Shown here: positions 1 through 13,512 of the stretch, in pieces | Position numbering within the stretch: the first letter of the stretch is position 1 | How the letters are laid out: every line of letters begins with the position of its first letter | IMG/VR virus record: IMGVR_UViG_2693429524_000013 | DNA: 13,512 nucleotides | Direction: 5' to 3' (one strand) | Source: a virus | Lineage: Duplodnaviria; Heunggongvirae; Uroviricota; Caudoviricetes | Translations under genes and position numbers: made by a program | Notes under the pieces: generated by a model | What the model saw: only the letters and a program-made list of their open reading frames with translations | Databases searched by the model: none | Told to the model about the DNA's origin: nothing

Positions 1-235
1 GCAGTGATGCACAAACCAGGCAACGATAAACAGGCTAACAGTGATAGCGGCGCTCAATCAGCGCACTAAATCCTAACCAGTCCGGGAAAGAGGCTGGCTC
101 TATCGACCGCTCATGCACGGGACAATGCATACCTGATAAAGGATTCTCACAAGGGACCAATCGCGAGAAAAGAAGTGGAAAGGGGCTGATTTGTGGTGTA
201 TCACTACGGCCTCAAAAGAACACTATTACCTCTTT

Positions 236-694
236 TCAACCTCTCCCCACATTTGACCAGTATTTGATTGCACCGATCAAATCATCATAGTGGCGCATTG
301 CATCATTGAAGCCTTTATAGCTTGCCCATTGTGGTGAAACTTTGTTATTGCTGAATTGCCCACTAATCAGGATAGTCTCCAGAATGTCGGCGTATCGCTT
401 GCCAATTCGCTTCCTGACGGCCTCAGAGCTTCCACCCTTTACGATTGCATTAATCAGGGCTTTTGTGTGTCTCAGGCTCTCATAGAGCATTGCAGCGTGG
501 GCAGATTCCATAAATGAGCGTTTAGGCAAATCACCCCACCCCTCAGAATGAATTGCTGCCAGTGTGGCGTAATTCAGGCCGCTATAGTGTTTCCCGTCAT
601 CCCAGCCAACCGCTACACCTTCCATCTGTGAGAGCTCTTTATGCAGCTTATCCATCATGCGCTTGTCTATGGTGCACCGGACTTTCGGACTCAT
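236..694 (-). CDS. phage virion morphogenesis protein, HK97 gp10-like head-tail joining / tail-completion family (152 aa)
   Basis: Its ATG overlaps the upstream stop (ATGA at 691-694), indicating translational coupling. The segment NYATLAAIHSEGWGDLPKRSFMESA resembles the YA..hEfG...P.RPF motif of HK97 gp10-type proteins. It sits in an operon with capsid genes. Family assignment is from memory only. Confidence 0.55.
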   Translation of the reverse strand: MSPKVRCTIDKRMMDKLHKELSQMEGVAVGWDDGKHYSGLNYATLAAIHSEGWGDLPKRSFMESAHAAMLYESLRHTKALINAIVKGGSSEAVRKRIGKRYADILETILISGQFSNNKVSPQWASYKGFNDAMRHYDDLIGAIKYWSNVGRG

Positions 695-1503
695 TTGTTG
701 ATCTCCGTGATGTCATCAAGCAACATGTTGGCCTTATCAATCATCGTTTCGTGGAACTCATTCGACACAACAGACTTATCACCTGCGGCAATCTTTCCCG
801 CTGCCTCTCCCTGTGCATATTCCCCGCGATGCTTAGCCCTGGTTGATTTCGTAGCAGCATTGCCAGCGTTACTACCCTCTTTAGCACTATTAACAGCACC
901 CTTTTGCTGTGTTTTGTTCACCTTCTTACTGTTAGTGAAAACTCCGGCATTTTCGACCATCTTCACCTTGAAGGTGCGGAATTCTTCAAAGGTGCAATCA
1001 ATAGTGATGCAGTCACCGGAGGAAGAGCTACGCTTAACTTCACATTTCGTCATGATGAAGTTCTCAAGGAGTCCGGCATCTTCACTCACCAGGCTAACAA
1101 GCTGGCGCTTGTCTCTCATTTCCATAAGTGCCTGAACAGCGGCAGCAGGGCGCATAGATTCACGGGGATTATCTGGATCAGTGTTCCGGTCGATGTAGTT
1201 CTCTTTCCGGATGATATGAGGAGAAGAGGTAATAATGCCCGTAAAGCTGACAGATTTATCTTTAATGACGGCATGGTCTGACATGGTGGTGCCATCCTCG
1301 ACCGCATAGCTCGATTTCTCAACAGGGAACGAATAGCTGACATCAGAGATAGAGTCAAAGAAGATAGCCACGTTATCGGTATAGTTGAAGCCATCCATTA
1401 TATTTTTGTTTTGTGAATATCCCCCACACATAACAGTGAATGCAGGAGATCTCGACTCAGCTTGTTTTGCAGCTGTCAGAGCATCATTAGCCATATTAAA
1501 CAT
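691..1503 (-). CDS. hypothetical virion structural protein with a Lys/Ala/Gly-rich C-terminal low-complexity tail (~270 aa from ATG 1503 or 1494; the track ORF extends to a TTG at 1611)
   Basis: Long minus-strand ORF coupled to the downstream gene. The 1611 start is a TTG with no SD. GGAGG lies just upstream of ATG 1503 and ATG 1494. The central segment SFPVEKSSYAVEDGTTMSDHAVIKDKSVSFTGII looks like a beta-rich tail/baseplate-type fold, but no family is recognised with certainty. Confidence 0.6.
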   Translation of the reverse strand: MFNMANDALTAAKQAESRSPAFTVMCGGYSQNKNIMDGFNYTDNVAIFFDSISDVSYSFPVEKSSYAVEDGTTMSDHAVIKDKSVSFTGIITSSPHIIRKENYIDRNTDPDNPRESMRPAAAVQALMEMRDKRQLVSLVSEDAGLLENFIMTKCEVKRSSSSGDCITIDCTFEEFRTFKVKMVENAGVFTNSKKVNKTQQKGAVNSAKEGSNAGNAATKSTRAKHRGEYAQGEAAGKIAAGDKSVVSNEFHETMIDKANMLLDDITEINK

Positions 1504-1699
1504 GCCTCCAAATTGGTCCACTTCTTTCGCTGGCTTAGCCAGGTGACTAAGGTCACCCCTTCGGGCGTGAGTGGATTTAGCTAAAGCTAAACCTGCAAAA
1601 GATGCAGGCAAAATAGAACTTATCGTTGCCCTGCTTAAAATCTGCAGAAAATACAGGGCAGTTATTCGTTAGAATCGCTTATAGCTCTTCCCGAGAGCG

Positions 1700-1951
1700 T
1701 TATTTTGCAAAACGATTATGGGCATTCAGGGCTTTTTTGCGGTCCTGTGCCTGTTTTCGTGCAATAAAATGTTCGAAAGTCTCGGCCCAGGTGCATTTAT
1801 TATATTCACGGTATTTATGCATAGCCTGGCGGCTAACGTCATAGCAGGCGGCAAATGTGGAGATACGCAGGAATTCCGGCAGATCCTCGTCATCGATATG
1901 GATAATATCAAAAGGCACGTCGTCACGGTCGCCGTATAAAACAATTTTCAT
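1700..1951 (-). CDS. small HTH DNA-binding protein (83 aa from ATG 1951; the track start at 1960 is a GTG)
   Basis: GAGGTG SD lies 6 nt upstream of ATG 1951. The segment ISTFAACYDVSRQAMHKY reads as helix-turn-helix. Its position between the capsid gene and the next structural gene is unusual. Confidence 0.6.
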   Translation of the reverse strand: MKIVLYGDRDDVPFDIIHIDDEDLPEFLRISTFAACYDVSRQAMHKYREYNKCTWAETFEHFIARKQAQDRKKALNAHNRFAK

Positions 1952-1983
1952 AAAAGACACCTCAAAAACTTAAGACGGGGATA

Positions 1984-2036
1984 ATAAAAAAAGGGAAGAG
2001 GGAAAGACCTATCCCCGATCTCTCACCTCTTCCCTT
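1984..2036 (-). terminator. strong rho-independent terminator after the major capsid gene
   Basis: Perfect 11-bp stem AAGGGAAGAGG (1991-2001) / CCTCTTCCCTT (2026-2036). On the minus strand it is followed by a run of 7 U (plus-strand A run 1986-1992). The plus side has TGCTTTTATTT, so it may act bidirectionally. Confidence 0.8.
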
Positions 2037-2047
2037 TGCTTTTATTT

Positions 2048-2062
2048 GGCCTTCGAAGAAGG
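2048..2062 (-). repeat. copy of the CCYTC-NNN-GARGG-CC mini-hairpin, immediately 3' of the capsid stop codon
   Basis: The minus strand reads CCTTCTTCGAAGGCC. This matches 14 of 15 positions of 6650-6664 (CCTTCTACGAAGGCC). Confidence 0.6.
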
Positions 2063-2065
2063 ACC

Positions 2066-3112
2066 TTATTTAGCCTTGGCTTTTGCCAGAGCAGCGGCGG
2101 CGGAGTTACTAACACTCACTTTAACCACAACTTCAGGCATCATGTTCATGAAAGCATAAGAGGATTCAATGAAGATTTCTCGTTTACCTCTGGACTCTTC
2201 CATATACATGAAAGCTTCACGTGCAGCGCCGTTTGCAAGCTTCAGGTTGCGAGCGCAAGGGCCGAAAAATTGAGTATAAACGCCCACCATATCGCCTAAC
2301 GCATGTGGCTGGAATTGTGGGACCAGATAAGCAGTATTCTCTGGCAGACTATCCATTTGCACCACACGCAGGGCTAAGCCCGGAATGCGGAAGGTCGGGA
2401 AGCCCGGCAGAATATCCTCAGGGAACATCAGGCCTTTGTCAGTGATATTTTGATTGCCGAACAACAGCACCTTACGGAGCAGTTCATCAGTCTGAATTGC
2501 AGCAAAGAGTTCAGCACGGCAGAACAGGGTGAAACCACGCAGAGCACGAACGACACCACGCTGTTTAACCTTGCTCAGTGCAACCAGGTCCTGCAGCTGT
2601 TTAAGGATATCTTTAGCTAAATCCACTTCTGAAGTGGTTTGCTGTGCGCCCAGCAGTTCGCACACATTCAGTTCTTTACCCTTGGTGAGGATAATTTTGT
2701 TCTCAAAGAGAGCAAGCTGGCGTGCTTCTTCGTGGGTCTGGCGTAAGCCTTCGCCAAGCTGAATAACACGACGAGCGGTTACAGACTCTAAATTCTCTTC
2801 GGAATCTTTGCCCGGAACGCGGATACCCTGCCAGTCAGAAGGATAAATAGCACTTGATGCGGCAGTGAATGCCATATCACCCGTGCCCGTTTCACGCTCA
2901 TCTGCGGTAATGGTCGCCATCTGTTCACCGTAGCGAGGATACTGACCGAAAGCAGATTGTTTCACCTGGCGAACTTTGTCATATTCAAATTTAAAGGTAT
3001 TGCACAGAGCAGTAGTGTTGAAGATATCCATTGCTGAAATAATCTGGTTATCCAGCGGGATGTCTTTAATCAGACCACACAGATCGCGAACTTCGAATTC
3101 TTTCTTAGCCAT
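2066..3112 (-). CDS. major capsid protein, lambda gpE-like family (348 aa from ATG 3112)
   Basis: AAGGAGG SD lies 6 nt upstream of ATG 3112; the track start at 3118 is a TTG. Size (~350 aa), position directly after a decoration-protein gene, and overall sequence character match the phage major capsid protein E family. A strong terminator lies downstream. Confidence 0.8.
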   Translation of the reverse strand: MAKKEFEVRDLCGLIKDIPLDNQIISAMDIFNTTALCNTFKFEYDKVRQVKQSAFGQYPRYGEQMATITADERETGTGDMAFTAASSAIYPSDWQGIRVPGKDSEENLESVTARRVIQLGEGLRQTHEEARQLALFENKIILTKGKELNVCELLGAQQTTSEVDLAKDILKQLQDLVALSKVKQRGVVRALRGFTLFCRAELFAAIQTDELLRKVLLFGNQNITDKGLMFPEDILPGFPTFRIPGLALRVVQMDSLPENTAYLVPQFQPHALGDMVGVYTQFFGPCARNLKLANGAAREAFMYMEESRGKREIFIESSYAFMNMMPEVVVKVSVSNSAAAALAKAKAK

Positions 3113-3123
3113 CTTCAACCTCC

Positions 3124-3459
3124 TTATTGTGCAACACGCAAATCGCCATTGCTGGCAGCGATAACAGCGGCTAAGCCGTCTTTATCCACGTAGGCCGGAT
3201 TGATGTAGCAACCTTTGTTCGCAACAACGATAAAAGCGTCACCAACCTCAGCACGTTCTACAACCAGCAGCGGAGTTTTATCTGTGTGCGTTGCTTTAAC
3301 GAAGGTCTCAACCTCGCCAGCCTCAGTAACCACAACAACAGTGCCAGCCGGAATCTCAGCTTTAACTTTGTTTTTAATCTCAACGTCGCGAATACTAAAT
3401 TGCTCATCTGCGGCGTATGAAATGATGTGTCCGCGTGTGCGGATAGTCATATCTCTCAT
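3124..3459 (-). CDS. head decoration (capsid-stabilising) protein, gpD-like / DUF2190-like (111 aa)
   Basis: 111 aa beta-rich protein encoded immediately upstream of the gpE-like capsid gene, matching the lambda D-E order. AGGTGA SD precedes ATG 3459. The segment LLVVERAEVGDAFIVVANKGCYINPAYV resembles decoration-protein cores. Confidence 0.6.
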   Translation of the reverse strand: MRDMTIRTRGHIISYAADEQFSIRDVEIKNKVKAEIPAGTVVVVTEAGEVETFVKATHTDKTPLLVVERAEVGDAFIVVANKGCYINPAYVDKDGLAAVIAASNGDLRVAQ

Positions 3460-3584
3460 TTGATCACCTGCGATTTAAATTAACTCCCCTCAAAGAGTTC
3501 CGGTATAACCTCTCAAACCGCGACAGGCTCGGGCCGAAAAGTTATGCCGGAAATCTAAAGGGAAATTGATACAAGGAAAGGGAG

Positions 3585-3614
3585 ATAGCCCCGCACCGTC
3601 CAAGCGGGGGCTAT
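3585..3614 (-). terminator. GC-rich stem-loop in the leader of the capsid operon (possible attenuator)
   Basis: ATAGCCCCGC (3585-3594) pairs with GCGGGGGCTAT (3604-3614) with one bulge. On the minus strand it is followed by CUCCCUUUCCUUG, which is only moderately U-rich. Confidence 0.3.
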
Positions 3615-3787
3615 TCCATATGGGGAAAACCAACAACAGTTGGCTGATAGTTCACAGTATGGTTACGGTTACTAGAGAGCACTATCACGAAAGGCACTCC
3701 CCCGAATCAGTTCAGGCTGCGGTCACATCAGCGGGGAAATACCTTTCGGGATAGCTACCCACACAGAAAACCCGCAAAAGAAAACTG

Positions 3788-3796
3788 TGTGGATAA
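3788..3796. promoter_or_regulatory. consensus DnaA box (TGTGGATAA = TTATCCACA)
   Basis: Exact 9/9 match to the R-type DnaA box. It is a single copy in the non-coding leader. Confidence 0.3.
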
Positions 3797-3943
3797 CTAG
3801 CCCAATAGGAGAATTAATCGACCACTCAACGATGATCAGGGTAGTGTTATTTATAAGGCGGCACCGCTACCTGGTCGCCGTTACTTTGGAGGAAAATACG
3901 GCAAATCAAGATCTTCTCACATTGATATTGACGCCATATGTAT

Positions 3944-3972
3944 ATTATATCAGTATTTACTCACATTGTCAA
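3944..3972 (-). promoter_or_regulatory. perfect-consensus sigma70 promoter firing leftward toward the capsid operon
   Basis: The minus strand reads TTGACA (3972-3967), a 17-nt spacer, then TATAAT (3949-3944), with a TGn extended -10 (ctgaTATAAT). The -35 context is TTGACAAT, as in the three rightward promoters. Confidence 0.75.
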
Positions 3973-4070
3973 CACCCTGATTATATAAATTCTAATAATT
4001 AGCGTAGTAACGGTATTTTCAGACCTCTATCAATCCCATCAATACGTCACCCCACCCTTTAGACATATAC

Positions 4071-4101
4071 ATCTATCACTACTTTATAAAGCCTGATAGA
4101 T
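4071..4101. promoter_or_regulatory. operator-like inverted repeat ATCTATCA-N15-TGATAGAT
   Basis: 8-bp perfect arms at 4071-4078 and 4094-4101 with a central TTTATAAA. It is part of a set of five CTATCA/TGATAG hexamers between 4027 and 4222. Confidence 0.35.
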
Positions 4102-4195
4102 ATCCGTTGATCCTGATCAAGGTTTTCCGGGGATTTACCCGGTTATAGTTCGAATCAAGGAAGGGGAGCATTGATAGCACCCAAACCGAACAAAC

Positions 4196-4213
4196 AAATC
4201 AACTTCTCGCAAA
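4196..4213 (+). repeat. 18-nt motif AAATCAACTTCTCGCAAA, copy 1
   Basis: Identical to 4739-4756. It ends exactly 11 nt before ATG 4225. Confidence 0.85.
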
Positions 4214-4224
4214 AGGTGATAGTT

Positions 4225-4347
4225 ATGGGTATCAAGAACAGTGCCAGCGCATGGCAAAAGGCCAGGTTTCATCACCCACACATTGTTAAGGCAATTGAGG
4301 TGGTTGGAGTGTTAGCCCTGATGTTAGCTCTGTGTGTGGAGGTGTGA
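4225..4347 (+). CDS. 40-aa small membrane peptide (MGIKNSASAWQKARFHHPHIVKAIEVVGVLALMLALCVEV)
   Basis: Not in the ORF track because it is under 60 aa. AGGTGA SD lies 7 nt upstream. It has a hydrophobic C-terminal helix. Its stop is followed 1 nt later by another SD-led ATG (4349, 22 codons). Confidence 0.45.
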   Translation: MGIKNSASAWQKARFHHPHIVKAIEVVGVLALMLALCVEV

Positions 4348-4449
4348 GATGGGCAAAGGAGGCAAAGCATTTTTTAATAGGTCTGGCTATCCTGGATGTT
4401 CTACTAATCATGATTGAGCGGAGTTTATGAACAGCATTGAGAGGAGTTT

Positions 4450-4710
4450 ATGACGGGGGCTAAAGATATCAGGAGACTGAGGGAAGAGCTGATAGCTGAA
4501 ATTAAAGCTAAGGCAAAGCAAATGGAGATAGCCGCACAAATGGATGTAGCGGAACAGATGTACAAGATGGTTGAAGAGGGAACACCACGACAGGTTATCG
4601 CTAAAACCTTCGGTGTGGGGATCGCCACCGTGCACAGAAGGCTGAAAGCCTATGCCGACTACCACAACATTGAGAGAGGGGAGGATGGGAGATTTAAGAA
4701 GAATAAATAG
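4450..4710 (+). CDS. small coiled-coil plus C-terminal HTH DNA-binding protein (86 aa)
   Basis: GAGGAG SD is present. The segment TPRQVIAKTFGVGIATVHRRLKAY is a resolvase/sigma-region-4-style HTH. Its ATG overlaps the stop of an 8-codon uORF (4427-4453). GGAGTTTATGA is duplicated at 4420-4430 and 4443-4453. Confidence 0.75.
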   Translation: MTGAKDIRRLREELIAEIKAKAKQMEIAAQMDVAEQMYKMVEEGTPRQVIAKTFGVGIATVHRRLKAYADYHNIERGEDGRFKKNK

Positions 4711-4738
4711 TGTGAACAGTCCAATAGGTTATTAACTT

Positions 4739-4756
4739 AAATCAACTTCTCGCAAA
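4739..4756 (+). repeat. 18-nt motif AAATCAACTTCTCGCAAA, copy 2
   Basis: Identical to 4196-4213. It ends exactly 11 nt before ATG 4768. Confidence 0.85.
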
Positions 4757-4767
4757 GGGGTACCACT

Positions 4768-5289
4768 ATGTTATTCCAGAAAGACAAAGAATCAGTAAAT
4801 AAAAGGCTTTTTAAAGAACTGGTAAAAATGTTCTTTCAGTACACTGCAGCGTTTTTGATAGCCGGGCCTTGGTTAATGGCTATCTGTTTTTACCCTGCTA
4901 CCTTGTTTATTGGCAGTAGCAAGTTCGGCGATGGCCCGTTTCATGTGGATATTGGTTTTATAGATTCTCTCCTGATCCGTCCTATAAATGCTGTTCTCAA
5001 TGCTTTCTACTTCCCAACTAGTCTAGAGGGGTGGGCGGTAACCTGGGGTGTTTTAGGCTTAGCATATGTATATTGGTTGGTTGGCTTTTTGTGGGGTGCA
5101 ATCTGTGCTCTCCTCGATATTGATACAGGATCAAGCCGTAGGAGTAGTGGTAATAATAGCGGAGCGGGTGTATATGCACACGTAGGTACCAGAGGGGTAA
5201 GTATCACCGCAGGTACCCGATTCGCTGGCGGCTGGCTGAGTATAGGCAAACGCGGCGTTAGTTGGAGAAAAAGCAAAAAACTGTTCTGA
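4768..5289 (+). CDS. integral membrane protein (173 aa) with a Gly/Ser/Arg-rich C-terminal tail reminiscent of DUF4236
   Basis: Two long hydrophobic segments are present: FFQYTAAFLIAGPWLMAICFYPATLFI and WAVTWGVLGLAYVYWLVGFLWGAICALL. The tail GTRGVSITAGTRFAGGWLSIGKRGVSWRK resembles DUF4236. A clean terminator follows. Confidence 0.75.
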   Translation: MLFQKDKESVNKRLFKELVKMFFQYTAAFLIAGPWLMAICFYPATLFIGSSKFGDGPFHVDIGFIDSLLIRPINAVLNAFYFPTSLEGWAVTWGVLGLAYVYWLVGFLWGAICALLDIDTGSSRRSSGNNSGAGVYAHVGTRGVSITAGTRFAGGWLSIGKRGVSWRKSKKLF

Positions 5290-5297
5290 CCTACCAG

Positions 5298-5318
5298 GGG
5301 GCCATCACGGCCCCTTTT
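5298..5318 (+). terminator. rho-independent terminator of the accessory cassette
   Basis: GGGGCC (5298-5303), loop ATCAC, GGCCCC (5309-5314), then TTTT. Confidence 0.8.
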
Positions 5319-5342
5319 CTATTTCCAGTCGCTATAGCTCCT

Positions 5343-5414
5343 GAGTAATTCCACTCCCTGAGGTCGTGATCAATTCCACACCCTACCCCCTGATCAATTA
5401 ACCCCTATTTAATG
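5343..5414. repeat. three ~24-bp direct repeats (TGATCAATTCCAC-type)
   Basis: AATTCCAC occurs at 5347-5354 and 5372-5379. TGATCAATT occurs at 5367-5375 and 5391-5399. A related 17-mer CCCCTGATCA(A/T)TTAACC occurs at 5387-5403 and 6284-6300. Confidence 0.6.
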
Positions 5415-5446
5415 GGTATTTAATGCCTATTTATTGATTTAATCCG
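5406..5446. repeat. AT-rich 11-bp phased repeats (TATTTAATG x3-4), resembling a DNA-unwinding element
   Basis: TATTTAATG at 5406-5414 and 5417-5425, TATTTATTG at 5428-5436, ATTTAATCC at 5438-5446. The period is 11 bp. Confidence 0.55.
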
Positions 5447-5514
5447 TTTTATGCCACAACCGCCCGGTTGACAGAGTAAGAGAGAGGGTGTAACCCTTTT
5501 TCGTAATACTAATG

Positions 5515-5530
5515 AAATCAATAAGTTAGC
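5515..5530 (+). repeat. 16-nt motif AAATCAATAAGTTAGC, copy 1 (matches IHF consensus WATCAANNNNTTR)
   Basis: Identical 16-mer at 13259-13274. The core AATCAATAAGTTA fits WATCAA-N4-TTR. Confidence 0.6.
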
Positions 5531-5584
5531 TTAATAGGCCTTTTCTCTATTTTTGTCAAATTTAACATACCCTAAAAAACTGCA

Positions 5585-5618
5585 AAATCTGGCTGCAAGA
5601 TTATCTGCAGCTGGATTT
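5585..5618 (+). other. 34-nt imperfect hairpin
   Basis: AAATCTGGCTGCA pairs with TGCAGCTGGATTT. There are 13 pairs, including two G-T pairs that are wobble only if the plus strand is read as RNA. Confidence 0.4.
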
Positions 5619-6520
5619 CTTACACCTCATTTTGTGGTATCACCCTGACTAGTTTGTGCATAAATTGAACAGTTTTTAACATTTCCTCTTCACCTGGTAA
5701 CCACACAAAAAGCTAAAAACGAGGCACAGATAATCTTAGAGGCCTATTTTCTTGTTATCACTCTGGAAACGTCGTAGAAGTGATTTTGATGAAAGGCGAC
5801 CTACCCTATTACACCCCCATTTTTTGTTATCACAATTGCATCCTGTGTGGCTATATGGCTATGTGCTGAAAGCGGTCTCGGGTGTGGGTGTCAGAAATAT
5901 CCATTAGCGGTATTTGAGCTTATGGGTAACTCGTCTGAGGTGCCAGGCAGGCGCTCCCCTACCTCCCTTTTTTCTTCTAACAATTCTCAAATATCACACC
6001 ACTGCCCACCACGTTGCTATTATGTTAATTCTTAAGCTTTGCTGTATGTTGTGCACATTATTTATTCAGGTGGCTGTACGTAAATTCTGTGCCCACTGAT
6101 CATGATTTTTAAATCAGATTTTGTAGTGCGGTTTCTTAGTGCTGATAAGATCTATTATGTTAAATGCAATTTTCCCAACCCTTCAAATCAATGACTTACA
6201 TGTAAGCATGCACTAACACCACACACAGCACATTAGACGTATAGATGGCTATATCCCACATATTTGATTGTTTTGTAGTCATTCCCCTGATCATTTAACC
6301 AGTATAGTTTGTTATCTGCAGACCACAAAATCGGAATTTACATCTGATTAACATAATCTGTTAGCATGATCACCATTACCCACACAACAATAACCCCATG
6401 TAAGCCTCTTCAGGCAATTTATCGGCGTGTTGGTGTGAACAGTCTTTCATGTTCTTTATGTATCAGTTGTCCTGTGTGGTGATTTGGTGGACTGCCCCAG
6501 GGGCCATACTTATGATGCCC

Positions 6521-6559
6521 GGTCAACATAGCTGTTGATAAAATCAACGGGTGTTGACC
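6521..6559. promoter_or_regulatory. twin palindromic operator-like sites
   Basis: TCAACA-tagc-TGTTGA (6523-6538) and TCAAC-gggt-GTTGA (6544-6557), with centres 20 bp apart. Outer arms GGTCAACA and TGTTGACC also pair. Confidence 0.45.
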
Positions 6560-6632
6560 TGCATATTTCCCACACATGAGAGGAAATCAGAGCAAAGAGA
6601 GAGGAGAGAGGTTTGTTAGTCACATATGGTGA

Positions 6633-6664
6633 TTTGAGCTCATCTCAAACCTTCTACGAAGGCC
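6633..6664 (+). repeat. two-hairpin module, copy A
   Basis: TTTGAG-ctcat-CTCAAA (6633-6649) abuts CCTTC-TAC-GAAGG (6650-6662), followed by CC. The 5' flank is TCACATATG. Confidence 0.65.
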
Positions 6665-6719
6665 TTTGCTAGTCAAAATCAAGTCACATTAGAGTCAAAT
6701 CAGATGCAATCAATCCCCC

Positions 6720-7051
6720 ACCTGTTGGGATTTCCCACATGTTCAACCATACACAGGAGCTAACCTGTTGGGATTTCCTACAACCCCTTTCAGTCATACT
6801 CAGGCACCACACCCCGGTAAATATTTCCCTACTACCCCGGAGAATTTCTCCGCACTACCTGTAAAGAATTTTCACACCTGTGTGTTTATACAATCATACT
6901 CTCCTGTTTTGCAGTCATTGCACCCATGATACACAGCCCTAACCTGTAAAATATTTTTACTACCCCGCCAATAATACGGCCCATACCTGTAAAATATTTT
7001 TACTACTACCTGTCAAAATCTTTTACTACTACCTGTAAAAATATTTGACAC
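6720..7051 (+). repeat. array of nine ~21-23 bp iterons, consensus ACCTGTAAAATATTTTTAC(TAC); candidate replication origin or centromere
   Basis: Units start at 6720, 6763, 6813, 6836, 6857, 6942, 6985, 7008 and 7031. The last three abut with exact 23-bp phasing. Each unit has an internal dyad. Confidence 0.8.
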
Positions 7052-7080
7052 TAATAGATAAAGTAATAGACCACACAATA

Positions 7081-7118
7081 GATCCCCCTAACCCCCCAGG
7101 GGGGAATGGGGAGGGATC
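7081..7118. repeat. G/C palindrome GATCCC...CCCCCC-A-GGGGGG...GGGATC followed by G-tracts
   Basis: C6-A-G6 lies at 7092-7104. Outer arms are GATCCC (7081-7086) and GGGATC (7113-7118). Downstream G-tracts (G6, G4, G3, G4) fit a loose G-quadruplex pattern. Confidence 0.6.
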
Positions 7119-7167
7119 AGAGAGTGGGGAAGGTTTTCTAAGGGAAAAGCTTAACCCACAAATGAAA

Positions 7168-7196
7168 GCCTAAAGAGCATTAGCGACTCTTTAGGC
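7168..7196 (-). terminator. 10-bp perfect hairpin, terminator-like on the minus strand
   Basis: GCCTAAAGAG (7168-7177) pairs with CTCTTTAGGC (7187-7196) across a 9-nt loop. The minus strand continues UUUCAUUUG. There is no U run on the plus side. Confidence 0.45.
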
Positions 7197-7208
7197 AATC
7201 TGTGTGTG

Positions 7209-7243
7209 GGGTGACAATGTATTCCATACATGACACGTCACCC
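7209..7243. other. nested hairpin
   Basis: Outer stem GGGTGAC (7209-7215) pairs with GTCACCC (7237-7243). The inner hairpin is ATGTAT-tcc-ATACAT (7217-7231). Confidence 0.5.
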
Positions 7244-7271
7244 TGCTCACATGTGTGGTCCACTTCGTGGA

Positions 7272-7310
7272 TTTGAGTTCACTCCGTAACTCAAACCCTC
7301 TACGAGGGCC
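7272..7310 (+). repeat. two-hairpin module, copy B (compensatory changes relative to copy A)
   Basis: TTTGAGTT-cactccgt-AACTCAAA (7272-7295) abuts CCCTC-TAC-GAGGG (7296-7308), followed by CC. It is preceded by CCAC-ttc-GTGG (7260-7270) and the flank TCACATGTG. Confidence 0.65.
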
Positions 7311-7356
7311 TTGTGTGGGGAGCGTAGTGCGATAGCACGTAGCTATATAATGTGGA

Positions 7357-7390
7357 GTCCGGATAAGAGACTTCTGTTTCCAATCCGGAC
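7357..7390. other. 8-bp perfect hairpin with an 18-nt loop
   Basis: GTCCGGAT (7357-7364) pairs with ATCCGGAC (7383-7390). Confidence 0.5.
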
Positions 7391-7410
7391 CGTTTAAGCG
7401 AGTGGTTTCT

Positions 7411-7436
7411 CGCGCGCGTGCACGCACACATATATA
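7411..7436. repeat. 26-nt perfectly alternating pyrimidine/purine tract (Z-DNA-prone)
   Basis: CGCGCGCGTGCACGCACACATATATA. It contains the 10-bp palindrome GCGTGCACGC (7416-7425). Confidence 0.7.
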
Positions 7437-7461
7437 AAGGATACACTCATAAATCGAAAAT

Positions 7462-7480
7462 AAGGCCCCTAAATGGCCTT
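7462..7480 (-). terminator. hairpin, terminator-like on the minus strand
   Basis: AAGGCC-cctaaat-GGCCTT. The minus strand continues AUUUUCGAUUU. Confidence 0.4.
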
Positions 7481-7616
7481 CTGGCTGCATTAACTAGTTT
7501 GAGTAGTGTAATTGCATTACCTGATGCTCAAATCGCGTTGTAGGGCCTCTTATGATGTTTGAGTTTAACACCCTCCAAAGTTTTAACAAAAAGTGCTCTC
7601 CCTCCATTGTGGGCCA

Positions 7617-7646
7617 TTGACAATCTTATTGCATAAATGCTATAAG
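7617..7646 (+). promoter_or_regulatory. strong sigma70 promoter P1 (rightward)
   Basis: TTGACA (7617-7622), 18-nt spacer, TATAAG (7641-7646), with TGc extended -10. The -35 context is TTGACAAT. Confidence 0.6.
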
Positions 7647-7744
7647 TTATTCTGTTTTTGACACGGTAGGGGACATTAATAATGCTTACCCCTTTGCTGT
7701 GGACTTGTTTGTACCTATAGCTCGCCTAAATGATAATGATTCCC

Positions 7745-7774
7745 ATTGACAATTGGTTGTCAATATGATAAGAT
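7745..7774 (+). promoter_or_regulatory. sigma70 promoter P2 (rightward) with an overlapping 20-bp palindromic operator
   Basis: TTGACA (7746-7751), 17-nt spacer, TAAGAT (7769-7774), with TGa extended -10. The operator ATTGACAA-ttgg-TTGTCAAT spans 7745-7764. Confidence 0.6.
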
Positions 7775-7936
7775 TATAGATAGTGGGAGAAACAGATCCG
7801 GAGGTCAACGTGGAACTGAGCGACGCTATAGCGATCATCAACCTGGCTGTAATGTGGTGCGGTGTTGCCTACATAGCCGGAGTAACTGCAATCGACAACC
7901 TTGAAGAAAAAATGATAGATAAATACAAAAAGATTG

Positions 7937-7965
7937 TTGACAATCTCGCAAATAGCTGATAAAAT
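7937..7965 (+). promoter_or_regulatory. strong sigma70 promoter P3 (rightward)
   Basis: TTGACA (7937-7942), 17-nt spacer, TAAAAT (7960-7965), with TGa extended -10. The spacer contains TCTCGCAAA (7944-7952), the core of the 18-nt motif. Confidence 0.7.
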
Positions 7966-8016
7966 ATAAAGCATAGGGTAATTCTCATCATAGTGAATTT
8001 TCCTTTAATGAACTGG

Positions 8017-8044
8017 CGGGAGCTATTAGTTCCCGTTTCTTTTT
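8017..8044 (+). terminator. rho-independent terminator/attenuator between P3 and the first early gene
   Basis: CGGGA (8017-8021), 9-nt loop, TCCCG (8031-8035), then TTTCTTTTT. It lies ~50-70 nt downstream of the predicted P3 start and 44 nt upstream of ATG 8088. Confidence 0.6.
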
Positions 8045-8087
8045 AACCCTATATCGCACAGGCGGTGAGCTAACAGGAGATTGAATC

Positions 8088-8297
8088 ATGGCTAAAACCG
8101 GACCGATAAGCCAGCTGGTAAACTGGACTACTGACGAAATCGTCGAGAACGTGCTTAAAGGTAACTTTCGCAAAACTTCCGTTTATGCATTTATTCGAAA
8201 ACATAAAGGAGAATATCCACACATTGAAGCGGCAATAGAAAGATTAAACTTTATTAAACTTGAGCGCCAGCTGGAAAGATATAAACATCTGATTTAA
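8088..8297 (+). CDS. small early protein (69 aa), possible Cro/excisionase-like DNA-binding protein
   Basis: AGGAG SD lies 8 nt upstream. It is the first gene after the tandem promoters. The function call is weak. Confidence 0.7.
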   Translation: MAKTGPISQLVNWTTDEIVENVLKGNFRKTSVYAFIRKHKGEYPHIEAAIERLNFIKLERQLERYKHLI

Positions 8298-8317
8298 TAA
8301 ATAATTGTGAGGGAATT

Positions 8318-9202
8318 ATGGCAAACAATAAACTGGGGGCACATTTCACCCCCATTTTTAAACGTTTTATCAAGTATAATTTTGAAAATCCAATTGCAAA
8401 AACTACAACAGGCAAAGAGAGATTTAATTTAAATGCGACGGAATTGATAATTTACGGGGAAATGGTTGGCTTTCATTTAAACGGCAAAGAAATATTCATC
8501 TCGGAGCAGACCTTAGCAGATGATTGGGATTTTTCAAGACCAACGATTATTAAAGCTATTAAATCTCTAGTAAATGCTGGGATTATTTCTAAAGATAACC
8601 GGAAAGGCAAATCTAACATTTACAAACTGTTAATTACACCTGAGCAGTTTGATAAAATGTGCGATGAGCAGGGTATTAAAACCTTAGACAGTGTGGGAGA
8701 CAGCAAAGAGGCACCTGCTACACAGGCCCAAGATAATCAACAGGAAGCCCCAAAACAAGCCACACAGCAGCCTGAAAAGCCCGAGGCAATGCAATCCCCT
8801 TCCCAACCTAAAAAAGAACACAGAGAACGCCGTAGAGACGCTGGCAAACGTGAAATAGATGAGCACGGTTATCCGATTCTGACAAGCGATGAAATGAATG
8901 CCAGATATAAAGTAATTCAGGCCGCATTTAAAGATCAGAAGAGAATTAAATTATCTGAATTGCGTGATACATTTTACGGGCCGGAGGTGATGGATAAAAT
9001 TAAAGGCACTATTCCTGATAAAATCTGGAAAGAGGAAGATTACTGGCACCTGACAGAGCAGGCCCTTAAGGTAGCTCAACACGTGGTTAAAAGAGGCAAA
9101 TCAATTATTATTGATTCTATTAGTCATGGCTATGATGCACCGAAAGAAAGGTTGTGGAACAACTGCAAGCTTGTAAAAGGCGAATTGACAATTACAAAAT
9201 AA
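8318..9202 (+). CDS. replication initiator candidate: N-terminal winged-HTH (lambda O / replisome-organiser-like), Gln/Pro-rich linker, C-terminal domain (294 aa)
   Basis: The N-terminal segment ISEQTLADDWDFSRPTIIKAIKSLVNAGIISKDNRKGKSNIYKL is a classic wHTH of phage/plasmid initiators. A low-complexity linker APATQAQDNQQEAPKQATQQPEKPEAMQSPSQPKK follows. The three-part architecture resembles lambda O. Confidence 0.6.
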   Translation: MANNKLGAHFTPIFKRFIKYNFENPIAKTTTGKERFNLNATELIIYGEMVGFHLNGKEIFISEQTLADDWDFSRPTIIKAIKSLVNAGIISKDNRKGKSNIYKLLITPEQFDKMCDEQGIKTLDSVGDSKEAPATQAQDNQQEAPKQATQQPEKPEAMQSPSQPKKEHRERRRDAGKREIDEHGYPILTSDEMNARYKVIQAAFKDQKRIKLSELRDTFYGPEVMDKIKGTIPDKIWKEEDYWHLTEQALKVAQHVVKRGKSIIIDSISHGYDAPKERLWNNCKLVKGELTITK

Positions 9203-9240
9203 ACATTCTTATTTTTAAGTTCATCAAAGGAAAATTTAAA

Positions 9241-9387
9241 ATGTATGGCGATTTTGATTATTACCTGGAAAAGGAAAAATATTTTGAAGATGAACTATCA
9301 CAACATTTTTCATATTGGGAAGAATATTGTGGTTGGTTAGCTGAAGATCCAGCAGATGAAGAAAATGATTCTGACATCCCTTATTAA
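9241..9387 (+). CDS. 48-aa hyper-acidic, aromatic-rich early protein (track ORF 9154-9387, trimmed to ATG 9241)
   Basis: AAGGA SD lies 9 nt upstream of ATG 9241; the longer form would overlap the upstream gene by 49 nt. The sequence is MYGDFDYYLEKEKYFEDELSQHFSYWEEYCGWLAEDPADEENDSDIPY, with 16 of 48 residues Asp or Glu. Confidence 0.55.
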   Translation: MYGDFDYYLEKEKYFEDELSQHFSYWEEYCGWLAEDPADEENDSDIPY

Positions 9388-9478
9388 TACCCCCAAATAA
9401 ACCAACAAACTACTAAATAAACTAATTACTAGAACTAGATTGATTGCCCTGATCTTTTAAACGTTCGGAGAATTAATC

Positions 9479-9964
9479 ATGTTCAAATCTGATCTTTCTG
9501 ATTCCCAATTTGAAAAACTGGTAGCACTGCAGAAATACCTCCCCAGTGATGATCAACCAACACGACAGGCCAAACACTTATTAGTCGAGGGCTTTACCCC
9601 TGAATTCGTTGCGGAATATACAGGCGTTAAACTTGAGAAAGTCCAAAAACTATATAATGAGTCCTGGAATCCACGGTGTCGAGTTCCCCTCAGTGTCTAT
9701 AACGACATAGATAGAGATAAAAATGTCTTCGAAGATCGCCGCCGCAAATCTCTTTTAATGTGGAATTGTGGGATGAATATTGAAGAGATAGCAAAAGAAT
9801 TAAAAGTAACCTGCTTTCATATATGGGGCTTGTTGAGCGACCTCCTGCCACGTAAGGAGCTTAATCAACGTTTGCCTAAGCCCGGTAGTCGTGCTTATCG
9901 CGAATTTATATTCATCTACCGCCGCCATAGCAATAAAGTCCGGAAAGCAATGCAGCGCAAATAG
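9479..9964 (+). CDS. double-HTH (sigma-region-4 / LuxR-like repeats) DNA-binding protein (161 aa)
   Basis: GGAG SD is present. Two HTH-like modules are seen: LLVEGFTPEFVAEYTGVKLEKVQKLY and LLMWNCGMNIEEIAKELKVTCFHIWGLL. The C-terminus is basic. Confidence 0.7.
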   Translation: MFKSDLSDSQFEKLVALQKYLPSDDQPTRQAKHLLVEGFTPEFVAEYTGVKLEKVQKLYNESWNPRCRVPLSVYNDIDRDKNVFEDRRRKSLLMWNCGMNIEEIAKELKVTCFHIWGLLSDLLPRKELNQRLPKPGSRAYREFIFIYRRHSNKVRKAMQRK

Positions 9965-10001
9965 CTTATAGCCTTCACATATACCGCAAGTTATTGATTC
10001 T

Positions 10002-10027
10002 GCCGTCCGGTAAATATGCCGGATGGC
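10002..10027 (+). other. intergenic 9-bp hairpin
   Basis: GCCGTCCGG pairs with CCGGATGGC (one G-T pair) across an 8-nt loop. It sequesters the ATG at 10023, arguing that the real start of the next gene is 10053. Confidence 0.5.
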
Positions 10028-10052
10028 TCATATAAATTTTAAGGAATTCCAA

Positions 10053-10496
10053 ATGTCTCAAATCGCTAAATTATTATCCCAGGTTATCAAAGCTATCGAC
10101 GCTGAAGATTCAAAAGTTCGCCAGGATCTTTTAGATGGCAAGTTTACCAACACCCTGGCATTTACCCGTGACAAAGAGCACTTCTTAAAACACAGGCATC
10201 ACGCTTTTGCTGAATGCAAGTCCGCCAATGGTGATGTTTTTTATGTCGATTTGGTGGTTATGGCATGCAGATTGTGGATGATTCAAGACCTTATGCGCCA
10301 GCACGGAGATGATCCCCTCCTCAGCATGTGGGATAACGCCAAGGATGGATTCGTGATCGCGGCGCTATCCAAATCAATGATTGAGGCAGAAGGTGCCAGC
10401 CTTCAAAACATGGCAGACCTCTTCGAAATAAGCGTAGGAATGATGCAGGCCATGCTGCAGGCGGTGAAGCCTCTCAAACTGGTCAATCTTGAATGA
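10053..10496 (+). CDS. hypothetical helical protein (147 aa from ATG 10053; the track start is 10023)
   Basis: AAGGA SD lies 8 nt upstream of ATG 10053, whereas 10023 has no SD. No family is recognised. Confidence 0.7.
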   Translation: MSQIAKLLSQVIKAIDAEDSKVRQDLLDGKFTNTLAFTRDKEHFLKHRHHAFAECKSANGDVFYVDLVVMACRLWMIQDLMRQHGDDPLLSMWDNAKDGFVIAALSKSMIEAEGASLQNMADLFEISVGMMQAMLQAVKPLKLVNLE

Positions 10497-10503
10497 TTAA
10501 TAA

Positions 10504-10534
10504 GCACCCTCAAAAAATGGGGGTGCCTTTATTT
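10504..10534 (+). terminator. rho-independent terminator
   Basis: GCACCC (10504-10509) pairs with GGGTGC (10521-10526), followed by CTTTATTTATCTT. Confidence 0.65.
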
Positions 10535-10570
10535 ATCTTACTTTTCACGTTTATCTAAAAGGATATGCCT

Positions 10571-10954
10571 ATGAATATTGAAGAAATGATAGTTGAATTC
10601 GATGAGGGTGATTTCCTGGAAGATGGGGAGTTTAAATACTCCCGTTTTAAACAGGCGTTATTTAGCAGTGAGGATAAACCACACGTTAGTGATCTTAACG
10701 ATGATGATTTATGTCGCTGGGTATGCACCCGCTTATATGAAGATGGAAAATATACAGGCCAAAACTTTCCAAATCTCTATTTCAAAGCACAAACATTTGA
10801 GGAAGGGCAAAGAGTGAAAAACCTGGTCGATAAAATGCTGTCAGCCGGATATTTGCATAAAGAATTATTAAATCCTAAAGCTGAAAGCAAGCGCCATTAT
10901 ATTTTTGTGTGGACTATTGGCGATAAGTGTCCACTAAGACGCAAAGGCAAATGA
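10571..10954 (+). CDS. acidic hypothetical protein in the tail-assembly-chaperone position (127 aa from ATG 10571; the track start is 10565)
   Basis: AGGA SD lies 7 nt upstream of ATG 10571. The N-terminus is acidic (EEMIVEFDEGDFLEDGEF). It sits two genes upstream of the tape measure gene. Confidence 0.65.
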   Translation: MNIEEMIVEFDEGDFLEDGEFKYSRFKQALFSSEDKPHVSDLNDDDLCRWVCTRLYEDGKYTGQNFPNLYFKAQTFEEGQRVKNLVDKMLSAGYLHKELLNPKAESKRHYIFVWTIGDKCPLRRKGK

Positions 10955-10955
10955 T

Positions 10956-11141
10956 ATGAATACCTACGAAAAGATTTATCAAAAATTAAAAAGTGATAAC
11001 AATGCTCCCGTCATCAAGGGCGGGGCTTCTTCCTCTGGTGACCTCTCAATCGAAGAGCTTGCGGAGAAATATAATATTGATAAAGAGGCCCTGAAAAGAG
11101 CTATTTCATTATCAAAATCTTTAAGACAGGGCGAGGTGTAA
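10956..11141 (+). CDS. 61-aa protein immediately upstream of the tape measure gene (HTH-like segment LSIEELAEKYNIDKEALKRAI)
   Basis: It starts 1 nt after the upstream stop. Its stop overlaps the SD of the tape measure gene. Confidence 0.6.
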   Translation: MNTYEKIYQKLKSDNNAPVIKGGASSSGDLSIEELAEKYNIDKEALKRAISLSKSLRQGEV

Positions 11142-11144
11142 GAG

Positions 11145-13247
11145 ATGGCAATGAAGGAAGTCGCCAGACTAACAAACGTTATTTACTGGGATTCTGATAA
11201 ATCCTCCTGGCGAAAAGAAGTTAAACGGCTTGAGGATTATAAAAAATCCTGGAAGAAAGCCACCGACGATATAGCTAAAGCTGATTTTAAATCTAATCAG
11301 GCTGTGCTCAGAACACAAAGAACACGCGCTAAGGTGGAAGAGCAGATTGCCAGAGCACAGAAGAAACAACGTGCTCAGGCTGTCAGCCGTCTGACCGGGG
11401 GCAATAATCCGGAGCTCTCCTCTATGCGCAAGTTCTATCAGCAGCAAGCCAGAGAAGCCGCCAGACAACAAAAACTGTTAGATCGTAGTGTTGGAGATGT
11501 TCAGCACAGAAAAGCACGTGTAGGGGCCAACAGTGCACGAATCAGCAGCATGTTTGATGGATCCCTGGTTGCTCAGTTCCAATCCAGAATCCAGAGAGTT
11601 AATGCTGATTATGCTAAAGGGGCTATTAACCTGCAGACCTATAATCAGAAAATGGCTCGGCTCAGAGCTGAAATGAAGATGGCAACAGTAGAGGCCGGAA
11701 AATTTCAGAGCAGACTGGATAAACTGGCATCAGGTGCCAGCAAGGTGCATGACAACCTGGGCAAAATCAACTCCACACTAGGCAAGATAGCCATTGGCCT
11801 TACTGCCGCTGGCTGGGGTGTTCAGCGTGCTGTTAGTGGTGCTATGGGTAGCCTTGCAGATCGCAACAGTGCCTACTTCGGTTTGATGGCACAGAACAAG
11901 GATGATAAAGCCAAGACTGACCAGCAGATGGCCTACGTCAAAAGAATCTCTTATGACTATGGGATGGATCAGCGTGAGACCGAAGGCGGCTTTATGCGCT
12001 TTGCTGCAGCCACACCAAGCATAAAAGAGAAAGATAAGCAGGATCTCTTTGAGGCTATGGCGATTAAAGGCCGATCAGTGGGTGCTACTGCGGACCAACA
12101 GAACAGGGCTATCGTTGCACTAGGACAGATATATAGCAAGGGCGGTCGAGTGTATGCGGAAGAGCTTAAGGGCCAGCTGTCAGAAGCCCTGGCAGGTTCT
12201 CAGGTAGATTTCACTAAGGCCGCTATCGATGCCGGAATCATCAAGAAAGAGGAAGAATTTAATAAAGCCCTTGAAGATGGCAAGATCACCATGGACAAGC
12301 TTCTTCCTTCCCTAGTGAAAATCTGGGGTGCTGCAAAAGAAACTAAAGCTTTTGCTGAATCCATGAAACAGCCAGAAGTAGCAATGCAGCGCATGAAAAA
12401 CAGCTTTAACGAGCTGGCGATTCAGTTTATGGGTGTTGTGGATCCTGCCGATGGCGTTGTTAGCTTATCTGAATCTCTGATCTCCATCTTCGAAGACCTC
12501 ACCACTGATATGGACGGCAGCGGGAGCGCGGCAAAACAGTTTGGTGAAGCAGTCGGTGCTGCCATGCGGGAGATCATGTATTGGGTAGGCTTCGCTAAGG
12601 GCTATATCGAGGTCAAGGCTAAAGAGTTCGGCATGACCGGATCAGAGGTTGGCGAGCTTATCGGGAAACTAGTAGTCGGCTTAGCAGGTCTGAAAGTTAT
12701 TACCACACTGCTTTCCCCTCTAACCGGATTTGTTTCACTTGTCACTCAGCTGATAGCCTTGTTAGGCAAAATCCCTGGTATGAGCAAGCTTATGGCATCT
12801 GCCTCAGGTGGAACGGCAACAGGAGCAGCGGTCATCAGTGCAGGATCTAACGCTGAAAGAAGTTTCATTGATGGCAAGACGCAGGAAATGAGTAAGGAGA
12901 ACTCAAAACAGGGCGCTTTGTTTGAGCTGGGGAGATTTGTCAGCAATGCTGGCGCACTGTTCACACCTGGCGGTGATACTGGTCCTTTGTTCGATCAGGT
13001 CAAAGGCTGGTTTAATAAAGGGCCAACATTGACAGTAGACACTGGCATCAGACCAACACCAACAGGCGGCATAGCTATCCAGAATGGTGGATATCAACCA
13101 GTCCAAGTAAATGTAGCCCCACAAGGTGAGATTTCCGGCAAATGGGAGATAACCATCGATGAGGGGGGAATTGCCAGGGTGATCCAGAAGGAAGTCAGCG
13201 ATCAGTTGGATTGGAAAGCCACACAGGAATCTAACCAGCTTTTCTAA
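11145..13247 (+). CDS. tail tape measure protein (700 aa)
   Basis: GAGGTG SD is present. The N-terminus is coiled-coil-like. The segment ALGQIYSKGGRVYAEELKGQLSEALAGSQVDF matches the conserved tape-measure domain core. Hydrophobic segments are present (LVVGLAGLKVITTLLSPLTGFVSLVTQLIALLGKIPG), and the C-terminus is Gly-rich. Confidence 0.85.
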   Translation: MAMKEVARLTNVIYWDSDKSSWRKEVKRLEDYKKSWKKATDDIAKADFKSNQAVLRTQRTRAKVEEQIARAQKKQRAQAVSRLTGGNNPELSSMRKFYQQQAREAARQQKLLDRSVGDVQHRKARVGANSARISSMFDGSLVAQFQSRIQRVNADYAKGAINLQTYNQKMARLRAEMKMATVEAGKFQSRLDKLASGASKVHDNLGKINSTLGKIAIGLTAAGWGVQRAVSGAMGSLADRNSAYFGLMAQNKDDKAKTDQQMAYVKRISYDYGMDQRETEGGFMRFAAATPSIKEKDKQDLFEAMAIKGRSVGATADQQNRAIVALGQIYSKGGRVYAEELKGQLSEALAGSQVDFTKAAIDAGIIKKEEEFNKALEDGKITMDKLLPSLVKIWGAAKETKAFAESMKQPEVAMQRMKNSFNELAIQFMGVVDPADGVVSLSESLISIFEDLTTDMDGSGSAAKQFGEAVGAAMREIMYWVGFAKGYIEVKAKEFGMTGSEVGELIGKLVVGLAGLKVITTLLSPLTGFVSLVTQLIALLGKIPGMSKLMASASGGTATGAAVISAGSNAERSFIDGKTQEMSKENSKQGALFELGRFVSNAGALFTPGGDTGPLFDQVKGWFNKGPTLTVDTGIRPTPTGGIAIQNGGYQPVQVNVAPQGEISGKWEITIDEGGIARVIQKEVSDQLDWKATQESNQLF

Positions 13248-13258
13248 TATTGTGATCT

Positions 13259-13274
13259 AAATCAATAAGTTAGC
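13259..13274 (+). repeat. 16-nt motif AAATCAATAAGTTAGC, copy 2 (IHF-consensus match)
   Basis: Identical to 5515-5530. It lies 12 nt after the tape measure stop. Both copies are preceded by TAATA(C/T). Confidence 0.6.
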
Positions 13275-13296
13275 CTGACCGGATAAACTCCAGGCA

Positions 13297-13329
13297 AGAA
13301 AAAAGCCCCTAAGTGTTAACAAAGGGGCT
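13297..13329 (-). terminator. rho-independent terminator for a leftward (convergent) transcript
   Basis: AGCCCCT (13304-13310) pairs with AGGGGCT (13323-13329) across a 12-nt loop. The minus strand continues UUUUUUCUU. The plus side has no U run. Confidence 0.65.
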
Positions 13330-13350
13330 CTTCTCCGGTATCCTTTTGAT

Positions 13351-13466
13351 GCGGGGCAAAACCTGCTAACAAAAATCAACCTCTCGCGAGACTAATGTTA
13401 GCAGGTTGCCGGAAGGTAAGTCAACTCCGGTCTATAAACCTTAAAGCGACTATAAAATTGCCCCGC
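13351..13466 (-). ncRNA. candidate structured RNA (three helices) ending at the 13297-13329 terminator; strand and function uncertain
   Basis: Outer 9-bp helix: GCGGGGCAA (13351-13359) with TTGCCCCGC (13458-13466). Perfect 12-bp helix: AACCTGCTAACA (13360-13371) with TGTTAGCAGGTT (13396-13407). Third helix: CCGGA (13409-13413) with TCCGG (13426-13430). Confidence 0.3.
13373..13390 (+). repeat. 18-nt motif, diverged copy 3 (AAATCAACCTCTCGCGAG, 15/18)
   Basis: It lies in the 24-nt loop of the 12-bp hairpin. The core has become the 10-bp palindrome TCTCGCGAGA. Confidence 0.6.
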
Positions 13467-13512
13467 CAATTGTGATGATCCGACCTTTGAGGCGGGTCCG
13501 GTGCCCAGGGGG

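Follow-up and report, generated by a model that had tools for sequence, protein, structure and literature searches.

A predicted small RNA ahead of the replication operon of a phage-like E. coli plasmid and its co-varying complementarity to a downstream translation start

The stretch of DNA analysed here in full (13,512 nt, hereafter the window) is a whole circular, plasmid-like and phage-like element of 13.5 kb from E. coli. Its relatives are about 20 circular E. coli plasmids of 13–14 kb with a mosaic organization, and the complete records among them are circular plasmids of 13.2–13.7 kb. The element encodes a capsid protein, a tape measure and a baseplate protein; neither a terminase nor a portal is recognisable in its 13–14 kb. 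It has exchanged DNA with rV5-like phages, and is probably a phage-derived circular plasmid of roughly 13.5 kb that is a satellite of these phages. The family is apparently rare and uncharacterised. Among GenBank phages, no match was obtained with the region described below (megablast, blastn) or with the Rep protein (tblastn). Neither the Rep peptide patterns nor a conserved 33-nt DNA word was matched in IMG/VR, the same word was absent from GTDB representative genomes, and a search of one literature collection found nothing on the element.

Four predicted promoters of one design stand out in the window, three of them in tandem on the + strand. P1 (7617–7646, predicted start around 7653) consists of a −35 box TTGACA(AT) within TTGACAAT (7617–7624), an 18-bp spacer, the TG of an extended −10 (TGc, 7638–7639) and the −10 TATAAG (7641–7646). 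P2 (7746–7774, start around 7781) has its −35 TTGACA within the same TTGACAAT (7746–7753), a 17-bp spacer, TGa (7766–7767) and TAAGAT (7769–7774), and P3 (7937–7965, start around 7972) has TTGACA(AT) within TTGACAAT (7937–7944), 17 bp, TGa (7957–7958) and TAAAAT (7960–7965). The fourth, on the − strand at 3944–3972, would serve the capsid operon and reads TTGACAAT-N12-TGATATAAT, that is TTGACA and TATAAT at a distance of 17 bp with the TG in place; it is conserved in all loci that cover this part of the element. A leader of 483 nt, nearly invariant and highly structured, follows the capsid promoter.

In a generic promoter scan the capsid promoter scored 12/12 to consensus, P3 11/12 and P2 10/12, and P1 was not picked up because its −10 is devoid of the T at −7, a position occupied by G or A in all 15 copies. 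P2, P3 and the capsid promoter display all the features of sigma-70 extended −10 promoters (−35 box close to TTGACA, spacer of 17±1 bp, TG at −15/−14, A at −11 and T at −7), and P1 all except the −7 T. On the strength of their sequence, we regard the first three as near-consensus promoters of this type. The pattern TTGACA-N14-16-TGNTAWRAD, which was composed after the sites had been seen, occurs exactly at these four places in the window and in none of 200 shuffles; by contrast, generic promoter-like matches number 24 versus 26.2 in shuffled sequences. TTGACAAT itself is present five times for an expectation of 0.75. The fifth copy (9185) was rejected as a promoter or operator, being without a −10 and occurring only with one type of Rep C-terminus, whose coding sequence contains it. 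All four promoters recur at homologous positions in related elements. The sequence-only reading of this DNA had thus correctly placed P2, P3 and the leftward capsid promoter and had recognised their common design, which turns out to be shared by the family. It had located P1 equally well, but P1 departs from the others in its −10 and is found in 15 of 19 elements, missing from the remaining four, and is an optional module.

Between P1 and P2 there is neither a terminator nor a stable fold (z=+0.47). A putative leader peptide of 12 codons in this interval (ATG 7687) was rejected, since in the alignment it is frame-shifted in one relative (L004) and its ATG is replaced by TTG in another (L006). 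An 11-nt complementarity between the RNA of this interval and the Shine–Dalgarno (SD) sequence of gene 4768 is conserved, without covariation, and the chance expectation for such an 11-mer is about 0.5, so that it counts as no more than a lead.

The P2 spacer holds a second TTGACA/TTGTCA motif, 12 bp downstream of the first and kept in all variants: the two form a direct repeat in 11 of 19 elements, a second form of direct repeat in five and an inverted repeat in three. The perfect 8+4+8 palindrome previously noticed over P2 (7745–7764) does exist, but it is a variant particular to the window, present in three of 19 elements; its proposed role as a conserved operator is contradicted by the 16 relatives that carry the TTGACA direct repeat instead. 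Directly upstream of the P2 −35, and overlapping it, lies an AT-rich block (7732–7750) with an invariant TAAATGATAAT.ATTC, possibly an UP element or a site resembling a Fur box. Within the window it comes closest to the Fur consensus (15 of 19 positions), but this is not significant, as random sequence yields 0.68 sites with at least 14 matches, and the Fur reading is correspondingly weak. The conservation of the spacer motif, together with the invariance of the upstream block, nevertheless suggests that some protein may bind at P2.

The predicted target of P2 is a small gene, ORF49, with an SD sequence GGAGG (7800–7804), a GTG start codon at 7810 and a TGA stop at 7957–7959 on the + strand. 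It sits between P2 and P3 and is called or annotated in every relative (WP_157794903.1 in RefSeq). Its pN/pS ratio is 0.21 in frame as compared with 2.30 and 1.49 in the other two frames, and 17 of its 29 variable sites fall at third codon positions; ORF49 is a genuine conserved coding gene. The 49-aa product, with a hydrophobic N-terminal helix and a charged C-terminal one, is predicted to be a membrane protein, and its homologs are confined to these 13–14 kb contigs. The last eight codons of ORF49 contain P3, and its stop codon supplies the TG of the P3 extended −10. None of the 14 third-codon positions over the P3 −35 and the 34 nt upstream is variable, versus 13 of 31 in the remainder of the gene (Fisher p=0.004), which lends indirect support to P3 as a promoter. 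The P3 −35 and TGATAAAAT are invariant in all 22 loci.

The end of ORF49 is 56 nt away from the hairpin of an intrinsic terminator, which begins further downstream. This terminator, which was also found by a scan, has a 10-bp G+C-rich stem (hairpin 8015–8037, −13.4 kcal/mol) followed immediately by a U-tract up to 8044 (8 U in 9 nt), and ends about 44 nt before the ATG at 8088. Its structure is conserved: the stem is kept across relatives although G.U pairs have become A-U and the loop has an indel of 4 nt. P3 and the terminator are thus predicted to delimit a separate transcription unit. This unit would produce an RNA of about 73 nt in the window (7972–8044, + strand; hereafter P3 RNA), consisting of a weak 5' hairpin, SL1 (about 7975–8004), an A/U-rich linker (about 8005–8014) that is mostly unpaired in predicted folds, and the terminator hairpin with its U-tract. 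Its predicted length is 73–77 nt in 19 loci; in three others (L004, L010 and L023) a non-homologous RNA of 96 nt, likewise ended by a terminator, takes its place. Both hairpins persist in ten variants of the homologous RNA, in spite of indels in the loops and the replacement of the inner SL1 stem. Covariation within the hairpins is weak, with a single compensatory pair (MAFFT/RNAalifold), since the two forms of SL1 use different registers. No Rfam family was detected in the whole window at gathering thresholds, and the covariance model of the C4 antisense RNA family (P1 c4/P4 CI type) gave no match. With E values up to 10, the only Rfam match in 7500–8150 was to the L20 leader; it is spurious, reaching 20.8 bits for 58.7 needed and resting on the terminator.

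Beyond the terminator lies the rep operon (8088–9202, + strand), composed of a gene for a 69-aa protein (8088–8297) and of rep (8318–9202), whose product matches initiator families of the HTH_36/DnaD-like type, in agreement with the earlier assignment of these genes to replication. The Rep cassettes are highly variable among relatives (38–100% identity). No promoter-like site other than P3 was found by the scan ahead of rep on the + strand between 7937 and 8973, so that terminator read-through appears to be the only source of rep mRNA visible in the sequence. A further small gene, orf48 (9241–9387, 48 codons), follows rep and encodes a very acidic protein ending in DSDIPY. Versions of 48, 52–54 or 62 aa occupy this position in 21 of 22 loci, and the homologs are confined to this element family. 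Searches of Pfam, NCBIfam, PHROGs and PADLOC returned nothing informative for ORF49, orf48 or the 69-aa protein.

The linker of P3 RNA and the 3' arm of SL1 (pairing region about 7979–8015) are complementary to the region of orf48 that includes its SD sequence (AAGGA) and its AUG (predicted target site 9217–9254, + strand). The orf48 start region is the best duplex partner of P3 RNA on the + strand of the whole window, and in 14 of 19 loci the longest exact complement in the entire element, 11–19 nt, is located there. In the window taken singly the duplex energy is unremarkable (−27.7 kcal/mol, versus a mean best value of −27.1 for shuffled RNAs), so the case rests on covariation across elements. 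The RNA and target sequences fall into four homologous classes (A–D) plus one non-homologous pair, and the class of the RNA agrees with that of the target in 20 of 21 loci, although differing Rep cassettes intervene. Cognate duplexes have energies of −28 to −36 kcal/mol, compared with a mean of −21 for non-cognate ones. Within a 21-bp helix, 92% of positions are paired and 10 of the 21 pairs show changes on both sides. Controls slid along the sequence gave 41–64% pairing, and none of 500 shuffles reached the observed covariation score, a control that overstates independence, given the close kinship and partial linkage of the sequences compared. In class D, the RNA carries an insertion that matches codons 3–5 of a different target gene, of 53 aa. 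The non-homologous RNA (L004/L023) forms a 15-bp helix over the AUG of its own 62-aa gene, which is the longest helix in the element when G.U pairs are allowed (rank 1); this ranking was used since its duplex energy is not significant, being equalled in 23% of windows. L010 combines the non-homologous RNA with a class D target, without pairing, and L015 has kept a diverged RNA in the absence of orf48. Complementarity at the translation start has thus been maintained by compensatory changes, and the RNA is predicted to offer an accessible seed. As its sequence co-evolves with the ribosome-binding site of orf48, P3 RNA is most likely a regulatory antisense RNA rather than just a leader, and orf48 is presumably the gene that it regulates. 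A type I toxin–antitoxin system was considered and rejected: the target orf48 encodes an acidic and not a hydrophobic protein, while the hydrophobic ORF49 has no notable complementarity to the RNA.

These data lead us to favour, with reasonable confidence, a model in which the region serves the element as a module for early and replication control and P3 directs the synthesis of a same-strand antisense RNA that represses orf48. The near-consensus sigma-70 extended −10 promoters would fire rightward, P2 (with P1 where present) transcribing the membrane-protein gene, and P3, with the strong intrinsic terminator 70 nt downstream, giving rise to a two-hairpin RNA of 73–77 nt. Transcripts that stop at the terminator would be free small RNAs, and we infer that they can act in trans. 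Their linker and the 3' arm of their first hairpin would pair with the SD sequence and start codon of orf48 and block its translation; the expected effect is repression because the pairing covers both elements. The minority of transcripts reading through would provide the messenger of the 69-aa gene, of rep and of orf48. As these are the only visible source of rep and orf48 mRNA, the terminator could fulfil two functions at once, limiting the expression of the otherwise promoterless rep operon and, if termination is as efficient as we infer, ensuring that repressor RNA far outnumbers its target. Attenuation of the rep operon is thus a plausible second role of the terminator.

It is tempting to go further and to suggest, much more tentatively, that P3 RNA and orf48 could act together as a switch for immunity or incompatibility in plasmid-borne satellites of rV5-like phages that make up a family not yet described, a possibility to which we give rather little weight. 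While the element is in its carrier state, termination would make repressor RNA far more abundant than read-through mRNA and so keep orf48 silent. Infection by a helper, or some other signal, might then promote read-through or remove the RNA, so that the ratio flips and orf48, perhaps an SSB-tail-mimicking protein in view of its DSDIPY C-terminus, is expressed together with rep and the satellite replicates. If this were true, the five RNA/target classes would correspond to heteroimmunity groups under diversifying selection.

The most serious alternative to repression in trans, although an unlikely one, is that the P3 transcript acts only in cis, either as a leader whose terminator simply throttles or regulates read-through into rep, or by long-range 5'–3' pairing within the same mRNA that masks the orf48 start until the leader is displaced or cleaved. 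The terminator indeed stands just ahead of the first gene of an operon with no other visible promoter, and RNA and target invariably share one strand and one transcription unit. Moreover, in the fold of 7972–8087 the SD sequence of the 69-aa gene is a further possible pairing partner of the U-tract. However, with such a stable hairpin and the long U-tract behind it, most transcripts would be expected to be released as free RNA, and no helix competing for the 5' arm of the terminator, as expected of an antiterminator, appears in the MFE or centroid fold, although a protein or an RNA might mediate antitermination. Two hairpins and a U-tail are typical of trans-acting small RNAs, and pairing over a distance of 1.2–1.7 kb, with variable cassettes in between, would be easier in trans.

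The sequence-only reading had envisaged three early promoters in the style of phages T7 and T5 driving the replication genes, with a repressor bound at the P2 palindrome and a terminator that yields a by-product RNA or serves for attenuation. As a whole, this now seems quite improbable. The promoters are real, tandem and close to consensus, as in T7 (A1–A3) and T5, where several strong promoters for the host RNA polymerase point in the same direction, and the conserved features around P2 would suit a bound protein. Yet the window, without similarity to GenBank phages, is an entire circular plasmid of 13.5 kb rather than one end of a linear phage genome; its promoters are separated by a gene and an RNA gene, and its terminator precedes the operon instead of following it. 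Position 8088, described as the start of the first early gene, is not the first gene after the promoters, since ORF49, overlooked in that reading, comes before it; the palindrome, as seen above, is restricted to three elements. The terminator itself was correctly recognised, and one option left by that reading, a short RNA of about 70 nt, has gained strong backing from the co-varying target, which shows that the RNA sequence itself is under selection.

Very unlikely, in our opinion, is that the complementary segments are a DNA-level inverted repeat, used as recombination or cassette-exchange sites on either side of the rep module. They do bracket exactly the part that is swapped between relatives, but the complementarity covers an SD sequence and an AUG, is imperfect, and contains G.U pairs in its interior, which in DNA or on the opposite strand would become A.C mismatches. 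In addition, the cassette has the same orientation in 22 of 22 loci, the pairing of class D reaches into the coding sequence of a different gene, and no recombinase catalytic domain was found in the element, whose 86-aa HTH_7 protein has only a DNA-binding domain. Finally, a chance resemblance of promoter-like and terminator-like strings and of complementarity in AT-rich non-coding DNA, although compatible with the generic promoter count and the single-window duplex energy, is effectively refuted by a four-site pattern that never occurs in shuffles and is conserved across mosaic relatives, and by a complement that co-varies in five classes.

If confirmed, antisense repression of orf48 by P3 RNA would define a new RNA family, absent from Rfam, among the few same-strand, operon-internal antisense regulators of phage-like replicons (P1 c4, P4 CI, IsrK). 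The family also provides an unusually clean natural experiment: because five specificity classes stay matched while the replication cassette between them is shuffled, the rules of small RNA–target specificity and of heteroimmunity could be tested directly by class swaps. P3 RNA and orf48 offer a concrete regulatory entry point into a rare 13–14 kb element. For annotation, our results suggest that strong promoters followed by a terminator in apparently ‘non-coding’ phage-like DNA can conceal a micro-gene as well as an RNA gene.

Of the known systems, the c4 RNA of phages P1 and P7 provides an instructive parallel. It is 77 nt long and pairs around the ribosome-binding site of ant, and its sequence specificity underlies heteroimmunity (PMC12197685). 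As in the immI operon (c4-icd-ant), a structured RNA of about this size would be encoded upstream of the repressed gene, with which it shares strand and transcription unit, in a plasmid-borne phage-like element; it would pair with a ribosome-binding region, and its sequence variants would constitute distinct specificities, as do those of P1 and P7. P3 RNA differs by the lack of any sequence or structure match to C4 or to any other Rfam family, and its target, 1.2–1.7 kb away beyond rep, is a tiny acidic protein and not a known antirepressor. Furthermore, c4 is processed out of a precursor, whereas P3 RNA seems to be transcribed from a promoter of its own and to end at its own intrinsic terminator.

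IsrK of the Gifsy-1 prophage has a dual role as small RNA and mRNA, with action in cis and in trans (reviewed in PMC12197685). P3 RNA would resemble it in that one promoter gives a short form, the small RNA, and a long form, the mRNA of the downstream genes. The short form of IsrK is made by termination and acts on the read-through mRNA, where it activates translation on the long isoform; the pairing of P3 RNA predicts repression, and the two sequences are unrelated. In satellite P4, the CI RNA is a short, leader-derived product of a constitutive promoter, with premature termination ahead of the replication operon, and our satellite or plasmid element would similarly combine a short RNA with termination before its replication operon. 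CI RNA causes termination by pairing with the nearby seqA and seqC sites in the nascent leader, whereas termination at P3 RNA would be intrinsic, the complementary site is a distal translation start and Rfam gives no match. Small RNAs of the 3'UTR type, such as MicL and DapZ, have their promoter inside the upstream coding sequence; likewise, P3 is embedded in the 3' end of ORF49, whose mRNA would share its terminator with P3 RNA. MicL and DapZ belong to a chromosomal, Hfq-dependent type that regulates unlinked genes, whereas P3 RNA has its predicted target in the operon that comes next on its own replicon.

The most valuable content of the window appears, judging from its sequence and those of its relatives, to be an unannotated RNA gene with a co-evolving target, formed by promoter P3 (7937-7965) and the terminator that follows it. 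P3 is the last of three rightward promoters, after P1 (7617-7646) and P2 (7746-7774), which were proposed together with a leftward capsid promoter (3944-3972, minus strand). All the strings listed for them in the sequence-only reading were recovered in place, and the pattern TTGACA-N14-16-TGNTAWRAD, composed after the sites had been seen, matches exactly these four sites and had no match in 200 shuffles. In an independent ranking, a generic promoter scan gave 12/12 to the capsid promoter, 11/12 to P3 and 10/12 to P2, all with the TG, and missed P1 because its -10 reads TATAAG. Promoter-like matches were not enriched overall (24 against 26.2 in shuffles), so that the signal is specific to these four promoters. 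Complete plasmid records, assembly contigs and metagenomes supplied 22 related loci for comparison. No locus covering the region lacks P2, P3 or the capsid promoter, and their -35 and TGnTA..AT elements are invariant; P1 occurs in 15 of 19 elements, is lost as a block in the rest and never carries T at -7.

The perfect 8+4+8 palindrome noted over P2 turned out to be no family feature. The inverted form, set apart by a single base, is found in only 3 of 19 elements, the window included; 11 elements carry the direct repeat TTGACAAT-TGG-TTGACAAT and five carry TTGACATTCTGTTGACAG. In the window as a whole, TTGACAAT occurs five times, against 0.75 expected. Two features are conserved at P2 instead: its spacer contains a second hexamer resembling TTGACA, and the AT-rich block directly upstream is invariant. 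The invariant block overlapping the P2 -35 (7732-7750) gives the best match to the Fur-box consensus in the window (15/19 on the minus strand, 14/19 on the plus strand), a match that is statistically non-significant on its own.

The gene at 8088 had been regarded as the first one after the promoters, overlooking a 49-codon gene between P2 and P3, ORF49, which lies on the plus strand (SD GGAGG at 7800-7804, GTG at 7810, TGA at 7957-7959). Thus, 8088 is not the first gene, and P2 would serve the expression of ORF49. In every relative this gene is either called or annotated, under WP_157794903.1 in several RefSeq records, and its homologs are confined to these plasmids. Among 17 distinct DNA versions, 17 of the 29 variable sites are third codon positions, and the in-frame pN/pS of 0.21 compares with 2.30 and 1.49 for the two alternative frames. 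The protein has a hydrophobic N-terminal helix and a charged C-terminal helix, and matched no family. P3 sits within the last eight codons of ORF49, whose stop TGA provides the TG of the extended -10. Third positions do not vary in any of the 14 codons over the P3 -35 and the A-rich 34 nt upstream, compared with 13 variable ones among the other 31 codons of ORF49 (Fisher p=0.004). A functional promoter preceded by an upstream element would be expected to leave such a mark, which points to a constraint additional to coding.

The predicted P3 RNA runs for 73 nt on the plus strand (~7972-8044), from the predicted start to the end of the U-tract. The terminator was also found by the generic scan (8015-8037); its hairpin has a folding energy of -13.4 kcal/mol, and 8 of the next 9 nt are U. 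In the modelled fold, a weak 5' hairpin and the terminator hairpin flank a largely unpaired A/U-rich linker. Both hairpins are kept in all ten homologous variants found among the relatives (73-77 nt); their loops differ, the terminator loop varying by +/-4 nt, one G.U is replaced by A-U, and the first hairpin has either AAUUC/GAAUU or CACUA/UAGUG as its inner stem. Three loci (L004, L010 and L023) carry a wholly different 96-nt sequence after P3, also ended by a terminator. The 5' end of this RNA, CAGUGGGAGAAAUCC..., has AGUGGGAGAAA in common with the ORF49 5' UTR of the window (7781-7800), and a short GGG...UCC hairpin opens all P2 and P3 transcripts; these shared 5' ends suggest duplicated promoter-proximal modules or a common 5' stabiliser. 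P3 RNA matched no Rfam family. Since the generic scan found no promoter-like site on the plus strand from P3 to 8973, the 69-aa gene (8088-8297), rep (8318-9202) and the downstream genes appear to depend on read-through of the terminator.

For the P3 RNA of each element, we looked for the longest exact complement within that same element. The best one, of 11-19 nt, falls in 14 of 19 loci on the SD of a small gene that follows rep, 1.2-1.7 kb downstream of the RNA and on the same strand. In the window, the target spans 9217-9254, around the start of orf48 (9241), and also forms the best plus-strand duplex. The variable linker of the RNA and its target change jointly, in four classes: linker UAAUGAACUG occurs with target AGUUCAUCA in the window (class A), UAGUAGACUG with CAGUAUUCUA in the L001 type (class B), AAACAAAAAU with AUUUUUGUUU in the type of L006, L008, L011 and L013 (class C), and AAUUAACUG with CAGUUAAUU in L009, L019 and L020 (class D). 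The class D target is a different gene, of 52-54 aa, whose codons 3-5 pair with a segment inserted in the RNA. Of the 22 loci compared, 21 have the small gene, and in 20 of these the RNA and the target belong to the same class, despite differing cassettes between the two; class B, for instance, accompanies Rep proteins of 288, 298, 299 or 306 aa, whether or not an extra gene is present. The exceptions are L010, which combines the non-homologous 96-nt RNA with a class D target, and L015, which lacks the small post-rep gene. Over eight distinct RNA/target pairs, a gapless helix of 21 bp is 92.3% paired, with double-sided changes at ten base pairs (24 cells). Duplex energies range from -28 to -36 kcal/mol for cognate partners, against a mean of -21 for non-cognate ones. 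For the 96-nt RNA, the longest helix in the whole element with G.U allowed (15 bp, two G.U) spans the AUG of its own 62-aa gene, at the same position, and the overall duplex energy is not exceptional.

The small acidic post-rep proteins (orf48, 9241-9387, in the window) end in DSDIPY or DSCIPY/DSAIPY, and in L015, without the small gene, Rep itself ends in ...EDEYTNDSAIPY. The C-terminal tip of E. coli SSB is DDDIPF. This resemblance suggests, at the level of sequence, an SSB-tail mimic tied to replication.

The most economical reading, and in our view a probable one, is that P3 RNA is a same-strand antisense sRNA that would block ribosome binding at orf48, and that its terminator would additionally throttle the rep operon, otherwise devoid of a promoter. 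Repressor RNA and target mRNA would originate from the same promoters, so that the terminator would set the repressor-to-target ratio, and any factor raising read-through would simultaneously lower the repressor and raise the target. We infer here the sign of the effect, the action in trans, the efficiency of termination and the start sites. The pairing could alternatively operate only in cis, within read-through transcripts. Another rival is the promoter, operator and attenuator picture of the sequence-only reading, which made a real observation and interpreted it partly correctly, its features having been incompletely read. A DNA-level inverted repeat flanking the rep cassette is disfavoured by the G.U pairs in the interior of the helix, by the coverage of SD and AUG and by the constant orientation of the cassette. 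Finally, chance resemblance has to be set against the observation that the pairing or covariation score of the 21-bp helix was reached by none of 500 shuffles and that sliding one partner by 1-3 columns lowers pairing to 41-64%.

Other regions of the window also drew our attention. The P1 transcript carries UACCCCUUUGC (7689-7699), complementary to GCAAAGGGGUA (4753-4763), on the SD of a gene for a membrane protein (4768); this complement is conserved in 13 of 15 P1-bearing elements, shows no covariation and, at a length of 11 nt, comes close to what chance would produce. The translation start regions at ~4200 (4196-4228) and ~4745 (4740-4770) are direct repeats of each other. The 483-nt leader of the capsid operon (3455-3937, minus strand), lying between its consensus promoter and its first ATG, shows 93-100% identity among relatives, exceeding most genes, and its computed fold is much more stable than those of shuffled sequences (-174 kcal/mol, z=-5.4). 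It has no Rfam match and may be a structured regulatory RNA or an antitermination target. About 1.2 kb without convincing ORFs (5400-6600) is 80-93% conserved across relatives, and the adjoining iteron-like repeat block (~6600-7050) is variable.

Rather than a fragment of a large phage genome, the window is a complete small replicon. Seven E. coli records align with it over its full length (92-94% identity); none is chromosomal, each is annotated as a circular plasmid, and six measure 13.2-13.7 kb. The element is present in 7 of 5,426 complete E. coli genomes and in many contigs of 13-14 kb. Almost all Rep homologs (38-100% identity) come from E. coli, Shigella or E. albertii contigs measuring 13.3-14.4 kb. 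One record (L016, NZ_CP043822.1; 39,610 bp) consists of three copies of the element joined head to tail, which differ in many small ways and include broken genes; it is either a long-read assembly artefact or a sign of concatemeric replication. The earlier comparison with T7 and T5 fails on both genome form and layout. The leftward genes encode a neck/tail-completion protein, a Dit-like baseplate protein and the major capsid protein, the rightward ones an HTH_36/DnaD-like replication initiator and a tape measure protein; no terminase or portal is recognisable among the genes of the window. Nothing similar to the element was found among GenBank phages or in IMG/VR, and our literature search found no description of this plasmid family.

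The tape measure protein is a distant relative of those of rV5-like phages (Vequintavirinae). A contig of such a phage (L018, 97% identical to SophiaRose/APECc02) contains, at 9758-10517, a segment of 760 bp that shares 99.5% identity with the beginning of the rep operon in the related locus L002 and is absent from other rV5-like phages in GenBank. This segment starts right after the terminator and corresponds to 8088-8852 in the window. The segment encodes a 71-aa protein and a Rep truncated to 173 aa, corresponding to the N-terminal, DNA-binding HTH half, which may act as a dominant-negative anti-satellite device. It shows recent DNA exchange between rV5-like phages and these plasmids and, together with the tape measure kinship and the structural genes without terminase or portal, suggests that the plasmids are undescribed satellites of rV5-like phages, kept as plasmids.

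Several known systems resemble the proposed antisense RNA. Its logic is common to IsrK of Gifsy-1, in which a short isoform acts on a long one, and to the P4 CI RNA, where a short RNA and termination precede the satellite replication genes; its architecture, with a promoter inside an upstream coding sequence, is that of MicL/DapZ-type sRNAs. Functionally closest is the c4 RNA of P1/P7, encoded upstream of its target and on the same strand. When tested against the Rfam C4 family, P3 RNA gave no match and is thus classed as working like c4, not as a family member. The c4 RNA, of 77 nt, pairs around the ant ribosome-binding site, and its sequence-specific variants underlie heteroimmunity (PMC12197685).

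Follow-up and report, generated by a model that had tools for sequence, protein, structure and literature searches.

A hairpin-rich stretch behind the tape measure gene of a satellite-like E. coli plasmid as the putative 5′ domain of a conserved structured RNA

The 13,512-nt stretch of DNA analysed here (the window) ends in a hairpin-rich stretch behind a tape measure gene, which raises the question of whether that stretch folds as an RNA, and from which strand, or acts as a site in duplex DNA. An earlier note, made from the letters of the window, had offered a small minus-strand RNA and, alternatively, a recombination or packaging site. All the features that it listed are present where it placed them; their setting and meaning are the subject of what follows.

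The window as a circular plasmid

Homologous plasmids run uninterrupted across the end of the window (...CCCAGGGGG-T-GCAGTGATG...), and the window is a whole circular E. coli plasmid of ~13.5 kb, the linear end being an arbitrary cut. The stretch noted earlier then forms the left half of a 500-nt intergenic region (13248–13512 plus 1–235) bounded by two convergent genes:

11145–13247, plus strand: tape measure protein gene, an ORF matching PF20155 (TMP_3) and phrog_5255 (E = 6e-154), whose stop is the left edge of the region
236–694, minus strand: connector/tail-completion (Neck1-like) gene matching phrog_222 (E = 8e-29), the right edge of the region

The statement that no tail genes follow the tape measure gene does not hold across the junction, where connector/tail genes (236–694 and 691–1611) lie on the opposite strand. 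The palindrome copy described at the end of the window is there, with CCCAGGGG found at 6496, 7095 and 13504 against 0.38 occurrences expected, but the end is an artefact of linearisation and the terminal CCCAGGGGG falls inside helix P3 of the core described below. Nor does the hairpin-rich element stand free at the end of a locus; it is instead the first domain of a module of ~395 nt that crosses the window boundary to ~233.

The plasmid combines genes for a capsid, a tape measure, a Dit-like protein and a connector with a Rep/iteron replicon, the Rep gene (8318–9202) and the iterons (~6850–7050) lying >4 kb from the structured element. Homologues of the 236–694 product, at 41–49% identity, occur in Vequintavirinae-type myophages inside head–tail connector gene blocks. 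Neither the ten largest ORFs scanned nor the RefSeq annotation of two homologous plasmids contained a terminase, portal or integrase gene. We regard the plasmid as satellite-like.

A metagenome scan gave four relatives of the plasmid lineage, L021 being the sole divergent one, and protein homology searches gave a further relative, L027, the remaining matches being true myophage contigs without the module. A protein search of viral contigs with the 152-aa gene returned no further relatives of the plasmid lineage. When viral contigs were scanned for the motif pair AACCTCTCGCG-N15-45-TAAGTCAA, 8 hits were obtained, all of them unrelated, with ~13 estimated by chance.

A 116-nt domain joined to a conserved core

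The module comprises a 5′ domain and a core, which is divided here by the window boundary:

13351–13466, plus strand (inferred): 116-nt 5′ domain of three helices and a tail (z = −5.5)
13466–13512, plus strand: start of the core, with the P1 5′ strand (13470–13481), hairpin P2 (13482–13485/13495–13498) and the start of P3 (13502–13505)
1–233, plus strand: remainder of the core, P3–P6 part, with P3 GCA-GTGA-TGC (1–10) and GGCA (19–22), GATAAAC, P5 (77–82/92–97) and P6 (113–117/126–130)
1–233, plus strand: remainder of the core, 3′ part, with GATAAA, the P1 3′ strand (141–152), P7 (182–187/208–213), P8 (193–198/202–207) and a CTATT tail

In the minimum-energy fold of 13351–13466, a 9-bp closing helix (13351–13359/13458–13466) is accompanied by a perfect 12-bp helix (13360–13371/13396–13407), whose 24-nt loop (13372–13395) carries AACCTCTCGCG, and by a 5-bp helix (13409–13413/13426–13430) with the loop TAAGTCAAC. 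The tail contains TATAAACC and GACTATAAA, and CTATAAA is duplicated at 13432–13438 and 13450–13456. The domain folds at −41.6 kcal/mol (z = −5.5), and 0 of 200 shuffles were as stable. The helices, loop and duplicated heptamer that had been described for this element were all reproduced, and the diverged motif and palindrome placed in its loop correspond to a 16/21 copy of a motif found elsewhere in the plasmid and to the only TCTCGCGAGA in the window.

The distant relative L027, whose neighbouring protein is 50% identical, has a counterpart of the domain, also 116 nt long, for which the same fold was predicted independently, with the helices GCTGATA/TATCAGC, GCTGTTAG/CTAACAGC and CCGC/GCGG. 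Window and L027 differ on both sides in 4 of 7 closing pairs, in 8 of 8 long-hairpin pairs and in the short hairpin, a compensation drawn from just 2–3 independent lineages. What L027 keeps as sequence are the loop motifs AACCTCTCGCG and TAAGTCAA, the loops AACCUCUCGCG and UAAGUCAA, the tail, and a conserved CAA linker that joins the domain to P1 of the core. L021 retains the short hairpin as AGAGAG[AAAGTCAA]CTCTCT, and among the sister plasmids compared the variation was too shallow for a helix test. Because its three helices are kept through compensating changes in L027, we conclude from this comparison that the multi-helix element is a real, selected structure. It is confined to the plasmid lineage.

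The adjoining core, of ~280 nt, has nine helix segments, in which P1 closes a multi-helix junction and a P7/P8 domain comes after it. R1, a covariance model of this core, scored 111.5 bits (E = 1e-27) on the contiguous homologue L001 (11130–11411) and 99.3 bits on positions 1–233 of the window, where the 5′ end is clipped by the window boundary. R1 detects the core in every related plasmid searched, on the tape-measure-sense strand, and also in tRNA-flanked islands of six enterobacterial genera. In these islands the module always lies directly 3′ of tRNA-Leu, -Thr or -Gly in a constant orientation, with 5′ domains different from that of the plasmid. Their flanks also differ entirely from the plasmid's, a tRNA preceding the module and variable cargo following it, each on the plus strand; the cargo slot holds restriction-modification, Kiwa and Abi genes. 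One such island occupies leuX in the reference EPEC strain E2348/69, and another, L006, shares the plasmid's set of capsid, tape measure and Dit-like genes. L021, L025 and L003 have a 49-aa ORF (KIHARKFL...) 3′ of the core, but the window and most islands lack it, and it was discarded as an obligatory partner.

Two alignments were used to evaluate the core helices. In the unfitted MAFFT alignment (A1), 88.7% of cells were paired, compared with 30–41% when partners were slid, and 22 of 48 pairs had changed on both sides, compared with 8.7 ± 2.1 in shuffles (0/500); the covariation score was 0.206, against at most 0.059 in controls. The model-fitted alignment (A2) gave double-sided changes in 32 of 48 pairs, compared with 16.3 ± 2.3 in shuffled and 6–13 in slid alignments. 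Complementarity in P1 peaks within its own sequence and is low across types (9.0 against at most 5.5 for the window, 11 against at most 6 for L024). By this compensation beyond controls the core qualifies as a conserved structured RNA in the generic sense. The covariation that the earlier note had proposed seeking in related genomes was thus found, both in the core and in the element helices that compensate in L027.

A search of Rfam 15 (4227 models, including ROOL, GOLLD, C4, ctRNAs and int-alpA) gave no match at or above the gathering threshold in the window, L001 or the island modules, and a permissive scan of the island module L014 returned nothing even at E ≤ 1. No catalogued family therefore answers the Rfam/Infernal search that had been suggested, and a literature search found no description of the RNA or of this satellite family.

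Wobble pairs indicate the strand. Since G·U exceeds A·C both in the core helices (30 vs 5) and in the island 5′ hairpins S1 and S2 (23 vs 2), which show compensating changes too, the core and these hairpins appear to fold as the plus strand. P1 of L027 likewise has two G·U pairs when read on the plus strand. As all pairs in the 116-nt element are Watson–Crick in both lineages (window and L027), its own plus strand is deduced solely from its place next to the core and its homology with the island hairpins.

Transcription and possible roles of the region

On balance we favour a reading in which the hairpin-rich stretch would be the 5′ domain of one structured noncoding RNA of ~395 nt, read from the plus strand from ~13351 through 13512 to ~233, so that the 116-nt domain and the core would share a single transcript. 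Transcripts of the tape measure operon could read through into the region, or transcription could start at a weak promoter-like site, TTAACA-17-TATCCT (13316–13344), whose predicted start at ~13351 is the first base of the closing helix. Promoter-like matches within the module occur at chance frequency only, the island modules likewise have no consistent sigma-70 promoter above chance level, and a plus-strand terminator 3′ of the core is not evident in this plasmid.

The conserved single-stranded loops may be the working surfaces of such an RNA. The motif in the large loop recurs in two leaders:

4196–4216, plus strand: copy of the AAATCAACTTCTCGCAAA motif directly 5′ of a Shine–Dalgarno sequence and the ATG at 4226
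4739–4759, plus strand: second copy of the AAATCAACTTCTCGCAAA motif directly 5′ of a Shine–Dalgarno sequence and the ATG at 4768 (173-aa ORF)

The loop matches this motif at 16 of 21 positions (~0.03 expected by chance), and all copies, in the loop and at 4196 and 4739, have the same sense on the plus strand. Since the motif of the large loop thus also stands, in like orientation, 5′ of the ribosome-binding sites of two genes of the regulatory region, we propose a decoy, or titrating, role, in which the RNA would draw away a partner that also binds the 4196 and 4739 leaders. Set against the two leader copies, the putative decoy has a single copy in its loop (16/21) plus a second, weaker box, GTCAACTC. 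It would resemble the titrating RNAs CsrB and RsmZ in that a loop (13372–13395) displays a motif found beside ribosome-binding sites (4196, 4739), and differ from them in having at most two loop copies of a motif that is not GGA, an analogy of mechanism and not of membership. The link to the leaders appears specific to the plasmid lineage, since a search for 11-mers common to an island module and the rest of that island gave chance 11–13-mers and the att repeat only.

Upstream of the 116-nt domain lies a signal of the opposite orientation:

13297–13336, minus strand: predicted GC-rich intrinsic terminator hairpin, stem 13304–13310/13323–13329, with TTAACA in the loop

The stem has 7 GC-rich base pairs, or 14 pairs with its flanks, and an A-run on its 5′ side in the plus reading becomes a U-run on the minus strand (minus-strand tail UUUUUUCUU, plus-strand tail CUCUUCUCC). 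Read on the minus strand, the hairpin folds at −25.3 kcal/mol (z = −4.2), and read on the plus strand at −17.9 kcal/mol (z = −2.6). A GC-rich stem-loop followed by a U-run, as in an intrinsic terminator, is thus present on the minus strand at 13297–13329, although a simple terminator scan passed over it, the loop being longer than 8 nt; stem, U-run and energy all bear out the minus-strand terminator that had been proposed there. Minus-oriented terminators occupy the same position in L021 and L027, and in MAFFT alignments the hairpin aligns with the 5′ part of hairpin S1 of alpha-type islands. It would keep the convergent structural operon from transcribing into the tape measure gene.

The same terminator could serve a small minus-strand RNA inside the element, acting alone or antisense to the plus-strand RNA, a reading that we consider unlikely but to which we allow an appreciable chance. 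Two starts are predicted, both at promoter-like sites detected by the promoter scan: one at ~13388 (TTGACT at 13424–13419, an 18-nt spacer, TGcTAACAT at 13400–13395), giving an RNA of ~95 nt, and one at ~13442 (ATCACA-16-TATAGT), giving an RNA of ~150 nt that contains both hairpins. Transcription of either would stop at the 13297–13329 terminator, and the product would repress the two motif genes by pairing beside their ribosome-binding sites; the ~95-nt RNA has CGCGAGAGGUUGAUUU at its 5′ end, complementary to the motif in the 4196 and 4739 leaders. Pairing with the 5′ domain of the plus-strand RNA, in the manner of ColE1 RNA I and RNA II, would also be conceivable.

In favour of such an RNA, the window, L021 and L027 have its strong terminator at equivalent positions, and in all three the minus strand of the conserved loop TAAGTCAA is TTGACT. 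A −10-like hexamer follows TTGACT after 16–18 nt (TAACAT and TAGTAT, both with TGn, and CACACT), and ~7 nt further lies GCGAGA(G/A)GTT, but the L021 −10 element has only 3 of 6 matches and the promoter-like hits are at chance frequency. TATAGT (5/6 matches) is kept in the window and L027. The best pairing of the antisense loop outside its own locus is with the 4739 leader (−24.6 kcal/mol against a background of −9.7 ± 3.1), whereas every motif copy has the same sense on the plus strand. The minus fold is slightly more stable in both the window (−49.0 vs −41.6) and L027 (−33.6 vs −30.8). Most sister plasmids have A·C at pair 8 of the closing helix, and this pair would become G·U if the minus strand folded. 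The neighbouring core and the 5′ hairpins of the islands nonetheless fold on the plus strand. Neither predicted transcript spans both strands of the closing helix, and the shorter also lacks half of the 12-bp helix, yet the helices broken in this way are kept by compensating changes. For the minus-strand RNA of ~170 nt envisaged in the earlier note, the terminator is good; the G·U signal, however, points to the plus strand wherever it is readable, and the ~150-nt RNA from ~13442 would be without the 3′ strand of a closing helix that covaries.

The arrangement is nevertheless reminiscent of ColE1 RNA II/RNA I, R1 CopT/CopA and ctRNAs, in that a short countertranscript, which has a promoter-like site of its own and a strong intrinsic terminator, could cover the 5′ stem-loops of a long structured RNA. 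It differs from these plasmid pairs in its distance from the Rep gene and iterons (>4 kb) and in predicted countertranscripts whose hairpins are incomplete. The sole Rfam resemblance, to ctRNA_p42d, is terminator-like, reaching 23.6 bits against a threshold of 50 and covering the terminator only.

A further candidate signal lies closer to the tape measure stop:

13259–13274, no strand assigned: IHF-consensus 16-mer TAAATCAATAAGTTAG, a DNA-level motif conserved in the family

The core consensus WATCAANNNNTTR is matched by AATCAATAAGTTA at 13260–13272, in agreement with the earlier description, and AAATCAATAAGTTAGC has a second exact copy at 5514–5529. The window contains 4 IHF consensus matches against 0.98 expected, a number reached in 3 of 200 shuffles. 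Island L004 carries the identical 16-mer 3′ of a tRNA-Thr 3′ fragment, other islands have variants after the tRNA end, and in integrated relatives the IHF-consensus motif lies ~10–30 nt from the tRNA-derived core. We interpret the candidate 16-mer as a DNA-level feature separate from the folded RNA, a site that would have been inherited from the attachment-site arm of integrated relatives. For the 16-mer itself an IHF-organised DNA site is probably the correct reading.

For the region as a whole, a double-stranded DNA site organised by IHF, be it a packaging (cos/pac) site in common with a helper phage or an att arm, active or relic, seems very improbable. Satellites do require a packaging site, and the 16-mer, conserved as sequence, adjoins the tRNA att core of integrated relatives and has a second copy at 5514. 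The islands indeed combine a neighbouring integrase with a core identical to the tRNA 3′ end, with a 17-nt att repeat in L006, and their IHF motif lies within ~10–30 nt of the core, an arrangement reminiscent of the H′ site of phage lambda attP. The plasmid, in contrast, has no annotated integrase and no tRNA-like core beside the 16-mer, so that the suggested check for an att site turned out negative there, and its module differs from a lambda attP arm in acting as a folded single strand. A blastn comparison of the plasmid and island modules with 50,697 phage records gave one chance 37-nt hit, in an Acinetobacter phage gene; the idea of a shared cos thus found no support among these records, which need not include the helper and in which short sites could escape blastn. 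Compensating changes in long-range and local helices would be unexpected for protein-binding duplex DNA. The DNA-site alternative of the earlier note therefore retains the 16-mer, conserved at att arms, while a purely duplex site fails to account for the compensating changes.

Least probable, and only faintly so, is that the region is merely the long 3′ UTR and terminator of the convergent minus-strand structural operon (3459–236) with no independent function: extension to the right does reach the minus-strand gene 236–694, which ends 440 nt ahead of the only strong minus-strand terminator with just one weak terminator-like site nearer (~178–153), but the wobble pairs favour the plus strand, the module is kept with compensating changes in islands with wholly different flanking genes, and the helices are conserved, contrary to what the earlier note had expected of a 3′ UTR.

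A structured RNA in a satellite-like family

The favoured reading, a plus-strand RNA of ~395 nt, invites comparison with ROOL and GOLLD, large structured RNAs of no known function that occur in phages and in prophages of Firmicutes or others. The likeness, one of kind only, would lie in a length of several hundred nt, many covariation-supported helices, a home in phage-related mobile elements, often beside tRNA genes, and neighbouring genes from which no function can be deduced. The present RNA differs in having no Rfam-model match, in being shorter and in belonging to satellite-like elements of Enterobacteriaceae.

The elements themselves recall SaPIbov5 Ccm and the capsid-forming PICIs, being ~13.5 kb in the plasmid case and carrying a capsid homologue and other structural genes in an incomplete virion set. 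They are set apart by their tape measure, Dit-like and connector genes, by occurring both as Rep/iteron plasmids and as tRNA-integrated islands, and by nearest phage homologues in Vequintavirinae-type myophages. We tentatively suggest, with slightly less than even confidence, that an uncatalogued class of structured RNAs of ~350–450 nt is the hallmark of an undescribed enterobacterial satellite family with capsid, tape measure, Dit-like and connector genes, existing as Rep/iteron plasmids and as tRNA-integrated, defence-cargo islands and probably parasitising Vequintavirinae-type myophages. Early-gene regulation, helper sensing or packaging are examples of the steps of the satellite life cycle in which the RNA may then take part.

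If confirmed, a new conserved structured RNA of several hundred nt would join the few large noncoding RNAs of bacteria and phages, in a system that is tractable through 13-kb plasmids in sequenced E. coli isolates and the leuX island of EPEC E2348/69. The RNA marks a satellite-like family that seems to lie outside the reach of current satellite finders. Because it lies next to a variable cargo slot and the tRNA attachment site in the islands, it is a useful anchor for locating such islands, and the covariance model R1 is directly usable for that search.

Circular plasmid and its intergenic region

Seven E. coli plasmid records match the 613 bases around the finding with 94-99% identity; six are of 13.3-13.7 kb and one, of 39.6 kb, has three copies. 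RefSeq annotates the records as circular. The longest (NZ_CP043822.1, 39,610 bp, a RefSeq 'plasmid') has its three copies in tandem, as a concatemer or else through an assembly artefact. As NZ_CP178698.1 has ...GGTGCCCAGGGGG-T-GCAGTGATGCAC... at the junction, with an extra T between the end and the start of the window, the window is a complete circular plasmid of ~13.5 kb cut at an arbitrary point. In all sister plasmids this T separates the last base of the window from the first (CCCAGGGGG-T-GCAGTG; 13512/1 junction), and its absence here may reflect a base lost on linearisation or a real variant. The conserved module wraps past the end of the window, and the finding occupies the left half of a single 500-nt intergenic region. 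In the RefSeq homologues a ~550-nt gap lies 3' of the tape measure gene, and the convergent genes beyond it are annotated as hypothetical protein and 'phage baseplate protein'.

Features of the plasmid (window positions)
11145..13247: tape measure gene, left edge of the intergenic region
13248..13512 plus 1..235: intergenic region, 500 nt, between the tape measure gene and the convergent 152-aa gene
236..694, minus strand: tail-completion/Neck1-like (connector) protein, 152 aa, convergent with the tape measure gene
691..1611, minus strand: Dit-like protein
2066..3118, minus strand: major-head-protein homologue
8318..9202: replication initiator (Rep)
~6854-7049: iteron-like 22-23-nt repeats
6854, 6982, 7005, 7028: iteron-like repeats ACTACCTGTAAAA.ATTTT, within ORF-poor 5290-8088
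6494-6504 and 7092-7104: palindromes GCCCCAGGGGC and CCCCCCAGGGGGG, within 5290-8088, beside several inverted repeats

Neither the ten largest ORFs scanned nor the RefSeq annotation of two homologous plasmids included a terminase, portal or integrase, and the predicted gene content is the make-up of a phage satellite replicating as a plasmid. Among phages, the closest homologues of this connector (236-694, minus strand; 41-49% identity) come from Vequintavirinae (rV5-like) myophages of ~137 kb and from related connector modules of the PhiTE/E217 type, which suggests the kind of helper phage that may be used. The ~2.8-kb stretch without a long ORF (5290-8088) is probably the origin region; the chromosomal islands described below have similar gene-free stretches of 1-2 kb.

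Conserved core and 116-nt element

The module's core (~13466..13512 plus 1..233; helices P1-P8) was compared between sequence types, reported as five: the island consensus, islands L017/L024, the short island L023, the plasmid and, later, the plasmid-lineage loci L021 and L027. Helix positions are common to these types and helix sequences differ. For the long-range helix P1, the complementarity matrix across types is strongly diagonal.

Strands of P1
Window: 5' TTGTGATGATCC (13470-81), 3' GGATTCTCACAA (141-152)
Island L014: 5' TTAACCGTTC, 3' GAGCGGTTAA
Island L018: 5' CACTCATTTGTTC, 3' GAGCGAATGAGTG
Island L024: 5' CAGATTGATCATAC, 3' GTGTGATCCATCTG
Island L017: 5' TTAGTGA, 3' TCACTAA
L027: TTTGAGATGATG/CATCATTTCGAA, two G·U pairs on the plus strand

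In a MAFFT alignment unfitted to structure, covering nine helix segments and 48 pairs, 88.7% of cells were paired, against 30-41% with slid partners; both sides had changed in 22 of the 48 pairs (8.7±2.1 in shuffles, 0/500), and the covariation score was 0.206, compared with a maximum of 0.059. R1, a covariance model built from the core, recovered it at all island and plasmid loci, without exception on the same strand as the tRNA or tape measure gene, and matched the window at 1-233 (99 bits, cut by the window boundary). After fitting to R1, 32 of 48 pairs carried both-side changes, compared with 16.3±2.3 in shuffles.

The 116-nt element (13351-13466) leads directly into this core. Everything the earlier note described here is present where it was placed: the IHF match, the hairpin with a minus-strand U-run, the 9-, 12- and 5-bp helices and the loop motif. 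Folding reproduced all three helices at -41.6 kcal/mol (z = -5.5; none of 200 shuffles as good). The 24-nt loop of the 12-bp helix carries a 16/21 copy of the motif found at 4196 and 4739, each time directly 5' of a Shine-Dalgarno sequence and start codon. This loop also contains the sole TCTCGCGAGA of the window. CCCAGGGG occurs three times (0.38 expected).

Sister plasmids are 97-99% identical over the element and give little information; in their closing helix the innermost one or two pairs differ, and most have A·C as the eighth pair. L027 is a metagenome contig of 5.6 kb, and its connector protein shares 50% identity with that of the window. Its counterpart of the element is also exactly 116 nt long, and RNAfold independently predicted the same architecture for it.

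Helices of the 116-nt element
Closing helix: L027 GCTGATA/TATCAGC; window GCGGGGC/GCCCCGC
Long hairpin: L027 GCTGTTAG, 26 nt, CTAACAGC; window AACCTGCTAACA, 24 nt, TGTTAGCAGGTT
Short hairpin: L027 CCGC, loop ..TAAGTCAAGT, GCGG; window CCGGA, loop ..TAAGTCAAC, TCCGG

Both sides are changed in four of the seven closing-helix pairs, and all compared pairs of the long hairpin are flipped, with the loop AACCTCTCGCG kept in unchanged orientation. The tails TATAAACC and GACTATAAA and a CAA linker straight into P1 are common to L027 and the window. In L021, whose tape measure and connector genes are ~95-97% identical to the window's and whose module is very different, the short hairpin is kept as AGAGAG, AAAGTCAA, CTCTCT, and CAACTTCTCGCC directly follows a minus-oriented terminator. 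Together the L027 and L021 comparisons argue that the anatomy is conserved and selected, in two or three independent lineages only. The corresponding region of alpha-type islands contains two hairpins, S1 of 16 bp and S2 of 5 bp, with compensating changes in both (G·U 23, A·C 2); a shared GCTAACA...TGTTAGC and 'hairpin + TCTAWAAAC' suggest that these are homologous to the window's helices.

Folded strand and predicted transcript

A hand table of the core helix strands gave 30 G·U against 5 A·C, somewhat biased because it was drawn reading the plus strand; within-type polymorphisms, with helix ends fixed, are free of that bias, and all five in the island-consensus P1 are transitions that keep pairing only on the plus strand. 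The G·U excess and these transitions place the predicted fold of the core on the plus strand. Its tetraloops (GTGA, GCGA) and multi-branch architecture fit RNA better than extruded DNA.

The 116-nt element has no wobble pairs, so we infer its strand from its surroundings: a conserved 3-nt linker joins it to the plus-strand core, and the island 5' hairpins are plus. We therefore favour one predicted plus-strand RNA of ~395 nt comprising element and core. A weakly matching promoter-like site, TTAACA (13316-21)-17-TATCCT (13339-44), would start it at ~13351, the first base of the closing helix; equally, it could arise by read-through from the tape measure operon, since the intervening hairpin lacks a plus-strand U-run. 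The structured RNA of the earlier note thus stands as a real RNA-like element, most likely on the plus strand rather than the minus strand, and as part of a much larger conserved module around the window end.

That a small antisense RNA is also made from the minus strand inside the element, perhaps as one of a sense/antisense pair, seems unlikely. The conserved loop TAAGTCAA does read TTGACT on that strand, followed after 16-18 nt by TAACAT, TAGTAT (both with TGn) or CACACT (window, L027, L021); ~7 nt beyond this -10-like hexamer comes GCGAGA(G/A)GTT, which is antisense to the conserved loop motif, and then the minus terminator (hairpin 13304-10/13323-29, U-run on the minus strand; -25.3 kcal/mol, z = -4.2, vs -17.9, z = -2.6, on the plus strand). 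A second minus site, ATC(A/T)CA-16/17-TATAGT, is conserved in the window and L027, and the antisense loop would pair with the 4739 leader at -24.6 kcal/mol (background -9.7±3.1). Such an RNA alone leaves the closing helix and the full 12-bp helix unexplained, because it would not hold both strands of either.

All copies of the TCAAC(C/T)TCTCGC motif lie on the plus strand and two adjoin ribosome-binding sites, the ground for a decoy proposal in which the large loop of the plus-strand RNA would compete with the 4196 and 4739 leaders for the same partner. The leader motif has weaker copies, in the same sense, at 3477-3494 (AAATTAACTCCCCTCAAA), just upstream of the minus-strand operon start, and at 236-250 (TTCAACCTCTCCCC), the end of the 236..694 gene. 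The octamer TCGCGAGA lies in the large loop (13384-13391), at 168-175 between P1 and P7 and, in the E2348/69 copy (L017), in the P3 hairpin.

The earlier note's other suggestion, a DNA site flanked by an IHF site, probably holds for the IHF-like sequence only. The consensus match (13260-13272) lies in an exact 16-mer, AAATCAATAAGTTAGC, present at 13259-13274 and 5514-5529; both copies fit the consensus, with some similarity in the preceding ~10 nt, and the second is within the large noncoding region upstream of the iterons. The 16-mer is conserved as sequence, not structure, and an IHF-like site stands 3' of the tRNA-derived core in islands (identical in L004, variants in others); the 16-mer is best read as a candidate binding site, DNA-level and inherited from an attachment-site arm. 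The whole region as a packaging or att site is disfavoured by the compensating changes in its helices, the absence of a match among 50,697 phage records, and a plasmid with neither annotated integrase nor tRNA-like core.

Integrated relatives

A 37-nt stretch (window 69-105) matches a Klebsiella plasmid-borne island, two E. coli chromosomes and four IMG/VR contigs, and scanning one genome per species for the exact pattern located the core stretch in Citrobacter, Pseudocitrobacter, Enterobacter, Kluyvera, Phytobacter and one further bacterium. Integrated relatives are ~14-15 kb long, at tRNA-Leu, -Thr and -Gly genes, and all share an identical layout.

Layout of the islands, 5' to 3'
5' edge: tRNA-Leu, -Thr or -Gly gene, whole or as a 3' fragment
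Then: IHF-like motif
Between this motif and the core: ~150-200 nt of variable sequence
Conserved core: ~250 nt
3' of the core: variable cargo on the same strand, such as restriction-modification genes or a DUF4145 gene, or a Kiwa gene deeper in the island
Beyond the cargo: small recombinase, then other genes; integrase at the far end

Island L006, ~13.9 kb long and with a 17-nt repeat of the tRNA-Gly end at its borders, carries a capsid homologue, a tape measure and a Dit-like protein, the same trio as the plasmid; plasmid and tRNA-flanked islands are therefore a single family.

Among islands L017, L018, L023, L024, L025 and L026, the contents of the slot just 3' of the module vary, and comprise two restriction-modification systems, a DUF4145 gene and an ImmA/IrrE-family protein; Kiwa and AbiTii genes are found elsewhere in these islands. 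Just 3' of the core, on the same strand, L021 (~3478-3624, followed by a plus-strand terminator), L025 (9204-9335) and L003 (6467-6595) have a small basic ORF (~45-49 aa, ...KIHARKFL.T.EG..WLE.K...), which the window and most islands lack.

No Rfam family, the check proposed in the earlier note, matches the core or module, and the literature searched contained no published description of the satellite family or the RNA. The cargo slot after the module behaves like a defence hotspot, and the predicted RNA, outside every Rfam family, would be a structured noncoding RNA carried on a mobile element.
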